A DNA stretch of 64,000 bases from Vulcanimicrobiales bacterium (GTDB lineage: Bacteria > Vulcanimicrobiota > Vulcanimicrobiia > Vulcanimicrobiales > Vulcanimicrobiaceae), in assembly GCA_038231455.1 (NCBI GenBank), contig JBBRLI010000010.1, positions 64,747 through 128,746 of the forward strand. The letters run 5' to 3'. The notes beneath the pieces are model-generated. The model did no database searches, was not told where the DNA came from, and saw nothing but the letters and a program-made list of their open reading frames with translations. Position 1 is the first letter of the stretch; the number at the start of each line of letters is the position of its first letter. The position numbers were made by a program, and so were the translations under genes. Below, one piece after another: positions 1 to 64,000 of the stretch.

Positions 1-2
1 CG

Positions 3-884
3 TGGATGCAGATGCCGACCGGTTTTACGCTGGTCAACGGGAAGGTGACCGACGTCCATCCGATTGTCGCGATGTTCGCGAAGCCCTGGGCGACGGAGGT
101 CGCGCACGGGACGCTCGCGGCGTTTGTGTTCACCGCTTTTGGCACCGCGGCGGTATGTGCGTTTGCACTCTTACGCGGCGACCGCCGCCCGCAAGTCGTT
201 GCCGGTTTGCGGATTGCGATGGTAATGGCCGCAGTCGCTCTGCCCGCGCAAGTTGTCTTAGGCGATGTTGCGGCACGATTCGTTGCAGAAAATCAACCCG
301 CAAAATTTGCGGCGATGGAAGCGCTCTATCATACTCAGCGCGGCGCGCCGATTACGATTGGCGGGATTCCGGTCGGCGGCGACCGCGTTGTGGGCGGCAT
401 CGAGATTCCCAAACTCTTGAGCTTTCTTGCGAACTTCAATTTTAATAGCGAAATCGCCGGACTCGACCGCGTTCCGCGCGGGGACCGTCCGCCGGTGCTC
501 GGGACACATCTCTCGTTCGATGCGATGGTCGGTTCGGCGTCGGCGCTGCTCCTCATCACGCTTGGATGGCTCTGGTTCGTGTTGCGTAAGCGTGCACTGC
601 CGCGTTTGATGAACGTCGCGATCGTGCTTTCCGCGCCGCTCGTCCTCGTCGCGCTCGAGGCGGGATGGTTCGTAACGGAATTCGGTCGCCAACCTTGGAT
701 CGCGCGTGGACTCTTACGCACGAGTGACGGCGTAACGATCGCGCCCGGTGTCGACATCGCCTTTTACGGATTCTCGATCGTGTACGTCGTGCTCGCGGCA
801 GCGTGCTGGTGGTTGATGCGTCGCGTGGATCGCGTGCCGGCGGTGACCGGGACCCACGATCGCGTAGCGGGCCTCGCGCGATGA
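3..884 (+). CDS. cydA: Cytochrome bd ubiquinol oxidase subunit I (5' truncated by window edge)
   Basis: QPAKFAAMEA Q-loop motif and EAGWFVTEFGRQPW motif; overlaps the cydB start (ATGA). Confidence 0.95.
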   Translation, partial: WMQMPTGFTLVNGKVTDVHPIVAMFAKPWATEVAHGTLAAFVFTAFGTAAVCAFALLRGDRRPQVVAGLRIAMVMAAVALPAQVVLGDVAARFVAENQPAKFAAMEALYHTQRGAPITIGGIPVGGDRVVGGIEIPKLLSFLANFNFNSEIAGLDRVPRGDRPPVLGTHLSFDAMVGSASALLLITLGWLWFVLRKRALPRLMNVAIVLSAPLVLVALEAGWFVTEFGRQPWIARGLLRTSDGVTIAPGVDIAFYGFSIVYVVLAAACWWLMRRVDRVPAVTGTHDRVAGLAR

Positions 885-1858
885 CACTCGCGATCGGCGC
901 GGCGCTTGTCGGATTGTTTGCCATCACGCTCTATGCCGTGTTCGGCGGCGCGGATTTCGGCGGCGGCGTGTGGGATCTCTTGGCGACAGGCCCGCGGAAG
1001 CAAGAACAGCGCGATGCGATCACGCATGCGATCGGTCCGGTATGGGAAGCCAATCACGTCTGGGTTATTTTTGCGATCGTCGTGCTCTTCACGTGTTTCC
1101 CGCCGGCGTTTTCGGATATCGCGACGGGACTCAATGCGCCGCTCACCTTCGCGCTCGTCGGAATCGTGATGCGCGGCGCGGCATTCGTGTTTCGCAATCA
1201 CACCGATGAAGCGCCGCACTTCGCCCACTTCTGGACGGTCGTTTTTGGAATCGCTTCGCTCCTCGCGCCGTTTTGGCTCGGCGATGCCGTCGGCGCGCTC
1301 GCAACGGGCGACTACGCGTGGACCTCGCCGTTCGCGCTCTCGGTCGGCGTCTTCGCACTGGTCGTCTGCGCGCAAATCGCGGCGGTGTTCTTAGCAAAAG
1401 AAGTGAGCGACGAAGACGAACTGCGGCGCGATTTCCGGCGTCGTGCCGTGCGCGCGACCTTCGCCGTGTGGATCATCGGTGCCGTCCCCGGCCTGATCGC
1501 GCAGCGCAGCGAGCCGCGCCTCTTTGCCGCGCTCTTCACGCCGACGGCGTTCATCGCGATCGGCGTCGCGATGGCGCTCGGACTTGGCGTCGCGTATGCG
1601 CTGCATATCCATCGCAACGGCTGGGCACGCGTCCTCGTCGGACTGGAAGCGTTGGCGATCCTCGTCGGCTGGTTCGGCGCGCAAGCACCGGCGCTCGTCC
1701 CCGGACGCTACACGCTTGCGAACGCCGCATCGAGCGATGCAATGCTGCAAGCGTTCCTCATCGCGAGCGGGATCGGTGCGGTGTTTTTGATTCCGTCGCT
1801 GATCCTTCTGTTTACCGTTTTTAAGGGACCGAATTCAAAACCGGTGTCTTCACATTAG
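881..1858 (+). CDS. cydB: Cytochrome bd ubiquinol oxidase subunit II
   Basis: GGADFGGG and IGPVWEANHVW motifs, multiple TM helices; ATG at 881 coupled to the cydA stop. Confidence 0.93.
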   Translation: MTLAIGAALVGLFAITLYAVFGGADFGGGVWDLLATGPRKQEQRDAITHAIGPVWEANHVWVIFAIVVLFTCFPPAFSDIATGLNAPLTFALVGIVMRGAAFVFRNHTDEAPHFAHFWTVVFGIASLLAPFWLGDAVGALATGDYAWTSPFALSVGVFALVVCAQIAAVFLAKEVSDEDELRRDFRRRAVRATFAVWIIGAVPGLIAQRSEPRLFAALFTPTAFIAIGVAMALGLGVAYALHIHRNGWARVLVGLEALAILVGWFGAQAPALVPGRYTLANAASSDAMLQAFLIASGIGAVFLIPSLILLFTVFKGPNSKPVSSH

Positions 1859-1973
1859 TGCTTGTATCATTACCTGAAAATCCAGCGGACCGCTTCGCCG
1901 ACGGATATATAAGCTTTGCGGCCAGTGTATTTCTGACGCGTATCGAATTGGAGCCACGGCGGAAGGACGAATA

Positions 1974-2174
1974 TTGATGTTGACATCGTTTCGACTCGTA
2001 TTACCTGGTTTGGCGTTCGCAGTTATTGCGTGGTTGCTCTTTAGCCGCGGATTTTATCTTGCGGGGAGCGCCCTCTTGCTGTGTTACCTAACGGCGATAA
2101 CGTTCATTATCGTCTCCGTGTTCAAAGCTGAACGACGACTCCGCGCTCGAAATCTCAAGGAACCGCTCTCGTAG
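1974..2174 (+). CDS. Small two-helix membrane protein, hypothetical
   Basis: 66-aa ORF with two hydrophobic segments and a basic tail; AAGGA upstream; followed by a terminator. Confidence 0.5.
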   Translation: MMLTSFRLVLPGLAFAVIAWLLFSRGFYLAGSALLLCYLTAITFIIVSVFKAERRLRARNLKEPLS

Positions 2175-2194
2175 AGAGGTCGCGCGAGAAATAT

Positions 2195-2225
2195 AAAAAG
2201 GCCGATCCGAAGATCGGCCTTTTTT
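2195..2225. terminator. Bidirectional intrinsic terminator
   Basis: AAAAAGGCCGATC-CGAA-GATCGGCCTTTTT between convergent genes. Confidence 0.85.
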
Positions 2226-2246
2226 GTTTTACGCCTGAAGTCCGGT

Positions 2247-3668
2247 CTAGCCGACCGAGCCTTCCATTTCCATTTTGATCAAGCGGTTGAGTTCGACGGC
2301 GTATTCCATCGGCAGCTCCTTGACGAAGAAGTCGAAGAAGCCGTTGACGATCATCGCAGTTGCGTCCGCTTCGCTCAAGCCGCGGCTCATCGCGTAGAAG
2401 AGTTGCTCTTCGCCGATTTTCGAGACGCTCGCTTCGTGTTCGACCGTCGAACGCTGTTCGTTGACCTTCATCGTCGGCTTCGTATCGCTGGCCGAGATGT
2501 CGTCCATGATGAGGGCGTCGCACTTCACGCGCGTCTTCGCGCCAACGGCGCCGGGGAAAATTTCAACCAGTCCGCGGTATGTCGTTTTGCCGCCGTGCGC
2601 GGAGACGGATTTATTCGTCACAACCGACGTTGTATTCGGGGCTGCGTGGATGATTTTTGCGCCCGCGTCCTGATGCTGGCCTTCGCCGGCAAACGCTGCG
2701 GAGAGAATCTCGCCGCGCGCGCCTTCGCCCATCAAGTAGATCGCGGGATACTTCATCGTCAGACGCGAGCCGATGTTGCCGTCGACCCATTCAACAGTCG
2801 CGTTCTTATACGCAACGGCGCGTTTGGTGACGAGGTTGAAGATGTTCCGATACCAGTTTTGGATCGTCGTGTAGCGGATCGACGCGCCTTCCATGGCGAT
2901 CAGCTCGACCACGGCTGAGTGCAGCGAGGCGGTCGAGAACTTCGGCGCCGTGCAACCCTCGATGTAGTGAACTTTCGAGCCTTTGTCCGCAATGATCAGC
3001 GTGCGCTCGAACTGGCCCATGTTTTCTGTGTTGATACGGAAGTAGGCTTGCAGCGGCGTCTTCACTTCAACGCCCGGCGGCACGTAGACGAACGAGCCGC
3101 CCGACCACACCGAGGAGTTGAGCGCGGCGAACTTGTTGTCGCCCGGCGGAATCACCGTTGCGAAATATTTTTTGAGGATCTCCGGATATTGCTTGAGCGC
3201 GGTATCCATATCGCAGAAGAGCACGCCCTCTTTCTCGAGGTCCTCGCGGACCGAGTGATAGACGACTTCTGATTCATACTGCGCGGAGACGCCGGAGAGA
3301 AACTTGCGCTCGGCTTCCGGAATGCCGAGGCGGTCGAACGTCTTCTTGATGTCATCGGGAACGTCGTCCCATGACTTTTCCGTGCCGTCGGTCGACTTCA
3401 CAAAGTAGTGGATATTATCGAAGTCGATCTCGGAGAGCAGCGCGGTGTCGGCCCACGGCGGCATCGCCTTGGAGCGAAACGTCTCGAGGGCTTTGAGGCG
3501 GAACTCGAGCATCCACGCGGGCTCGTTTTTCATCGAACTGATGCGCTCGACGATCTCGCGGTTGAGCCCCTTATCCGATTTGAAGACGTACTTCTCTTCA
3601 GAATCGTGGAAACCGTGGCGGTAATCCTCGACCAGATCCTGGGGCGTCGTCTTCACTTCGATTGCCAT
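2247..3668 (-). CDS. sufB: Fe-S cluster assembly protein SufB
   Basis: [44 protein letters not shown] motifs; likely start ATG 3668. Confidence 0.96.
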
Positions 3669-3724
3669 ATTGGGTGTGCTGACCTCAACGAAAAGTGCGG
3701 CGAACGGAGTCCGCCTCAACCTGT

Positions 3725-3753
3725 AGACTACCCCGCTGGCGGACCAACGTCAA
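3725..3753 (-). promoter_or_regulatory. Sigma70-type promoter for sufB
   Basis: TTGACG-17 bp-TAGTCT on the minus strand. Confidence 0.55.
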
Positions 3754-3877
3754 GATAGTGCAGGGGTATCTGTATTATCTAACCCATGCAAGAGCGGATT
3801 CGTGGCAAGGGTCGATCTGTTTGACAACTACTTGAAGCGAATCGTGCTCGGCTCGATGGACCCAATAACCGCTCGAC

Positions 3878-3906
3878 TTGAAGTATCCTCTCCGGCATAG
3901 TAAAAT
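3878..3906 (+). promoter_or_regulatory. Sigma70-type promoter for the wHTH/NTase pair
   Basis: TTGAAG-17 bp-TAAAAT, followed by GAGGAG SD and ATG 3929. Confidence 0.6.
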
Positions 3907-3928
3907 ATACCGTGAGGAGTACTCAAGT

Positions 3929-4297
3929 ATGCCGACTGATACACATTCATACACCGACTACGAGTGGGATTTGCCAGCCCCGGTACTGTTCGGATCGAAG
4001 ATGCGAACAGCTCTCCTCATGCTTGTCGCAGTGCTCGAAGAGACCTATCCCGCGGAACTCGCCCGGTATCTCTCCTCAACCATCTCGTCCGTCCAGCGGA
4101 CGCTCGATAAAATCGAAGAGGACGGATTAATCGCTTCGCGCCCGCTCGTCGTGCGGGCGGTAACGCTCAATCCGCTGTACCCGGCAGCAAAGGAGCTGCG
4201 GGCGCTCTTGCTGCGCCTCGCTGAGGGGTACCCGCAGTATCGCGAGCTACGCGAGTCTCGCCGTTTGCGGCCCCGTCGGCGCGGAAAGCCGCTGTGA
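3929..4297 (+). CDS. Winged helix-turn-helix protein (putative antitoxin/regulator)
   Basis: LFGSKMR...YPAELARYLSSTISSVQRTLDKIEEDGLI wHTH pattern; SD GAGGAG; GTGA overlap with the next gene. Confidence 0.75.
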   Translation: MPTDTHSYTDYEWDLPAPVLFGSKMRTALLMLVAVLEETYPAELARYLSSTISSVQRTLDKIEEDGLIASRPLVVRAVTLNPLYPAAKELRALLLRLAEGYPQYRELRESRRLRPRRRGKPL

Positions 4298-4872
4298 TCG
4301 GACCAGACTCGACGCTCGCGGACGTCTGCTTCGCGGTTGCAGAATCACTCCGAGCGGCCGGGCTAACCGCGGTTCTCACCGGCGGAAGTGCGGCGACACT
4401 CTACGCTCCCGCGTCCTACCAATCGTTCGATGCCGATTTTGTGCTGGACGTCGAAGCGCCGCTGCGGGTGGTCGCGGCTGCGCTCGAGCCCCTCGGCTTC
4501 CATCGATCCGGCCGCATCTTCGCTCACCGGAAATCGCATTACACCGTCGATTTTCCGCGCGGGCCGCTTGCCGTCGGCGGCGATTACGTGCGTGAGACCG
4601 TGGAAATCGAATCGGGCGGCCGGCGTTTGCGCATCTTGAGCCGCACCGATTGCGTACGCGATCGATTGGCGCATTATTACCACTGGGAAGATTTCACGGC
4701 GCTCAACGCCGCGGTTGCTGTCGCAGCCAGTGATCCGGCGACCGTCGATCGCCGATCGCTCATCGATTGGACCGAGCGCGAGTCGCCGGCCTTTCTCGAA
4801 AAGTTCGCCGAGTTCGAGCGGCGGCTCGCGGCATGCGGCGCGGCTCTGTCGCACGGAAACGGCTTTCCTTAA
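4294..4872 (+). CDS. Putative Pol-beta-superfamily nucleotidyltransferase (AbiEii/MenT-like)
   Basis: VLTGGSAATLY...QSFDADFV (GG-x-A...S-x-D-x-D) NTase-type motif. Confidence 0.65.
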   Translation: MIGPDSTLADVCFAVAESLRAAGLTAVLTGGSAATLYAPASYQSFDADFVLDVEAPLRVVAAALEPLGFHRSGRIFAHRKSHYTVDFPRGPLAVGGDYVRETVEIESGGRRLRILSRTDCVRDRLAHYYHWEDFTALNAAVAVAASDPATVDRRSLIDWTERESPAFLEKFAEFERRLAACGAALSHGNGFP

Positions 4873-4910
4873 CCTAAGCCTACATTAAGGTCATTATGAA
4901 GGAAGAGTAC

Positions 4911-4939
4911 TTTACAGGGGGGGGTGCAGGGGGTATCAT
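4911..4939 (+). promoter_or_regulatory. Sigma70-type promoter upstream of the long speD leader
   Basis: TTTACA-17 bp-TATCAT. Confidence 0.6.
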
Positions 4940-4944
4940 GTTCG

Positions 4945-5160
4945 TCGGACTCGACTTCACCCCGAGCTTAGAACTCGGGGTCTGTATGTCGGGGACGGGT
5001 AGAGGGACGGCGCGCCCAACGCGCCTGTGCGACGAGTCGTTCGGATGTATCGAAGGACATCCCAGCAAGCACTTGTCGATAGGTCACGGACGAGACGATG
5101 TACCGCATGCGTTCGCTGACGAGCCTGGAGGTGGGATTCCCCCGCGTAGCCCTAAGGAGG
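4945..5160 (+). promoter_or_regulatory. Structured 5' leader of speD (candidate cis-regulatory RNA)
   Basis: Stems 4959-4966/4974-4981, 5009-5014/5020-5025, 5043-5048/5057-5062 and an enclosing 4948-4953/5033-5038 pairing; ends at SD AAGGAGG. Confidence 0.4.
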
Positions 5161-5168
5161 CCCTAAAA

Positions 5169-5588
5169 ATGAAAGCACTCGGTACCCATATTGTCTGCGA
5201 GCTCTCGGGATGCGACCCGGCAGCGTTGACCGATATCGAAGCGGTCCGCACCATGATGATTTCCGCAGCCCGGGAAGCCAACGCGACGGTCATCGAGACC
5301 GCCTTTCACCGCTTCCAACCCCAAGGCGTCTCCGGCGTCGTGGTGATCCAAGAATCGCACCTCTCGATCCATACGTGGCCCGAGACCGGTTACGCAGCGA
5401 TGGATTTCTACACGTGCGGCGACCACACCGATCCCTGGGCAGCGTGCGAATACGCCGCCAAGATCCTCGGCGCCGAATCGATCCTCACAACTGAGGTGAA
5501 GCGCGGCATCGAAGCCTCGGCCGGCCGGTTCACGCACGTCGTGACCGCCGACCACGAAGAGCAGACATTCGCGAAAATGACCGCTTAG
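5169..5588 (+). CDS. speD: S-adenosylmethionine decarboxylase proenzyme (class 1B)
   Basis: HRFQPQGVSGVVVIQESHLSIHTWPE...DFYTCG; strong SD; adjacent to speE. Confidence 0.93.
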   Translation: MKALGTHIVCELSGCDPAALTDIEAVRTMMISAAREANATVIETAFHRFQPQGVSGVVVIQESHLSIHTWPETGYAAMDFYTCGDHTDPWAACEYAAKILGAESILTTEVKRGIEASAGRFTHVVTADHEEQTFAKMTA

Positions 5589-5615
5589 GCGATTCTTCGC
5601 CGCCTGGAGAGGTAC

Positions 5616-5649
5616 GCAAACGGCCGACGCTTAGGCGTCGGCCGTTTGC
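5616..5649. other. Perfect 15-bp hairpin between speD and speE (terminator or stability element)
   Basis: GCAAACGGCCGACGC-TTAG-GCGTCGGCCGTTTGC; no long U tract. Confidence 0.6.
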
Positions 5650-5710
5650 ATGTCCGCGCGTTAACCTTGCAAAGGTCCCCGCGACCGCACGCCCAACCCT
5701 CGCAAGCGCT

Positions 5711-6601
5711 ATGCCGAAAACCGAACACTGGCAGTGGTATGTCGAGGAATTCGCCCCAACCGAATTCCACCACCACGCTATCGACGAAACCTATTACGCC
5801 GGAACGACACCGTTCCAATCGGTCGCGGTCATTCGCACGCCGGTCTTCGGGAAAATGCTCGTGCTCGACGGCGACACGCAAAGCTCGCAGCACGATGAGA
5901 AAATCTACCACGAGTCGCTCGTGCATCCAGCGCTTGCCGCGTGCGAAACCCGGGATGAGGTGCTGATCCTCGGTGGCGGCGAGGGCGCGACATTACGCGA
6001 AGTGCTGCGACATCCCGGTGTGAAGCGCTGCACGATGGTCGACATCGACGGCGAAGTCGTGGAGCTCTCGAAAAAGTATTTGCCCGAGTGGGCCGATGGG
6101 GCGTTCGAAGATCCGCGGGCCCGCGTTATCATTGGCGATGCGCTCGCATTCTTAAAAGAAGATACGGGTTCGTATGCCGCAGTGATCTCCGATCTGACCG
6201 AGCCGCTGCCGGACTCCCCGTCGTTCCCGCTCTTCAACGGTGAGATCTTCCGCGACATCAAGGCGCGCCTGGTTCCCGGCGGCGTTTACGTGCTGCAAGC
6301 TAGCACCGCGGGCTTCCATAATATGGCCTTGCACGCAAAGATGGCCCGTTCGCTGCGCTCGCACTTCAAGCACGTGCGCAGTTTCTACACCCATGTTCCC
6401 GCCTTCGATAACGATTGGGCGTTTATCGTGTGCAGCGATCGCGCGGATGTCGCGAAGCTGGATCCAGCGACGATCGATGCGTACGTCGCGCAGCTGCGGG
6501 GCGAAAACTACTTCTACGATGCCGAGACGCACCGGCGGCTCTTCAGTTTGCCCCGCTACTTGCGGGCCGAACTGGAAAAATCAGGCGACGTTTTCCGTTA
6601 A
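5711..6601 (+). CDS. speE: Spermidine/polyamine aminopropyltransferase
   Basis: FGKMLVLDG, YHESLVHP, LILGGGEGATLRE, VDID, DLTEP motifs. Confidence 0.93.
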   Translation: MPKTEHWQWYVEEFAPTEFHHHAIDETYYAGTTPFQSVAVIRTPVFGKMLVLDGDTQSSQHDEKIYHESLVHPALAACETRDEVLILGGGEGATLREVLRHPGVKRCTMVDIDGEVVELSKKYLPEWADGAFEDPRARVIIGDALAFLKEDTGSYAAVISDLTEPLPDSPSFPLFNGEIFRDIKARLVPGGVYVLQASTAGFHNMALHAKMARSLRSHFKHVRSFYTHVPAFDNDWAFIVCSDRADVAKLDPATIDAYVAQLRGENYFYDAETHRRLFSLPRYLRAELEKSGDVFR

Positions 6602-6799
6602 CGTCGCCACGACGAGCAGCGCGAGCTGGGTGCGCTTGCTCAGCGAGAGCTTCCGGAAAATCGATTCTAGGTGGTGCTCCACCGTCCGCGAGCTTACGAC
6701 GAGCTCATCTGCGATGCCGCGGTTGCTCAAGCCGCGCGCGACCAGGGCGGCGACTTCGCGTTCGCGCTGGGTCAGCAACTCGAGTGGTTTGAGCAACAA
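6581..6799 (-). CDS. Stand-alone LuxR-type HTH regulator (~72 aa)
   Basis: LTQREREVAALVARGLSNRGIADELVVSSRTVEHHLESIFRKL; TTG start inferred from a GGAG SD. Confidence 0.8.
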   Translation of the reverse strand: MLLKPLELLTQREREVAALVARGLSNRGIADELVVSSRTVEHHLESIFRKLSLSKRTQLALLVVATLTENVA

Positions 6800-6884
6800 G
6801 GCGACTCCGGATGCAAAGCAGGTCGGATGGCGAACTCGGCACGATGTGAATCGCACACCGTGCTTTCCTTGGACATCGGCATAA

Positions 6885-7316
6885 GTGGCCGAGAAAATAA
6901 GCGTTGACCCCGCCGCTCTTTTGGCGGGCTGGTCAAGCGAGCGAGCGCCGTTCGTCGCGCTCCTGGGCTTAGAGCTGCTGGATATCGGCAAGGGCACGGC
7001 GCGCATGCGGATGCCGTATCGACGCGAGATCACCAATGGAACGAGCGCCATCCACGGCGGCGCGATCGTTGCCCTGTGCGATTCGGCGTTTTATCTTGCA
7101 CTCGCTTCGATCTACGGGCACGAGCAAGAGACGACAACTGCTGCGCTCTCGTGCAATTTTCTCGCACCCGCGATTCCGCCGCACGACCTCATCGCCGAGG
7201 CGGAGGTTCTCAAAGCCGGTCGGCGCATCGTTTACGGTGAGGTGCGCGTGACCGGTGGGGATCGTTTGGTCGCGCACGCGACGCTCAATTTTCTCAATAC
7301 GCCGCCCAAGAAATAG
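6885..7316 (+). CDS. PaaI-family hotdog-fold thioesterase
   Basis: NGTSAIHGGAIVALCD motif; LKAGRRIVYGEV. Confidence 0.85.
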   Translation: MAEKISVDPAALLAGWSSERAPFVALLGLELLDIGKGTARMRMPYRREITNGTSAIHGGAIVALCDSAFYLALASIYGHEQETTTAALSCNFLAPAIPPHDLIAEAEVLKAGRRIVYGEVRVTGGDRLVAHATLNFLNTPPKK

Positions 7317-7322
7317 GTCATC

Positions 7323-8426
7323 ATGGTTAGCGAACCAATTCTCCGTCGTACCGCGCTCTTCGACGCGCACCGCGCCCTCGGCGCGAAGATCGTGCCATTC
7401 GGCGGCTTCGAAATGCCCGTGCAATATGCCGGCATCCTCGCCGAACACGACGCCGTGCGCAATCGCGCGGGGCTCTTCGATCTCTCGCACATGGCGCAGT
7501 TCGAACTCCGTGGTGAAAACGTCGCTGCGTGGGCAGATTCGCTCACGGTCAACAACGTCGCGACGATGAAGCCGCTGCAAGCGCGCTACAATATTTTCCC
7601 AAACGAACATGGTGGCGCGCACGACGACGTGATCTTCTATCGTTTGCCCGATCGCTGGTTGCTCGTCGTGAACGCCGGAAATGCCGACAAAATGTGGGCG
7701 CACATCAACGCCCATCGATCGGGCGACGTGAAGCTGACCAACTTTCACGGTGTCCGCGCGCTTATCGCGATTCAAGGCCCGCGCTCGGTTGAAATTTTGC
7801 AAGAATTTGTCGACATCGAGCTCGCGCCGATGAAATACTACACGTGTGCCGAGGCGACGATTGGCGGCGTGCGCGGCGTGATCGCGCGAACGGGTTATAC
7901 GGGGGAAGACGGCTTCGAACTCTTCGTCGAGGGCGATGCCGCGACGGCACTTTGGGATGCAATCTTAGCTGCTGGTCGCGCGCACGGACTCGAACCCGCG
8001 GGCCTTGGGGCGCGCGACGTGCTGCGCCTGGAGGCGGGCATGCCGTTATACGGCCACGAGATGACCGAAGAAATCGGTCCGATTCAAGCGGGACTCGGCT
8101 GGGCAGTAAAACTCACAAAGCCCGCCTTTCGCGGCAAAGCCGCACTCGAGGCACAATCGGCCGACGCGACGCTTCCGAAGATTGTTGGCATCGTGCTCGA
8201 CGGCAAAATCCCGGCGCGTGCGGGATATCGCGTGGTTCACGATGGCATCGATGTCGGTGAGATTCGCAGCGGGTCGCTCGGTCCGTCGGTTGGAAAAAAT
8301 ATTGCGACGGGTCTGCTCGCACCGGGTGCTGCAACCATCGGCTCAAAAGTGAGCGTCGAGATTCGCGGGACACCTCACGACGCAACCGTCGTCGAACTAC
8401 CGTTCTACAAACGCCCCAAAGTTTAA
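7323..8426 (+). CDS. gcvT: Glycine cleavage aminomethyltransferase T
   Basis: FGGFEMPVQY, GLFDLSHM, ARTGYTGEDGFE, GLGARDVLRLEAG motifs. Confidence 0.97.
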   Translation: MVSEPILRRTALFDAHRALGAKIVPFGGFEMPVQYAGILAEHDAVRNRAGLFDLSHMAQFELRGENVAAWADSLTVNNVATMKPLQARYNIFPNEHGGAHDDVIFYRLPDRWLLVVNAGNADKMWAHINAHRSGDVKLTNFHGVRALIAIQGPRSVEILQEFVDIELAPMKYYTCAEATIGGVRGVIARTGYTGEDGFELFVEGDAATALWDAILAAGRAHGLEPAGLGARDVLRLEAGMPLYGHEMTEEIGPIQAGLGWAVKLTKPAFRGKAALEAQSADATLPKIVGIVLDGKIPARAGYRVVHDGIDVGEIRSGSLGPSVGKNIATGLLAPGAATIGSKVSVEIRGTPHDATVVELPFYKRPKV

Positions 8427-8438
8427 GGAGAGCACCAC

Positions 8439-8822
8439 GTGGCGCAGCCGGCCGGACTTCTGTACAGTAAAGAACACGAGTGGGTGAAGATGGACGGCGA
8501 TGTCGCCACCGTCGGTATCACCGAATACGCGCAAAATTCGCTCGGCGATATCGTCTACGTGGAACTGCCGCGCATCGGCGCGGAACTCCAGCAATTCGGC
8601 AACATCGGCGTAATCGAATCCGTGAAAGCGGTCTCGGACATCTACACGCCCGTCGGCGGTGAAGTGGTCGAAGTCAACGCCGAACTCGAGGCCGATCCCG
8701 CGCTGGTCAACCGCGAACCATTCGGCACGGGCTGGCTCTTCAAAGTGAAGCTCGCCGATGTCACGCAGAATCAAAATCTGCTCTCACCCGAAAAATACGA
8801 CGAACTCGTCGCCTCCGCTTAA
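8439..8822 (+). CDS. gcvH: Glycine cleavage H protein
   Basis: HEWV...GITEYAQ...IESVKAVSDIY lipoyl-Lys motif. Confidence 0.97.
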   Translation: MAQPAGLLYSKEHEWVKMDGDVATVGITEYAQNSLGDIVYVELPRIGAELQQFGNIGVIESVKAVSDIYTPVGGEVVEVNAELEADPALVNREPFGTGWLFKVKLADVTQNQNLLSPEKYDELVASA

Positions 8823-9157
8823 GGCTGGTCGGCGGGGTGGTTCACCCGCATCGTCGAGCCGAATAAATAGCCGCCGCGCGCGTGCGAAAACTGGATGATC
8901 TCCGGGTCGCCGATGCGCGTGCGCAGACGGTGGATCGAAACTTTGAGCGCGTTGACGGCAACGCGCTCTTCGATTCCCGGGAGGACCATCGCGCCTAAAT
9001 CGGCGGGCGCGATCGGCGCACCGTGGATCGCAAGCGATGCGATGATAGCAAAGTCGCGCTCGCTGATGGGTACGGGCCGGCCTTCCCGCGTTAGCTGGCC
9101 GACCGCAAGATCTAAATCGTAAACAACCCGCCGGCCCAGGCGATAGACTCCATCCAT
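8819..9157 (-). CDS. Stand-alone OmpR/PhoB-type winged-helix DNA-binding domain protein
   Basis: GRPVPISERDFAII...LKVSIHRLRTRIG...ARGGY resembles Trans_reg_C; own promoter TTCACG-17-TATACT just upstream. Confidence 0.7.
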   Translation of the reverse strand: MDGVYRLGRRVVYDLDLAVGQLTREGRPVPISERDFAIIASLAIHGAPIAPADLGAMVLPGIEERVAVNALKVSIHRLRTRIGDPEIIQFSHARGGYLFGSTMRVNHPADQP

Positions 9158-9263
9158 GGCCGATGGAGTATAGCCCAGGCGGCCGCTTGCGTGAATAGGG
9201 ATTTCCACCCATTGTTCGGGAACCTGAAACGGTTCCGCCCCAGCCGTCAGTCTAACGAGGGTC

Positions 9264-10628
9264 ATGTACACACCGCACACGCAGCGCGACATCGAGGCGA
9301 TGCTCCGCCTCATTGGCGCATCGTCGCTCGACGAGCTCGTCAAAGTCCCCGATGCCGTCGCCATCAAGGTTCCGCTCGAAGTCGCTCCGGCGCTTCCGGA
9401 GTCCGAACTCACCCAGCGTTTTGCGAGCTTCGCAGCGCGCGTCGGCGCGACGGACTATATCTCGTTTCTTGGCGCGGGGGCGTACCGGCATTACGTGCCC
9501 CCGGTGATCGCGACGCTTGCGATGCGCGGCGAATTCCTCACCGCCTATACGCCATACCAGGCGGAAGTCTCACAAGGCTATCTGCAGGCGATCTACGAGT
9601 GGCAGAGTTATATCGCGCTTCTCACCGGCATGGATGTCGCGAACGCCTCGGTGTACGACGGAGCGACGGCGCTTGCCGAAGGCACGATCATGGCGGTGAA
9701 TGCAACGGGTCGCAAAGCCGTCCTCGTCTCACGCGCCGTGCATCCCAACTATCGTGCCGTCCTTCAGACGTACGCCGATGGGCTCGATCTCGATGTCGAC
9801 GAGCTGCCGTACGCCGCTGAGGGCACGACCGATCTTTCGTCGATCGAAGCCGCGCTTGCCGATCAGCGTTACGCCGCTGTCGTTCTTCAAACACCAAACA
9901 TGTTCGGCGCGCTCGATGCACTGCCGAGCGGCATGGCCGAGAAGATCAAGGCAACCGGAACGCTCGTCATCGGCGTGATTGCCGAAGCGCTTTCACTTGC
10001 CGCACTCGCAACGCCCGCATCATGGGGCGTCGATATTGCCGTTGGTGAAGGGCAGAGCTTCGGCGTGTCGCTGGCGTACGGAGGGCCGTATGTCGGCTTC
10101 ATCGCCTGCACGACCGAACATTTGCGCCGCATCCCCGGACGCCTGGTTGGCAAGTCGCTCGACAAAGATGGCAACGAGGCGTACGTTCTCACGTTGCAAG
10201 CGCGCGAACAGCATATCCGCCGCGAAAAAGCGACCTCGAACATCTGCACCAATCAAGCCCACTGCGCGCTCGTCGCGACGATCTATCTTGCAGCGATGGG
10301 CAAGACCGGGTTGCGCAACTGCGCCTCGGCAAACCTCAAACGCTCGCGCGAACTCGAAAAAGCGGTCACCGCAATCGACGGGTTCACGAAGCGTTTCTCC
10401 GCTCCGTTTTTCAACGAATTCGCCGTTCGCGTGCCGGGCGGCAGTGCCGGTAGCGTCCTCAAGGCCCTGCAGAAACAGGGTATTCTGGGGGGCGTCGACC
10501 TCGGCCGCTGGTATCCCGAACTCGAAGACACGATCCTGATGACGGCGACGGAAGTCACCACGGATGCGGACATCAAGCAGCTCGTCGCTGCACTCCAGGA
10601 GGTTCGCAGTCTTGCCGGCGTTCGCTGA
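9264..10628 (+). CDS. gcvPA: Glycine dehydrogenase subunit 1
   Basis: YTPYQAEVSQG, ANASVYDG, QAREQHIRREKATSNICTNQ motifs. Confidence 0.97.
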   Translation: MYTPHTQRDIEAMLRLIGASSLDELVKVPDAVAIKVPLEVAPALPESELTQRFASFAARVGATDYISFLGAGAYRHYVPPVIATLAMRGEFLTAYTPYQAEVSQGYLQAIYEWQSYIALLTGMDVANASVYDGATALAEGTIMAVNATGRKAVLVSRAVHPNYRAVLQTYADGLDLDVDELPYAAEGTTDLSSIEAALADQRYAAVVLQTPNMFGALDALPSGMAEKIKATGTLVIGVIAEALSLAALATPASWGVDIAVGEGQSFGVSLAYGGPYVGFIACTTEHLRRIPGRLVGKSLDKDGNEAYVLTLQAREQHIRREKATSNICTNQAHCALVATIYLAAMGKTGLRNCASANLKRSRELEKAVTAIDGFTKRFSAPFFNEFAVRVPGGSAGSVLKALQKQGILGGVDLGRWYPELEDTILMTATEVTTDADIKQLVAALQEVRSLAGVR

Positions 10629-12111
10629 AACCCCACTGATCTTCGACATCGGCCAAGACGGTCGGGCGAACAACTATTTTGCCGAAGGCGCGCCGCTCTC
10701 GGATTTTCTCCCCAAAGAGGCGCTCCGCGACGAACTACCGCTGCCGGATAATAGCGAACTCGACGTCGTGCGTCACTTCACGCGCCTTTCGCAAAAAACG
10801 TTCAGCATCGATACGAATTTCTATCCGCTGGGCTCGTGCACGATGAAGTACAACCCGCGCGTCAACGACGCGATGGCGAATCTTCCGGCGCTGCGTGATT
10901 TGCATCCGCTCGTCCCCGACGAACTCGCGCAAGGAGCGCTCGCCGTCATGTGGGAGCTGGAGAAGAGCCTGGTCTCGCTCTTCGGCATGGCCGCATTCTC
11001 GCTCAACCCCGCCGCCGGCGCGCACGCCGAACTCACGGCGCTCCTCATCGCAAAGAAGTACTTTAAAAAGTACGGTCAGGCGTTGACGCGCACGACGGTG
11101 ATCGTCCCGGACACCGCACACGGCACGAACCCCGCTTCCGCAGCGATGGTCGGCTTCAAAGTCGTTTCGCTCAAGTCCGATGCGCGCGGACGCGTCTCGG
11201 TCGAGGAAATCAAAAAAGCGATCGGCCCCGATACTGCCGTCGTCATGATGACGAACCCGAACACCCTGGGCCTCTACGAAGATCAGATCAAAGAAATCAC
11301 CGACGCGGTGCACGACGTCGGCGGCCTGATGTACTACGACGGAGCAAACGCAAACGCGCTCATGGGCAACTCGCGCCCAGGCGACATGGGCTTCGACCTC
11401 ATGCATCTCAATCTGCACAAAACGTTCTCGATTCCGCACGGCGGCGGCGGCGCGGGCGCAGGCCCCGTCGGCGTCGCGCGTCACCTCGTGCCGTTCTTAC
11501 CGACCCCCGTCGTGCGCGCAACGAACATCGTAAGCGAACACGAAGGCTGGCGCCCAAGCGACGAGATGACCTTCGCACTCGACTTCAACCGCGAAGACTC
11601 CATCGGAACGATGCGCTCGTTCTGGTCCAATTTCGCGCACATGGTCCGGGCACTCTCATACACCTATGCAAACGGCGCCGAAGGCCTAACGATGGTGAGC
11701 AAACTCGCCATCCTTAACGCCAACTATATCCGCGCCTCAGTCAAAGACCTCATCGAAATCCCCTACGACGAATACAACCGCCACGAATTCGTAGCTAGCG
11801 CCCAAGCCTTAAAACGCGAAACGGGCGTACGCGCCCTCGACATCGGCAAAGCACTCCTCGATCGCGGCTACCACGCCCCAACGGTGTACTTCCCGCTCCT
11901 CGTCCCCGAGTGCCTCATGATCGAACCAACGGAAACAGAATCAAAAGAAACACTCGATGGCTTCATCGCCGCCTTCCGAGAAATCCTAACAGCAGCCCGA
12001 GAAAACCCACAATCAATCATGGACGCGCCAATAAACACCGCAGTAAAACGAATCGACGAAACCCGAGCCGCCCGCCAACCCGACCTCCGGTGGCGACCAG
12101 CCCCAAAGTAG
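10612..12111 (+). CDS. gcvPB: Glycine dehydrogenase subunit 2
   Basis: YPLGSCTMKYNP, AHGTNPASA, HLNLHKTFSIPHGGGG, IEPTETE; TTG start after GGAGG. Confidence 0.97.
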   Translation: MPAFAETPLIFDIGQDGRANNYFAEGAPLSDFLPKEALRDELPLPDNSELDVVRHFTRLSQKTFSIDTNFYPLGSCTMKYNPRVNDAMANLPALRDLHPLVPDELAQGALAVMWELEKSLVSLFGMAAFSLNPAAGAHAELTALLIAKKYFKKYGQALTRTTVIVPDTAHGTNPASAAMVGFKVVSLKSDARGRVSVEEIKKAIGPDTAVVMMTNPNTLGLYEDQIKEITDAVHDVGGLMYYDGANANALMGNSRPGDMGFDLMHLNLHKTFSIPHGGGGAGAGPVGVARHLVPFLPTPVVRATNIVSEHEGWRPSDEMTFALDFNREDSIGTMRSFWSNFAHMVRALSYTYANGAEGLTMVSKLAILNANYIRASVKDLIEIPYDEYNRHEFVASAQALKRETGVRALDIGKALLDRGYHAPTVYFPLLVPECLMIEPTETESKETLDGFIAAFREILTAARENPQSIMDAPINTAVKRIDETRAARQPDLRWRPAPK

Positions 12112-12134
12112 TGGGCAAAAAACAAAACCGCATG

Positions 12135-12169
12135 AAAAAACGGAGTCGGGATCACCGACTCCGTTTTTT
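12135..12169. terminator. Intrinsic terminator after gcvPB
   Basis: AAAAAACGGAGTCGG-GATCA-CCGACTCCGTTTTTT. Confidence 0.9.
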
Positions 12170-12407
12170 ATTTGCGAAACGAGTTCGCTTCAAAAACCGC
12201 TTTCAAGTCCGGCGGCAAGTCATCGATCTCCTGAACCTGCCGAACCTTATAAATCCGTGTTCATCCCAAATCTCACCCGACATGAAAGCGTCGATCGAAC
12301 AACACCAATTTCGACAACCCAACACCAATAGTTCGCCACCACCCCCCCTCTCTACAAAACCCCACCGAACCCAACGCCACCGTTGCGACCGAAAGTCGTG
12401 CCGGAGG

Positions 12408-12576
12408 GGCTGGTGGGGTGCGTTGCCGGTGGGGTCTATGAGCTTTTCGCGGAGCGTGTTGGCCCAGCGTAGGCTGGGACAACACATCAGGATGGCGGGA
12501 GCGAAAAGTCATGAAGCAGGGCTTTTCCAAGGACGGGAAAGCCCGGCGTCCCCACCGGCAACCCGCCCCGCCAGCC
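12408..12576 (+). repeat. Structured dispersed repeat element, copy 1
   Basis: 27-bp terminal stem (12408-12434/12550-12576) enclosing conserved internal hairpins; homologous to 37216-37359. Confidence 0.85.
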
Positions 12577-12651
12577 ACTCACGACACAATCCCCGAACAA
12601 AACGAAGTGACGAACAAACGTTCGATGGGGTAGTTTCTTCTTGGCCCCCAT

Positions 12652-12660
12652 TGCTATAAT
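12652..12660 (+). promoter_or_regulatory. Extended -10 promoter for the NUDIX-scpA-scpB operon
   Basis: TGCTATAAT (TGnTATAAT). Confidence 0.6.
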
Positions 12661-12703
12661 AAAAGGTACCCCCGAACCACGGGGAGCGCTCGGGAAAGCA
12701 ACG

Positions 12704-13195
12704 ATGCGGATCAAATATGAGGTGTCTGCCGGAGGGCTAGTCCTCCGTCGGAATGGAGCTCAGCTCGAGGCCCTGCTCATCGGCAGAGGCCAGCCTCGCG
12801 TATGGTCCTTGCCCAAAGGGCACGTCGAACATCGCGAGACCCACGAGCAAGCCGCCTTGCGCGAAGTCCGCGAAGAAACCGGCTGCTGGGCCGAGATCCT
12901 CATGAAGCTCTCGGATATCTCGTACTGGTTCTACCTGAACCGCAGCAAGCACAAAAAGTCGGTCCACTTCTATTTGATGCGCTATCTCTCAGGCGATACG
13001 GCCAACCACGACCACGAAGTCGATGAAGCCGCCTGGTTCGAGATCCGCGCGGCGAAGAAAAACCTCAAGTACGTCAACGAAAAGCGCCTGATCGACCTTG
13101 GCCTGGAGTATCTCCAAGCCGAAGGCACCGGTCTCTTCGAGACCGAGACCGTTGCGCTCGTTACTGAGGCTCTCCAGGACATCAGCGCAGGTTGA
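12704..13195 (+). CDS. NUDIX hydrolase
   Basis: SAGG...WSLPKGHVEHRETHEQAALREVREETG Nudix box. Confidence 0.92.
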   Translation: MRIKYEVSAGGLVLRRNGAQLEALLIGRGQPRVWSLPKGHVEHRETHEQAALREVREETGCWAEILMKLSDISYWFYLNRSKHKKSVHFYLMRYLSGDTANHDHEVDEAAWFEIRAAKKNLKYVNEKRLIDLGLEYLQAEGTGLFETETVALVTEALQDISAG

Positions 13196-13956
13196 ACCCG
13201 GGCGCCCCCGTCGAGGACGAGCGCGCCTGTCGTGTTTCGCTCGCCAATCTTTTTGATGGCCCACTCGATCTGCTCCTGAGTCTGGTTAAGGAACGCCAAC
13301 TCGACATCGCGACGGTGCCGCTGGCGCTGGTCTGCGACCAATATTTTGCCTTCATCGAGGCGATGGAGTCGATCGACGTCGAGCTTGCCGCCGAATATCT
13401 CGTGATCGCGGCCACCTTGGTGTTCCTCAAGTCAAAGGCGATGCTGCCGGCGATTCCGGCCGAGTTCGAGGATGCCGAAGAGTCCGCCGAGGTGGTCGAG
13501 CAACGTCTGCGCGAGCGCCTAGTTGCCTACTCCATCTACAAGGCCGCGGGCGATGAGCTCAAAAGCCGGGCCGATGAAGCCAAGGCCTTCTACCTGCGCG
13601 ACGCCGGCGACCCGACAACAGACATCACCCAACGCTACCGCATCAATGCAGCGAAGCTCTCCGCGGCCCTGGCGGCTGCGTTGCGAGCGGCGAAGCCCGA
13701 GAAGCGCACCATCGTTCGCGAGCGCGTCTCGCTCATCGAGCAGATGGAGCTGGTCGCCCGCACGGTCCGTACCCAGGGCCGGGCGTCATTTTTCGAACTG
13801 TGCTTGGGCCTGGATCGCGGCGGGATCATCGTGACGTTCCTTGCTGTTTTGGAACTGGTTCGGCGGCGCCGGCTGGTTTTCGCACAGAGTAACGCCTTCG
13901 CCGACATCGAACTCTTGCCGCTCGTGGAAGATCCGATACCCGCCAATGCAAACTGA
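13192..13956 (+). CDS. scpA: Segregation and condensation protein A
   Basis: FDGPLDLLLSLV, AAEYLVIAATL, IIVTFLAVLEL motifs. Confidence 0.93.
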   Translation: MNPGAPVEDERACRVSLANLFDGPLDLLLSLVKERQLDIATVPLALVCDQYFAFIEAMESIDVELAAEYLVIAATLVFLKSKAMLPAIPAEFEDAEESAEVVEQRLRERLVAYSIYKAAGDELKSRADEAKAFYLRDAGDPTTDITQRYRINAAKLSAALAAALRAAKPEKRTIVRERVSLIEQMELVARTVRTQGRASFFELCLGLDRGGIIVTFLAVLELVRRRRLVFAQSNAFADIELLPLVEDPIPANAN

Positions 13957-14656
13957 CGAGCTCGCTCCGCCGGCCGAGGCCGCCGCCGAGCACGAGCCCA
14001 TGCAAACCGAACTGATCGAGACCGGGACGCTGCAGCGCAGCATCGAGGCGGTCCTTTTCGTCGCCTCCGAGGCGCTCTCGATCAAAACGCTCTCCAAACT
14101 CACCGGCGCGGAAGAAACCGAAGTCGCGCGGGCACTTCAGCAGATCGCTGAGGACTTCGGCGATCGCGGCATCGTGCTGCGCGAGATCGCCGGCGGCTAC
14201 CGCTTCGCGAGTTCCTCGGCCGCGCGCGAAGTCGTCGAAGCCTATCTCTTGCCGCCGAAGACCAATCTTTCGCCCGCGGCGCTCGAGACGCTCGCAATCG
14301 TTGCGTACATGCAACCCGTAACGAAGAGCGAAGTCGAAGGCGTACGCGGTGTCAGTGCGGATTCGGTGATCTCGACGCTCGTCGACCGGCGGTTTCTCGT
14401 TGAAGGCGGCCGCAAAGAAGTTGCGGGTCGTCCGATCCTCTACAAGACGACGGCCGAATTCTTGGAAGCCTTTGGCTTACGCAGTTTAGAAGAGTTGCCG
14501 CCAATCGACATCGATGCGGGTCTGCCGATCGAAATGGCGCTCCCGATTCCGACCGAAACGGTCGCGACCGCCATCGACGAAATCGTCGCCGATGAGATTG
14601 CAGAAGAAGCAAAATCAACCGAAGAGAGCGAGACAACGGAATCAACACCCACGTGA
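13946..14656 (+). CDS. scpB: Segregation and condensation protein B
   Basis: IEAVLFVA, LSPAALETLAIVAYMQPVT, GRPILYKTT..FL..FGL motifs. Confidence 0.95.
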   Translation: MQTDELAPPAEAAAEHEPMQTELIETGTLQRSIEAVLFVASEALSIKTLSKLTGAEETEVARALQQIAEDFGDRGIVLREIAGGYRFASSSAAREVVEAYLLPPKTNLSPAALETLAIVAYMQPVTKSEVEGVRGVSADSVISTLVDRRFLVEGGRKEVAGRPILYKTTAEFLEAFGLRSLEELPPIDIDAGLPIEMALPIPTETVATAIDEIVADEIAEEAKSTEESETTESTPT

Positions 14657-15894
14657 TGAACGACGATGACGCGATTTGGGATCGTATCGACGCGAACTGC
14701 CAAGCCGTTGCGATCGCGCACGAATTGATCCAGCCCGGTGAGACCTTCAGCCTTACCGAAGACCAAGGAAAAGCGGTCGATGCGATCTGCGATGGTCTCG
14801 AAGACGGCGGCTTTGAATTCTTGCTTAAGGCACCGACAGGTTCGGGAAAAACCGAAGTCATGATGCGCGTTGCGGTCGATACGATTCTCGCAGAAGACTC
14901 GTACATCACGCTGATCGCGCCGACGCGCGACCTCGTGCGCCAGCACTTCACGTACTTTACCGAACGCCTCGAAGGAACGGGACTCGGCGTTGCGCAGATT
15001 CATGGCGGCATTTCACCCGCCGAACGCAAAGCGACCATGGCGGGCCTCGCGGACGGATCGATCCGCGTTGTGGTCGGCTCGGCGATGATGCTCGTGAGCG
15101 ACCAGCTCTGGCGCATGATCGATGAGAGTTCTCTGCTGGTCGTCGACGACGTCAACGCGTTCGACGAGCGCGAACATCTACGGTTACTGGAAGATCTCGA
15201 CTGTCCGATGCTCTTCGCGACCGCGACGCCGGATGAGTTGCGCTCGTTTCTCACGCGCGTCGGTGCTTACAATAACGTCATTTCGATGAAGAAAATGCCG
15301 TTCGATGTCATTCCGACCAAAGTGCACAAGGTCGAAGGTGTCTGGGGCGAACCGCCGATCGAGCAGATGTCGCGCGCGGACGAACTCATCCGCATGCACC
15401 TCGAGCGCAAGTCGCGCATCTTCGTCATCAGCCGCACGCGCCACGATGTGCCCAAGCTCGCGCAGCGGCTCGAAGAGACGTATGGATTTCCGGTTCAGCA
15501 ATTGCGCGGCGATATGGCCGACACCGGCGAGCACAAGAGCCGCCACGCGCGTCGCGGAGTGAAAGTCAGCAACATCGGCACACGTGTTGAAATGATGGAA
15601 GCATTCCGTCGGGGGGCGCCCGCGATTCTCGCCGCGACCAATCTTGTCGGCAGCGGTCTCGACATTCCGGCAGCGGATCTCATCGTGATCACCGATGCCG
15701 ACGCATTCGGTGAGGGCGAGACAGAACAACTCATCGGTCGCGTCGGTCGCCGCGAGCGCCCCTCCGATGCCATTCTTCTCACCGGGACCACCTTTGAGAA
15801 AAATCCCTCGCGGTCGCTCGCCAGCGGTCGCGCCAAGACATTTATGCCGCGCGGCATGCGTGCCAACCAGTTACGTTTCACGCGTCGCAAGTAA
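14653..15894 (+). CDS. SF2 helicase-like protein, RecG-like core without wedge domain
   Basis: PTGSGKT, IAPTRDLVRQH, VVDDVN, ATATP, GLDIPAAD, QLIGRVGR motifs. Confidence 0.75.
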   Translation: MMNDDDAIWDRIDANCQAVAIAHELIQPGETFSLTEDQGKAVDAICDGLEDGGFEFLLKAPTGSGKTEVMMRVAVDTILAEDSYITLIAPTRDLVRQHFTYFTERLEGTGLGVAQIHGGISPAERKATMAGLADGSIRVVVGSAMMLVSDQLWRMIDESSLLVVDDVNAFDEREHLRLLEDLDCPMLFATATPDELRSFLTRVGAYNNVISMKKMPFDVIPTKVHKVEGVWGEPPIEQMSRADELIRMHLERKSRIFVISRTRHDVPKLAQRLEETYGFPVQQLRGDMADTGEHKSRHARRGVKVSNIGTRVEMMEAFRRGAPAILAATNLVGSGLDIPAADLIVITDADAFGEGETEQLIGRVGRRERPSDAILLTGTTFEKNPSRSLASGRAKTFMPRGMRANQLRFTRRK

Positions 15895-15900
15895 CCACCG

Positions 15901-16653
15901 ATGACGGACGTCGCGGCGAACAACGGCTCGTTTGACGACCTCGCGGCCGACTACGACCAGTACCGCACCGGATACAGCGCCGAACTCTTCGACGAACTCG
16001 TCGGCCTTGGAGTAACGCCGGGCACGATCGTTCTCGATATCGCCTGCGGGAACGGGATTGCAACGGCTCCACTCGTGGCGCGGGGATGCAAGCTCACCGG
16101 CGTCGATCCGTCCGAACCGATGCTCGCGAATGCCCGCACGCGCGTTCCGGCAGCGACGTTCGTTCTGGGCTACGCCGAGAAACTGCCGTTTGGCGACAAC
16201 CACTTCGACCACGCGATCTGCGCGCAAGCATTTCATTGGTTCGATCAACCACGCGCGTTTGAAGAGGCGATTCGCGTTGTCAAACCGGGCGGCAACGTGG
16301 CCGTCTGGTGGAAGCGGCTCACGCAGGATGCGGCGATTCGTGCGCTCCGCGATTCCGCGTATGAAGAAGTCGGCGTTGCGCCGCCAAAAGATGCGCTGGG
16401 CGGATCGTTCCGTGCTTACTACGGCGCGGCGTTTAGCGATCGACACCTGCGCGTGCTTCCGTTCACCTGGCGGACGACGGTGAAGACGTGGATCGGCTAC
16501 GAGCACTCGCGCGCGACCGCGCGCAACGCGTTCGGTGACAAGCGCGATGCGTATCTCAAAGCGCTCGAACGGCGTTTAGTCAAAGAGGCCGGTTCGCTTG
16601 AATCGGCGATGATCGCGCCGTACATGCAATACGTCTACATTGGAGTGGTTTAG
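15901..16653 (+). CDS. Class I SAM-dependent methyltransferase
   Basis: VLDIACGNG, GVDPS, AQAFHWFD motifs. Confidence 0.9.
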   Translation: MTDVAANNGSFDDLAADYDQYRTGYSAELFDELVGLGVTPGTIVLDIACGNGIATAPLVARGCKLTGVDPSEPMLANARTRVPAATFVLGYAEKLPFGDNHFDHAICAQAFHWFDQPRAFEEAIRVVKPGGNVAVWWKRLTQDAAIRALRDSAYEEVGVAPPKDALGGSFRAYYGAAFSDRHLRVLPFTWRTTVKTWIGYEHSRATARNAFGDKRDAYLKALERRLVKEAGSLESAMIAPYMQYVYIGVV

Positions 16654-16655
16654 CG

Positions 16656-17501
16656 TTGCGTCTTGGTCTACACATTGGCGTCAGCGGCGGGTACGACGCA
16701 GCGGTCGATTATGCGCAGCGTTTAGGCTGCACGGCGCTGCAAATCTTTAGCGGAAATCCCAAAACGTATCGGGTCGGAAAAATGAATGTGCCGGCGCTCG
16801 AGGGGTTTCGAGATAAGCGCAAAGCCGCGGGGCTCGACCCGGCCGTTATCCATACATCGTATCTGATCAACCTTGCAAGCGAAGATGAGAAGATGGTCGC
16901 GGGGTCACTCGGCCTCTTGAAAAACGATCTCGCGGTCGCGGCCGTCGGCGGCATCCGCTACGTGAACACGCATCTCGGTTCGTACGGGAAGCGCGATCGT
17001 GAGGACGGCTTCGGCGCGGTCTGCCGCGCACTCGAGGCGGCACTCGAAGACATCGCGCCCGATGTTTTTCTCGTGTTGGAAAACAGTGCGGGCGCCGGGC
17101 AGCTTTGCGGCGGCACGATGGAGGAGCTGGGACGCTTCCTGCGCGCCGTCCCGCACCCGCAGCTCGGTATTTGCATCGACACCGCCCATACGTGGGCTGC
17201 GGGCTATGCCATTAATGATTTTGACTCGGTTAGCCGATTCATATCACATGTGGAGGAGACGATCACCTTAGAAAAGGTGCTTCTTTTCCATTTCAACGAC
17301 ACGCAAATTCCGCTCGGCGGGCACCGGGACCGCCACTGGCACATCGGGGAAGGGCTCATCGGCTTTGAGGGCTTTCGCGCACTCGCGGGTCACCCGGAGC
17401 TGCGCGGCAAGACTGCGATCCTCGAGACGCCCGGTGAAGAGGCCGACGACGAGCGAAACATGCGTGCCATCCGCCTGATTTTTGAGGGAGCAACGACATG
17501 A
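16656..17501 (+). CDS. nfo: Endonuclease IV (AP endonuclease)
   Basis: QIFSGNP, HTSYLINLAS, LENSAG, CIDTAH, HFND, DRHWHIGEG, ILETP motifs. Confidence 0.93.
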   Translation: MRLGLHIGVSGGYDAAVDYAQRLGCTALQIFSGNPKTYRVGKMNVPALEGFRDKRKAAGLDPAVIHTSYLINLASEDEKMVAGSLGLLKNDLAVAAVGGIRYVNTHLGSYGKRDREDGFGAVCRALEAALEDIAPDVFLVLENSAGAGQLCGGTMEELGRFLRAVPHPQLGICIDTAHTWAAGYAINDFDSVSRFISHVEETITLEKVLLFHFNDTQIPLGGHRDRHWHIGEGLIGFEGFRALAGHPELRGKTAILETPGEEADDERNMRAIRLIFEGATT

Positions 17502-17821
17502 CGATGACGGATGACGAGCGACGGATCGCCACGCGCATGAAAACGAGCCTCAGCGTCACCTTTCGCGTCAATCGGGGTGCGGCAAAAGTAGGTGTCGTGG
17601 AGAACATTTCGCGAAGCGGACTGCTCCTGGTTTCTACGGATGCGCTGCTTGCTACCGACACGATCGAAGTCACCTTTTCCGATCCGATCCACGGCCACTC
17701 GCACGATGTGGAAGGCGATGTCGTGCGCAGCGCGCCCGCGGGCCGCTTCGGCGTTTCGTTTATCCGCGTTACCGAAGAAGCGCTCGACTTCGTCCGCAAA
17801 ATGGTCGGTATCGCCGCGTAG
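17498..17821 (+). CDS. PilZ domain protein
   Basis: ERRIATR (RxxxR) and NISRSG (D/NxSxxG) motifs. Confidence 0.85.
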   Translation: MTMTDDERRIATRMKTSLSVTFRVNRGAAKVGVVENISRSGLLLVSTDALLATDTIEVTFSDPIHGHSHDVEGDVVRSAPAGRFGVSFIRVTEEALDFVRKMVGIAA

Positions 17822-17830
17822 GAGCGACGG

Positions 17831-18310
17831 TTGATCGCGCGCGGCGACCGCGTTGCGTTCGTCGGCCCATCGGCCCCGGCCGATGAAGCGCTGGCCCTCG
17901 CGCTTGTGGGCCTGCGTTTTGGGCGCGTCGCCCGAGCCGGTCGAGACCTGCGGCCCTATCCCTATATGAGCGTCGGTGGTGCCGAACGCTTTCAATCTGC
18001 GATCTCAAAACCGTGGGATTCCGCGCGCTTCGCAGCGGTCTGCGCTGCGGCCGGACTCGAGTCGCACCACGCGATTCGACGGCTCAAGCGCTCGTACGCA
18101 CGCGCGCTCGTCGTCGCGCTTCTCGTTGCGACATCGCCCGACGTGCTCGTCATCGAGGGGATCGAGGAACTGGACGAAGCCGCCGCCGGTGCGCTCGATC
18201 GTGCCTTCGCACTGGTTCCTACCGTTCTCGTCAGCTGTGCGACGGAAGAAACGGCCGCGCGCTTCGGTGCACGTATCGTTTCGATTGCGCCGCTGGAGGC
18301 CGTTTCGTGA
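17831..18310 (+). CDS. Degenerate ABC ATPase-like protein
   Basis: GDRVAFVGPS without GKS/T; PDVLVIEG..ELD Walker-B-like remnant; coupled to a permease gene. Confidence 0.45.
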   Translation: MIARGDRVAFVGPSAPADEALALALVGLRFGRVARAGRDLRPYPYMSVGGAERFQSAISKPWDSARFAAVCAAAGLESHHAIRRLKRSYARALVVALLVATSPDVLVIEGIEELDEAAAGALDRAFALVPTVLVSCATEETAARFGARIVSIAPLEAVS

Positions 18311-19059
18311 CGCGCGCGCTGCTGGGCAAGGAATTCTTCGAGCGGCGCATTTATTTTGCGATCGGTTTCGTGTTGGTCTGCGCGATCGCCGCGCTGATGC
18401 CGCGTTTCTTTGCGTTTTCGTACGCGCTTGCCACGACGAATTCAAAAGCCCCCGCCGATATCGTCGCCGACATTCTGCACAACGTGCGATCGTATTCAGC
18501 GTTTATCGAGACGCAGTGGTGTGGCCGCGGCTTGGCGCGCGCTCTCATCATCCTCGCCCTCATCGCCGGAATCGGAACCGTCGCGACGGAACGTGAGAGT
18601 CGCACGCTGGGACTGCTCACGCAGTCCTCGCTTCGCCGTTCGACGATCGTCGTCGTGAAATTCGCCGTGATCGGGATGTGGCTGTCGCTCATTGCGCTCT
18701 GCAGCGTTGCGATCGTGGCAGCGGCTTCGCTCGTCGACCATCGCATTATCGGTCTTGCAAGTCTCGCGCAGCCGTCGTTTGTCGCGCTCGTTTGCGCGTG
18801 GGCGGTGTTGGCGCTTGCGATGCTTGCAAGCGTGCTGTTTCCGACGTCGCTCAAAGCGACCGTTTTCGCGCTCGGTTTGGTCATCTTCGTTGCGGCGGCC
18901 GGATCGCCGTTCGGCTATAATCTCATTACGCTCCCGGAAAATATCTTCACAACCGACGGTGTATTTCTTGCCGGACGTTTCATTACGGACTGTGCCTTCG
19001 CGTTCGGTGTCGGTTTCGTTGCGCTCATCGCCGCGATCGCGCGTTTTCAAGAGACGTGA
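18307..19059 (+). CDS. ABC-2 type transporter permease
   Basis: GTVATERESRTLGLL...RRSTIVVVKF ABC-2 motif; about 6 TM segments. Confidence 0.75.
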   Translation: MTRALLGKEFFERRIYFAIGFVLVCAIAALMPRFFAFSYALATTNSKAPADIVADILHNVRSYSAFIETQWCGRGLARALIILALIAGIGTVATERESRTLGLLTQSSLRRSTIVVVKFAVIGMWLSLIALCSVAIVAAASLVDHRIIGLASLAQPSFVALVCAWAVLALAMLASVLFPTSLKATVFALGLVIFVAAAGSPFGYNLITLPENIFTTDGVFLAGRFITDCAFAFGVGFVALIAAIARFQET

Positions 19060-20102
19060 TCGCGCACTTCGACCTCGATGCGTTCTACGCATCGGTGGCG
19101 CAGCGCGACGATCCATCCCTGCGGGGAAGGCCGCTTGCAGTCGCGGGTTCCGGTCGACGATCGGTCGTGCTCACGGCATCGTACGAGGCGCGTCCCTACG
19201 GCGTCCGTTCCGCAATGCCGCTTTGGAAGGCGCTCGCGGCGTGCCCGCAGCTTCTCGTCGTTCCGCCGACTTTCGAACGGTATAAAGAAAGCTCGGCCGC
19301 CGTCTTCGCGATTTTCGCCGACGGCGCGACGGCCGTTGAGGGTCTGTCGTTCGATGAGGCGTTTTGTGCGTTGCCCACCGACGATCTCGTGGCGGCGCGC
19401 GTGTGGGCAGAACACGTTCGTGCCCGGATTTTCGCCGAAGTGGGTTTGACGGCGAGTGCCGGAATTGCACGCGGCAAGATGGTCGCGAAAATTGCGAGCG
19501 ATTCGTGCAAGCCGAACGGCATCGCGGTCGTTGAGCCGGGAACGGAAGCGGCGTATCTTGCGCCGATGCCCGTTGGACGGCTGTGGGGAATCGGTCCGAA
19601 GACGCAGATTCGCATGAGCGAAGCCGGGGTTCAAACGATCGGTGACGTCGCAGCGCTCGATGACGCGCGCGCATTCGCGTTGTTCGGCAAGTGGGGCCGC
19701 GACGTGCGCGAACTCGCGCGCGGAAACGACGAGCGGGAAGTCGATGGCTCGCGCGAACGAAAATCCGTCTCGACCGAAGAAACATTCGAGTACGACGTGC
19801 GTGATGAGGAACGCGTCTTAGCGCTGCTCGCAACGCAGGCCGCGGAACTCTCCGCGTACCTCAAAAAGCGCAACCTGCGCGGCTCGACGGTTGGCATCAA
19901 GATCAAACGATCCGATTTTACCGTCCTCGGTCGCCAAACGCATCTCGTCGTTGCGACCGACGATGAAACGACGATCCTCGATGCAGCACGCCACTGTTGG
20001 TCTCGCGCCGGAATCGCTGGCCAACCGATCCGACTCCTCGGCACACGCATCGCGTCGCTCACCGAAGAAGCCGAACGCCAAATTTCGCTCTTCCCGGGCT
20101 AA
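19056..20102 (+). CDS. dinB: DNA polymerase IV
   Basis: HFDLDAFYASV, ASYEARPYGVRSAMP, SFDEAF, AKIASD..KPNG motifs. Confidence 0.95.
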   Translation: MIAHFDLDAFYASVAQRDDPSLRGRPLAVAGSGRRSVVLTASYEARPYGVRSAMPLWKALAACPQLLVVPPTFERYKESSAAVFAIFADGATAVEGLSFDEAFCALPTDDLVAARVWAEHVRARIFAEVGLTASAGIARGKMVAKIASDSCKPNGIAVVEPGTEAAYLAPMPVGRLWGIGPKTQIRMSEAGVQTIGDVAALDDARAFALFGKWGRDVRELARGNDEREVDGSRERKSVSTEETFEYDVRDEERVLALLATQAAELSAYLKKRNLRGSTVGIKIKRSDFTVLGRQTHLVVATDDETTILDAARHCWSRAGIAGQPIRLLGTRIASLTEEAERQISLFPG

Positions 20103-21703
20103 AGTCCGAGCGCTGCAGAGTCCGCGCGCGGGTCGGCTCCTCCGGCGAGCGTGCCGGCTTCGCGATCGATGAGGATGGCGTGCGCGTGCCCCATGAGATT
20201 TTCGAACGCGCCGATCGGTACGACGTCGTGACCGCGTCGCGCTAAGTCGGCGATGAGCGCCGGATCGGTGCGCGATTCGACGCGGACGGAGTCCAGCTTT
20301 TCTGCGACGTTGATGCGGCCGTGCAGCCAGCGCGGCGCATCGAGCGCTTGTTGCACGGACATGCCGCGTTCGAAGATGTTGTGGATGAGCTGCATCTGCG
20401 TCTGCGGCTGACCGTCCGCGCCCATCGTACCGTGCACCAGTTTCGGCTTGCCCTCGAGGAACACCATCGCCGGAGAGAGCGTGTGGACGGGCCGCTTGCC
20501 GCCGCCGAAGCAATTGGGATGCCCATCGACCGTGTTGAAATAGGCGCCGCGATTGTGCAGAAAAATGCCGGTTCCGCGAGCCATGATGCCGCTGCCGAAA
20601 TTCATGTAGAGGCTCTGGATAAGCGAGACGCAGCGACCGGCTTCGTCAACGACGACGAGTGCGATCGTATCGCCGTCCCCAAGCGAGGAACGTTCTTGCA
20701 AAGCCCGCTCGTCGATGGATGCGCGCATCGAGCGCAGACCAGCCGGCGTGAGGAACTCCTCGACCCGCGTATCGACGAAGCGCGGGTCGCCGAAGAGCGC
20801 ATCGCGCCGGTGAAAGGCGCGCTTCACCGCCTCGATTGCGTGGTGTGTCCAGGCGCTTTCACTGGCGAACGTGTCGTCCGCGATTGCGCCGAGAGCCATG
20901 AGGGTCGTCGCGCCTTGTGAATTCGGCGGATGCGCGATGAGCTCGAGGCCCCTCCACGGGATCCGCAAGGGCTCCACCACCTCGGTTCGATGCGTGGAAA
21001 GGTCGTCGAGCGTCATCGCGCTACCGCGGGCTTGAAGTGTCGAAACGATCGACTCGCCGATTGCGCCGTCGTAGAATGCGCTTGGGCCGTCGCGCCGGAT
21101 CGTCGCAAGCGACTCCGCTAAGGGCTCGTTGTGGGCAATCGAACCGGCGAGTGGCGTTCCGTGCGCGAAGAACAGAGCCCGCGCATCGTCATCGGCGAGC
21201 AGCAGCTCCGCATTGATTTCAAAGTAGCGCGCTGCGACGTCGCTGAGGGCGAAGCCGTCGCGGGCGTACGTTTCGGCTGGCGCAAGGAGCTCCGCCATGT
21301 CGATTGTGCCGTGCTTTGCATGCACGTCATACCACGAACGAACGGCACCCGGTACCGTGACCGCTAGGCCGTCGCGGATCGGCATCTCGCCAAGGTTCGC
21401 AACCTGATCGAGCGTCGCGTGGCGAGGCGCAGCGCCGCCGCCATTGTACGCGATCGTCTGACCGGTGGTCGGTTCGTAGACGATCCAGAGCGCGTCGCCG
21501 CCGATCCCACACGACGCCGGATACACGACGGTGAGCACGGCATTTGCAGCGATCGCGGCATCGACGGCATTTCCGCCGCGGCGCAAAACCTCGAGGCCGA
21601 TCTGGGATGCGAGCGCGTGCGGCGATGCAATCATCGCGCGGGTCGAGCGCGCCACGGCACGCGTGGGAAACGGGAAACTCACGGAGTTACTGCTTGAGTT
21701 CAT
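20099..21703 (-). CDS. ggt: Gamma-glutamyltransferase family protein
   Basis: GGNAVDAAIA, GIGGD, GDTIA (catalytic Thr), FGSG, PVHTLSP, GGADPR motifs. Confidence 0.9.
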   Translation of the reverse strand: MNSSSNSVSFPFPTRAVARSTRAMIASPHALASQIGLEVLRRGGNAVDAAIAANAVLTVVYPASCGIGGDALWIVYEPTTGQTIAYNGGGAAPRHATLDQVANLGEMPIRDGLAVTVPGAVRSWYDVHAKHGTIDMAELLAPAETYARDGFALSDVAARYFEINAELLLADDDARALFFAHGTPLAGSIAHNEPLAESLATIRRDGPSAFYDGAIGESIVSTLQARGSAMTLDDLSTHRTEVVEPLRIPWRGLELIAHPPNSQGATTLMALGAIADDTFASESAWTHHAIEAVKRAFHRRDALFGDPRFVDTRVEEFLTPAGLRSMRASIDERALQERSSLGDGDTIALVVVDEAGRCVSLIQSLYMNFGSGIMARGTGIFLHNRGAYFNTVDGHPNCFGGGKRPVHTLSPAMVFLEGKPKLVHGTMGADGQPQTQMQLIHNIFERGMSVQQALDAPRWLHGRINVAEKLDSVRVESRTDPALIADLARRGHDVVPIGAFENLMGHAHAILIDREAGTLAGGADPRADSAALGL

Positions 21704-22662
21704 ACGTGGTCGGTGCTCCAAATTCGATCGGCATCATCGGCAAGAATCGCAGGAGCGGCCGCTTTCCATGCCGTGCGCGCGGCGCGAGTGAGGGGTACGA
21801 GCATGGTAATCGCGGTCTTGCGTTTACGAACGGCTCCGCGCGGAAGCGCGGCACGCGCGATGTCGGGCGGCAGCCAGCCGGTAACTTTCTGTAAGTCGCC
21901 GGCTCCGCTACGTAAGAGCGCGGGGATCGCATCGAAGCCTTCATCGCCCGTATAGGCGAACTCGTCGACGACAAACGCGTCGCGTTCCGGCATCCGTCGA
22001 CCGAAGACGTATGCGGAAACCGTACGGCCTTTCCGAACGAGCATTTCAACGAGCTGACCGTTCTGCTCGCGCGATCGCGACCGCATGCGAATAAAGTCCC
22101 ACACTAGCGGCGTTCGTCGCAAGCCCATCGCACGTCGCGATTCGAGCTGCTCGAAGCAGCGGCGAATCCCCGCCCAATCGCTCTCGCCGACGCGTTGCAC
22201 GTCGATGCGCCGGTCCTCGAACAAGTCCGCATTGAGCGTTATCGCGCGCGAGGGGAGCGCGATGAATCCAAGTCGCTCGTAAAATGCGGGGTGAATGTCC
22301 GAAAAAAGATACGCGACATCAACTCCCGCCGCGCGCTCCGCATCGAGCGCTGCGCCGAGCATCGCCGATGCATACCCGTGTCCTCGATCTTCAGGAGGCG
22401 TGAAGACGGCGCCAATCCCAAATGCCCGAAGCGCGCGATCGCCACAGCGTAATTCGCGTTCGTATCGTTTAAACGAACAGACTAGCCGACCGCCAACGCG
22501 CAGGCCCATCGTGCGAAATCGCTTCGCGCCATACGGTGACGCTGCGATCTCTTCGAGTTCCGCGACGTATTCGGCATAGGTGCGCGATCCAGCCCAGAGC
22601 ACTTTGCTCAGGGGCAAGACCGTCGCCACGTATTCCGGGATCGGGATCGTCGCGAGGCGCAT
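21700..22662 (-). CDS. GNAT-family acetyltransferase
   Basis: GIGAVFTPPEDRGHGYA, LFSDI..FYERLGF motifs. Confidence 0.85.
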   Translation of the reverse strand: MRLATIPIPEYVATVLPLSKVLWAGSRTYAEYVAELEEIAASPYGAKRFRTMGLRVGGRLVCSFKRYERELRCGDRALRAFGIGAVFTPPEDRGHGYASAMLGAALDAERAAGVDVAYLFSDIHPAFYERLGFIALPSRAITLNADLFEDRRIDVQRVGESDWAGIRRCFEQLESRRAMGLRRTPLVWDFIRMRSRSREQNGQLVEMLVRKGRTVSAYVFGRRMPERDAFVVDEFAYTGDEGFDAIPALLRSGAGDLQKVTGWLPPDIARAALPRGAVRKRKTAITMLVPLTRAARTAWKAAAPAILADDADRIWSTDHV

Positions 22663-22713
22663 CGCGGTGACCTTTTGCGACCGTGTTCCGCGCGGCCTGG
22701 TCGCGAACCAAAC

Positions 22714-23946
22714 TTAGACGAACGCGAGCGTGTCGAATTGCCCTGCAAGCACGTCATTCGGATTGCGCCCGAGCCACTTCGAGAGCACCGTCGCGTAGAC
22801 GGAGCGGAAGTCCGTGTTGTATTTGAGATCGCCGTGGTCGAGATCCGTGAGCGAGGGATGTGCGCCGTAAACGCCGCCTTTGAGCGCGCCGCCGATAACG
22901 AAGAGCGGCATTGCGGTCCCGTGGTCGGTCCCGTTGTTCGCGTTTTGCTGGACGCGACGTCCGAACTCGGAGAACGTCATCGTCATCACGTTCTTGTTTT
23001 TGCCATGCGCCTTGAGGTCTTGATAGAATGCAAGCAGTCCCGAGCCGAGGTATCCGAGCAAGCGGTCCTGCTGCTGGCGCTGGTTGACATGCGTATCGAA
23101 TGAGCCGATCGACACGAAGATGATGCGCGTTCCGGTGTCGCTGCCGATCATCTGCGCTGCGAGTTGCAGCTGTTGCGAGAACCCGTCTTTGGGATACGCA
23201 ACCGCCGGCTTGTAGGCGGCGACTTTTTGACGCAAAACGTCGCCGCCGTGATACGCCGAACGGGCGGTATCTTCGAGCATCGTCAAATACGGCGACTGAC
23301 CCGGACGTGCGCCGTCATAGAGCACACCCGCGCTAGTCTTCGCGTTTGCGTCGCGACCGACGTTGAAGTTGAAGGCGTTGAGCGCGCCGATCGCCGGCAC
23401 GTCGACGTGCTGCGAGACGAGTGCGGCGGGAATCTGATCGCCGAGGGCAACGGCTTGAAACGGATTCTTCGGCTTTTCTCCGGCGGAATTGGTTTTATCA
23501 AGGTAGCGGCCAAGCCACCCCGTTTGCTCGCGCAAACCCGGCGATGCGGTTTCCCATATCTGCGTTGCCTCGAAGTGCGAACGGTTGGGATTGGGATAGC
23601 CGACGCCTTGCACGATTGCGACTTGCCCATCTTTATATAGTTCGTTCAGACCCGCGAGCGCCGGATTGAGACCGATTCGCTCGTCGATTTTTAGGACGGT
23701 ATTTTCCGCGACCCGAATGACCGGTCGCACGTTGTGATACGCGTCGTCCGAATACGGCACGACCGTATTGAGGCCGTCGTTCCCGCCACCCATTTGAATG
23801 ACAACGAGCACATTGCCGGGATCGATGCTCGATCCAAGCGCCGGAAGCGCTTGCGCGGATGCGGCGCGCATAAATGCAAGCGGCATCGTGCCGCCGAGCA
23901 CGGCGATTCCAAGACCCTGGTGGATGAACGTACGACGTGAGGACAT
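22714..23946 (-). CDS. DUF1501 domain protein with Tat signal
   Basis: SRRTFI Tat motif; GGNDGLNT, NRSHF, FDTH, SEFGRR, GTDHG motifs. Confidence 0.9.
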   Translation of the reverse strand: MSSRRTFIHQGLGIAVLGGTMPLAFMRAASAQALPALGSSIDPGNVLVVIQMGGGNDGLNTVVPYSDDAYHNVRPVIRVAENTVLKIDERIGLNPALAGLNELYKDGQVAIVQGVGYPNPNRSHFEATQIWETASPGLREQTGWLGRYLDKTNSAGEKPKNPFQAVALGDQIPAALVSQHVDVPAIGALNAFNFNVGRDANAKTSAGVLYDGARPGQSPYLTMLEDTARSAYHGGDVLRQKVAAYKPAVAYPKDGFSQQLQLAAQMIGSDTGTRIIFVSIGSFDTHVNQRQQQDRLLGYLGSGLLAFYQDLKAHGKNKNVMTMTFSEFGRRVQQNANNGTDHGTAMPLFVIGGALKGGVYGAHPSLTDLDHGDLKYNTDFRSVYATVLSKWLGRNPNDVLAGQFDTLAFV

Positions 23947-23955
23947 CAGCGGCTC

Positions 23956-25473
23956 CTAGTTGAGTTGGTTGACGGGGAGGTTGAGCGTGAGCGCGACGAC
24001 GCCCCGGATCTTGTCTTGATAGTTTTCCGGCCCGAACGGAATTGCGTTGCCGGGCGGCGGTGCGGCGGCGGCAGCGGCGGCCGGTGCAGCAGTCGTCATC
24101 GCGGTCGCGACCGCCGCACGCGTATTCGTCGAATTGACGAACGATACGAGCGTCGAGCGCACGTCCGAGGTGACGTCGTCTTGGAGCGCGGCGTTGACGA
24201 TGTTGCCGACGATTTTTTGTGCGTCAAACCCGCCGGCTTGCGCGACGATCGCATCGGGTGAGATCGTGGATGCGGCCAGCGGAACGGCGGGTGCCCCGGC
24301 TGCGGGTTTCTTTTGGATCGACGTTGCGATGAGCGCATTCACAAAGTTGAACCGCGCGAGCAACGTTGCCGTATTGATCCACGTCGGACCGCCGTCCCAG
24401 CCTTTGACGCTGGGTGGGTTCAGCGGATCTTGACCCATGCGCGCGAGTGCATACGGGAGATTGTCGGGGGCGGTTGTGAGGCCCATGTAGCGCAGCGTTC
24501 CGACCGCAAACTCGATCGGACTCTTGGGGATCGCGCGATAGGCACGCGTCGAGTAAAAGACGTTCGAACGCAGAATCGTGCCCACGGTCCTCGGAATATC
24601 GTAACCCGAGAGCGCGTACACACTTGCCAGCGCTTCGATCAGTTCGGGTTCGGGATCGCTATAAACGAAGAACTCGAGGAGTTTGTGCGCCATGAACCGC
24701 GAATGCGCGGGATGTTGCACGATGATATTGATAACGTCGTCGCCCGTCCAGTTTCCCGTCTTTCCGAGCACCGTCTTCGGACCGTCGTCGTGGACTTTTG
24801 GATTGTCGATATACGCAAGACTGCGGTCGAGCGTCCAGCCGGTGAATGCGCGCGCCGATTCCTTGACGTCGTCTTCGGTGTAGTTGCCAAGGCCAAGCGT
24901 AAAGAGTTCCATCACCTCGCGTGCAAAATTTTCGTTCGGATGCGCTTTCGAATTCCCGCGATTGTCGAGCCAGACGAGCATTGCGGGATCTTTGGCGACG
25001 GAAGACAGCAGTGAGGGGAACTTGCCCAGGCCTTGCGCGCGGAAGAGGTCCATCTGCTGCGCCATGAGCTGCGGCGGCACTTTCTGCATGCTCGTCGCAA
25101 AATGGCCGTGCCAGAAGAGCATCATCTTCTGGACGAGCGGTTGATTCGTACCGACGAGCTGATCGAGGAACCAGAGCTGTGTTGCGTGGCGATTCTTCTT
25201 TTGATCGAAGAGGATATCGGTTGGCGGGTAGGCCGGAAAGTCGACTGCCGCGCCGGTTGGATGGAGAAGCGATGCGACTCCGCGATCGGCGCCCAGCGGT
25301 ACCAAGGCGGAAATATCTGCAGCGGTGCCGCCGAACCCGGCGCGGCGGAGCAAGTGTGCGGCGCTCCGCATGGTGAAGTGACCGTCGTAGCGCGCGAGTG
25401 CCGTGGTGGCGTCGCCGAGTGCGCCGGGCGGGCGAAATCCGGTTTGCGGATCGGTCGATGTATCGAGTTTCAC
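23956..25473 (-). CDS. DUF1800 domain protein
   Basis: HLLRRAGFG, FWHGHFATS, PNENFAREVMELFTLG, PPSVKGW; typical partner of DUF1501. Confidence 0.9.
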   Translation of the reverse strand: MKLDTSTDPQTGFRPPGALGDATTALARYDGHFTMRSAAHLLRRAGFGGTAADISALVPLGADRGVASLLHPTGAAVDFPAYPPTDILFDQKKNRHATQLWFLDQLVGTNQPLVQKMMLFWHGHFATSMQKVPPQLMAQQMDLFRAQGLGKFPSLLSSVAKDPAMLVWLDNRGNSKAHPNENFAREVMELFTLGLGNYTEDDVKESARAFTGWTLDRSLAYIDNPKVHDDGPKTVLGKTGNWTGDDVINIIVQHPAHSRFMAHKLLEFFVYSDPEPELIEALASVYALSGYDIPRTVGTILRSNVFYSTRAYRAIPKSPIEFAVGTLRYMGLTTAPDNLPYALARMGQDPLNPPSVKGWDGGPTWINTATLLARFNFVNALIATSIQKKPAAGAPAVPLAASTISPDAIVAQAGGFDAQKIVGNIVNAALQDDVTSDVRSTLVSFVNSTNTRAAVATAMTTAAPAAAAAAAPPPGNAIPFGPENYQDKIRGVVALTLNLPVNQLN

Positions 25474-25578
25474 GGTGGCCTCGCGGGAGTAGGGCGTAGC
25501 GTCGTAACGTATCGTACGTCCAATCGATCTCGCTTTTGTCTCCCTCGAGCGATTCTCAGCCAAACTCTAAGGTACGGT

Positions 25579-28035
25579 TCATGTTGGCCCCTCGATTCGC
25601 CACGTCTGCGGCGAACGTTCGCTCGGCGCGAACGCACCCGGAGATGCAAGCGAGGCCAGCAATACCGACTCGAAGCGCCCGCCCGGATCGCCGGGCAGGA
25701 GGACGACCGCCGGCATTTCCACCGACTCGACCGCGTCGCGTTCGCGTGGTGTCTCTGCCGCACGAGCGACCGTGCGCGTCGTCCGTTCGGCCACGATTGC
25801 GGCGGGGCGCAGTGATTGTAACTCGACTAGGAACTCCGGCGCGGCGACCGCGCGCGTCGGGCGACCGCTGGTACTGACGGTCACCGTCTCGTCGGCGCGA
25901 ACCATCGCACACGCGAGTCGTCGGCGGTCTTCGCGTGCATAGGCATCGCGCAACTTTGCCTGATGCGAATACCACGTGAACTTGGCGGTGCGTGCCGCGG
26001 TTGCATCACCAACGTTGTCTTTGGGGATCATGCCCCATTGCGGACTAAAAAGGAACGCGTCGGGGACGTAGTAGGGCGGGAATGCACCGGCTCGCGCATC
26101 GAGGATGAAGACATGTGCGAAACGCCGTGCTTTGACGGCGTCGATTGCAGCGAGCGTAACCAAGCCGGGATGCGCCGACCCGGCAACGCTCAGCGGCGTG
26201 TCGGACTGCGCGATGCGTTCGCAGTAGAGCAGCGCATCGAGCAGCGTATCGTTCGGCCGCCGCGTGGCGAACCGTTCGATCCGCAAGAGAAGAGATGCGA
26301 TCCGTGCCGTCCGCTGCGCTTGCCGTGCTGATGTCTCGCCGCCGCCGGATTCGGCGATTCCACTTTCCGAGACGATCGTGCGCGCGAGTCGGGCGAGCGG
26401 CATCCTCGAGCGCAGGGCGACCCATCGCGCGCGCCGCTCGCGGAACGCTTGCAAGCGCGCGCGTGCATCATCAGAGAGATCACCATCGCGGTCGGCGCGC
26501 AGGACGTTGGTCCCCAAACGTAAGTCTCGGCGCTTGTCCCAGCGACGGTTACTGCGATCGGTCTCTTCGATTGCGGGGAGTTCGAAGAGCAGTGCCTGCG
26601 GATTTGGCGGATCGCCGCAGAGCAGGGCGAGGCTCGCATCGCTCAGTCGAAGTACCGGTGATTCGAGGACGCGCAGCAGCCAATCGTGGCGGAATGGATC
26701 GGCAACCGACCACAACATCGCAAGCGCGTCCTGCGTATCGTGATGGGCGAAGAGTTGGTCGTCGCCGACGAGATCGATTGGGACGTCGCGGTCGAGCAGT
26801 GCCGCTTCGTACGGCGCGATACAACGCAGCGAACGCGCGAGGACCGCGATTTGCTCCGGTGGCGTTCCCGCGTTGATGAGGCCAGCGACCCGGTCGGCGA
26901 CGAACGCCGCTTCGGCTGGTTGGTCGGATGCGCGGTGAACGGCAATCGACTCCCCTACGGGAAGCGCGGTTCCGAAGTCCTCGGCGATCATCGCACGCGC
27001 CGCCGCAGCGATTTGCGCTGGGACTCGAACGCCGTGCGCTAGCGTGATTGTCGTTCCACCTAAGGCGAACGTCCGTTCCGGACGTGCGCCGGCGAACGTT
27101 TCCGTCGCCGCATCCGGATCGCCGGCAAAGGTGACGCCGATGAGATCTTTCCCGAAGATCGCTTGTAAGAGTCGCAGCTCGCCGGTGCGCAAATCATGCA
27201 CGTCATCGACGAGAGCGAATCGAAACCGGCTTCGCACGATTCGCGCGAGGCTCGCATCGGCGCCGAGAATTCGGATCGCCTCCGCGATCGCATCGGTCGC
27301 CGTAAGACAACCGTGCGCGCCGAGTTCATCCAGATACGCGCGATACAGTTTGGCGATGATCTTCGCAAGATCGAGTTCGCGGCGCCGCTGTCGTTCCAGC
27401 TCCTGCGGTCCGATGCTCAGCGAGTCGCGATAGGAGTCTTTTGTGGCAAAGAGCAGGGAGGGGTTTGCAAAATTTGGCGGCTTCGCGTAAAAGGCGTTCG
27501 AGCCGCGCAGTGCCGCCGCAAGAAAATCGTCCGGACCGATCTGCGCATCGCGGAGTTTGCGAATGAGCCGCAAGGCGGCAGCGGCAAACCGTTCCGGCGC
27601 GCGCAATCCCGGAATCTCCGGATCGATCTCGGCGCTAATGAATTCGGTCCACTCGAGTGCGAAGAGCGGCGCAGCAGCGCGCTCGAAAATCTCCTCGGCA
27701 TCGACCTCATCGATAATCTCGATGTCGAGTGCCAGGCCTGCGCGCAGCCCTTGTTCGCGTAAAATTTCGATTGCGACGGCTTCGAGCGGAACGCCGACGA
27801 AGGATCCCCTCGGGCCGTCGATTGCGGCGATCCGGACGCCGAGGGCCGTGGCCCCGCTCGCGCGGGCCGCGCTGACGATGATCTCCTCGGGGGTCGCGTG
27901 CGCGAGAAGTGCGACGTAGCGGCGCGCGAGTAGTGTGGACTTTCCGCTTGCGGCCGGACCGACCAGTGTAAGGAGCGGCGCATCGGCAGATGCATCGATC
28001 ACACTGCGCGCGAGGGGTCCGGTAATGTCGATCAT
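25579..28035 (-). CDS. UvrD/AdnB-like SF1 helicase-like protein (degenerate motifs)
   Basis: GPAASGKS, RFRFALVDDVHD, AGDPD, IAVLAR, EDRRRLACAMVRA; ATGA overlap with the upstream gene. Confidence 0.75.
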   Translation of the reverse strand: MIDITGPLARSVIDASADAPLLTLVGPAASGKSTLLARRYVALLAHATPEEIIVSAARASGATALGVRIAAIDGPRGSFVGVPLEAVAIEILREQGLRAGLALDIEIIDEVDAEEIFERAAAPLFALEWTEFISAEIDPEIPGLRAPERFAAAALRLIRKLRDAQIGPDDFLAAALRGSNAFYAKPPNFANPSLLFATKDSYRDSLSIGPQELERQRRRELDLAKIIAKLYRAYLDELGAHGCLTATDAIAEAIRILGADASLARIVRSRFRFALVDDVHDLRTGELRLLQAIFGKDLIGVTFAGDPDAATETFAGARPERTFALGGTTITLAHGVRVPAQIAAAARAMIAEDFGTALPVGESIAVHRASDQPAEAAFVADRVAGLINAGTPPEQIAVLARSLRCIAPYEAALLDRDVPIDLVGDDQLFAHHDTQDALAMLWSVADPFRHDWLLRVLESPVLRLSDASLALLCGDPPNPQALLFELPAIEETDRSNRRWDKRRDLRLGTNVLRADRDGDLSDDARARLQAFRERRARWVALRSRMPLARLARTIVSESGIAESGGGETSARQAQRTARIASLLLRIERFATRRPNDTLLDALLYCERIAQSDTPLSVAGSAHPGLVTLAAIDAVKARRFAHVFILDARAGAFPPYYVPDAFLFSPQWGMIPKDNVGDATAARTAKFTWYSHQAKLRDAYAREDRRRLACAMVRADETVTVSTSGRPTRAVAAPEFLVELQSLRPAAIVAERTTRTVARAAETPRERDAVESVEMPAVVLLPGDPGGRFESVLLASLASPGAFAPSERSPQTWRIEGPT

Positions 28036-30752
28036 CGCCCAAACCGTGCGTCGACGACGGGGGGACGTTCGCGGCACGCGTTGCGATACGCGCAATACGT
28101 GCACGCGTCGGGATCGTCGGTCGCCGGAAAATCAGCGAGCGCGCCACTTGCGATTTCGGATGCGAGTTCGATCATTTTTGCTTTCGCACGTTCGAGATCG
28201 GCGATGCCGATCACGCCGATCGTCGAGCGATCGTTGCGGCGCGATTCGATCGGAACCAGGGCAATTTCAAGTTCCACCGGCGCGACATCGAGCAGCGCGT
28301 CTTTGAGTGGGATGAGCGAGAGGCGCGTCACGCGATCGCCCGCTGCCGTGCGCGCCCAGTAGTAAAATGGCAGCTGGAAATCGGTGAACTTCACGACCTT
28401 ATCGCGATATTCTGAGGCGCTTTCGGCAATCGTTCCCGTCTTATAGTCGACGACGGTCACGCCGCCGCTGCGATCGTCGCGGTCGAGCCGATCGATGTAA
28501 CCGACGAATGCATGGCCCGCGAGTTCGAGGTCGGCAGAAACTTCGTTGCCGATGACGGTGAACGGTTCGCGTGCAGTACGCTCGAGAATCCACTTGACAT
28601 ATTTGATCGCCGTCCGTCTGGCGCGGCGTTTTTGGAGTTCGAACTCTACGACCGCATCGAAGCGCGTTCGGAAGCGATCGAAGGCGCCGTTGATACAGGC
28701 TTCAAGAAACCGTTCCAGCGTCGGGCGGTCGACGCCGTCGACGCGCGGATATTTTTCGTGAAATTCTTCGAGCGCGGAATGGAATGCCGTCCCGTAAAAT
28801 GATGCCGACGAGCCGCGATCTTCGACCGCCGAGCAGACATACCGGTAATACCACTTGCGTCTGCATTCCGCGAATGCGTTGAGCGAGGAGGCACTAAAGT
28901 GCATCTTCCGCATCGGGACGGCGCGACCGGGTTCGCGTTCGCGCGTCGGTAGCGACTCCGCTCCCGCGACGACCGGAACGGAAGCGCGCGCCGTGCCCGT
29001 CTCAGCAGCAAGATCGGCGAGAAAGGAGCGTGCTTCCCACGCCGGTGCGAGCGCGCGGGCGGAGTCGAAATCGCGCGCGATTTGCGCGAGTGTCAGCAGC
29101 GTACGCTGCGTCGTCTCGTCCGCGTCGGCTGCCACGCCGGTCGCAACGACGATCGCGCCCAATACGCTTCCGGCCCCCGCATCGGGCGCGCGGTACGCAG
29201 AAGTAATGGCTGCGAGTAAATCGCGCAGGCGCAGCGCAGGGTGCATGTCGGTTGGGGTAAGACTCGCGCGTCCAGATGCAATTGCTTCGAGGAGCGCTCG
29301 CTCACCAGTCGCGACTAAGAGCGCGCTCGCATTATCGGCGGCGATCGGCGAGAGCGCGCCGACCGCCACGCGACGCGCGTCGACATCACGTTCGTAGGCC
29401 GCGAACCGGACGAGCGTCGCAACCGCATCCACCAGACCCCGATCGAGCGCCGGCGGCAGGACCGGTCCAAGGTCGACCGATTCGATATCGATCGCTTGTG
29501 CAGCGAAGAGGCGTCTGAAAACAAAACCGCGTTCGCCCTCGAGGAGCGCGGCATCGACGCGGAGCTGCGATGCTGGCGTTGCGGGCGATTCCGCAATTGC
29601 CTTGGTCAGAGCCGAGCGTTCATCGTAGACGTTCCCGAAGGCAAGGAGCGTGCGATAATGGGCGATCAATGGCTCGAAGAACGCGCGCTCGGGATGGTCC
29701 GCCTGATCGCACGCGGCGGCGGCGCGCTGCGCGAATGACGCACTCTCGATCACCGCGGGTGCGAGGCCGATGTCATCGCGCGTCCGCGCGAGCGCACGGA
29801 GGATCGCGCGCCGCTCGCTCTGGCTGATCACACGTGCGCCGATAAGCGATTCGAGAAACGCCGCCGGCGTGAGGACGCGGGCGCTTCCCACATGTAGCGC
29901 AACCGCGGGTCGAAGACCGGCGGATAGGCGGCCTTCGTCGACGAGCAGCGTTACCACGATGCGAGTGATACGGAGCGCCGGATGCGCGACCTTCCCTCGG
30001 GTTCGGTTCGCAAGGCGATTCGCCAGCGCGACATCGCTTACTCGATCCACGTTCACGGCGATTTCGGGATAGCGGCTGAGGATCGCACCGACCGGCGCGC
30101 CGAGCAATCGGCTCGCGCGCTCTTCGGCCATGGCGATGCTCAGGCGTCCAAGAGCAAACTGCACGAAGATGTCCCAGCCGAAAATCGCCGCGAGTTGCAG
30201 CGGATTTTTGCGCGCGGCGCCGAGCCGTTCCAGGAACAGCAGAAGGCCCGGCAACACACGCGGTTTGATCGCGATGAAACCCGCGCCACAAAACGAACCT
30301 TCACGTAGGCGCGCCCACGTATGCGGAACTTCGGGGAAGCGCGCGAGGTGCTCGCGTTTCTCAACGCACGCATACGCAAGGTCGCAATCGCGAGCACGGG
30401 CCTGCGCGATAAAGTCATCGATGCCGACGGTTGAAAGAAACGGCAAATCCGATGTGCTGACGAGGACGAGTTCCTCGGAATGCAGCGATGCAAGACCCGC
30501 GAGAAGGCTCTCGCTGATACGCGCGCCTGCGGGACGAAGTTCGTCTGAGCCGAGCAGTTCGGGCCTCTCGAAGGTGTCCGGAGGGGCAACGGTCACAATG
30601 CGCGCGATCTGCGTGCTCGTCCGCAAGGCGTCGACCGTGCGCTGGATAAGCGCAACGCCGCCAATCTGCACGAATGCTTTATTCGGCACGCTTTGCAGCG
30701 CGCTGACGCGGTCGGGCCCGCCGCCGGCGAGAACGACAGCGGTTATCGCCAC
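28032..30752 (-). CDS. Fused ORF: N-terminal MobA-like NTP transferase plus C-terminal PD-(D/E)XK RecB-like nuclease with Cys cluster
   Basis: VVLAGG...NKAF...SDLP...NVD in the first ~250 aa; FSASSLNAFAECRRKW, GTAFH, GYIDRLD, VVDYKTG, QL..Y, CTYCAYRNAC at the C-terminus. Confidence 0.75.
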   Translation of the reverse strand: MAITAVVLAGGGPDRVSALQSVPNKAFVQIGGVALIQRTVDALRTSTQIARIVTVAPPDTFERPELLGSDELRPAGARISESLLAGLASLHSEELVLVSTSDLPFLSTVGIDDFIAQARARDCDLAYACVEKREHLARFPEVPHTWARLREGSFCGAGFIAIKPRVLPGLLLFLERLGAARKNPLQLAAIFGWDIFVQFALGRLSIAMAEERASRLLGAPVGAILSRYPEIAVNVDRVSDVALANRLANRTRGKVAHPALRITRIVVTLLVDEGRLSAGLRPAVALHVGSARVLTPAAFLESLIGARVISQSERRAILRALARTRDDIGLAPAVIESASFAQRAAAACDQADHPERAFFEPLIAHYRTLLAFGNVYDERSALTKAIAESPATPASQLRVDAALLEGERGFVFRRLFAAQAIDIESVDLGPVLPPALDRGLVDAVATLVRFAAYERDVDARRVAVGALSPIAADNASALLVATGERALLEAIASGRASLTPTDMHPALRLRDLLAAITSAYRAPDAGAGSVLGAIVVATGVAADADETTQRTLLTLAQIARDFDSARALAPAWEARSFLADLAAETGTARASVPVVAGAESLPTREREPGRAVPMRKMHFSASSLNAFAECRRKWYYRYVCSAVEDRGSSASFYGTAFHSALEEFHEKYPRVDGVDRPTLERFLEACINGAFDRFRTRFDAVVEFELQKRRARRTAIKYVKWILERTAREPFTVIGNEVSADLELAGHAFVGYIDRLDRDDRSGGVTVVDYKTGTIAESASEYRDKVVKFTDFQLPFYYWARTAAGDRVTRLSLIPLKDALLDVAPVELEIALVPIESRRNDRSTIGVIGIADLERAKAKMIELASEIASGALADFPATDDPDACTYCAYRNACRERPPVVDARFGR

Positions 30753-31606
30753 GCGAGAGCGCCGACAAACGGAACGACAACGAGTCGCGTGCCGCTCGGA
30801 ACCTCGACCGCACGCGCCAAATCGCGTGCATCGGATTCACTCTGGCAGAGGCCAAACGAACACGCGCCGCTTCCGCTCAGCATCGCAAGCGGTGCGCCGG
30901 CAGCGCGAAGCGCGCGCAGGTCGTCGGCAATTCGGGGCTCGAGGACGGTCACGATCGGTTCGAAATCATTGCTTGCGTGCGCGCACACGGCAGAAAAATC
31001 GCCACGTTGCACGGCTTCGAGCACGCGCAGACTCGCCGAATCACTACGCGGCCGGCTCGGCGGCGGCGAGGCGAGCCGCGCCTGCGCGAGCGCGCGGTAC
31101 GCATCGCCCGTGTTCACGGAAACCGGCGGAATCGCGACGATCACCCACCACGGCGGGAGCGCGCCAAGGGCCGTGACGCGCTCCCCGGTTCCCTCGACGA
31201 GTGCGCCGCTCTCGACGAGAAAAAACGGGATATCCGAGCCTAGCGATCGGGCAAGCGCGATCCAATCGTGCTCGCCGAGGATTGCTAGTTCGCCGCGCAT
31301 CCCCGCAAGCAAGACCGCCGCCGCATCGCTCGAGCCGCCGCCGAGTCCCGCGCCGACCGGTATCTCCTTGCGCAGCCGAACGGCGAATGCTCCTTGCTTG
31401 CAATCGAGCAACCGGAGCGCGCGAAGAACGAGATTATCGTGCGCGAGCGCCTCCGGTTCACAGGCAAACGAAAATGCTGTCGCCGGGGCGATCGTCAGCT
31501 CGTCGCACAGCGCGATTGGGATCATGACGCTGCGCAGCGCGTGGTAGCCGTCGTCGCGGCGAGCGAGGATTTCGAGGGTAAGGTTGATCTTGGCGGGAGC
31601 GAGCAC
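30743..31606 (-). CDS. ispE: 4-diphosphocytidyl-2-C-methyl-D-erythritol kinase
   Basis: APAKINLTL, KEIPVGAGLGGGSSDAA, LGSDIPFF, LSGSG motifs. Confidence 0.95.
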   Translation of the reverse strand: MLAPAKINLTLEILARRDDGYHALRSVMIPIALCDELTIAPATAFSFACEPEALAHDNLVLRALRLLDCKQGAFAVRLRKEIPVGAGLGGGSSDAAAVLLAGMRGELAILGEHDWIALARSLGSDIPFFLVESGALVEGTGERVTALGALPPWWVIVAIPPVSVNTGDAYRALAQARLASPPPSRPRSDSASLRVLEAVQRGDFSAVCAHASNDFEPIVTVLEPRIADDLRALRAAGAPLAMLSGSGACSFGLCQSESDARDLARAVEVPSGTRLVVVPFVGALAWR

Positions 31607-31701
31607 GTGGCTCAAGCTCCCGCGCGTACCGCGGGCTTCCTGCCGACGAATCGCCGCGCCCGGGGAGGCGACCGGAAAAAAACCGGGTACGCTACGCCCA
31701 T

Positions 31702-34140
31702 ATGGGTCCAAGCTACGATGCCCAGCATAACGAGTTTTGTGCCTACGTGCTGCCGGAGTCGCAAACACCATTCGGGCTGACGCTCGGTAATTTCAAGACG
31801 TTCGCATCCTCGACGCCCAAAGGCAGCATTCGCGGACTTTGGGATGCCGATACCGACCAGATCATCTTCGGTTCGCACCAAGTCGCCTACCGGGTCGGTG
31901 ATGCCGATACGCTCTTTCCGCATCAGATCGTGCGCGAGTTTACGTTTCTCACCTACGCGCAGATTTCCGAATTTCGCTTGAACGATACGATCGGGGTGAC
32001 CGAGGCGTTTTACGTTCCGCACGGTCCGCGCCACGATCGTGTCGTGAGCTTTATCGTCGACATCACGATACACAACGCCGGTCCGGCCTCCGAACGCGTG
32101 AAGATTTTCCCCTGGGCGCTGCTGGTCGGCCAGCGGTTTTATGGCGAACCGGAAAAGGAAGTCCGCGCGAGTGTTGAGGGTCCATACGTGCGCTCGCACG
32201 GCGAGGACACAAATTACGTCCGCTGGTGGGGCGGCTCGCGCGAACCCAGCCACACGGTCGTCGCCCTGCGCGAGCAGACGATCTTGCAAGGCATGATGGC
32301 GGGTTCGCTGCAGTCGGCAGATCATCTCGATGAAGTCACACCCAAGCTTGCGGAGTTCGTAAGCCGCCGTATCTTCGGTGCTCTCGAATATCACATCGAC
32401 GTTGCGCCGGGGGCGCGCGAACGTCTACGTCTTGCGGTCGTCTTCCACAAGGACGGCGATGAGAAGTGCAAGCCCGTTTTCGAACAGCTGCTGCACGATC
32501 CGAAGGCCTTGCACGAAACCCAGCGCTACTATGCCTCGAAACTTGCCGATGCGCGGTTGATGACGCCCTCGCCGCTGATCAATCGCGGTGTGGTCTGGGC
32601 GAAGACCAACATGCTGCGCGTGATTAAAGAATATCCGCAGGGCTGGGGTTCGACCAATTCGCCGCCATCGGACATTCTCGTCTCGCGCGACACGTCGTGG
32701 TTCGTGCACGGGTACGACTATTTTCTGCCGCAGTTCAGTCGCGATGCGATCGAACTCTTCAACCGCCACATCGAGCCGACGGGCCAGGTGGTCGAGTACG
32801 TACGCGGCGTTAACGGCTTTAAAACCTCGTACGACCTCAACATCAACGACGATACACCGCTCCACATCATCGCGATCCTGCACCACTATAACGCGACGCT
32901 CGACGATACGTGGTTGCGCGAAGTCTTACCGCTGGTCATTAAGATTGCTGACTACATGCTCACGCAGCGCGATGCCAACGGCCTCGTCTTCTGCAAGGCC
33001 GGCGGTGTCGACATGTTCGGCATAACGTCTTGGCGCAATATCATTCCGTATTACACGCTCGACGGCGCCGTGACCGAGATCAACTCCGAGGCGTACTTCG
33101 CGCTCGAAGCCGCCTCGATGATTTGTGCTGTCTGCGATGATAAAGACAATTGGGAGAAATTCTCGCGTGAAGCGACGGCCCTGCGAGCAGCGATGATGGA
33201 GAAACTCTTCAATCACGATAGCTCCGCGTTCGTCCTCAACTACGATCACGATCAAAACTATCAGGACAACTTTACCGCAGACGAAGTCTTCCCGGTGCTT
33301 TTTAACGTCGCGCCCGAAGCGGAACGCAAAGCGATCTTGCGCCGCCTGATGGAGCCGGATTTCACGACGGCCGTTGGCCTGCGCACGATCTCGACGGCCG
33401 ACTCGTGGTACTTCCCCTCGCACGGTTTCGGACTGCTCGGCGGCATTTGGCCCGATCTCACGCTCTGGTTTGCGGTCGCTCTTGCGCGCAATGGTTCGCC
33501 GGAAGCGGCCGTGCACTGGCTCGAAGTCATTTACGAAACGATGGAGGCGGGTGCGCGTCTGAACACCGTCCCGGGACAGTTCGGTGAATGGTTCGACGGC
33601 GGATCGCTCACCAATCGCGGGATGTATCTCTCGCCGTGGACCGGCGCAAAATATTTGTGGGGCGTCGCCGAGACGGTGTGCGGGCTCGATGGCTACCGGA
33701 CGAGCGGACGGACGCACCTCTCACCGCTTGTGCCCTCGGGTTGGGAGTGGACTGCGGCGGTTCGCGTCCACTGGGGCGGTCGGCGCTGCACGTACGTGAT
33801 CGATGCGAAGAATCACGCGGTGTACGGCGATATGATCGAAGCATCCGCCGACGAACCGTACACGGTCTACTATTCGGGCAAGGACGTCACGGACGAAGTC
33901 ACGACTTCACCCGTCGATATCGGTGCGGTCGCATTCGAAGATGCAAGCGGCGCCGTCCGCCTCTTTCTCTGCAATCAAAACGACCACGCGCGCAACGTGT
34001 CGGTGGAGTTCCGCGGGCGTACGCACCGTCAGACCGTTACATCGGGAACGCTCGCCGACATCGCGCTGATCGGAAAACACCAACACGTCCCGGCAACCCC
34101 GGCGATTCCTGACGCTCCGGTCGCGTTTGCGCCTGCGTAA
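31702..34140 (+). CDS. Large (alpha/alpha)6-barrel glycoside hydrolase (amylo-alpha-1,6-glucosidase/debranching-like)
   Basis: SRDTSW, DDTPLHII, GLRTIS, GGIWP, FGEWFDG, SPW motifs resembling six-hairpin glycosidases. Confidence 0.6.
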   Translation: MGPSYDAQHNEFCAYVLPESQTPFGLTLGNFKTFASSTPKGSIRGLWDADTDQIIFGSHQVAYRVGDADTLFPHQIVREFTFLTYAQISEFRLNDTIGVTEAFYVPHGPRHDRVVSFIVDITIHNAGPASERVKIFPWALLVGQRFYGEPEKEVRASVEGPYVRSHGEDTNYVRWWGGSREPSHTVVALREQTILQGMMAGSLQSADHLDEVTPKLAEFVSRRIFGALEYHIDVAPGARERLRLAVVFHKDGDEKCKPVFEQLLHDPKALHETQRYYASKLADARLMTPSPLINRGVVWAKTNMLRVIKEYPQGWGSTNSPPSDILVSRDTSWFVHGYDYFLPQFSRDAIELFNRHIEPTGQVVEYVRGVNGFKTSYDLNINDDTPLHIIAILHHYNATLDDTWLREVLPLVIKIADYMLTQRDANGLVFCKAGGVDMFGITSWRNIIPYYTLDGAVTEINSEAYFALEAASMICAVCDDKDNWEKFSREATALRAAMMEKLFNHDSSAFVLNYDHDQNYQDNFTADEVFPVLFNVAPEAERKAILRRLMEPDFTTAVGLRTISTADSWYFPSHGFGLLGGIWPDLTLWFAVALARNGSPEAAVHWLEVIYETMEAGARLNTVPGQFGEWFDGGSLTNRGMYLSPWTGAKYLWGVAETVCGLDGYRTSGRTHLSPLVPSGWEWTAAVRVHWGGRRCTYVIDAKNHAVYGDMIEASADEPYTVYYSGKDVTDEVTTSPVDIGAVAFEDASGAVRLFLCNQNDHARNVSVEFRGRTHRQTVTSGTLADIALIGKHQHVPATPAIPDAPVAFAPA

Positions 34141-34202
34141 ACGAGGTGATCGCGTGCGTTGTCGCCTACTTCGTGGCGTGCTAGATCTGCGGAATCACCG
34201 GC

Positions 34203-34634
34203 GTGCGTAATCGTCGCCCTCGCGTTTCACTGATACTGATCGGCGGTGCGGCGATTCTGCTCGTCTCGATTGCAATCGGCCAGCGACTCGGCGACCGCGT
34301 GCTCAACCAGTCAACCGCCCGTCGCGTCCCGATCGCGGGCGCGAATGCAACGCCCGTGGCCCAGACAACCAATTCGAATCTCGAGCGAAATTGGAAGCGT
34401 CTCCAGGTCGTGAGCGTGGCAACCGACCCGGCCTTTCCGGACCCGCGGGTGACACCAACCCCGGCTCCCCGAGTGACCGAGCGCCCGACCGAGCGCCCCA
34501 CCGCAACGCCCTCGCCGATCCCGCCCGCATCCTCGTACACCTCGCCGCCGCTCTTGTTGCCGCTGGCAACCCACGCACCCGGGGAGACGCAGCCCGAAGT
34601 GACCGGTGCCCCCGAGCCGTCGCCGAGCCCCTAA
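34203..34634 (+). CDS. Membrane-anchored Pro/Thr-rich hypothetical protein
   Basis: N-terminal TM segment and PT-rich tail. Confidence 0.6.
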   Translation: MRNRRPRVSLILIGGAAILLVSIAIGQRLGDRVLNQSTARRVPIAGANATPVAQTTNSNLERNWKRLQVVSVATDPAFPDPRVTPTPAPRVTERPTERPTATPSPIPPASSYTSPPLLLPLATHAPGETQPEVTGAPEPSPSP

Positions 34635-34739
34635 ACGCAACCGTTTTCGACCTGCGCGGCGTCGAAAGACGTGTCCCTAATGTTCGCATTGCCGCGGGCT
34701 GATACGATAGGGACAATCAAGCGTCATCGGAGGATCGCC

Positions 34740-35630
34740 ATGTCCAAGCAGACGGGTACCGTTAAAGTGAAGCGCGGCCTAGCGCAAATGCTCAAGGGCG
34801 GCGTGATCATGGACGTCGTGACCCCCGAGCAAGCCGTCATCGCCCAGGAAGCCGGAGCCGTCGCGGTCATGGCGCTCGAGCGCATCCCCGCCGACATTCG
34901 CGCGATGGGTGGCGTGGCACGTATGAGCGATCTCGAACTCGTCCAGCGCATCATGGATGCCGTCACGATTCCGGTCATGGCCAAAGCCCGCATCGGGCAC
35001 CTTGCCGAAGCGCAGACGCTCGAAGCGCTCGGCGTCGACTTCATCGACGAATCCGAAGTGCTCACGCCCGCCGACGACAAGTACCACCTCAACAAACACC
35101 CCTACAAAGTGCCGTTCGTCTGCGGCGCGCGCGATCTCGGTGAAGCGCTCCGTCGCATCGCCGAAGGCGCTGCAATGATTCGGAGCAAGGGTGAAGCCGG
35201 CAGCGGCAACATCGTCGAGGCCGTGCGCCACATGCGTGCGATCCGCGACGGTATCGCCGAACTCACGGCCATCCCCGAAGAAGAGTACGTCGCTCGCGCA
35301 CGCGACTACGGCGCACCGCTCGACCTGATCGAATACGTTGCGAAAAACGGCAAACTTCCAGTCGTGCTCTTTTGCGCGGGCGGCATCTCAACACCGGCCG
35401 ACGCCGCACTCATGATGCAACTCGGAGCTGAAGGCAACTTCGTCGGCTCCGGCATCTTCAAGAGTTCGAACCCCGCGATGTTTGCAAAAGCGATCGTCGA
35501 TGCAACCACGCACTTCAATGATCCTAACGTCATCGTCAAAGCGCACAAGATGCTCAGCGGAACGGCAATGCCGGGCCTCGACCTGCGTCAGATGAAACCT
35601 GAAGACATGCTCTCGACACGCGGCGTCTAG
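34740..35630 (+). CDS. pdxS: Pyridoxal 5'-phosphate synthase lyase subunit
   Basis: [40 protein letters not shown] motifs. Confidence 0.97.
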
Positions 35631-35631
35631 T

Positions 35632-36213
35632 TTGGCGCAACCGCGCATCGGCGTACTCGCCGTGCAAGGCGACGTCGACGAACACCGCACGGCGCTGGAG
35701 AAATCTGGCGCCGTTTCCTCGTCCGTCAAGACCGCAGAGCAACTCGCCGTGGTCGACGGGTTGATTATTCCCGGCGGCGAGTCGACGACCGTCATCCGTC
35801 TGCTCGAACGCTTCGGTCTCGACACGGTGATCAAAGAGCGCGTCTCCGGCGGCATGCCGCTGTGGGGAACGTGTATGGGAATGATCGTCGCCGCACACGA
35901 TGTCGCAGGACTCGATCAAAAAACGCTGGACCTGATCGATATCACCGTCCGTCGCAACGCCTTCGGCCGTCAAATCGACAGCGCGGAGATCGACTTACCC
36001 GTGCGGGTGCTCGGCGCTAGGACATTCCCGGCGGTGTTTATTCGCGCGCCTTGGATCGAACGAACCGGGCCTAGCGTCGAGACCCTGGCAAGCGTTGAGG
36101 GGCACGGCGTTTTCGTTCGTGAAAACAACGTGATCGCGAGCTCGTTCCACCCCGAACTCACGCGCGACCGCCGCATGCACGAATACTTCTGCGCCATGGT
36201 CAAGGGCTCGTAA
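35632..36213 (+). CDS. pdxT: PLP synthase glutaminase subunit
   Basis: GVLAVQG, IPGGEST, GTCMG, RNAFGRQ, FHPEL motifs. Confidence 0.96.
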   Translation: MAQPRIGVLAVQGDVDEHRTALEKSGAVSSSVKTAEQLAVVDGLIIPGGESTTVIRLLERFGLDTVIKERVSGGMPLWGTCMGMIVAAHDVAGLDQKTLDLIDITVRRNAFGRQIDSAEIDLPVRVLGARTFPAVFIRAPWIERTGPSVETLASVEGHGVFVRENNVIASSFHPELTRDRRMHEYFCAMVKGS

Positions 36214-36244
36214 CGCGAGAGGCGCGTGATCGAGGCGTTGACGG

Positions 36245-36721
36245 TTACATCTTCATCGCGTGTGCGCCGTGTTCGTCGACTTGGCTTGCAAAATAGCGAT
36301 GAATCGCGGCGACTAGTGCGCGATTCGACGACGTGTATGTGATGGTTGCGCCACTCGGGACTTCGCCATAGGTTACGGAGAGACGTTTGTAGCCTTCGTG
36401 CATGTCCGCGATTCCAGGCATCGTCTTGCCATGAATAGCTCCCGGATCCGTAAAGTCGCCTCTGGCAAACGCGGCCGCTTCTTTTCGAAGATGCGAACGC
36501 ACGAGCATGATTTGTCGCGGATTGCCGTCCTTGACCATGACGGTTTGTTTACCACCTGAGACCGACGAGGAAAACATGTGCATCGTGTCCGCCGCAGAGA
36601 ACGGCATAACGATTGCGCCTTTCTTCTCAACGTCTCGGCGCTTTTCATCAGACGATTGCGCGAAGACGACACCGGTCAGGCAAACGGTCAAAGCGGTGGA
36701 CATGAAGATGAGTTTCGTCAA
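36245..36721 (-). CDS. Secreted His/Met-rich hypothetical protein
   Basis: Signal peptide ending VFA-QS; VMPF...HL...FARGDFTDP..IHG..MPG...H...Q...HG pattern; TTG start inferred. Confidence 0.65.
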   Translation of the reverse strand: MTKLIFMSTALTVCLTGVVFAQSSDEKRRDVEKKGAIVMPFSAADTMHMFSSSVSGGKQTVMVKDGNPRQIMLVRSHLRKEAAAFARGDFTDPGAIHGKTMPGIADMHEGYKRLSVTYGEVPSGATITYTSSNRALVAAIHRYFASQVDEHGAHAMKM

Positions 36722-36884
36722 AACCGAACCCCCCACGAAATGCCCGCACGGAGCGCATAGCGAGCAACCATTCAGTCGGGCGTTCTGCAAGAGATCGGGT
36801 TCACATCTCGGGGAAGGCGGGTACACAAAGAACGTCGCTCCACTTGGGTGCGGTGATCTCTTTTTTATTGAACGCGAGGATAAC

Positions 36885-37009
36885 GTGGCCAAAGCCTCAT
36901 CGAAAACAAAAACCGCCGTCGTCGCGAAAGGTGGAAGCGTTAAGATCGATGCGCCTTTCGCGCGGCGCCGCAGCAGACGCTGACGACCAATCAAGGCGTC
37001 CCGATCACC
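36885..37009 (+). pseudogene. Probable remnant of a catalase (KatE/HPII-type) 5' end
   Basis: GAGGA SD plus GTG-AKASSKTK..., then in a shifted frame LTTNQGVPIT, resembling the catalase LTTNQGVPI.DNQNSL segment; no continuation. Confidence 0.4.
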
Positions 37010-37215
37010 GAATTAGGCAACCACCGCATCTGGACAAGAACGAATCTCGCCGTAACACCAGCCTCAGAACGACTTGCCAAAAAAAATCCGTTACAAAGAG
37101 TCACGAATCGCGCGCAAGCCTTTTCTCTTAAAAAAACAAGCATGCGACAATCCCACCACCCAAGACGGCAAGAAGAAGCAATCCACGAGTTTCTTACATT
37201 GCCGAGATCGCGCCG

Positions 37216-37359
37216 GGGCGAGGTGGGGGTTGGGCGGCGGCGGGGTGTCTGAGCTTTTTGCGGAGCCAGGATGGCGGAAGCAAAGAGTCAGCAAGTAGGC
37301 TTTTCCCAAGGATGGGAAAAGCCGGGCGTCCCCGCCGCCACCCAACCCCCACCTCGCCC
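37216..37359 (+). repeat. Structured dispersed repeat element, copy 2
   Basis: 30-bp terminal stem (29/30 paired) enclosing the same internal hairpins as copy 1. Confidence 0.85.
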
Positions 37360-37556
37360 AGCCACCACCGCCCCGGAGATAAAAAGAAACCAAGTAAAGA
37401 GAGTCGAATCCGTAACCCCATGTCGCATCTTGGGAACATCTCCGGGGTCCGAATACCGTCTCAAACCAGGGGCGGGGCAAAAACGTGCAATTTTACAGAA
37501 AAGCGAGGCATTGCCTCGCTTTTTGCGTCTACGCCGAAGAGCAAAGGGTTGAATTC

Positions 37557-38084
37557 GTGAGCGAAGTCCTCGTTCTCAACTTCACCTACGAAGCGCTGAA
37601 CATCACCAGTTTCCAGCGCGCGGTGAAGTTGATCTTCTCGGGCAAAGCCGAGGTGGTCCACGGCAACGACCGGCGTCTGGTTTCGCCGTCGTTCGAAATG
37701 AAGATGCCCTCGATCATCCGGATGCTCTACTATATCCGGCGGCCGATGCAAAAAGTAGCGCTCACCAAGAAGAACATCTTGCTGCGGGACGACTACACGT
37801 GCCAGTACTGCAACCTGCGCGGCGAGCGGATGATGACGGTGGATCACGTTCATCCCCGGTCAAAAGGCGGACCGTCGACCTGGGAGAATTTAGTCTGCGC
37901 GTGCATGCGGTGTAACAACCGCAAGAATAACCGTACCCCCGAGCATGCGAACATGCCGCTCAAGCGGAAGCCAAAAGCGCCGAAGTATATACCATGGATC
38001 CGGGTGAAGCGGAACACGCTGCCTGGTGAATGGCACAAGTTTCTCTTTCTCTACAATGTCTCGATCGACGAACGGATTGAGTGA
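37557..38084 (+). CDS. HNH endonuclease (McrA/HNH_5-like)
   Basis: VLVLNFTYEAL, RDDYTCQYC, TVDHVHPRSKGG..TWENLVCACMRCNNRK motifs. Confidence 0.92.
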   Translation: MSEVLVLNFTYEALNITSFQRAVKLIFSGKAEVVHGNDRRLVSPSFEMKMPSIIRMLYYIRRPMQKVALTKKNILLRDDYTCQYCNLRGERMMTVDHVHPRSKGGPSTWENLVCACMRCNNRKNNRTPEHANMPLKRKPKAPKYIPWIRVKRNTLPGEWHKFLFLYNVSIDERIE

Positions 38085-38107
38085 TCGAACGCACACTAGG
38101 ATGACGC

Positions 38108-38290
38108 ATGGCTTTTATCACGGTGACGGACGCGGCGGGACGCGTCCTCTTTCGTCGGGCTGCGACACAATCGGAGATCGACGATGCGGCGAATGCCGCG
38201 GATGTAGCGGAAATCGAGGCGCACGAAGCGATGGAGCGCATCGCCGCTTCGCGCGAGCACGTCGAGTCGTTCGTGGATAGCCAGCAATGA
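38108..38290 (+). CDS. Small hypothetical protein
   Basis: 60-aa ORF with AGGA upstream; ATGA overlap with the next ORF. Confidence 0.55.
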   Translation: MAFITVTDAAGRVLFRRAATQSEIDDAANAADVAEIEAHEAMERIAASREHVESFVDSQQ

Positions 38291-38685
38291 TTCGCAGAGT
38301 CGAGCGCAACGCTGCGCCGGTCAAACAGCTTGGCATCGCGCGCCGCGGCGAATCGCTCGTTCCCTTCGAGGAACAGCAGAATCCCGATCTTGCGCTGCGC
38401 TATTCGAATGGCTTTGTGACCGTCGAGATCACGCACGACGCTCTCGATGCGTACATCGAGCTCACCGGTGATGTGCCGCTGCCGATCGTGCGCGATCGTA
38501 AGTCGGGCGACCGCCGGACGTTCGATCCGCGCAATCGCGTGCGCGTGGTGTACGATGCCAAAGCCAAACTGCGCGAAGTGATGACGCGTAGCCGCGACGG
38601 GCTCTTCGTCCGCGTCAATTTCCCGATGCGGCTCGACCCGCCGACCCTGGGCGAGACCGAACAGCCCGCCTCAAACGTCGCCTAA
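38287..38685 (+). CDS. Hypothetical protein
   Basis: 132-aa ORF with typical codon usage, translationally coupled. Confidence 0.65.
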   Translation: MIRRVERNAAPVKQLGIARRGESLVPFEEQQNPDLALRYSNGFVTVEITHDALDAYIELTGDVPLPIVRDRKSGDRRTFDPRNRVRVVYDAKAKLREVMTRSRDGLFVRVNFPMRLDPPTLGETEQPASNVA

Positions 38686-38688
38686 GCC

Positions 38689-39267
38689 TTAGAGGCGCAG
38701 GCGTGCCGCGATCTTGGGCCACTGCGGCCCGAGGCCCGCGGCGATCAGGACCTTTGCGATGTCACCGACGAGAAACGGTGTGACGCCAATCGCAATTGCA
38801 GCGCCCAGGCCCCCGATTGATGGGAAGCGCGTGAGCCAGGTAACACCGAAAACGAAGACGATGGCCGTCGATAGGAAGATCGCGGCGAAGCGTTTTGCGT
38901 ACGTCTCCCCCCAGCCGGCGGCGAAAAACGTCCCCAGCACAAAGGCGACAACCGGATAGGCGAGGAGATAGCCGCCGGTTGGGCCCTCGATCTTGAGCAA
39001 TCCCGAGCCGCCGTTCGAAAAGACGGGCATGCCCATGAGGCCTTCCGCGAGGTAGGCGAACATCGCAAGTGTCGCTTGTTCGCGGCCCAAGGCGGCCACG
39101 ATGAGCGGCAAGGCCAGCGTTTGACCCGTGATCGGTACGCTCAAGCCCGGCGGGCCAATGGTCATCGCGAGCTGTGCGGAGAGTGCCATCAAGAGCGATC
39201 CGGCGGCGACGAGCGCAAGACGCAGCCCAAGTGAACGCGGGCTGGTAAAACTACGGGCGAAAAGCAT
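38689..39267 (-). CDS. bioY: Biotin transporter BioY
   Basis: VPITGQT, YLAEGLMGMPVF, GPTGGYLL, PFLVGD..K motifs. Confidence 0.93.
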   Translation of the reverse strand: MLFARSFTSPRSLGLRLALVAAGSLLMALSAQLAMTIGPPGLSVPITGQTLALPLIVAALGREQATLAMFAYLAEGLMGMPVFSNGGSGLLKIEGPTGGYLLAYPVVAFVLGTFFAAGWGETYAKRFAAIFLSTAIVFVFGVTWLTRFPSIGGLGAAIAIGVTPFLVGDIAKVLIAAGLGPQWPKIAARLRL

Positions 39268-39306
39268 CGTAAAATCGGTTCAGCGCGTGCTATAATTCGC
39301 CTCGTT

Positions 39307-40851
39307 TTGGAGACGCAGACGCGGTCGCACCATGCGACCAACGGCAAAGCCAAGGCGTCGCGTCTCGATCAGACGCGCACGCCCTACTTTCAGGTACTGC
39401 TCGACTATGTCGACCAAGGCGTGATTCCGTTTCATACTCCGGGCCACAAGCAAGGCATCGGGATGGACCGCGCCTTTCGCGAGTTCGTCGGCGATAACGT
39501 GCTCTCGATCGACCTTACGCAGATCCGCGGTCTCGACGACCTCTTGCAGCCCGAGGGACCTCTCGTCGAAGCCCAAGAGCTTGCAGCCGAGGCGTTTGGT
39601 GCCGAGCAGACATTCTTCTTAATCAACGGCTCGACGAGCGGCAACCAGTGCATGCTCATGACGGCGCTCAACCAAGGCGACAAAGTCGCGCTGCCGCGCA
39701 ACGCACACAAGTCCGCAATGGGAGCGCTTGTGATGTCGGGCGCATTCCCCGTCTACATGCAGCCCGAAGTCGACGAGGCGCTGCACATGGATCATACGGT
39801 GACGCCGGAGACCGTGCGCCGGACGCTTGCCGAGCATCCGGACATCAAAGCCGTGTACGTCGTGAGCCCGACCTACTACGGCGTCGCCGCCGATCTCGAA
39901 GGCATCGCTGCCGTTGCCCACGAGCACGGAGTGCCGCTGCTCGTCGATGAGGCGTGGGGCCCGCACTTCCACTTCCATCCGGCGCTCCCGCAGTCGGCCA
40001 TGCAAGCCGGTGCCGACATGTGCATTAACTCCACCCACAAGATGCTCGGCTCGATGTCGCAAACGGCGATGCTTCACGTGCAAGGCACGCGCATCAAGCG
40101 CGATCGCCTCAAAGCCGTCTACAAACTCTTTCTCTCGACCTCACCGAACTTGGTGATGGTCGCCTCGCTCGATGTCGCGCGCCGTCAGGCCGCAACCGAA
40201 GGTCGCGCGCTGCTCTCGCGCACGATCGAGATCGCCAACGACACGCGCCGCCGTCTTAACGACATCAATGGCGTCTATTGCTTTGGCGATGAACTCGAAG
40301 GCCGCCCGGGCGTTTTCGATCTCGATCCGACCAAGGTGACGATCACGGTCAAGAACTTGGGCTATACGGGATACGAAGCCGAAGAGATTCTGCGCCGTCG
40401 GTACAACGTGCAATGCGAACTCGCCGATTTGTTCAACACGCTTGCACTCTACACGATCGGCACGACGCAAGACGCCGCAGATCGCCTGGTGTACGGCGTG
40501 AAAGAACTCGCACGCGAAGATCGCCCGATCGACGTGTTTTCGCCGTCGGGCGTTCTCGAACGTCGCCTCAAAACCGGCACGTATAAGCTGCCCAAGATTC
40601 CGGAGATCCGCCTCTCGCCGCGCGAAGCATTTTTGGCCGATACGGAATTCGTGAAATTTAAAACGAGCGCGGGCCGGGTGTGTGCAGAAGTGATCACACC
40701 GTACCCGCCCGGCATTCCGGTGATCTCGCCCGGCGAAGTGATCACCAAAGAAATCATCGATTATCTGGATCTCGAAAAACGCGCGGGCGTCAAGATGCAG
40801 GGCCCATACGATTCGGAACTCAAGCAGATACGCGTGGTCATCGGCGCGTAA
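39307..40851 (+). CDS. PLP-dependent Arg/Lys/Orn decarboxylase (SpeA/YaaO-like)
   Basis: FHTPGHK, LINGSTSG, RNAHKS, VDEAWG, STHKM, TSP, PYPPGIP; TGnTATAAT immediately upstream. Confidence 0.92.
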   Translation: METQTRSHHATNGKAKASRLDQTRTPYFQVLLDYVDQGVIPFHTPGHKQGIGMDRAFREFVGDNVLSIDLTQIRGLDDLLQPEGPLVEAQELAAEAFGAEQTFFLINGSTSGNQCMLMTALNQGDKVALPRNAHKSAMGALVMSGAFPVYMQPEVDEALHMDHTVTPETVRRTLAEHPDIKAVYVVSPTYYGVAADLEGIAAVAHEHGVPLLVDEAWGPHFHFHPALPQSAMQAGADMCINSTHKMLGSMSQTAMLHVQGTRIKRDRLKAVYKLFLSTSPNLVMVASLDVARRQAATEGRALLSRTIEIANDTRRRLNDINGVYCFGDELEGRPGVFDLDPTKVTITVKNLGYTGYEAEEILRRRYNVQCELADLFNTLALYTIGTTQDAADRLVYGVKELAREDRPIDVFSPSGVLERRLKTGTYKLPKIPEIRLSPREAFLADTEFVKFKTSAGRVCAEVITPYPPGIPVISPGEVITKEIIDYLDLEKRAGVKMQGPYDSELKQIRVVIGA

Positions 40852-40937
40852 GGCCGAGTGGATTTCCGGCGCTCGCCGTCTAAGGAGTTCGTTGGGCCGG
40901 TCGACTAAGAGCCGCCCGTACTTCAGCGGGTGAGCGA

Positions 40938-41828
40938 ATGATGGCAGGCGATCCTCTCGATCGAATCCGGTGGCGGCGGGCGATTGCGGCCTCCGTGCTC
41001 ATCAATGGCGCGCTCATCGCGTTCTGCAGCGCATTCACGACGCTCGGGGCCGAGCAGGTTGTCCAATCGCTCCCCTCCATCGCGCGCATTTCGATTGACC
41101 GACTCGCGCGCCGCGAAGTCGCCTCTCCGCGACCGCTGCGTGCGTCTTCGGCACAACACGAACCAATCGCACTCCGCAGTGCGACGATTGCGCTTCCGAG
41201 CTATGCGCCGACCGTTACTGCGCGAGTCTCCATGGAAGGCCAGCATGTTGTCCCGGCAGTCGGACGACTTCACGCAACCGCACATGTGGACGCCGGAGTA
41301 TCTGGTGCCGGTGTCGATCCGGGATCGTCGGGAGCATCCGGATCATCGCGTGACATTCACGGGTACGATGAGTACTTTCGTAACGCGATTCAGCGCGCAA
41401 AAAATGCCGCGGATGTGCCGACGGGACCACTGGTCGCATCGACGATGCGACCGATCGACCCTGGACGTGGGTTCGCCTTCCATATGGAACCGAAATTGAA
41501 TGCGGCGAGTTGGCCGTTGCCGGAGCGCGGGCTCTTCGCTCATGCGCGCGTCGTACGTACGGATGTCGATGCGGCGGCGATCCGCGCGACCACGAAAATC
41601 GGCGGGATGTGGTTTTGCATCGGATACTACGTGAAAATCGACAAACGCAATGCAGAGAATTCACTTGCCGGTCCGTACGCCGGACCTTGTCATCGCAATT
41701 GGCTCGTGCAACTCGGCATCGACCGCGCTCCGGCTTCCAGCGAATCATCGGCTCCGGCCACGTCGCCCGCGGTCGATATCCCAACGCCACTTGCGAGCCC
41801 CTCGTTCGGCCGCGGGCTACCTCGCTAA
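40938..41828 (+). CDS. Hypothetical membrane-anchored protein
   Basis: N-terminal TM segment, low-complexity linker and a C-terminal domain with two Cys. Confidence 0.5.
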   Translation: MMAGDPLDRIRWRRAIAASVLINGALIAFCSAFTTLGAEQVVQSLPSIARISIDRLARREVASPRPLRASSAQHEPIALRSATIALPSYAPTVTARVSMEGQHVVPAVGRLHATAHVDAGVSGAGVDPGSSGASGSSRDIHGYDEYFRNAIQRAKNAADVPTGPLVASTMRPIDPGRGFAFHMEPKLNAASWPLPERGLFAHARVVRTDVDAAAIRATTKIGGMWFCIGYYVKIDKRNAENSLAGPYAGPCHRNWLVQLGIDRAPASSESSAPATSPAVDIPTPLASPSFGRGLPR

Positions 41829-43294
41829 GTCGCGACCGCGGCTTTGGAATGCACGGCAGCGGAGTCGATCAGGACGGCTTCCTCGACGATTCTCTTCGCC
41901 ATGTTCCCGAAGATCAATTCGTGAAATGGCATGACGCTGTACCAATAAAGATACCCGAAGATGCCGTGCGGTTCGAAGAACGCCGTCTGACGTAAACTAA
42001 CCGTTCCCTCGCCGGTTGCAATCGTCTCGAATTGAAGCCAGGCTTTCCCCGGCAGTTTCATTTCGGCGCGTAGGCGCAGCAGCGAATCCGGTTGATAGGC
42101 TTCGACGCGCCAAAAATCGACGGCGTCGCCGACGCGCAGATCGGTTGGCGAACGGCGGCCGCGGCGCGTCCCGAATCCGCCGACGAGACGATCGAGCACG
42201 CCGCGTAACTCCCAGAGTGAATCGGCGTACAGCCACCCACGCGTGCCACCTAAGCTCGAGTAGACGGAGAAGAGCGCACGTTCGGAAACGGAGGCCGAGA
42301 TCGCGCGCCGGTCGATGAGCATGCCCTGCGTCAGGCCGGCAAATTCGCTTGGCAACGTGCGAACGTCATAAGCGTCAAACCACGTCGTTGCCGGTCCCGT
42401 CGAAGCGTAGCGATCGAGCGCGCGGCGCACGGCCTCGTCATAGCCGACCGGAACCACCGAGAAATCTCGTCGAGCCGTATCGTCGTGAACGATTACCTCG
42501 TTGTGCAGCCCGTCGATTAACGGGCGCGCAATTGAGGCGGGGATCGGCGTGACGAAATGCACCCAATACGAAGAGAGGCGCGGGGTGAAGAAGGGCACGA
42601 CGGCGAGATGCCGGCTGAGGCCACGTAAGGTAGCGTAGCGTTTCATCATCTGCTTGTACGTCAAGACGTCGGCCCCGCCGATCTCATAGATTTTCCCAGC
42701 CGTCTCCGGACGTTTGAGCGTTTCCAGCAAATACGCGATAACGTCGGTGACGAGAATCGGTTGCGAGCGGGTCGCGACCCACTTGGGTGCGATCATCACG
42801 GGCAGCCGGTCGGTCAAGTAGCGCATCATCTCGAACGACGCGCTGCCCGATCCAACGATCATCGCTGCACGAAATTCGGTGACGGGAACACCGCTCTCGC
42901 GCAAGATTGCTCCGACTTCATGACGGCTGCGAAGGTGAACGGAGAGCTCCGTCCCTTCTTGACCAAGGCCACCGAGATACACGATACGCGCGACGCCGGC
43001 CGCTTGCGCCGCCTCGCCGAAGATGCGCGCCGCCTCACGATCGCTTTGGGCAAAGTCGCCGTGCGACTCGGTCATCGAGTGAATGAGGTAGTAGGCGACA
43101 TCGATGCCTTCGAGCGCCGCGCGAACCGACGGTGCATCGAATGCGTCGCCGCGTACGATTTCAATTCCCGCAAAGCGACCGGCGAGACGTTCGGGTTCAC
43201 GCGCTAAGGCGCGGACCGAATAGCCTGCGGCGACCATCGCGGGGATTAGGCGGCCCCCGATATATCCCGTAGCTCCGGTAACAAGAACCCGCAT
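41825..43294 (-). CDS. NAD(P)-binding atypical SDR with DUF2867 (YbjT-like)
   Basis: GATGYIGG, YYLIHSM, HLRSR, GSGSASFE, VDFWRV, AEMKLPG motifs. Confidence 0.9.
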   Translation of the reverse strand: MRVLVTGATGYIGGRLIPAMVAAGYSVRALAREPERLAGRFAGIEIVRGDAFDAPSVRAALEGIDVAYYLIHSMTESHGDFAQSDREAARIFGEAAQAAGVARIVYLGGLGQEGTELSVHLRSRHEVGAILRESGVPVTEFRAAMIVGSGSASFEMMRYLTDRLPVMIAPKWVATRSQPILVTDVIAYLLETLKRPETAGKIYEIGGADVLTYKQMMKRYATLRGLSRHLAVVPFFTPRLSSYWVHFVTPIPASIARPLIDGLHNEVIVHDDTARRDFSVVPVGYDEAVRRALDRYASTGPATTWFDAYDVRTLPSEFAGLTQGMLIDRRAISASVSERALFSVYSSLGGTRGWLYADSLWELRGVLDRLVGGFGTRRGRRSPTDLRVGDAVDFWRVEAYQPDSLLRLRAEMKLPGKAWLQFETIATGEGTVSLRQTAFFEPHGIFGYLYWYSVMPFHELIFGNMAKRIVEEAVLIDSAAVHSKAAVAT

Positions 43295-43596
43295 CAGATG
43301 CTGATTCGAGCGTTTGGTATTCCAAGCATTTTCGCCGGGCCGTCCGATTCGACGTCGCGACCGATCTTTCCGATCGCGCGGTCACCCGCGTAGAGCGTGG
43401 CCTCGATGCCGGCTTTGGCGAGCATCTGCGTCGCTGCGCGCAGCAGCGGGAGCGTTTTTCTGGCTCCGAGCAGCGTCCGTACGATCGCCGCCGGGTCACT
43501 GCTGATCCGAACGTCGATGTCGCGGCCGTGTCCGTCGATGCGCAGCTTCATCCCGTCTGCAAGCACAACGTCGAGCCGGGCCGCGATATCGATCAC
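43294..43596 (-). CDS. Hypothetical protein
   Basis: 100-aa ORF coupled to its neighbours. Confidence 0.6.
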   Translation of the reverse strand: MIDIAARLDVVLADGMKLRIDGHGRDIDVRISSDPAAIVRTLLGARKTLPLLRAATQMLAKAGIEATLYAGDRAIGKIGRDVESDGPAKMLGIPNARISI

Positions 43597-43599
43597 GAG

Positions 43600-43803
43600 C
43601 TAGGACTCCGACGTGCGGATTTTCATCGCTCCGTTGATGTGCCACGTCGCGCGCGTCGCATCTGCATGCGCCGAGCTCGGTACGCCGATCTCCATGTGAT
43701 CGAAATGATATTCGATCGTCGCGCCGCGACCGGTCAAGAAGCTATACAAACCTTCGGCAAGCTCGGGCCACGTTGTCGTATCTTTGCGCTCTTTTACATC
43801 CAC
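43600..43803 (-). CDS. Small hypothetical protein
   Basis: 67-aa ORF (TTTWPELAEGLY..LTGRGATIEY) with AGGAG SD. Confidence 0.7.
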   Translation of the reverse strand: MDVKERKDTTTWPELAEGLYSFLTGRGATIEYHFDHMEIGVPSSAHADATRATWHINGAMKIRTSES

Positions 43804-44109
43804 GGTATACTCCTAAAATCGGCGGCTGTTGCGTACCCATCAGAAGCCTCGAAGCGTCGCGAAGTTCCGCCCCTTTCAAAGTCGTGTCGTAAAAAAGTAT
43901 CTGAAATCAATACGGACATTTGGCATTTGCAAGCAGACACCGTGAAACGATATTCCGGTTAGGAAGTAAGAAGCGTTATCACCTTACCTACGCGTCGGGA
44001 TTCAAATGACCGACAACTGGTTAAAGGGACCAGACGGGAAGCGCCGGAAGGCTTCTCTCCGTCGGTGCCCCTGGGGTTTAGGTCACCGAACGCTGGAAAA
44101 TGAGGATGA

Positions 44110-45705
44110 GTGTTGGCCGTTAACGCCGAGTCTTTCTCACCGAATCCGGAGCTGACGCAGCTTCTCGATATCTTCCCCCTCCCGATCAGACAAGCGCTCG
44201 TGCGACTTCCGAACATCACCTCGGTGATCGAAGTCGTGCTGGATCTGGGTCGGCCGCCTGAAGCGCGATTTGAAGACGACTTTGTCTTCTTGAGCGACGT
44301 CGGTGTCACACACGAAGACATCGCACATGTTGCCTCGCGGCTTTCTCCATTCGGTGCGGACAACCGCGCCGGTATTGAGAAAACGCTGCATCGCATCAGC
44401 GCGATCCGCAATCGAACGGGGAAGATCGTCGGCCTCACGTGTCGCGTGGGCCGCGCGGTGTATGGAACCATCGATATTATTCTCGATGTCATCAGAAGCG
44501 GTAAGTCGATCTGCTTACTCGGTCGTCCGGGCGTGGGCAAGACGACGATGTTGCGCGAATGTGCGCGCGTGCTCAGCGAAGATCGCAAACGCGTCGTGAT
44601 CGTCGATACGTCGAACGAAATTGCCGGCGACGGCGATGTGCCGCACCCCGGTATCGGCCATGCGCGACGCATGCCGGTCTCCGATCCAGCGCTCCAACAC
44701 AACGTCATGATCGAGGCCGTCGAAAACCACATGCCGCAGATCATCGTGATCGATGAAATCGGCACCGAGGCTGAGGCGCTCGCCGCACGGACGATCGCGG
44801 AACGCGGCGTCCAACTCATCGGTACCGCCCACGGGCAAACGCTCGAAAACTTGCTCATGAATCCGACGCTCTCGGATCTGATGGGTGGCATCAGTGCGGT
44901 TACGCTCTCCGATGAGGAAGCACGCCGCCGCGGCACGCGCAAGACGGTCCTCGAGCGCAAAGCACCGCCGACATTCGAAGTACTCATCGAGATTCAAGAC
45001 CGCGACCGCCTCGCAATTCACACGAACGTCGGCGAAGTTGTCGACGCGCTCTTGCGCGGCTACTCGCCGCAACCCGAAGTGCGTCAGCGTACGGCGGGCG
45101 GCAGTGTGACCGTCATCCAGGAAGCCAATCCCGAAGCCGTCCCCGCGAAGCTTTCGCGTTCCGCATCCGGCGAGCCGATGGATCAGATGCGCGAAGAAGC
45201 GATGCTCTTCGGAATGGGCGGCGGCGAAGTCGCCGTCGACGAACGCCCCGTCGCGATCTTCCCGTACGGTGTCTCGCGCAATAAGATCGAACGCGCCATC
45301 CACAACTTGCGTGTCAACGCGACGATCGCCCGCAAGTGGGACGAAGCCGATGTCGTGCTCGTGCACAAAGCGATGGAGCGCAAAGAATCCGCGCGCTTGA
45401 AAACCATCGCGGCAGAAAACGTGCCGATCGTCTCGATCAAAACCGATACGACGACCCAAATTCAGCACGCGCTTAAAGACGTTTTCAATCTCCCCTCGAT
45501 CGACACCGAAGACATCGCGATGCGCGAAGCCGAGGAAGCCGTCTACCAGGTGCTACTCGACCAGAAAGCCGTCGAGCTCTCACCGCAGACATCATACATT
45601 CGGCGCATGCAGCATCAGTTAGCCGAACGCTACCGGGTTCAGTCCCGCAGCACCGGCCTCGAACCGAACCGTCGCGTGCGGCTCTACAAGGGAACGGACC
45701 TTTAG
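44110..45705 (+). CDS. Ycf45/SpoIIIAA-like AAA ATPase with C-terminal R3H domain
   Basis: GLTCRVGR, GRPGVGKTT, DTSNEIAG, DEIG, TAHG; IRRMQH R3H motif. Confidence 0.9.
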   Translation: MLAVNAESFSPNPELTQLLDIFPLPIRQALVRLPNITSVIEVVLDLGRPPEARFEDDFVFLSDVGVTHEDIAHVASRLSPFGADNRAGIEKTLHRISAIRNRTGKIVGLTCRVGRAVYGTIDIILDVIRSGKSICLLGRPGVGKTTMLRECARVLSEDRKRVVIVDTSNEIAGDGDVPHPGIGHARRMPVSDPALQHNVMIEAVENHMPQIIVIDEIGTEAEALAARTIAERGVQLIGTAHGQTLENLLMNPTLSDLMGGISAVTLSDEEARRRGTRKTVLERKAPPTFEVLIEIQDRDRLAIHTNVGEVVDALLRGYSPQPEVRQRTAGGSVTVIQEANPEAVPAKLSRSASGEPMDQMREEAMLFGMGGGEVAVDERPVAIFPYGVSRNKIERAIHNLRVNATIARKWDEADVVLVHKAMERKESARLKTIAAENVPIVSIKTDTTTQIQHALKDVFNLPSIDTEDIAMREAEEAVYQVLLDQKAVELSPQTSYIRRMQHQLAERYRVQSRSTGLEPNRRVRLYKGTDL

Positions 45706-46379
45706 CGGCGCTTTTCCTCGAGCGTCACGTTCCCCGTATCATCGACGGTAAAGAACGTGTCGTACTGCATCATCTCGTCCTGAACTTTGACGCGGCTATG
45801 AACTTTGAAGCGGTGCACCTGGAAGTCGGCGGATTTCCGCTGGCTTCCAAGGTAACTCATCTTCAAGAGTGGCGTTCCGTTCGGACCCGGATCGGTCAGG
45901 CGCTGCGTATCGACCAGATGCTGAACGATAATTTTCTGCGTTTGTAAGGGCAAGAGCCGGTAGGCGTCATCGTCCTGCGAGAGTTTATTTTTGAGCTCGT
46001 CGGAAGCTTTGTTGTCGGGTTCGGCCGTGTCGTTGATATACCGATACACGGCATCCCAGTCGTCAGCCGGAATTCCGACGAAGGCGACAGCAAGCATCTT
46101 CCATTGTACGCCGTTCTGAATGACCGCATCGTTGCGCGAAACTTTGACGCGTGCCTTGATCGAACGCGTCGGTAAATCGATCTGCACGTTGAGCTCGGGC
46201 AGATTGGGCACGTCTTTTCCGACGAATGAGAAACCCGATTCGCTGATCTCGATGCCGACAGCCGGAAGTGAGGGCTGTTCGGGAATGATCACTCGCACCG
46301 GAAAGCGCACTTTCTTACGATCGTGTATACGCCGCTCGGCGCCACGACCCGTAATCACGCGCATGATTTCGTTGAACAT
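45702..46379 (-). CDS. PilZ domain protein with extra C-terminal domain
   Basis: ERRIHDR and EISESG motifs. Confidence 0.75.
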   Translation of the reverse strand: MFNEIMRVITGRGAERRIHDRKKVRFPVRVIIPEQPSLPAVGIEISESGFSFVGKDVPNLPELNVQIDLPTRSIKARVKVSRNDAVIQNGVQWKMLAVAFVGIPADDWDAVYRYINDTAEPDNKASDELKNKLSQDDDAYRLLPLQTQKIIVQHLVDTQRLTDPGPNGTPLLKMSYLGSQRKSADFQVHRFKVHSRVKVQDEMMQYDTFFTVDDTGNVTLEEKRR

Positions 46380-46435
46380 GGTGCGATGTGCCCGGGCCGA
46401 AAGCAAAACCGTCGGGTGGGCAGAACTCCTATCGG

Positions 46436-47050
46436 GTGCTCATTACCTTCGAGGGAATCGAGGGCTCCGGCAAGTCGACTCTTATCGCGACGCTTGCTTC
46501 CGACCTTCGCAATCGCCAAATCGATATCCACGTCACGCGCGAGCCCGGCGGTACGCCGCTCGGAGACCGCGTCCGTTCGATCTTCCTCTACGACCCGGAC
46601 CTCACCATCGACCCGCTTGCCGAGGCCCTTCTCATCAATGCTTCACGCGCTCAGTTGGTGGCCGATGTGATCTCGCCGGCTCTTCGTGCCGGGACCATCG
46701 TGCTATGCGATCGGTTTTTCGATGCGACCATCGCGTATCAGGGTTTTGGACGTGGCCTCGATGTCGAGATGCTCCTTGAACTCTCGCTCTCGGCGACTCG
46801 CCGCATCGCGCCCGATCTCACGTTTCTGCTCGACCTCCCAGTGGAGCGTTCGCGCGAACGGCTGCAGGAGCGCGGAACCACCGACCGGCTCGAGCGCGAG
46901 TCGCCCGAATTTCACGAACGCGTTCGAGCGGGCTACCTCCAGCTCGCGCAGCGATTCGGGCGCATCGTCGTGCTCGACGCAACCCTCGCACCCGAGGTCC
47001 TCGCTGCGGAGGCATTGCGGGTGATCGAATCGCGCCGGGTCGTGGTATGA
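46436..47050 (+). CDS. tmk: Thymidylate kinase
   Basis: FEGIEGSGKST, TREPGGT, CDRF..ATIAYQG motifs. Confidence 0.96.
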   Translation: MLITFEGIEGSGKSTLIATLASDLRNRQIDIHVTREPGGTPLGDRVRSIFLYDPDLTIDPLAEALLINASRAQLVADVISPALRAGTIVLCDRFFDATIAYQGFGRGLDVEMLLELSLSATRRIAPDLTFLLDLPVERSRERLQERGTTDRLERESPEFHERVRAGYLQLAQRFGRIVVLDATLAPEVLAAEALRVIESRRVVV

Positions 47051-48051
47051 GCGGAACCACCGGCACGTTCGATGTTGTAGGCGCGGCCGGTCCCGCGACA
47101 TTCTTCGGACATCTGCGAGACGAGACGCTCGCACACGGATATCTCTTCACGGGCGATGAGGGCGTGGGCAAGAAGACGTTTGCGTTACGACTCGCGCAGT
47201 CGCTCTTGTGCGTGACGCCAAAATCGACGCTTCTCGGCTATTGCGGCCACTGTACGGGCTGCACGCGCGTGCAGACCGGCACGCACCCGGATCTCTTTCT
47301 TGCCGAGGGATCGCTCAAAATCGGCGACCGCGACGGCGGCTCGGGATTCCACGAGAATGCGGAGATGACGGCGCGTGACCTCGTCCGTCAACTTTCGTTG
47401 CACTCCTACGCGGGCGGAAAACGCATCTTCATTTTGGGTGATGCGGATTTCACGCGCGAAGCGGCAAACGCGCTCTTGAAGTTCTTCGAAGAACCGCCGG
47501 CGGGCGTGCTGCTGATCGTGACCTCGAATGCCCCCGGGCGACTGCTCGCAACGATTCGCTCGCGTTTGGTCGACGTTGCGTTCCCCCACCTCGATCCCGC
47601 GGAAATCGTGGAGATTCTCAAGCGCGGTGGCGCAAGCGACGAAGACGCTGCGCGCGCCGCACCGATCGGTCAAGGCAGCGCGACGCGCGCGCGTGCGTAC
47701 CTCGATGAGGGAACCGGCGGCACGCGCGATGCGGCGATCGCCTACTTTTATGCTGCGGTGCGCGGCGAGCTTGCAGACGGGACGTGGGCGACGCGTCCGA
47801 GCCTCGAAGACGGCGTCGGCACCATCAAGATGCTCGCGCGCGATTGGCTTGCGCTGGCAATCGGCGGAGCTGACGTGCCGCTCCTCGTCGCGGATCAGCG
47901 TGCAGAACTTGCGCGCTTGCCGGCGGCGGATCCCGCGATTCTCGTTCGCGCTCTCGCGGCGATCGGTGAGGCGGAAAAGATCGCGCGCACCAATGTCTCG
48001 CCCGCGCTCGTCGTCGATCTCGTGCGCATGGCGCTTGCGCCGGTTCGATGA
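47047..48051 (+). CDS. holB: DNA polymerase III delta' subunit
   Basis: HGYLFTG..GVGK, CGHCTGC, HPD, AANALLK..EEPP, LATIRSR; follows tmk. Confidence 0.9.
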   Translation: MSGTTGTFDVVGAAGPATFFGHLRDETLAHGYLFTGDEGVGKKTFALRLAQSLLCVTPKSTLLGYCGHCTGCTRVQTGTHPDLFLAEGSLKIGDRDGGSGFHENAEMTARDLVRQLSLHSYAGGKRIFILGDADFTREAANALLKFFEEPPAGVLLIVTSNAPGRLLATIRSRLVDVAFPHLDPAEIVEILKRGGASDEDAARAAPIGQGSATRARAYLDEGTGGTRDAAIAYFYAAVRGELADGTWATRPSLEDGVGTIKMLARDWLALAIGGADVPLLVADQRAELARLPAADPAILVRALAAIGEAEKIARTNVSPALVVDLVRMALAPVR

Positions 48052-48455
48052 TCGCCGAATTGCAGACGATCCTCGATACGAGCGATTTCACGCGCGAGTA
48101 CGGAATCGTGATCGAGTCGATCGTGGATGGGCGCGTGCGCGCGCGCGTCCCGTTTCGACCGCACTACGTGCGTCCGGGTGGTGTCGTTCCGGGCTTCATT
48201 TATATGGCCGCCGCGGATCTGGTGATGTGGCTCGCCGTTTTCGCGTCGCTCGGCCCCGCCGCGGAACTCGCGGTGACAACCGATATGCGAACGAGCTTTC
48301 TCTCCGGCGTGCGCGGCGAAGATTTCTGGTGCGAAGCCGAAGTGGCGGATGTTGGCGAGCAATTGATCTTCGGCACGGCGACGTGTATGGACGCGCGCGG
48401 TGCCATCATCACGCATCACACGCTCACCTACATTCAGCCGCCCGCAAAGACTTAG
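48048..48455 (+). CDS. PaaI-family thioesterase
   Basis: RPGGVVPG..MAAAD hotdog-fold pattern. Confidence 0.75.
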   Translation: MIAELQTILDTSDFTREYGIVIESIVDGRVRARVPFRPHYVRPGGVVPGFIYMAAADLVMWLAVFASLGPAAELAVTTDMRTSFLSGVRGEDFWCEAEVADVGEQLIFGTATCMDARGAIITHHTLTYIQPPAKT

Positions 48456-49183
48456 TAGGGGCGACGGCCGAACGCGAGGTCGCTGTACACTTTTGCCGTG
48501 ACGAGCGCGACGTACGAGAGCGCGATTGCGCGGACGATCGCCGCGATTAGCAAGTCGACGATGGTCGAGCCCGTAAAGTTATACGGCGAAATGAGCGAAG
48601 AGAGCAGCGGTGGCACGAGGATCGTGCCGATGTAGACGTAGACCAGAATCGTCACGATCGCAAGGACCAGCGTTGGGACGGGATTAGCGCGAGCTTTTTC
48701 GAGCGAGGCCTGCAGTGCCGCCCCGCCCGGGATGCCGCCGATCGCCGCGGCCGGGATCGTGTAGATGAAGAAGAATGCGGCAACGGCGACAAGCACGATG
48801 CCGAGCGCCCCGATCAGGCTGCCGGCGTAACCGGCGACGAAGAGAATGAAGTTGTAGCCGATCGCCGCGAGCAGAATGCCGCCGCCGCGCTTCTTGCCCT
48901 CCTCCCAGCCGTGCTCGAAACTCCCCTTGCCGTGGCGCCAAATGTCATCGGCGATGATCATCGCAACACCGAAGCCAAACGAGTCGAGCAAGAACACGAA
49001 GAGGCCGGCAAATCCGCCGGTGATTCCGCCCATCACGCCGCCGCTGTTCCCGAGCAGCTGTTGCACGAGCACGCCGATCACGGTCATAAGCAGCGGCGCG
49101 ACCAAGAGCGCGGGGTTGCGCACGAGGTGTCCGAGCGCCGTGACATAGGCGCCGAGATCGACTCCGGGCAACCGCTGCTTCAT
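48452..49183 (-). CDS. Integral membrane hypothetical protein
   Basis: About 6 hydrophobic helices. Confidence 0.75.
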   Translation of the reverse strand: MKQRLPGVDLGAYVTALGHLVRNPALLVAPLLMTVIGVLVQQLLGNSGGVMGGITGGFAGLFVFLLDSFGFGVAMIIADDIWRHGKGSFEHGWEEGKKRGGGILLAAIGYNFILFVAGYAGSLIGALGIVLVAVAAFFFIYTIPAAAIGGIPGGAALQASLEKARANPVPTLVLAIVTILVYVYIGTILVPPLLSSLISPYNFTGSTIVDLLIAAIVRAIALSYVALVTAKVYSDLAFGRRPY

Positions 49184-49187
49184 GTGA

Positions 49188-49991
49188 TTATCCTTGCGCG
49201 CCGGCGAGCGCGCTGCCGCACGTACACGTACGTTCTTTTGGCATATTTTCGATGATCCGGTAGATGCCGTTCTTCACGCGTTCGTTGTTGCTTGCGAAGA
49301 TTTTCATGACGCTCGCGTGCGAAACCGGCTCGATTCCGTTATCCCCTTCGAGTCCGACGTCGTAGTCCGTGATCAGCGAGATATTGACGTAACACATCTC
49401 GAGTTCACGAGCGAGATACGATTCGGGGTAGTTGGTCATGTTGATCACTTCCCACCCGAGGCTCGAGAACCACTTGGATTCCGCGCGCGTGGAGAAGCGC
49501 GGCCCTTGAATGACGACGATCGTCCCTGTTTCGTGCGTGGTGATCCCTTCGTCGCGGAGCGCTTTGATCGCGATCGGACGTAGCTGCGCGCAGTACGGGT
49601 CAGCGAAACTTACGTGCGTTGTGATGGGGCCGTCATAGAATGTGTCTTTGCGGCCTGTCGTGCGGTCGACGATCTGATCGGCAACCACCATGTCGCCCGG
49701 CTTGACCGAGGTTTTGAGCGAGCCGCAGGCCGTTGGTCCGATGATCCGCTCGACGCCGAGTTCTTTCATCGCCCACGCGTTCGCGCGATAGTTGATGACT
49801 TGCGGCGGGAAGCGATGGTCTTTGCCATGCCGCGGCAGAAACGCGACCTTGCGTCCGGCGATCTCGCCGAGTGCGATTTTATCGCTCGGCATGCCGTAAG
49901 GCGTTTCTATCCAGACTTCGCGCGCGTTCTCGATCAAGCTATAGAAGCCCGAACCGCCGAAGACGCCGATTTCGGCGTGTTCTTTCGCCAA
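49188..49991 (-). CDS. mtnP: S-methyl-5'-thioadenosine phosphorylase
   Basis: GVFGGSG, TPYG.PS, FLPRHG, NYRAN, GPRFSTRAES, INMT..PE, TDYD; TTG after GAGGAG. Confidence 0.93.
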   Translation of the reverse strand: MAKEHAEIGVFGGSGFYSLIENAREVWIETPYGMPSDKIALGEIAGRKVAFLPRHGKDHRFPPQVINYRANAWAMKELGVERIIGPTACGSLKTSVKPGDMVVADQIVDRTTGRKDTFYDGPITTHVSFADPYCAQLRPIAIKALRDEGITTHETGTIVVIQGPRFSTRAESKWFSSLGWEVINMTNYPESYLARELEMCYVNISLITDYDVGLEGDNGIEPVSHASVMKIFASNNERVKNGIYRIIENMPKERTCTCGSALAGAQG

Positions 49992-50080
49992 CGTTGTCTC
50001 CTCGTAGTGGGTGGAAGGCAACGCCGCGCGTTCGGCGCTGCAGCGGAAGGCTCCCTCCCCCATCGCGCGAACCCGCGACC

Positions 50081-51703
50081 ATGCTTCGCTTGTGCGCCGC
50101 CCTCTTGAGTCTTCTCGTCGCCGTGGGGTGCTCGCGCGTCGATCCGCAAGCAACCGCGGGCCAACGCCACCCCTATACGAAGGCCGGCGTCTTGCGAATC
50201 GCCGATGTCTCGGAGCCCGACCATTTCAATCCGTTGCTCTCGACGATGGATTTGGTTGAAGGCTTGAGTTCGCTGGTCTTTTCGTACTTGGTGATTGCCG
50301 ACGACAACGGCAAACTCATCGGTGACCTGGCAACCGAGGTTCCCTCGCTTGCCAACGGCGGGATTAGCAAAGACGGTCGCACGGTCACCTACCATTTACG
50401 CAAAGACGTCGTCTGGCACGATGGCGTTCGATTTACCTCGCGCGACGTAAAGTGGACGTGGACGGCGGTGCTCAATGGGCACAACAACGTCTTCCACCGC
50501 GAAGGCTACACGGAAATAGCGAGGATCGATACGCCCGATGACACGACGCTCGTCGTTCATTTGAAACGTCGCTATCCACCATTCGTCACGCAGTTTTTTA
50601 CGACGCTGCAAGAGGGATCGAAGTCGATCTTACCCGAGCATCTGCTCGCCAAGCTCCCCAACATTAACGAAGCCTCATTCAACGCCGCGCCGATCGGGAC
50701 GGGTCCGTTCAAATTTGTACGCTGGGACCGCGGTCGCGGCATCACCCTCGTCGCCAACGAGAATTACTTTCACGGGCGACCCAAACTCGATCGCATCGAA
50801 TTTGTCGTGATCCCCGATGACAATACGATCCTCGCACAAGTGAAATCGCACGATGTCGATTTCGTGGTTAGTCCGCCGGGGGCGCTCGTCGACCAATTCC
50901 GCGGACTCGACGGCGTGACGACGGACCTTGCGCCGTGGAGCGGTCAGTCGATCTTCCTAATGAATAACGCGCGACCGGGCCTGCGCGATCCCGCCGTGCG
51001 GCGCGCGATTTCCCGCGCCATCGACTTCGATAGCATCATCACGAAAGTAACGCACGGCGTCGGAGAGCGCGCCTACGACATCATTCCGCCGATCGCGATC
51101 GGCTACGTGAAGAACCCGCCGTACACGTACGATCCGGCGGCGGCACGCGCGATTCTCGAGAAGAACGGTTGGAAAGTCGGCCCCGACGGCATGCGCGCGA
51201 AAGGGACGGAAAAGCTGAACTTCGTCATGTCAGGGATCGCCGGCTCCGCAAATAGCAGTGCACTTGCGGTGCAGATTCAAGGGTGGCTGCACGATGTGGG
51301 CATTACCATGACGATCAAAAACTATCCGTACAACATCGTCTTTGCCTATGATGGACCCATCATCAGCGGGAAGTACGATTTCGCGTATTATTCCGAGACG
51401 CTCAACTACGATCCCGATAATTTGACGTATCTTGGTTGCGATCGATTTCCGCCCAAAGGGGAGAATTCGTTCCGGTATTGCGATCCGGTCGTCGACGCCG
51501 GGGAGCGCGCGGGACTTACCGTGGACAACCCGCAAAAACGGGCGAAAATTTACGAGCGGATCCAGCGCCGCATCCACGACACGATCCCGTATCTTCCGAT
51601 GTACGAGTTGCGCCGCCTGAGCGTTCGCAACAGCGACATGAAAGGCTACCGCCCCGCGCCGACGATCGCTCCTTGGTGGAACGCGTGGGAGTGGAGCATC
51701 TAG
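50081..51703 (+). CDS. Peptide/nickel ABC transporter substrate-binding lipoprotein (family 5)
   Basis: Lipobox AVGC, LRKDVVWHDG..FTSRDV, PIGTGPFK motifs. Confidence 0.9.
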   Translation: MLRLCAALLSLLVAVGCSRVDPQATAGQRHPYTKAGVLRIADVSEPDHFNPLLSTMDLVEGLSSLVFSYLVIADDNGKLIGDLATEVPSLANGGISKDGRTVTYHLRKDVVWHDGVRFTSRDVKWTWTAVLNGHNNVFHREGYTEIARIDTPDDTTLVVHLKRRYPPFVTQFFTTLQEGSKSILPEHLLAKLPNINEASFNAAPIGTGPFKFVRWDRGRGITLVANENYFHGRPKLDRIEFVVIPDDNTILAQVKSHDVDFVVSPPGALVDQFRGLDGVTTDLAPWSGQSIFLMNNARPGLRDPAVRRAISRAIDFDSIITKVTHGVGERAYDIIPPIAIGYVKNPPYTYDPAAARAILEKNGWKVGPDGMRAKGTEKLNFVMSGIAGSANSSALAVQIQGWLHDVGITMTIKNYPYNIVFAYDGPIISGKYDFAYYSETLNYDPDNLTYLGCDRFPPKGENSFRYCDPVVDAGERAGLTVDNPQKRAKIYERIQRRIHDTIPYLPMYELRRLSVRNSDMKGYRPAPTIAPWWNAWEWSI

Positions 51704-53214
51704 TTCACTTTATCGAGAACGGCGCGCGCGTGGCTGCCGCCCCGCGGGCGCTGCGTAACGTTGAACTCGCGCGTCATCGTGCTCACGATGAAGAGCCCTC
51801 GCCCGCGCTCGCTCATCGGATTGATCGGCAGTCGCGGCGCATGTGCGAAGCCCGGTCCCGTATCGAGCACGTGCAGCACGGGGACCTCGCCGCTCGAGTC
51901 GAGCGTGATATCCGCCCACCGCGGCGCGTAGCGATACACGTTGCCGATCAATTCGCCAAAGACGAGTTCCGCTGTCTGACGCGCTTCGAGACTGAATCCA
52001 CGAACCTCAAGTTCGCGCAGAAACTCCGCTTTCGTTTCGCTCGCCGTCTCCTGATCGGTCACATCGAAGGACCAATGCATGAGGCGATCGGTATCCAATT
52101 CTCGCGACACGATGCCAACGGCGAGGACGGCGACGTCGTCGCGCGCTTCGCCGCCGGCGACGATATCGTGAATGGCGAGCGCGACATTGGGCGCTTCACG
52201 GACATTCGCGTCGGCGAGCGCCGCGATCAGGCGCTTTTCGCCTTCGATGACATCGCGCGTAACTTCAGTTAGCCCGTCCGTGTAGAGCACCAAGAGTGAA
52301 TCGATCGGCAGCTCCACCGTTTCGACACCGCGCGGCTCTTTCGCGGTAATTCCAAGGCCCAGCGGGACGCCAAACGATCGCAGTTCGGTGGTGTTGCCGT
52401 CGGCAAATCGGAGCATTGGTCGCGGGTGTCCCGCGGATGAAAACTGCAGGATGGACGTAATCGGGTCGTAGACACCGACAAACGCCGTGACCAAGGCGTT
52501 GGGATCTTCGGCCTGCAGTGTGCGATCGGCCGCGTCGAGCATCATCGCAGGATCCGGGTGAATCTGTGCGACCCCGCGGATGACTTGCCGGACACTCGCC
52601 ATCGTGACGGCAGCGTCGAGTCCCGAACCACAAACATCACCGATCGATATAAGAATCCGGCTATCGGGGAGTTGCAGCGCGTCGTACCAGTCGCCACCGA
52701 TTTTCGCCTCATCCATTCCCGGACGATAGAACGCGCTGAAGACCAGACCCGGGACTTGTGGGAGCGCGCGCGGCATCGCCGCTTTTTGAAATCGTTGCGC
52801 GACGCGCTGTTCGTGCTTATACAGGTGTGAGACACGACTCAATTTTACCGACAAGCGCCGGGCGCGGACGAGCGTTTCAACGCGCACGCGCATTTCGCGT
52901 TTGTCGAGCGGGCGCAGGGCCACGTCGTCGACTACGCGCCACTGTTCCTTGGACATGAGGCCGACCGCTTTACGATCGCTGAGCAAGAGGACCGGGAGCA
53001 AGGCGGGGTCCTCGCGCGTCCGCATCGCTGCGAGTTCTTCGACGTACTTGTTGAGTGAGGAGCCGTCGAGAATACACAGATCGATTTCTGCGCTCGCTTC
53101 TGCTTGCGATGCGACGGTCGGCACATCGAAGGTCACGTCGTACTGCGGCACGAGCACCTGTGCGAGCAGATTCTGATTCTCGCGATTGGCGAGAACGACC
53201 AGGATTCGCTCCAC
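51700..53214 (-). CDS. Receiver-like / SpoIIE (PP2C) phosphatase / RsbW-like HATPase multidomain protein
   Basis: GGDWYD, GDVCGSG, SAGHP, YTDGL, DDVA; C-terminal ELIGN, DTGPGF, GRGL. Confidence 0.88.
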   Translation of the reverse strand: MERILVVLANRENQNLLAQVLVPQYDVTFDVPTVASQAEASAEIDLCILDGSSLNKYVEELAAMRTREDPALLPVLLLSDRKAVGLMSKEQWRVVDDVALRPLDKREMRVRVETLVRARRLSVKLSRVSHLYKHEQRVAQRFQKAAMPRALPQVPGLVFSAFYRPGMDEAKIGGDWYDALQLPDSRILISIGDVCGSGLDAAVTMASVRQVIRGVAQIHPDPAMMLDAADRTLQAEDPNALVTAFVGVYDPITSILQFSSAGHPRPMLRFADGNTTELRSFGVPLGLGITAKEPRGVETVELPIDSLLVLYTDGLTEVTRDVIEGEKRLIAALADANVREAPNVALAIHDIVAGGEARDDVAVLAVGIVSRELDTDRLMHWSFDVTDQETASETKAEFLRELEVRGFSLEARQTAELVFGELIGNVYRYAPRWADITLDSSGEVPVLHVLDTGPGFAHAPRLPINPMSERGRGLFIVSTMTREFNVTQRPRGGSHARAVLDKVN

Positions 53215-53216
53215 GA

Positions 53217-54672
53217 TTAATGGACCCGGCCGGCGAAGCCGAGGATGCCGCCTAAATCATCGACGGGTTCACCCACGACAACGCCCGCCGAAGTGATCGT
53301 AAATCGCTGGAGTGTTTTGTCGAAATCGCTCAAGCGCTTCTTTAGGACACCGAGGGCGCGTCCGAGCTGTGAGCTCTCACCTTCGCGTTGTTCGATATAG
53401 CGTAGGTACACGACGTTGTCGGCAAGATAGCTGATCCCGACATCGGAGACGCGGAAGTCGGTCAATTCTGCAAGTTCGTTGACGAGCAAAACCGTGACGC
53501 CCATGTTTTGCAAATACTTGCAGAGCTCGTGGAGCCGCTCCGTCAAATCGTTGCCGGCAACCGAGAGCCGATAGCCGCTGATGCTATCGAGCATGACGAC
53601 CCGTGTTCCATTTTTCTCAACGTCGTGGCGGACGAGGTTCGCAAACTCATCCACGCCAAAGCGCAGCGCTTCGATCTCGACGACGCAAAGTGTTCCCCGC
53701 TCCGTCATTTCTCGAACCGGAATGTTCACGCTCGCGCAGCGGTTGAGGAGCGTTTGCGCCCGTTCGTCGAAGGTGTACACGGTGCAGCGTTCGCCGCGTG
53801 CCGCCGCTTCTTTCATGAACCCAACGCCGATCGTCGTCTTCCCGACGCCGCTCGGACCGGAGACGAGCGTAATCGTGCCGCGCTCGATCCCGCCGTGCAG
53901 AAGGCGATCCAGGCCATCGATTCCCCATGGAAGTTTTTCCGTGCTGAACTCGATGTGGTGCTGTTCTGGCACGAGACGCGGGAAAACCGTGGCCCCACGC
54001 TCGTTCAAACGCAGTGTGTGAATGCCCGATCGATACGCGGAACCGCGAAACTTCGTTACGCGCAGAGCGTCGTTGCGCGCACCGGGTTCGATTGCGATCA
54101 CGCCGTCGACGAGAAAGCGTAGATCGTCATCCGGAGAGTCGGGGCTCGATTCGGAGGTCAAGACGACGCACGCGCCGCCATCGACGAGAAAACGTAAGAA
54201 CGAGAGCGTCTGACGGCGGAATTCGTTTTGGTCTTTTGAGAGATAGCGCAGATGCGTCATCGAATCGACGAAGATGCGGCGTGGACGATGCTCGGCGATT
54301 GCCCGCTTGATCGCATCCGTCGTCGGTTCGAGCTCGACTTCAGCAGGCTGAGAAAATGTCGTAGTTTTTCATCTGCGAGAAGAGATCGGCGGACGGGCTC
54401 AGATCGCAGAACTGAACGCCGTCGGTTGAGAAACCGCTTGATTCCGCGTTCGCGCGCAGCTCCGATTCGGGTTCGCCGAAGGTGATGAACATGACGGATT
54501 CACCGGCCACGATTCCTTCGGAGAGGAAGTGCCAGCCGAGCGTTGTTTTGCCGCTCCCGGGCGGCCCGGTGAGCAGGTACGTGCGACGCGGTACGAAGCC
54601 GCCAAGGAGCACTTCGTCTAGTCCGGCGATGCCGGAGCCGACACGGCTGGCGGGGATCGTTGGCGCATTCAT
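53217..54672 (-). pseudogene. KaiC/GvpD-like double-domain RecA ATPase, split by a +1 frameshift near 54348
   Basis: GPPGSGKTT in 54340-54672 and GPSGVGKTT in 53217-54260; removing one base restores YDIFSPAEVELEP...FVDSMTHLR. Confidence 0.8.
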
Positions 54673-54934
54673 TCGACGATCGTTTCTCCGGTTCGACCGC
54701 CTAGAATGGCGGTTTCGAAGTGGAGATTTCCCAGATTAGCTAGCAGGCAAACGCCGCTCTGAGGGCGCGGTTTTTGGATTGGGTTTCGGCGGAGTTACGC
54801 GGCGGTTCGCGCGGCGCGCGACTCGGTTGTGGCGGTTTCGCGCGCGGCGCGCGAAACGTGGGCAAGCGCCACGTGTGGCGCCTCTGCGGCGGCGCGGCTT
54901 GGGCGTATCCCGTGGCGGGCCGATTTCCGCGACG

Positions 54935-55411
54935 TTAGTCGCGAAAATCGCTTGGTTTCAATTCCTCGATGAACTTCTTAAACCGCTGCGTATCCTCAAC
55001 ATCGCCCTTCTTATCGGGCACCGTCTCCTCAAGCGCGATCTTATCCGTCACATAAATCGGCGCGTGCATACGCAGTGCGAGTGCGATCCCATCAGAGGGA
55101 CGCGCATCGATCTCTTGCGTGTCGCCGTTTTGGCGCACGATCAACTTGGCAAAAAACGTCGAGTCTTTGATGTCGTGAATGATGATCTGTTCGAGTTTTG
55201 CCGACAACGACTCGAGCATGCTGCGCATGAGATCGTGCGAGAGCGGGCGCGGAACTTGCGTCCCTTCCAGTGCAAGCGCGATCGCGGTCGCTTCGAAAGG
55301 ACCGATCAGGATCGGTAAGTAGCGCTTGCCTTCGAGATCCTTGAGGATGACGACCGGATCGTGCGTGAGCAAATCGATCCCGAGTTTGTCAACCTTCATC
55401 TGGCGCATCAC
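54935..55411 (-). CDS. Bifunctional nuclease family (DUF151) protein
   Basis: LPILIGPFEA, RPLSHDL, IDARPSDGIALALR motifs. Confidence 0.93.
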   Translation of the reverse strand: MMRQMKVDKLGIDLLTHDPVVILKDLEGKRYLPILIGPFEATAIALALEGTQVPRPLSHDLMRSMLESLSAKLEQIIIHDIKDSTFFAKLIVRQNGDTQEIDARPSDGIALALRMHAPIYVTDKIALEETVPDKKGDVEDTQRFKKFIEELKPSDFRD

Positions 55412-55466
55412 AAGAGAATCCTACGCATGTAGGGCGAATCCTTTGGTGGAGTAGAACAGAGCAACC

Positions 55467-56561
55467 ATGGCTTTATCCTGTGGAATCGTCGGACTTCCCA
55501 ATGTCGGGAAATCGACGATTTTTAATGCACTTACCCGTTCCGCTCAAGCACTCGCGGCGAACTACCCGTTTGCGACGATCGAGCCCAATATTGGCGAGGT
55601 GCCCGTGCCGGACAACCGGATCAAGGTCCTCTCCGAGATCAGTCACACCAAGAAGATCGTCTATGCGACGATGAAATTCGTCGACATCGCGGGCCTCGTT
55701 CGCGGTGCGGCCAGCGGCCAGGGCTTAGGCAACGCGTTTCTCAGTCACATCCGCGAAACGGATGCCGTGGCGATGGTCGTGCGCTGTTTCGAAGACGACA
55801 ACGTCACGCACGTCGAGGGCGGCCCGGATCCCCTGCGCGACATCGAGATCATCAATATCGAGATGGCGCTGGCGGATCTTTCGACCTTGCAGAAGCGCGA
55901 AGACAAACTCGCCCGCGAGGCGCGCGTCAATCCGAAGATCGGACCTCGCCTCGATGCGCTGCGTGACCTGATCAAGACGCTCGAAGAGGGCAAGCCGGCC
56001 CGCACGTATGCGGCAGATTCGCTTCAGATGGAACTCGCTCGTGAGAGCTTTTTGCTGACCGCAAAGCCGATGCTCTACGTCGCCAACGTTGACGAAGAGC
56101 AGATCGGCAAGCCCGGTCCGCTCGCCCAGGCAGTTTTCGCCCATGCGAAGACCGAGAACAGCCGCGCAATCGCCTTCTCCGGCAAAGTCGAGTCGGAGTT
56201 CGTCGGGCTCTCCGATGAAGAAGCCGATGAGTTCAAATCGGAACTGGGGATCGACAGCGGCGGCCTCGATCAGCTGATCCTTTCCGCCTACGATCTGCTC
56301 GGCCTCATGACGTTTCTCACCACGGGCGAGCAAGAAACGCGGGCGTGGACGATCGAGAAGAACACCCGTGCGCCGCAGGCAGCTGGGAAGATCCACAGCG
56401 ACATCGAGCGCGGTTTCATTCGCGCCGAGATCGTCTCGTACGATGACTACGCACGCCTCAAAACGATGGAGGCGATCAAGTCGGCCGGCCTCATGCGGAG
56501 CGAAGGTAAGGAATACGTCATGCAAGAGGGCGACGTGGTAAATTTTCGCTTCAACGTCTAG
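55467..56561 (+). CDS. ychF: Redox-regulated ATPase YchF
   Basis: GIVGLPNVGKST, NYPFATIEPN, VDIAGLV, GKIHSD..RGFI, EGKEYVMQEGD motifs. Confidence 0.97.
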   Translation: MALSCGIVGLPNVGKSTIFNALTRSAQALAANYPFATIEPNIGEVPVPDNRIKVLSEISHTKKIVYATMKFVDIAGLVRGAASGQGLGNAFLSHIRETDAVAMVVRCFEDDNVTHVEGGPDPLRDIEIINIEMALADLSTLQKREDKLAREARVNPKIGPRLDALRDLIKTLEEGKPARTYAADSLQMELARESFLLTAKPMLYVANVDEEQIGKPGPLAQAVFAHAKTENSRAIAFSGKVESEFVGLSDEEADEFKSELGIDSGGLDQLILSAYDLLGLMTFLTTGEQETRAWTIEKNTRAPQAAGKIHSDIERGFIRAEIVSYDDYARLKTMEAIKSAGLMRSEGKEYVMQEGDVVNFRFNV

Positions 56562-56734
56562 GTACGGGGCCTTCCCGGTGAGTCGGGAAGTCACCAACTC
56601 AGGGTCTTGCCTCGGATCGCCGATAGGTAAGCAACCGGGGCCGCGATGACTCGCCAAATGTCGAACGAACTACTAGGGAAATTCGCCATTTGTCCTAAAG
56701 CCCCAAAACGGCATATTAGGAGGCCACACTACAA

Positions 56735-57994
56735 ATGACGACTGCCGTGCGCGACGTTTCCGTCTTCGGTGATGCGATCACGTACTTCAACGAAGCTGCC
56801 GCGCTGCTCAATCTCGACGACGGAATGCGAGCGATTCTCACGCACCCCTCGCGTCAGATCATTTTCTCGATTCCGTTTCAGCGCGACAACGGGACCCTCG
56901 AAGTCTATACGGGGTACCGCGTTCAGTACAATTTTGCGCGCGGTCCGGCCAAAGGCGGCATCCGCTACCATCCCGGCGTGACGCTCGATGAAGTCACGGC
57001 GCTCGCGTTCTGGATGACCTGGAAGTGCGCTGCAGTCGACCTTCCCTTCGGCGGCGGAAAAGGCGGCGTCACGTGCGACCCGACGACGCTCTCGCAGAGC
57101 GAACTCGAACGCATCACGCGTCGCTACGCAGCCGAACTCGTCGAAGTGGTCGGCCCCGATAAAGACGTCCCCGCGCCCGATGTCGGCACGACGCCGCAGA
57201 TCATGGCGTGGTTCATGGATACGTACTCGATGCATACGCACGCGAATACGCCCGGTGTCGTAACGGGCAAGCCGCTCGAAATCGGCGGCTCGCGCGGGCG
57301 CGTCGAGGCAACGGGCCGTGGCGTCTCGCTCACCGCGTTCGATCAGATGGCCGTCATGGGCATGCCGATCGAAGGCGCGCGCGTTGCCGTGCAAGGATTC
57401 GGCAACGTCGGGTCGATTGCCGCCAGAATGTTCGTCGATGCAGGCTGCAAAGTCGTCGGCATTTCCGATGTAACCGGTGCGTATTACAACGCGGCTGGGC
57501 TCGACATCAACGGCGCGATCGCCTACGCGCAAGAGCACCATTCGCTTGCCGGCTATCGCGGCGGTGAGAAGATCTCCAACGGCGCGCTGCTCGAAGTCGA
57601 GTGCGACGTGCTCGTCCCGGCGGCGCTCGAAAAAGTGCTCACGATCGAAAACGCGCATCGCATCAAAGCGAAGCTCATCGTCGAGGGCGCAAACGGTCCG
57701 ACGACGCCCGAAGCCGATCACGTTTTCAAAGATTCCGGTATCGTCGTGATCCCGGATATCATCGCGAACGCCGGCGGCGTAACGGTTTCGTACTTTGAGT
57801 GGGTCCAAGATCGCCAGGGCTACTTCTGGAAAGAAAAAGAAGTCAACGAGCGGCTCAAAGAACAGCTGATCGAAAATTTCCACGTGGTCCGCGCGCTCGC
57901 GGACGCACGTGGCGTCACGCTTCGCACGGCGGCCTACATGGTCGCAATCGAACGCGTTGTTACTTCGCTAAAAATGCGCGGCGTTTACGCCTAA
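56735..57994 (+). CDS. gdhA: Glu/Leu/Phe/Val dehydrogenase (glutamate dehydrogenase)
   Basis: GPAKGGIRYH, GGGKGG, VPAPD, GFGNVG, EGANGP, NAGGVTVSYFEW; AGGAGG SD. Confidence 0.9.
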   Translation: MTTAVRDVSVFGDAITYFNEAAALLNLDDGMRAILTHPSRQIIFSIPFQRDNGTLEVYTGYRVQYNFARGPAKGGIRYHPGVTLDEVTALAFWMTWKCAAVDLPFGGGKGGVTCDPTTLSQSELERITRRYAAELVEVVGPDKDVPAPDVGTTPQIMAWFMDTYSMHTHANTPGVVTGKPLEIGGSRGRVEATGRGVSLTAFDQMAVMGMPIEGARVAVQGFGNVGSIAARMFVDAGCKVVGISDVTGAYYNAAGLDINGAIAYAQEHHSLAGYRGGEKISNGALLEVECDVLVPAALEKVLTIENAHRIKAKLIVEGANGPTTPEADHVFKDSGIVVIPDIIANAGGVTVSYFEWVQDRQGYFWKEKEVNERLKEQLIENFHVVRALADARGVTLRTAAYMVAIERVVTSLKMRGVYA

Positions 57995-58009
57995 ACCGAC
58001 TCGGTCATG

Positions 58010-58046
58010 AAAAAAGAACCTCGCATCGAGCGAGGTTCTTTTTTTT
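58010..58046. terminator. Bidirectional intrinsic terminator
   Basis: AAAAAAGAACCTCGC-ATCGA-GCGAGGTTCTTTTTT. Confidence 0.9.
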
Positions 58047-58067
58047 CTACACGGCCTCGTGCTTGCT

Positions 58068-60026
58068 CTAGCGGCGGCCGGTTGGAATGAGCTCGGGTTT
58101 CAGCGGTGCAGAATTCAGCGCGAAGGAGGTGCGCCGCTCGGCGAGCGTCACGTCGAGGACCGGCATACCGGGTTCGTCGCTGCCGACTTTGAAGCTGCGG
58201 ATCATCGCGGTGAGTCCGTCCGATTGCTCGTTCAAAGCGCGTGCGTTTGCGTCCATTTCTTGAACTTGTGTAGCCAGTTCTAAGATCGAATTCGAGACAC
58301 TCTCGGCTGTGAGCGCCTGCGAGCGTGAGGTTTCGGTAATCTTGCCGAGCGTTTGATTGACGTGATTCGTCGTCACGCCGACCTCGGCGCCGGCCGCGGC
58401 GTTCTCTTCGATCACGGCCGAAATCGCCGCAATGTTTTCATTTGCGCGACGGCTTGACGCGCGCATCGTGTCGGATCCGGCAACCATCGAATCGGCGATC
58501 TGACCGGTTTCCTCGATGCGTCCGCGCAGCGAGGTGAGGGCGTCTTTGGCGCTTGTCGCAAGAGCCAGTCCCTGTTCCATAGCGGTACCCGAGGTGCGCA
58601 TCGCGCCGGCAACCGTGACCGTCTCACGCCGGATCGCGGAGAGGATACTGCTGATCTCGCTCGTCGATTTTGCGGCGCGTTCGGCGAGCTTACGCACTTC
58701 ATCGGCCACTACGGCAAACCCGCGGCCATGGTCGCCCGCGCGCGCCGCTTCGATCGCCGCGTTGAGCGCGAGCAGGTTCGTTTGGTCGGCGATCTCGCCG
58801 ATTGTCGCGACGATCTCTTCAACGGCGCCCGAACGGTCTTCGAGCGATGTCATGGCGCGTTCGGTTTGGATGGAGAGTTCGCGCAGCTGCCCGACGGCCT
58901 CGGCACTGCGCACGACGGCATCCGTGCCGCTTACCGCTTCCGCGGTCGCCGCGCGAGCGGCGGTCGTGAGCGTTGCACCGAGCGTCGCGACTTGTGCGAT
59001 CTGGCGGTCGAGGTCGTTTACTTCTGAGACGACTGATTGGATCGCATTTGCTTGATCGAAGGCGCCGTCGGAAATTTGCGACGCGGCCCGCGCGAGTTGT
59101 TCGACTGCCGTGCTGGCCGCTGCAATCTCGACCGTTTGTTCTTGCGTACCGATCGCGGCATTTTCCGTTGCGGAGGAAATGTGCTCGACGGAGAGGCTGG
59201 CGTTGTTCGTCGCTACCGTGAACTCCGAGCTTGCCGTAGCGATGCTGCCTGAGGCAGACGAGATGCCGGTGACGAGGTCGCGTAACTGCAAACGCGTCGC
59301 ATCGAACGATGCAGCGCTCGATGCGATCTCGTCTTGCATGCGGTTGAACGACGCGGCCATCATGCCGATCTCATCGGATGCCGAGATATCGAGCGGTTCG
59401 GCCGTGAAGTGCGAAGAACGCGTGAGATCGCCGTGAGCGATCGCTTCGATTGCGTTCCGAAATGCGGGAAGCTGTTGGTCGGCCAAACGATCGGCGTTCT
59501 TTGCAATCGCAAGGGCGCTCGCTCGGATACGCAGCGCGACGTAACCGGCGGAGACGGCTTCGAGAATCACGTAGACGGCGTGCGTGATGACCATCGTCCA
59601 CGACGCGCCCATATCGAAGGTGTACGTCGGGAAGAAGATGTTTCCGATGAGATGGTGCAGCGCGATCGCGACGGTCGCGGTCGCGAGCGGCAACCAGTCA
59701 AAGTAGAGAATCAAAAACGTGAGCGTGATGAAGACGTGAAAGTGCATCGCCGTATCGCCATGGCTTGCGGCGATCAGCGCACCCGAATCCATCATCAAGA
59801 GAGCGCCGGCGACGCCGCGGAACGCGCGCTTTCCGGCCAGCGTGAAATAGGCAACCGTCGCCAGGAGCGCGATCGCGATGCCCGAGGCAAGTGCAATGAC
59901 CAGGGTGGAATTGAGAATTCCCACCAGTGCAATAACCGGCACATGGGCCAAGAGAACGCGAAAAACAAGAAGATCGCGTTTTGATAACGCGCTTGCAATG
60001 GACGACACGAAAAGGGGCTCCTTCAA
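58068..60026 (-). CDS. Methyl-accepting chemotaxis protein with multi-TM sensor
   Basis: [40 protein letters not shown]-like DEIG; N-terminal HFH...YFDW...HH membrane domain. Confidence 0.93.
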
Positions 60027-60153
60027 TGCGGTGCCATCTCAACCACGACAACCAAACGTGGGGACGACTAAATTACTATTCGGTTACATTGACGACCGGC
60101 GTTAACGAATTGGCTCATCAATGGAGCGCGAGATTGTCAAATATTGAAGTGGT

Positions 60154-60315
60154 TTACCGGAGAAAGCGTTCTCGAAGGTCCTCGGAGGCCAGCAACACCT
60201 CGAATTGCCATAGCTGCGTTCGCGGTGCGTCAAACGCATCGAGCAAAATGCGGTCGCACGCGATCTGATCGACGGCGACGAGGAGAGCGGAATGGGACGG
60301 CGTAGGCGCGTTCAT
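60154..60315 (-). CDS. Possible 53-aa small protein
   Basis: ORF MNAPTPSHSALLVAVDQIACD... downstream of the HxlR gene; no recognisable motif. Confidence 0.3.
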   Translation of the reverse strand: MNAPTPSHSALLVAVDQIACDRILLDAFDAPRTQLWQFEVLLASEDLRERFLR

Positions 60316-60351
60316 CTCTTTGAGAACGGACCGCTGCCTCGCTTGGATGCC

Positions 60352-60711
60352 CTACTTGACCCAGCGTTCGGCCCAATCGCTGACCGAGCGAATCACGTCT
60401 TCGAGGCTTCGACCGGCGTCGGTGAGCCCGTACTCGGAACGGATGGGCGGACCGGGATGGACGATCCGTTCGACCAGTCCCTCACGTTCGAGTTCGCGTA
60501 AGCGCTCCGTCAGGAGGCGGTCCGAGAGCCCAGGCACGGCCGCGAGGATCTCATTAAAGCGATGCGCGCCGCCAAAGAGGGTGCGCACGATCGGCCCCAT
60601 CCACCGGCGCCCGAGGAGTTCGATGGCGTAGTGGAAGCGCGGGCAAAAGGGGCTAATCGGTTCGCCCGGTGCGTGCGGTGCGACCGCCGCGGGCTCGTCT
60701 CGGAGATTCAT
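60352..60711 (-). CDS. HxlR/DUF24-family redox-sensing regulator
   Basis: FCP..AIELLGRRW, RFNEI, LSDRLLTERLRELE, EYGLT..G motifs. Confidence 0.92.
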   Translation of the reverse strand: MNLRDEPAAVAPHAPGEPISPFCPRFHYAIELLGRRWMGPIVRTLFGGAHRFNEILAAVPGLSDRLLTERLRELEREGLVERIVHPGPPIRSEYGLTDAGRSLEDVIRSVSDWAERWVK

Positions 60712-60733
60712 TGGACACGATCCATAAGTAAGC

Positions 60734-60748
60734 TACTTGACATAAGTA
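60734..60748. promoter_or_regulatory. Putative DUF24-family operator TACT-N7-AGTA overlapping a TTGACA -35
   Basis: TACTTGACATAAGTA palindrome between divergent hxlR-like and doxX genes. Confidence 0.6.
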
Positions 60749-60836
60749 TACCCTAGCGGTAACTATTGCCAAGCTACGAAAAGTAAGTCGTAGTTGGCTC
60801 GCGCTGCGCGAGTCGTGCCTTGAGAGGGTTGCTGCG

Positions 60837-61337
60837 GTGGATATCGCTCTGTTTATCGTTCGTTTGTTAATTGGTATTGGATTTTTTTCCCATGGAGCAC
60901 AAAAAGTGTTCGGAGCCTTCGGCGGATACGGTCTCGCTGCGACGGGCGGCTACTTTGAATCGATCGGGATTCGGCCTGGTAAACTCTTTGCCACGGCCGC
61001 CGGTTGGAGCGAAATCGTAGCCGGACTGCTGATCGCCTTCGGCCTTTTCGGGCCGGTGGGCCCCGCGCTCTTGATCTCGGTCATGGTCGTAGCATTTGCC
61101 GTGCACGCACCCAAGGGGTTCTTCGGTCAGAATGGCGGCTTTGAATTGCCGCTAACGTACATGGCGGTGGCGCTCGTGCTCGCGCTAACGGGTCCCGGGA
61201 TCTATGCGCTCGACACGTTTCTGCCATCGATCTGGACGCCGACCATCGCCTGGATCGTGGTCGGATTCGGCGTCCTCGGCGGTGTCGCGAATCTCGCACT
61301 CAGGAAGAAACCGGTTCCGGCGCAAAACCCGGGCTAG
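60837..61337 (+). CDS. DoxX family membrane protein
   Basis: RLLIG..F..HGAQK.FG.FGG, GFF...GGFE motifs. Confidence 0.9.
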   Translation: MDIALFIVRLLIGIGFFSHGAQKVFGAFGGYGLAATGGYFESIGIRPGKLFATAAGWSEIVAGLLIAFGLFGPVGPALLISVMVVAFAVHAPKGFFGQNGGFELPLTYMAVALVLALTGPGIYALDTFLPSIWTPTIAWIVVGFGVLGGVANLALRKKPVPAQNPG

Positions 61338-62099
61338 GTGATCGATCTTCCGCACATCCTCGTCGGGTTCGCCCTCGGCGCCCTCTTCGGCGCCGTGGGC
61401 GGACTCTTCGGCATCGGCGGAGGGCTCATCGCAATCCCCGTGCTCGGGGTCTTCTTTCATCTCGACGAACAGCACGCGCAAGGCACCGCGATGGTGATGG
61501 TCGCTCCTAATGTCATCTTGGGGCTGGTGAACTACGCGCGACGCGGCGGAATGGATCGTCGTATCGCCCTCGCGCTTGCAGTCAGCGCAATTCCGTTGAC
61601 ATTCGTCGGCGCGCAGATTGCAACGCACGTTCCGAGCGCACTGCTGCGACGCAGTTTTGCGGTTTTCTTAGCGACGATCGCGATCTATTTTTTCGTCCGA
61701 ATCGTGCAAACCAAACGGGGAGCGATTCCCGTTGCGACGGGTCGTTCGTGGCCCTGGTCGGCTCTCATCGGTGGAATCGGCGGCATGGTTTCGGGACTCT
61801 TCAGCATCGGTGGAGCGATCTTCGCGGTCCCCACGCTTGCCACTATCTACGGACTCTCGCAAGCAACGGCCCAGGGTCTTGGCCTGGCGATGGTCGCGCC
61901 GGGGACGCTCGTTGCGCTCGGCACCTACGCCTGGGCGCGCGACGTCGATTGGCCGCTTGCGATTCCGCTCGCCGTTGGCGGTACGATCTTCGTCTCGCGC
62001 GGCGTGGCGCTCGCGTATCGCTTACCCGAACGCGTCCTGCGCGGACTCTTCGTCGCGCTTTGTCTCTCCAGTTCGCTTGCGCTTTGGAGTCATGCCTAG
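61338..62099 (+). CDS. TauE/SafE family sulfite exporter
   Basis: Duplicated GLFGIGGG / GLFSIGG motifs; AQGT. Confidence 0.88.
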   Translation: MIDLPHILVGFALGALFGAVGGLFGIGGGLIAIPVLGVFFHLDEQHAQGTAMVMVAPNVILGLVNYARRGGMDRRIALALAVSAIPLTFVGAQIATHVPSALLRRSFAVFLATIAIYFFVRIVQTKRGAIPVATGRSWPWSALIGGIGGMVSGLFSIGGAIFAVPTLATIYGLSQATAQGLGLAMVAPGTLVALGTYAWARDVDWPLAIPLAVGGTIFVSRGVALAYRLPERVLRGLFVALCLSSSLALWSHA

Positions 62100-62141
62100 C
62101 GGCGCAAACGTTGCTTGACCGTAAGGTGTTCTTACCGTGGT

Positions 62142-62849
62142 ATGCAGGAACTGAGCGGCAAGAACGTCATCATCACCGGCGCGAATCGCGGGATCGGTCT
62201 CGCGCTTGCAAAGCGCTTCCTCTCGGAGGGCGCAACCTGCATCCTCGTGATTCGGAATGCCGTGAAACGCGACGAACTTGCACAAGCGGTCGGTCACGCC
62301 GACCGCGCGACGATCGAGATTGCCGATATCTCCGATGAGAACGCGGTACGTGCACTGTACGTTCGCGTGCGCGCGCGATTTCCGCGCATCGACGTGTTGA
62401 TCAACAATGCAGCGATCTTTCTGCCCGAAGATATGGACACGCACGCCGATACACTCGACCCCCGCATCATGCGCGAGACGCTCGAGGTGAATCTGTTCGG
62501 GACGATGGCGATGTGCGCGACATTTGCGCCACTCGTCCCCGCGGGTGGACGGATCATCAACGTCAGCTCGACGATGGGTCAACTCGACGACGGCATCACG
62601 CCGTACGCGACGGCGTATAGCGTGAGTAAAACGGCGCTCAATGCGTATTCCAGTTCGCTCGCTGCGGCGCTGAGCGACCGGAAAATCTTGGTCGATGCGT
62701 TCCATCCGGGCTGGGTGAAAACAGAGATGGGCGGACCCGGCGCGCAGATCGAACCGGAAGCGGCAACGCAAACCGCATACTTTCTTGCGACCCGCCCCCC
62801 GGGCGCGACCGGACGGTTTTGGTTCGAATCCAAGCCGATCGCGTGGTAG
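62142..62849 (+). CDS. SDR oxidoreductase (carbonyl reductase-like)
   Basis: TGANRGIG, INNA, NVSS, YSVSK, PGWVKTEMGG motifs. Confidence 0.92.
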   Translation: MQELSGKNVIITGANRGIGLALAKRFLSEGATCILVIRNAVKRDELAQAVGHADRATIEIADISDENAVRALYVRVRARFPRIDVLINNAAIFLPEDMDTHADTLDPRIMRETLEVNLFGTMAMCATFAPLVPAGGRIINVSSTMGQLDDGITPYATAYSVSKTALNAYSSSLAAALSDRKILVDAFHPGWVKTEMGGPGAQIEPEAATQTAYFLATRPPGATGRFWFESKPIAW

Positions 62850-62851
62850 CG

Positions 62852-63853
62852 ATGCGCGCCGTTGTTCTCACCGCTGCTGGCGGCACCGAGAATCTCGAGG
62901 CGGTCGAGTTACCGATCCCGCCACTTGCCTCCCCGACGTCCGTGCGCGTTCGTCTTCACGCCGCCGGTCTCAATCCCGTCGACTACAAGATGCGCAAGAG
63001 CGGCTCGTTTGCCGCCGCGGGCGCTCGCCCGATTCTCGGTTGTGACGGCGCCGGCGTCGTCGAGGCCGTGGGGTCGGCGGTGACGCGGTTTTCCGTCGGT
63101 GCCGACGTGTTTTTCTGCAATGGTGGCTACGGCTTATTGCCCGGCACGTACGCGCAATACGCGCTCGTTGAGGAAGCGCATCTCGCGCGCAAACCGCAGT
63201 CGCTCGATTTTGCCGATGCGGCGGCCGTGCCGCTCGCACTCATTACGGCGTGGGAAGCCTTGCGCATGCACGTTGCCCTGCTGCCGGACGCGCGCGTCCT
63301 CGTTCATGCGGGCGCAGGAGGCGTCGGACATATCGCCATTCAGCTCGCGCGACTGGCCGGCGCGCGTGTCATCGCGACCGTCAGTACGGATGAGAAGGAC
63401 CGATTCGCGCGGAGTCTCGGCGCGGTCGAAACGATTCGCTATCGCGACGTCGATTTCGTCGAAGCGGCGCGCGCGTGGTCGGGTGCTGAGGGCGTCGATG
63501 TCGTCTTCGATACGGTTGGCGGCGAGACGTTCGAGCGGAGCGTGGATGCGGTTCGACCGTATGGCGACCTCGTCACCTGCGTTGCAAGCGAGATGTCGTC
63601 CGATGCAGTGAAGAAGGCGCGTGATCGCAACGAGCGGATCGCGTACGTGTGGATGCCCGCACCGCAAGTCTTCGATTGGCCGGCAGCGCGCCGGCACCAG
63701 ACCGAGATCCTCGCACAGGGCGCGCGCCTCATCGACGAGCGGAGTTTGCGCGTCGTCGTCGGAGCAACGTTTCCGCTCGAGCGAATCGCGGAGGCGCATG
63801 CGCTTTTGGAAAGCGGCACCGTCTCCGGAAAAATCGTCGTAACGATCCCTTAG
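62852..63853 (+). CDS. MDR-family NADPH:quinone oxidoreductase-like protein
   Basis: AGLNPVDYK, LGCDGAG, HAGAGGVG, DTVGG, GKIV motifs. Confidence 0.9.
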   Translation: MRAVVLTAAGGTENLEAVELPIPPLASPTSVRVRLHAAGLNPVDYKMRKSGSFAAAGARPILGCDGAGVVEAVGSAVTRFSVGADVFFCNGGYGLLPGTYAQYALVEEAHLARKPQSLDFADAAAVPLALITAWEALRMHVALLPDARVLVHAGAGGVGHIAIQLARLAGARVIATVSTDEKDRFARSLGAVETIRYRDVDFVEAARAWSGAEGVDVVFDTVGGETFERSVDAVRPYGDLVTCVASEMSSDAVKKARDRNERIAYVWMPAPQVFDWPAARRHQTEILAQGARLIDERSLRVVVGATFPLERIAEAHALLESGTVSGKIVVTIP

Positions 63854-63999
63854 CGCGTCACGACGACGAACGTTTCGGCTTGCGTACGCGCAGCGTAGCG
63901 TTCTTCGTATTCCACGCGGTTCGGTGAAAAGACGTCGACGATGACGCAGCGTTCGGTGAAGACGGCGCCATGCGGCGCGTTGCTCTTGAGCGTATACAT
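63850..63999 (-). CDS. Cupin domain protein, C-terminal part (runs off window)
   Basis: SNAPHGA...IVDVFSPNR cupin C-terminal pattern. Confidence 0.7.
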   Translation of the reverse strand: MYTLKSNAPHGAVFTERCVIVDVFSPNRVEYEERYAARTQAETFVVVTR

Positions 64000-64000
64000 A

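Follow-up and report, generated by a model that had tools for sequence, protein, structure and literature searches.

The question raised by this locus is why the 3' end of a conserved housekeeping gene, gcvPB, carries almost only A and C in its third codon positions just upstream of a structured non-coding element, and what part the element has in this. The window, that is the whole stretch of DNA analysed, is 64,000 nucleotides long and comes from a soil bacterium. A sequence-only reading had described a polar A/C skew beginning at 11640 and running through the end of gcvPB towards the element. The skew is confirmed and is wider than first noted, and its best reading is a strand-specific mutational footprint, here called a halo, anchored at the element. 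The features around the end of gcvPB are as follows.

10564 to 12111, + strand: gcvPB (glycine dehydrogenase subunit 2), 515 amino acids, from the open reading frame list and Pfam.
11314 to 12108, + strand: halo within gcvPB, the share of third positions being A or C rising from 0.70 to 0.90, with A at up to 26 of 50.
12131 to 12170, no strand assigned: hairpin with a 9-bp stem and a 5-nt loop, preceded by an A-run and followed by a T-run, seen in the sequence.
12171 to 12393, + strand: A/C-rich non-coding spacer before the element, 66.8% A+C (bins 59-78%).
12704 to 13195, + strand: NUDIX hydrolase gene (Pfam NUDIX 2.2e-20), unskewed in the composition profile.

The identity of gcvPB is given by the Pfam matches GcvP2_C (7.9e-25), Aminotran_5 and GDC-P. 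Its protein is 97% identical between this genome (G000) and the congener G001. Recounting of the third positions in the last 56 sense codons gave A 26, C 24, G 5 and T 1, and at 10861-10980 A 3, C 14, G 18 and T 5, both in exact agreement with the hand counts. The share of third positions being A or C (AC3), profiled in 20-codon blocks, goes from 0.35-0.75 before 11640 to 0.75-0.95 after it. The climb at 11640 is therefore present, but the onset is earlier, AC3 being already 0.70 in codons 251-300 (from about 11314). The codons that had been called unusual are rare genome-wide: compared with 895 long reference ORFs, CGA makes up 8.9% of the last 56 codons versus 0.64%, CCA 7.1% versus 0.42% and ATA 1.8% versus 0.10%. 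The intergenic DNA ahead of the element is A/C-rich, as had been claimed, and upstream of the element C greatly exceeds G, with GC skew down to -0.45. A 760-base window at 11630 has an A+C content of 0.65 (z 5.25) and ranks first of 145,267 windows in the genome (3.71 Mb); at the 500-base scale 3 of 146,360 windows are equally extreme.

The hairpin at 12131-12170 reads, from its stem and flanking runs, as a putative intrinsic terminator acting both ways. Rfam aligned a terminator-like family weakly to the - strand here (E 0.14), and the hairpin is not among the sites listed by a promoter and terminator consensus scan of 11500-12800.

The element itself, its parts and the second copy in the window are the following.

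12394 to 12587, + strand: structured repeat element, one of 10 copies in the genome (nhmmer 7e-39; covariance model 96 bits, E 9.6e-18).
12456 to 12487, + strand: additional 32-nt hairpin at the tip of the first inner hairpin, from copy alignments.
12588 to 12640, + strand: A/C-rich 3' tail with the consensus CAAGCCAC..., A+C being about 50% beyond it.
37205 to 37367, + strand: second copy of the element (C10:101951-102113), with a short halo of about 200 nt.

The element consists of an (A)TCGTGCC motif, a variable outer stem of about 26 bp and a three-way junction with two conserved hairpins. An independent fold of six copies gave compensatory pairs in 31 of 54 cases, and compensatory changes are found even between orthologous copies. 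In an alignment of 72 copies (69 distinct), which was fitted to the covariance model and is hence biased toward structure, both sides change in 33 of 34 pairs and 92.4% of the cells are paired, against 68.5% after shuffling; none of 500 shuffles matched any of the measures, and slid controls gave 30-50% pairing. One conserved pair is U-G in 39 copies, C-G in 22 and U-A in 8 of the 72, and because of this conserved U-G pair the folding strand is the + strand. By the generic criterion of structure the element is a structured RNA or single-stranded-DNA element. The additional 32-nt hairpin occurs in three of the 10 copies in this genome and is not found in the G001 orthologues of two of those. 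On the downstream side the mean A+C is 61% over the first 100 nt and then 50-55%. Both the upstream flank and the 3' tail contain a recurring CCACCACCC-like motif.

A search of Rfam 15 with 6000-16000 of the window (E up to 1) gave only a terminator-like match (21.8 bits, gathering score 97). With 12330-12650 (E up to 10) the best match was a plant microRNA precursor (27.3 bits, gathering score 137), which was rejected as a generic long GC hairpin below the gathering score. Related genomes carry 0-53 copies of the element, some of them at contig ends. The 53 copies are those of G005, where a recent burst has produced near-identical copies in two outer-stem subfamilies; TAGCG[T/G] stands at the 5' flank of G005 copies only, and what may be a 10-nt flanking repeat was noticed at just one copy. 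An inverted copy pair in G005 encloses an ORF of 143 aa, apparently not a transposase.

No autonomous mobile partner of the element was identified, nor was any priming, nicking or polymerase factor; nickases, reverse transcriptases and deaminases showed no link to it. The Y1/RAYT transposase (PF01797) was found in six of 41 genomes but not in G000, G001 or G005 (assemblies 92-97% complete), and assignment to REPIN/REP with RAYT fails on this absence from the element-rich genomes. Reverse transcriptase (PF00078) was found in two of 31 genomes (G003 and G015) and not in G000 or G001 (assemblies 92-94% complete). Retroelement-driven change (DGR, retron or group II intron, with cDNA retro-conversion) was dropped since G000 and G001 have no such enzyme.

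The gradient was tested at all copies in the genome. The mean A+C content of the kilobase upstream of the 10 copies is 0.598, compared with 0.500 (sd 0.0084) at random sites (z 11.7), and none of 20,000 random sets was as high. Eight of the 10 copies are skewed, always on the 5' side of the element and always toward A/C on the element strand. These eight lie above the 99th percentile of the genome, with the copies on C31 and at C10:101951 below it. Conversely, when 760-base regions are ranked by skew across the genome, seven of the top 11 sit just upstream of an element copy. The halo peaks beside the element and fades over 1-3 kb: third positions pooled by distance have an AC3 of 0.76 in the first 900 nt, 0.65 between 0.9 and 1.2 kb and 0.60 between 1.2 and 2.1 kb. 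Beside the dnaA copy the coding sequence is hardly skewed (AC3 0.52-0.60). At the C10:101951 copy 1,147 nt in G000 stand against 50 in G001, and the upstream kilobase is itself part of the difference; the upstream flank of the C12 copy is unmatched in G001.

The sign of the skew is set by the strand of the element and not by that of the gene. Co-oriented genes gain A at third positions, as gcvPB does, and close to the element AC3 is 0.90 in gcvPB, 0.82 in a gene of 563 aa and 0.86 in one of 258 aa. In the divergent dnaX the A/C share is 0.88-0.94 on the strand of the element. In the divergent gatC-gatA the third-position G+T (GT3) is accordingly 0.82-0.90, and T reaches 54% of third positions, a notable strength in a genome of 61% G+C. 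Along the gat operon GT3 declines with distance and is 0.45 where gatB ends, some 3.3 kb away from the element. Since the skew is independent of gene orientation, codon selection and the gene's own transcription are ruled out.

The net change amounts to C>T plus A>G on the complement of the folding strand, as the sequence-only reading had proposed. In the halos T/(C+T) is 0.55-0.73 across the four 5' neighbours and 0.59-0.84 across the four 3' neighbours, while G/(A+G) is 0.73-0.95 in all four neighbour contexts. A motif-specific deaminase (APOBEC/AID or DddA-like) was rejected because T/(C+T) is raised in every context with no enzyme-like motif. The further step of the earlier reading, from this signature to deamination of single-stranded DNA, holds in part. 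The signature matches, but a strand made by error-prone Pol I carries the same two transitions over an equal distance (PMC3167613). The G000 branch in gcvPB has C>A (6) nearly as often as G>A (8), which counts against deamination, C>A not being a deamination change. A leading/lagging replication skew was rejected: the halos are local (1-3 kb), and at distances up to 40 kb from the copies the regional GC skew is too weak to assign strands (-0.03 to +0.05), its sign showing no constant relation to element orientation. The orientations of the G005 copies in the two replichore halves, which assume an origin at dnaA and a terminus opposite, are 12:13 and 12:4 by our own tally.

In other genera the orthologues of both gcvPB and gatA have no element at the gene end concerned, and they are unskewed there. 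The AC3 of the last 150 codons of gcvPB is 0.86 in G000, 0.72 in the congener G001 and 0.42-0.61 in 28 others (30 loci). For the first 150 codons of gatA the values are 0.15 in G000, 0.22 in G001 and 0.43-0.58 in 27 others. Within the genus, gcvPB has the element in G000 only, and 33 of its differences from G001 are toward A/C versus 12 away (p 0.002). At a site with the element in G001 only, 87 differences versus 30 run toward G001 (p 1e-7), and identity is 0.73-0.85 near the element versus 0.88-0.91 farther away. At six copies common to both genomes G000 is more A/C-rich overall (367 versus 259), which weakens the test at gcvPB. The gat site of G001 has kept its halo, and the element there is cut to a deletion scar. 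Since this scar retains the 5' leader and the 3' tail, the element was once present at that site. The gcvPB of G001 has an intermediate skew of 0.72 with no element there, and a past element at this gene in the G001 lineage is an assumption.

Copies in other genera mostly lack the halo. In G005 41 near-identical copies have an upstream A+C of only 50-54%. The 12 copies of G017 have it raised only in the last 300 nt, the eight copies of G019 reach only 54-57%, and 21 copies in other genomes have means of 48-55%. Presence of the element alone does not suffice for a halo. Loss of a repair gene was rejected as the cause of the genus limit, as nothing differs in this genus among the 31 genomes (UDG 31/31, endonuclease V 0/31, MutS 31/31). 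Sequencing runs X2, X3 and X6 represent relatives, and their contigs join 12094 to 12605 or 12704. These junctions are without the 510-610 nt that hold the hairpin, the spacer and the element. Run X3, guessed to be RNA, covers parts of the stretch only, through contigs of relatives.

What is shown at old copies is that the complement of the folding strand has exchanged C for T and A for G over the 1-3 kb on the element's 5' side. The claim that the element directs a local, directional process stands as far as the skew is polar and tied to the element; it is weakened by the little or no halo in other genera and by the lack of a linked enzyme. Our tentative explanation, a serious possibility but short of probable, is that the footprint arises because the hairpin repeat is a cis start of one-directional synthesis. 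Synthesis of the complementary strand would then set out from a fixed point at the element, either by priming on the folded single strand, in the manner of a plasmid single-strand origin, or by gap filling or nick translation once replication stalls at the hairpin. The stretch would repeatedly be resynthesised by a lower-fidelity polymerase, or would stay single-stranded, and either route could give C>T and A>G on the complementary strand with a kilobase decay. Such a footprint would accumulate slowly and hence be visible at old copies only. Copy age may in this way explain the genera without halos, and a genus-specific factor is equally possible. The hairpin at 12131-12170, lying between the element and the gcvPB halo, would hinder an effect borne by transcription and not DNA synthesis.

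In a stronger form of this explanation the element would naturally initiate in cis, within a bacterial chromosome, one-directional synthesis of low fidelity or a persistent displacement of one strand; this is conceivable but doubtful. The element would be a dispersed, mobile site that serves as a single-strand origin, primes as at ColE1 or is nicked. Every old copy would write a kilobase strand-specific gradient into the genes on its 5' side and so act as a natural local mutator.

Outward transcription is rather unlikely, although it accounts for several of the observations. A strong promoter in or next to the 5' edge of the element, firing outward, would leave the opposite strand as non-template for 1-3 kb, open to transcription-associated deamination that R-loops may reinforce as the RNA grows G-rich. 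Four copies lie 61-134 nt upstream of divergent genes (dnaX, two large ORFs and gatC), and because these genes run divergently from them outward transcription is certain there. Over the operons translated in this direction the halo tends to be longer, with about 3.3 kb at gatCAB and at least 1.8 kb at dnaX, than in genes entered 3'-first, where it is about 1 kb (gcvPB) or about 0.8 kb (the 258-aa gene); this fits early termination of untranslated antisense RNA. Mammalian genes show promoter-proximal strand asymmetry, and the signature and the 1-2 kb scale would resemble it. Against a promoter, the consensus scan of both strands of 11500-12800 found no promoter-like site, and inspection of the opposite strand by eye showed no common -10/-35 pattern. 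A two-way T-run hairpin separates the element from the strongest halo of the genome, and the dnaA copy, whose outward direction has no such block, has almost no halo. Moreover, gatA is presumably transcribed in the 27 other genomes and is still unskewed, and the most skewed windows mostly adjoin the element rather than lying elsewhere.

It is clearly unlikely that a genus-specific skew came first and that the element inserts or survives beside it, by insertion preference, for instance for a target motif frequent in A/C-rich DNA, or some third factor. G001, which has a halo at gatCAB and a partial one at gcvPB but no intact element at either, and the copies without halos in other genera could both point to a third factor, and the CCACCACCC-like repeats on the two sides of the element to an insertion preference. 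The scar at the gat site of G001, however, shows a former element. At both lineage-specific copies the genome bearing the element is the one shifted further toward A/C, and the 41 recent insertions in G005 show no preference for skewed DNA. We know of no other feature giving kilobase gradients that are blind to gene orientation yet point at the element.

Selection on RNA is less probable again. It would require that the RNA of the element needs a long, unstructured leader poor in G and U, for Rho loading or to prevent mispairing of the hairpin, and that synonymous sites are under selection toward A and C. RNA composed of A and C cannot pair with itself, as follows from first principles, and the excess of C over G upstream would suit such a leader; the compensatory changes and the conserved U-G pair also show selection for the fold of the + strand. 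The gradient, however, extends up to 3.3 kb and involves nearly every third position, for which selection per site would be far too weak. The resident genes of four loci have the A/C-rich strand as their antisense strand, a terminator-like hairpin lies between gcvPB and the element, and the copies of other genera fold equally well with no halo.

An origin of the skew in misassembly, poor reads or recombination of the gene end from a low-GC donor is largely refuted and extremely improbable: the source is a metagenome assembly of 106 contigs and GC3 drops from 0.79 to 0.63 in the last 150 codons of gcvPB, but Logan contigs of run X1 (11300-12468 and 12454-12900, depth 11.3 and 12.7), probably the source sample and so the same reads under a different assembler, are identical across the skewed region and the element with 0 differences, the pattern recurs at eight of 10 copies and in the separately assembled second genome of the genus, and a low-GC donor fits poorly with a stretch in which T is depleted rather than enriched, the protein is 97% identical to that of the congener and the skewed part has a nucleotide identity of 0.81-0.89.

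Mutation gradients that differ between the two strands are familiar from whole replicons, mammalian gene promoters and engineered plasmids. To our knowledge there is no natural case of a dispersed bacterial repeat with a one-sided kilobase mutation gradient, and a literature search at the level of paper listings found no description of a repeat-anchored local skew in bacteria. If the element is causal, a mobile sequence can locally set the mutation rate and spectrum of a bacterium, and conserved housekeeping genes (gcvPB, gatCAB, dnaX) can be recoded as collateral. A hidden DNA transaction, be it priming, gapping, nicking or outward transcription, would then be readable from sequence in an uncultured phylum (Eremiobacterota/Vulcanimicrobiota), and tools for targeted mutagenesis in vivo would gain a natural model in the element. 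Halos of this kind would also mislead scans of codon usage, gene transfer and selection.

The element resembles REP/REPIN sequences and MITEs in being short, non-coding, hairpin-forming and intergenic, with a variable copy number and a recent burst in G005. It differs from them in that G000, G001 and G005 have no RAYT and that old copies keep their fold by compensatory change. No mutational halo beside REP elements or MITEs is known to us, and none was found reported in the literature search. The single-strand origin (sso) of rolling-circle plasmids is an imperfect palindrome of 150-200 nt with the conserved motifs RS-B and CS-6; it folds as single-stranded DNA in one orientation and primes the complementary strand, which Pol I extends first. 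The orientation-specific fold of the element is similar, and synthesis of the sso type would fall on the side and the strand of the halo. Unlike a plasmid sso, the element copies are chromosomal, dispersed and MITE-like, with TAGCG[T/G] beside them in G005 alone, and no rolling-circle replicon was noticed next to them.

Vertebrate mitochondria have the same kind of strand-asymmetric deamination gradient. In organelle genomes, as Krishnan and Rao (2009, PMC2695485) describe, synonymous sites of the single-stranded strand accumulate C>T and A>G, and the gradient reflects the time spent single-stranded, measured from a structured origin. Those gradients span the genome and follow replication (PMC2695485), whereas the halos here are local (1-3 kb), number about 10 per chromosome and are tied to copies of the element. 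The replication risk sequences (RRS) of E. coli are, according to Pham et al. (2023, PMC10287960), GC-rich, structured 222-bp repeats that give rise to single-stranded gaps, which peak at the repeat end and reach 1.4-2.5 kb from it. The element is like them in size, GC content and structure, and the RRS gaps are likewise one-sided. The RRS are two copies placed symmetrically about the terminus and acting on the lagging strand (PMC10287960); the element occurs in 0-53 copies per genome with no visible link to replication direction, and no consistent compositional halo was found beside the two RRS copies of E. coli K-12.

At the ColE1 origin the strand made by error-prone Pol I carries C>T 140 versus G>A 29 and A>G 32 versus T>C 9 within 800 nt, and Pol III takes over from Pol I across at least 1.3 kb, over which the effect declines gradually, according to Allen et al. 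(2011, PMC3167613). That footprint comes from an engineered error-prone polymerase on a plasmid over few generations and runs along the direction of the primer RNA (PMC3167613), whereas the halo here is natural, chromosomal and evolutionary, lies 5' of the folding strand, and any part of Pol I in it is presumed. In strand, in the two transitions, in polarity and in length scale, the Pol I footprint as described there (PMC3167613) and the halo agree.

The third codon positions of gcvPB become dominated by A and C towards a structured hairpin repeat (the element) that lies downstream of the gene, and this skewed stretch forms a halo on the element's 5' side. The features concerned are as follows.

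9264..10628, gcvPA, upstream neighbour of gcvPB
10564..12111, + strand, gcvPB (Pfam GcvP2_C and GDC-P)
12131-12170, hairpin with T-runs in both directions, between the gcvPB end and the element
12394-12587, + strand, element
12704..13195, NUDIX gene, downstream neighbour of gcvPB
37205-37367, second copy of the element

AC3, the fraction of codons with A or C in third position, rises along gcvPB: it is near 0.5 in the early part, reaches 0.70 at codons 251-300 and finishes at 0.90. The hand counts of the sequence-only reading were reproduced exactly, both for the last 56 codons (A 26, C 24, G 5, T 1) and for 10861-10980 (A 3, C 14, G 18, T 5). The codons that it named as unusual are enriched here 5- to 18-fold over a reference set of 895 long ORFs, and the spacer at 12171-12393 is A/C-rich as it had stated (66.8% A+C). 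Against the background of the 3.71-Mb assembly of 106 contigs, where the window belongs to contig C10, the 760-base stretch from 11630 has the highest A+C bias among 145,267 windows (z 5.25).

Nine further copies of the element were found in the genome (nhmmer, E 2e-43 to 8e-11, and also with a covariance model), and the same skew is present at other copies, 8 of the 10 lying above the genome's 99th percentile. Read in element orientation, mean A+C per 100 bases over the ten copies is 50-53% at -3000..-1500, 56-57% around -1300..-900, 60% around -800 and 64-65% over the last 200 bases upstream; downstream it is 61% in the 100-base tail and about 50% thereafter. The mean of the upstream kilobase is 0.598 compared with 0.500 (sd 0.0084) in random ten-site sets (z 11.7), a value attained by 0 of 20,000 such sets. 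Of the 11 strongest 760-base skews in the genome, seven are found directly upstream of a copy. A strongly A/C-rich region about 2 kb downstream of the C1 copy (C1:316400-317300) lies within a 630-aa ORF with a lysine/alanine-rich tail, and its skew is due to amino acid composition and not to the element.

The sign of the skew goes with the orientation of the element, whatever the direction of the gene. The upstream genes co-oriented with the element are gcvPB, dnaA, a 563-aa gene and a sigma/anti-sigma-like pair, and those divergent from it are dnaX-ybaB-recR, gatCAB and two large ORFs (names other than gcvPB were read from translations and gene order, without database matches). Near the element, AC3 on the element strand is 0.90 in gcvPB, 0.82 in the 563-aa gene and 0.86 in a 258-aa gene, all co-oriented, 0.88-0.94 in dnaX and 0.76 in a 678-aa ORF. 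On the coding strand of gatC-gatA, 82-90% of third positions in the first 1.2 kb are G or T (T alone 42-54%, A 0-8%), a share that is down to 44-45% at the gatB end, about 3.3 kb from the element. With eight loci pooled, AC3 declines from 0.76 (0-900 nt) through 0.65 (0.9-1.2 kb) to 0.60 (1.2-2.1 kb); with distance the pooled share of A drops from 0.31-0.33 to 0.18 and that of G climbs from 0.17 to 0.30. Because A and C prevail on the element strand in co-oriented and divergent genes alike, codon selection and the resident genes' own transcription are ruled out as causes. The exception is the dnaA copy, with an AC3 near the element of merely 0.52-0.60.

That copy lies in the dnaA-dnaN spacer (C4:199773-199934, within locus extract L138, C4:196500-204000), is common to the congener G001, and is the one old copy nearly without a coding halo. 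The dnaA-dnaN spacer is the site of the replication origin in many bacteria.

The element has a conserved (A)TCGTGCC at its 5' edge, an outer stem of about 26 bp with G-rich and C-rich arms that vary in sequence among copies, a three-way junction with two conserved hairpins, and an A/C-rich 3' tail. Compensatory changes affect 31 of 54 pairs already among six copies. Across 72 copies drawn from 24 genomes, both partners have changed in 33 of 34 core pairs, and core pairing is 92.4% against 68.5% when shuffled and 30-50% with partners slid, in an alignment that was model-fitted and thereby biased in favour of structure. One pair occurs as U-G (39 copies), C-G (22) or U-A (8), and the U-G variant identifies the + strand as the folding strand. 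The outer-stem differences between orthologous copies in G001 and the window genome are compensatory pairs, and old copies are held folded by selection. An Rfam search with the element matched no family. Copy number among 41 related genomes ranges from 0 to 53 (at least one in 24), many copies lie at contig ends, and the 41 copies examined in the closed genome G005 are near-identical, with two outer-stem subfamilies; the element therefore appears to be a mobile, MITE-like (miniature, non-autonomous) repeat. Neither a Y1/RAYT transposase nor a reverse transcriptase was found in the window genome or G001.

Three of the ten copies (window 12456-12487, C4:164494 and C11:35960; L012, L013) carry an identical extra hairpin of 32 nt at the first inner hairpin's tip. 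This hairpin is missing in the G001 orthologues of two of these copies; it either spread between copies by gene conversion or is a tiny insertion targeting the element itself. Five G005 copies (L133-L137) are reduced to the 3' half with the same conserved sequence of about 60 nt in front of each, seemingly through insertion of another repeat in mid-element. Head-to-head pairs of copies a few hundred bases apart are frequent (G005 C1:2615043/2615330, 2586539/2587677 and 2743143/2748568; G017 C26:23655/24012; G015 C3:254891-255785), one with a 143-aa ORF between its members (L132 5513..5944). A conserved module, AACGGCTAAGAAGAAG, and a CCACCACCC-like motif are found in the 5' flank of four copies of the window genome (C9, C11, C3 and C10:101951), about 25-45 nt before ATCGTGCC, and CCACCACCC also occurs after the 3' tail; these recurring motifs may represent either an extension of the element's boundary or a repeat of its target site.

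Among 30 loci, only that of the window has the element downstream of gcvPB. AC3 of the last 150 gcvPB codons is 0.86 there, 0.72 in G001 and 0.42-0.61 in 28 other genomes, including four unpublished ones (G009, G020, G022 and G036). For the first 150 codons of gatA it is 0.15 in the window genome and 0.22 in G001 against 0.43-0.58 in 27 others, one further, cut locus being left out. The window genome and G001 are about 88-90% identical in DNA and have six copies in common. At the gatCAB site of G001 the element is missing, with only the final bases of the 3' stem arm left between the 5' leader and the tail (L090/L091, C33; counterpart C9:88787-88950). This scar is that of a deletion across the hairpin base, and thus the element is ancestral at gatCAB and hairpin-spanning deletion is one route of copy loss. 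At the gcvPB site of G001 about 1.1 kb of other sequence replaces the 530-nt spacer and element.

Polarisation of the last 157 gcvPB codons with 23 outgroups gave G>A 8, C>A 6, G>C 3, C>T 3 and C>G 2 on the branch of the window genome and C>T 6, C>A 2 and C>G 1 on that of G001, with 41 differences unpolarisable. Unpolarised differences at 11614-12063 number 33 towards A/C in the window genome and 12 in the opposite direction. In the reciprocal case, a copy found only in G001, 87 differences at -1000..-200 make G001 richer in A/C and 30 the opposite, and identity is 0.73-0.85 near the element against 0.88-0.91 farther away. As a control, the six shared copies, heterogeneous among loci, sum to 367 versus 259 in favour of the window genome; its halos are therefore generally stronger and the gcvPB asymmetry alone is a weak test. 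At -2600..-1800 of the G001-only copy (L085, G001 C1 versus C5) the asymmetry is inverted over five bins, the window genome being richer in A/C (72 versus 30). Where relatives in other metagenomes differ from the window, they mostly carry G or T in place of its A or C; in sequencing run X2, counted from the window sequence, A>G changes (31) outnumber G>A (8) and C>T changes (37) outnumber T>C (10). In relatives' contigs from X2 and X3 the gcvPB end (12094) is joined almost directly to the NUDIX upstream region (12605/12704), and hairpin, spacer and element act as a single insertion or deletion of 510-610 nt.

Upstream A+C is 50-54% at the 41 G005 copies, raised over the last 300 bases only at 12 copies in G017 (62, 58, 54%), 54-57% over about 1.3 kb at 8 copies in G019, and on average 48-55% at 21 copies in 15 other genomes. 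In the window genome the skew is tied to the element; these other copies, with little or no halo, tell against the suggestion that the element directs a local process in its simple form. Their near-identity marks the G005 copies as young, consistent with slow halo build-up; a genus-specific factor would account for the difference equally well. No genus-specific difference in repair genes was found among 31 genomes (UDG in 31, endonuclease V in 0, MutS in 31). Both the element as cause of the halo and the mechanism are put forward as proposals for testing.

In the halo, the strand opposite the folding strand has undergone a net change of C>T plus A>G, seen in every neighbour context (T/(C+T) 0.55-0.73, G/(A+G) 0.73-0.95); a motif-specific deaminase is therefore unlikely. 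A tentative explanation, plausible though short of probable, is that the opposite strand is either left single-stranded for long or synthesised again and again by a lower-fidelity polymerase that always begins at the same point. The folded single-stranded + strand would be primed, or synthesis would resume past the hairpin, and the new strand would then extend into exactly the halo region. The sequence-only reading had favoured single-strandedness, and the signature fits, but two further processes yield the same one. Outward transcription from the element, which would make the opposite strand the non-template strand, is rather unlikely: four copies are just 61-134 nt from divergent genes, over whose operons halos tend to be longer, but a scan found no promoter-like sites near the element, the hairpin with T-runs in both directions separates it from the strongest halo, and gatA is unskewed in 27 other genomes. 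An insertion preference or a third factor behind the skew is improbable, and selection for unstructured RNA is more doubtful still. Artefact or foreign DNA is hardly credible; an independent assembly of X1, the run that best covers this stretch and probably the source sample, has 0 differences over 11300-12468 and 12454-12900 at a depth of about 11-13x and is broken within the repeat, as expected. Versions based on replication direction found no support, regional skew being weak, and the orientation of G005 copies has no relation to chromosome halves (own tally, origin assumed at dnaA).

Strand-asymmetric gradients as such are a known kind of pattern. A literature search at listing level found no description of a gradient tied to a dispersed repeat in the chromosome, independent of gene orientation and strong enough to recode housekeeping genes. 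For organelle gradients, prolonged single-strandedness is the accepted reading (PMC2695485). The first step of the preferred reading, a single-stranded gap arising from a structured repeat, has a precedent in the replication risk sequences of E. coli, GC-rich structured repeats of 222 bp at whose end single-stranded gaps peak and from which they reach 1.4-2.5 kb (PMC10287960); the two K-12 copies, checked for a compositional halo, had no consistent one. In the ColE1 system, PMC3167613 gives, for the strand made by error-prone Pol I and within 800 nt, C>T 140 versus G>A 29 and A>G 32 versus T>C 9, with a gradual takeover by Pol III across at least 1.3 kb. On these data the Pol I footprint and the halo of the element are alike in strand, transitions, polarity and scale.

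Follow-up and report, generated by a model that had tools for sequence, protein, structure and literature searches.

A dispersed bacterial hairpin repeat with a conserved two-hairpin core and freely covarying arms

The window analysed here is a 64,000-nucleotide stretch of contig JBBRLI010000010.1 from a Vulcanimicrobiales bacterium, and it contains two copies of a long hairpin element. In each copy, an outer stem encloses two smaller hairpins (P2 and P3) and a junction that leads into the 3′ arm of the outer stem. The parts of the two copies are given below, together with their matches to R1, a covariance model of the 113-position core that was used with BLAST for copy finding.

Copy 1, whole element: 12396-12578, + strand; conserved ends TCGTGCC (5′) and AGCCAC (3′); R1 match 12421-12564, 103.3 bits.
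Copy 1, 5′ arm of the outer stem, G/T-rich: 12408-12434, + strand; partner 12550-12576; 24 Watson-Crick pairs, 2 G-U, 1 mismatch.
Copy 1, hairpin P2: 12438-12512, + strand; stem 12438-12450/12501-12512, with GGA/GGGA internal-loop residues.
Copy 1, self-complementary 32-nt insert at the P2 apex: 12456-12487, + strand.
Copy 1, apical CAGGAUG of P2: 12488-12494, + strand.
Copy 1, hairpin P3, apical CAAGGACG: 12519-12544, + strand.
Copy 1, junction GGCGTCCCC, then the C/A-rich 3′ arm of the outer stem: 12545-12576, + strand.
Copy 2, whole element: 37208-37365, + strand; R1 match 37232-37344, 125.7 bits.
Copy 2, 5′ arm of the outer stem: 37216-37245, + strand; partner 37330-37359; 29 of 30 positions paired, one C-A.
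Copy 2, hairpin P2: 37249-37291, + strand; stem 37249-37261/37280-37291, with a small apical hairpin GCC-AGGAU-GGC.
Copy 2, hairpin P3: 37298-37323, + strand; 11-bp stem, apical CAAGGAUG.
Copy 2, junction GGGCGTCCCC, then the 3′ arm of the outer stem: 37324-37359, + strand.

An earlier note on this DNA had described one architecture shared by two loci, and reading and aligning both sequences bears this out. The long outer stems recount to the pairing it gave (the one mismatch among the 27 positions of copy 1 is C-C), the alignment contains the compensatory changes it reported in the inner stem, and both copies carry the core GCGGAGC...CAGGATGGCGG and the second hairpin, P3, followed by GGCGT or GGGCGT. 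The insert of copy 1 is self-complementary, as the note had said, and is 32 nt long rather than 30. The conserved ends lie outside the coordinates first assigned to the copies, with TCGTGCC starting at 12396 and 37208 and AGCCAC running up to 12578 and 37365, and we therefore take 12396-12578 and 37208-37365 as the element units. The structure of both copies is far from chance: the + strand folds with energies of −122.8 (copy 1) and −116.2 kcal/mol (copy 2), corresponding to z = −10.4 and −10.6, and none of 200 dinucleotide shuffles is as good. The − strand folds about equally well (z = −10.9 and −11.9). R1 matches the window at exactly two places, which are copies 1 and 2.

These copies belong to a dispersed family with strong covariation. 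The search for further copies that the note had proposed, carried out over the whole genome with BLAST and R1, found 10 copies on nine contigs and both strands, and all 10 adopt one common fold: short conserved ends, the outer stem, P2, an AAGUAG spacer, P3, and the junction GGGCGUCCCC. The family unit measures ~160-190 bases and is built from a near-perfect outer stem of 26-35 bp, free in sequence, around a conserved core of ~90 nt. Within the core, the P2 stem is interrupted by an internal loop of GGA/GGGA and topped by a small hairpin, GCC-AGGAU-GGC, while P3 consists of 11 base pairs, free in sequence, capped by CA(A/U)GGAUG. In the window's genome, the outer stem has a median of 32 Watson-Crick pairs and its sequence varies from copy to copy; the arms have no sequence common to the 10 copies, whereas the center is conserved. 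The outermost conserved ends, TCGTGCC and AGCCAC, do not form an inverted repeat. We also considered the arms as guides and rejected this role, as no other site in the genome matches any arm beyond 14-mers at E above 5.

In the 10-copy alignment, double-sided changes occur at 35 of 55 pairs, 93.7% of cells pair (vs. 41-50% with the 3′ partners slid by 1-3 columns), and 0 of 500 shuffles reach the observed covariation values. Across phyla, 84.9% of cells pair in an 82-row alignment fitted to the model, as opposed to 28-40% when slid. The dispersed element with covarying stems proposed from two copies is thus upheld by the 10 genomic copies, the double changes, and the cross-phylum pairing. Compensatory change alone is no proof of RNA, since arm-to-arm correction at the level of DNA can give the same outcome in a long inverted repeat.

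The note had gone on to argue from covariation and G-U pairs to selection on a structure of the + strand; the covariation stands, and the G-U part of the argument falls, given mixed G-U and A-C counts and a − strand that folds equally well. G-U outnumbers A-C by 76 to 57 in the core, while in the outer stems the counts are 8 vs. 15 in the window's genome (G000), 2 vs. 8 in a second genome of the same genus (G001), 22 vs. 6 in a relative assembled as a single contig (G005), and 71 vs. 29 elsewhere, so that we set this ratio aside as a strand test. The two strands are nonetheless not equivalent, as indicated by a G-rich 5′ arm and a C-rich 3′ arm in 10/10 copies of the window's genome, and in 20/20 and 19/20 copies, respectively, of the single-contig relative, despite differing arm sequences.

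The element is widespread among relatives and recurs in other phyla. R1 matches were found in 25 of 41 genomes of relatives, a tally that includes the window's genome and takes in the unpublished G009, G020, and G022; the number per genome ranges from 0 to at least 52, with contig ends a frequent location. The element is present in 47 of 151 genomes sampled evenly across the phylum. By family, the counts are 44/71 in f1, 1/1 in f2, 1/9 in f3, and 0/69 in all others. A scan of one genome per bacterial and archaeal species with a 22-letter degenerate core motif returned at least 121 stretches, and those listed come from MAGs of Eremiobacterota/Vulcanimicrobiota, from Planctomycetota (Pirellulales, Planctomycetaceae, Kuenenia), from a Binatia MAG, and from unclassified bacteria. 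Applied to 77 of those loci, R1 found 82 matching places, mostly over the full model. Loci from Spirochaetota, Vicinamibacteria, Acidobacteriaceae, and Roseibacillus, with no R1 match or a partial one, are taken as chance pattern matches. The top-scoring named records (100-111 bits) are Candidatus Eremiobacteraeota, Elarobacter, and Velthaea, and full-length matches occur in MAGs labelled Planctomycetota, Kuenenia, and Binatia. Copies from planctomycetes are organized alike, and their outer stems reach ~60 perfect pairs.

We found no earlier description of this family. Rfam 15 has no match at gathering scores across the whole window, in agreement with the note, which had recognized no Rfam family; at E up to 10, the interval 12350-12650 yields only chance-level hits to M23 (13.5 bits, cut-off 41.2) and mir-1260b, and no Rfam CsrA-binding family matches copy 1 even at that level. 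No occurrence of six core strings of 15-17 nt was found in published papers, and the literature, as far as its accessible text extends, yielded no relevant publication on Eremiobacterota hairpin repeats, CsrA-linked MITEs, or intergenic inverted repeats of Planctomycetes. The element represents a new family of hairpin repeats, present in several phyla, in which the two-hairpin core is sequence-specific and under selection and the arms covary freely.

That it behaves as a proliferating repeat is close to certain. The single-contig relative holds the most copies found among relatives, and the 20 examined fall mostly into two subfamilies with arms conserved within each, which points to fairly recent expansion. 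The same genome contains 5′ halves, ending at GCGGAGCCA, in tandem arrays, 3′ partial units likewise in tandem, and four copies with ~95 extra structured nt at the P2 apex. The P2 apex is the site of both these extra segments and the 32-nt insert in the window's genome. Comparison of the single-contig relative with a member of its own genus (G156) identified one copy within a 237-nt segment between convergent stop codons; in G156, the element is absent and the two stop codons nearly abut. The inserted segment includes 50 nt not common to other copies. The comparison of empty sites for target duplications, raised in the note, thus yielded a filled/empty pair, and no clear duplication at this sole pair, a weak negative at n = 1. 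At a second site shared by the two genomes, the cores are alike and the arms come from different subfamilies.

Within the genus of the window's genome, six of the eight copies in G001 sit at positions orthologous to copies in G000. At both window loci, G001 has 3′ remnants only, which implies that both window copies predate the split and decayed in G001. No clean empty sites distinguish G000 from G001, the two extra G001 copies being located at a contig end or facing a different segment of 1.3 kb. The 32-nt insert of copy 1 is also present in two other paralogues of the window's genome (C4:164497 and C11:35963) and absent from their G001 orthologues. As it is nearly identical in three paralogues with differing cores, the insert has spread among existing copies since the split, either by short-patch conversion or by site-specific insertion. 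The 20 genes flanking the ten copies of the window's genome are mutually unrelated (gcvPB, NUDIX, pdxT, HNH, dnaX, recQ, dnaA, thiC, glnA, and others). Overall, the element acts like a non-autonomous one.

The orthologous copies separate selection on the core from drift in the arms. Over six G000/G001 orthologous pairs, a comparison biased to intact copies since the core model served to find both partners, identity is 476/518 (91.9%) in the core and 408/533 (76.5%) in the arms. For the flanking genes, identity is 92.8%, 97.3%, and 71.9% at the first, second, and third codon positions, figures slightly blurred by two ORFs in the wrong frame among the eleven used. With the core at 92%, the arms at 77%, and third positions at 72%, the core is under purifying selection. 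Its constraint is close to that of first codon positions, and the arms drift at about the rate of third codon positions with pairing kept; arm changes include double transversions, for example, C:G to G:C. Two of the orthologous pairs, C4b and C1, look nearly neutral.

The conserved apices of the core bring a candidate binder into view. P3 has the apex CA(N)GGA(N)G in 9/10 copies of the window's genome, the P2 apex contains GGA in 10/10, and three copies (C11, C12, and C31) read ACA(A/U)GGAUGU at the P3 apex. The repeat of the regulatory RNA CsrB is CAGGA(U/A/C)G. The SELEX consensus for CsrA, according to the accessible text of the source (PMC4347634), is RUACARGGAUGU; its ACA and GGA are invariant, and the GGA lies in a hairpin loop. 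The likeness to CsrA sites that the note had seen in the loops therefore extends to both apices, which fit the SELEX consensus, and outside the window the genome has a csrA gene (G000:C58:3233-3385), adjacent to one for flagellin. In the single-contig relative, fliW adjoins csrA. Three flagellin leaders of the window's genome have CAUGGAGG, CAUGGAGA, or CACGGAGG at the ribosome-binding site, so that the loops of the element resemble probable natural CsrA targets. Across phyla, the P3 apices of 64 copies, on which the search pattern placed no constraint (counts for the P2 apex are constrained by it), are CAGGATG in 19, CACGATG in 11, CATGGATG in 6, and CAGGGATG in 3, with the rest scattered. 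CGA replaces GGA in 11 of these 64 P3 apices and in many P2 apices of the single-contig relative.

The co-occurrence of element and gene is broad and confounded by phylogeny: csrA is present in 46/47 element carriers of the phylum sample, in which 67/71 members of family f1 are csrA-positive. Outside this phylum, csrA is present in four of five carriers, each with four paralogues: an unclassified bacterium and MAGs titled Planctomycetaceae, Kuenenia, and Pirellulales. In the fifth, the Binatia MAG, csrA was not found. Searches of G146 (96% complete, 290 contigs) found neither csrA nor fliW; this genome has at least six element matches, and the fold is kept in the 4/4 that were read, with GGA in the P3 loop in 3/4.

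Several observations run against the reading as a CsrA-binding RNA: there is no orientation bias, G-U and A-C counts are mixed, the − strand folds equally well, and the window copies have neither promoter nor terminator. To these are added the carriers in which csrA was not found (G146 and the Binatia MAG), the CGA loops, and the phylogenetic confounding.

The alternative posed at the outset, a REP/MITE-like element or an uncharacterized ncRNA, still frames the question rightly, and the readings considered here partly overlap. The one we tentatively put first, as possible rather than probable, is that of a mobile element whose single-stranded form, probably RNA, would offer a pair of GGA loops to a dimeric binder, CsrA being the leading candidate. 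The element would be a non-autonomous proliferating hairpin repeat, and its core a protein-recognition module that works in single-stranded form. The working form would most likely be RNA made by read-through of adjoining genes. The long outer stem may insulate the core from its surroundings, and RNase III may cut this stem and release the core. The stem would hold up two hairpins, the CA(N)GGAUG loops of which fit the consensus of dimeric CsrA. Each copy could then bind one CsrA dimer and so act as a decoy or tether the dimer to the host transcript.

A somewhat unlikely explanation is that the element is the remnant of a selfish hairpin transposon, in which the core hairpins would be ssDNA or duplex sites for an enzyme acting in trans and the GGA motifs would be unrelated to CsrA and the copies of no benefit to the host. 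Much of the repeat behavior fits: the swing in copy number from 0 to at least 52 among relatives, the patchy spread across phyla, the arms conserved within two subfamilies of the single-contig relative, and the breaks of half-copies and inserts at the P2 apex, as if an internal gene had been deleted or a nick made there. The filled/empty site without target duplication recalls IS200/IS605, IS91, or IS110, and the intact-looking copies in G146, in which csrA was not found, also agree with such a remnant. Against it, the core is ~3 times better conserved than arms and third positions at orthologous loci, a difference not expected from selection for mobility in individual fixed copies, and a screen of 2.9 million viral contigs did not reveal the element, the core pattern occurring there at two places, neither of which is the element.

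No candidate enzyme tracks the element either, among the families searched (Y1_Tnp, IS110 DEDD, TnpB, and RVT_1), and we reject Y1/RAYT, IS110, TnpB, and reverse transcriptase as the mobilizer. The HUH/RAYT partner that the note had envisaged was not found, with zero Y1_Tnp (PF01797) matches in G000, G001, and G005, and Y1_Tnp is present in only 6/41 relatives, without following the element. IS110 DEDD has zero matches in the same three genomes, and TnpB has zero in G001, G005, and G017. The reverse transcriptase that the note had suggested as another possible companion (RVT_1) was found in one of the five highest-copy genomes and in none of the other four. Nor was a parent element found in the single-contig relative: no pair of element ends is separated around a gene, and every half-match adjoins its partner.

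We consider unlikely a structural role at gene ends, by which the element would block transcription in either orientation, insulate, or stabilize 3′ ends, with the core kept for folding alone. Such a role was earlier proposed for REP elements, and the element prefers intergenic sites at gene 3′ ends. Copies follow stop codons between convergent genes in 4/10 cases in the window's genome and in 8/14 cases with both neighbors called in the single-contig relative, in which one copy fills the gap between the convergent stops that nearly abut in G156. Between tandem genes, four copies are co-oriented and five anti-oriented (3 vs. 2 in the window's genome and 1 vs. 3 in the single-contig relative), and this lack of bias, together with the equal folding of both strands, is as expected of a block that works either way. 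However, the loops and junctions CA(N)GGAUG, GGAGC, AGUAG, and GGGCGUCCCC are conserved across phyla, and folding alone needs none of them; the window copies have no U-tract after the stem; the strands are not equivalent, with their G-rich 5′ and C-rich 3′ arms; and some copies lie in divergent promoter regions (three, counting both genomes, are between divergent genes).

In a subset of copies, ~30-45 nt of upstream sequence is conserved, including the motif AAACGGCTWAGAAGAAG, which occurs near only three copies at two mismatches or fewer, with weaker forms at two more. We rejected it as a conserved promoter, as it cannot be read as a sigma-70 or a sigma-28 site. We consider very unlikely a family of independently transcribed small-RNA genes with their own promoters that only look like repeats, for which the upstream conservation and the six of eight G001 copies with orthologues and conserved cores in G000 would speak, while scans found no sigma-70-like promoter or intrinsic terminator at either window copy, similarity between copies of the single-contig relative stops at the element ends, so that no promoter travels with the element, and the location at contig ends, the tandem fragments, and the swings in copy number are features that mark repeats and not genes.

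Returning to the CsrA reading, its boldest form is a horizontally spreading, self-insulating "portable CsrA trap", that is, a transposable hairpin that would fold wherever it is transcribed and present a high-affinity, two-site CsrA target. We regard this form as unlikely. If it were true, the genomic copy number would set the level of free CsrA or determine which host transcripts are tied to CsrA, and the element would be the first known mobile element with a regulator-sponge RNA, common to Eremiobacterota-like bacteria, Planctomycetota, and Binatia.

Comparison with known systems places the element near, and outside, several established classes. REPINs are REP doublets mobilized by RAYT, a Y1 HUH transposase. 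Like REP, BIME, and REPIN sequences, the element is short, non-coding, and intergenic, exists in tens of copies, folds into a hairpin, lies mostly downstream of gene 3′ ends, and persists at orthologous positions; GTAG immediately before P3, in 8/10 copies of the window's genome, is a further likeness. In REPINs, the arms (the REPs) are conserved and the middle is free, the reverse of the arrangement seen here, and G000, G001, and G005 gave no Y1_Tnp match. MITEs, such as the Correia/NEMIS elements of Neisseria and ERIC, are comparable in being 100-200 bp long, non-autonomous, and multi-copy, with a long stem in transcripts, terminal inverted repeats, subfamilies, and copies at the contig ends of draft assemblies. 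They differ in having conserved ends and target-site duplications: here, the terminal repeats are conserved within the two subfamilies of the single-contig relative and unshared among the 10 copies of the window's genome, the one filled/empty site shows no clear duplication, and no transposase-bearing parent was found.

With integron attC sites, the element has in common a family recognized by its fold rather than by sequence, freely varying paired arms, and, as proposed here, a single-stranded hairpin as the working form, but it has no R″/L″-L′/R′ boxes, no cassette arrays, and a large core of conserved sequence. The small RNAs CsrB, CsrC, and RsmX-Z, and two-site leaders, resemble it in carrying GGA in the loops of short hairpins and the motif CA(N)GGAUG, the two loops here being ~45 nt apart. 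Those small RNAs are single- or low-copy genes, each equipped with its own promoter and terminator, and have many sites (18 CsrA sites in CsrB, according to the accessible text of PMC4347634), in contrast to the two loops per unit, many dispersed units, long closing stem, lack of promoter and terminator, and lack of an Rfam match found here.

The family is thus a widespread, unannotated structured repeat in phyla that are almost wholly uncultured. Its design reverses the one usual among bacterial hairpin repeats, placing the conserved sequence at the center and leaving the arms free, and so supplies unusually clean natural covariation data. For annotation, the element is worth knowing since it breaks assemblies and could pass for an sRNA gene or a terminator. 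Two consensus loops on an insulating stem make the CsrA hypothesis concrete and cheap to test. Should it be wrong, the conserved loops would point to a new hairpin-specific binder or to a mobilizing enzyme; the usual suspects were mostly not found in the highest-copy genomes. If the hypothesis is true, the element would link mobile DNA to post-transcriptional global regulation.

The gene for the leading candidate binder, CsrA, lies in a flagellar cluster of the window's genome (G000):
G000:C58:1364-3730, csrA (3233-3385) together with one gene of hook-associated or flagellin-like type and a flagellin gene truncated at the contig end.
A leader in this cluster carries a sigma-28-like promoter, TAAA...GTCGATAT, and has CAUGGAGG at the ribosome-binding site.

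One copy, also compared with the same-genus genome G001, adjoins dnaA:
G000:C4:199775-199932, minus strand, element copy 78 nt downstream of the dnaA stop codon.
This copy looks degenerate in both genomes alike: its P3 hairpin has no GGA, and change in the core is about as fast as in the flanks. The motif AAACGGCTWAGAAGAAG, found at G000:C3:143855, C9:88976 and C11:35923, 15-45 nt upstream of three copies, and in weaker forms upstream of copy 2 and C4:164497, is kept between G000 and G001 orthologues. At copy 2, some 50 nt in G001 take the place of about 1.1 kb (window 36190-37336), a stretch that also contains most of the copy itself; its G001 remnant is only the last part of the 3' arm. Two ORFs lie here:
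window 36245-36994, minus strand, 249-aa ORF with no Pfam match, inside the replaced stretch;
window 37485-38084, plus strand, 199-aa ORF that begins 120 nt downstream of copy 2 and encodes an HNH endonuclease domain (PF01844, E 3.9e-15).
This domain is absent from the 19 remaining ORFs scanned beside G000 copies, 4 of which have no Pfam match at all.

As for IS200/IS605-type genes, the TnpB zinc-ribbon family is matched 24 times in the relative G015, over many contigs. Of the relatives in family f1, the family of nearly all carriers in the phylum sample, G015 alone gives a strong Y1_Tnp match; it therefore contains an IS200/IS605-type expansion. G000 has two TnpB-like genes:
G000:C57:3319-3522, TnpB-like gene;
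G000:C8:654-854, TnpB-like gene.

Partial and paired elements occur in the high-copy relative G005:
G005:C1:2947029-2947459, 764067-764369 and 2555388-2555739, tandem half-element arrays;
G005:C1:2615053/2615324 and 2743151/2743392, head-to-head pairs.
The arrays comprise three 78-nt 5' halves followed by a full copy, and another full copy followed by two 3' partial units, with all half-element breakpoints at or near the P2 apex. Head-to-head pairing (a minus copy, then a plus copy) is frequent; the two G005 pairs whose sequence was examined are spaced by about 110 nt with unrelated spacer sequences, and similar pairs, inferred from match coordinates only, occur in G015, G017, G133, G149, G156 and L167.

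The P2 apex is also where a 32-nt hairpin is inserted:
window 12456-12487, insert in copy 1, loop GUAG;
G000:C4:164555-164586, insert in a paralogous copy, same position;
G000:C11:36022-36053, insert in a paralogous copy, same position.
A solitary, looser relative of this hairpin lies at G000:C1:286752 on the minus strand. The three inserts show one base difference, and for two of the three copies the G001 orthologues have no insert; the hairpin therefore spread among pre-existing element copies later than the species split.
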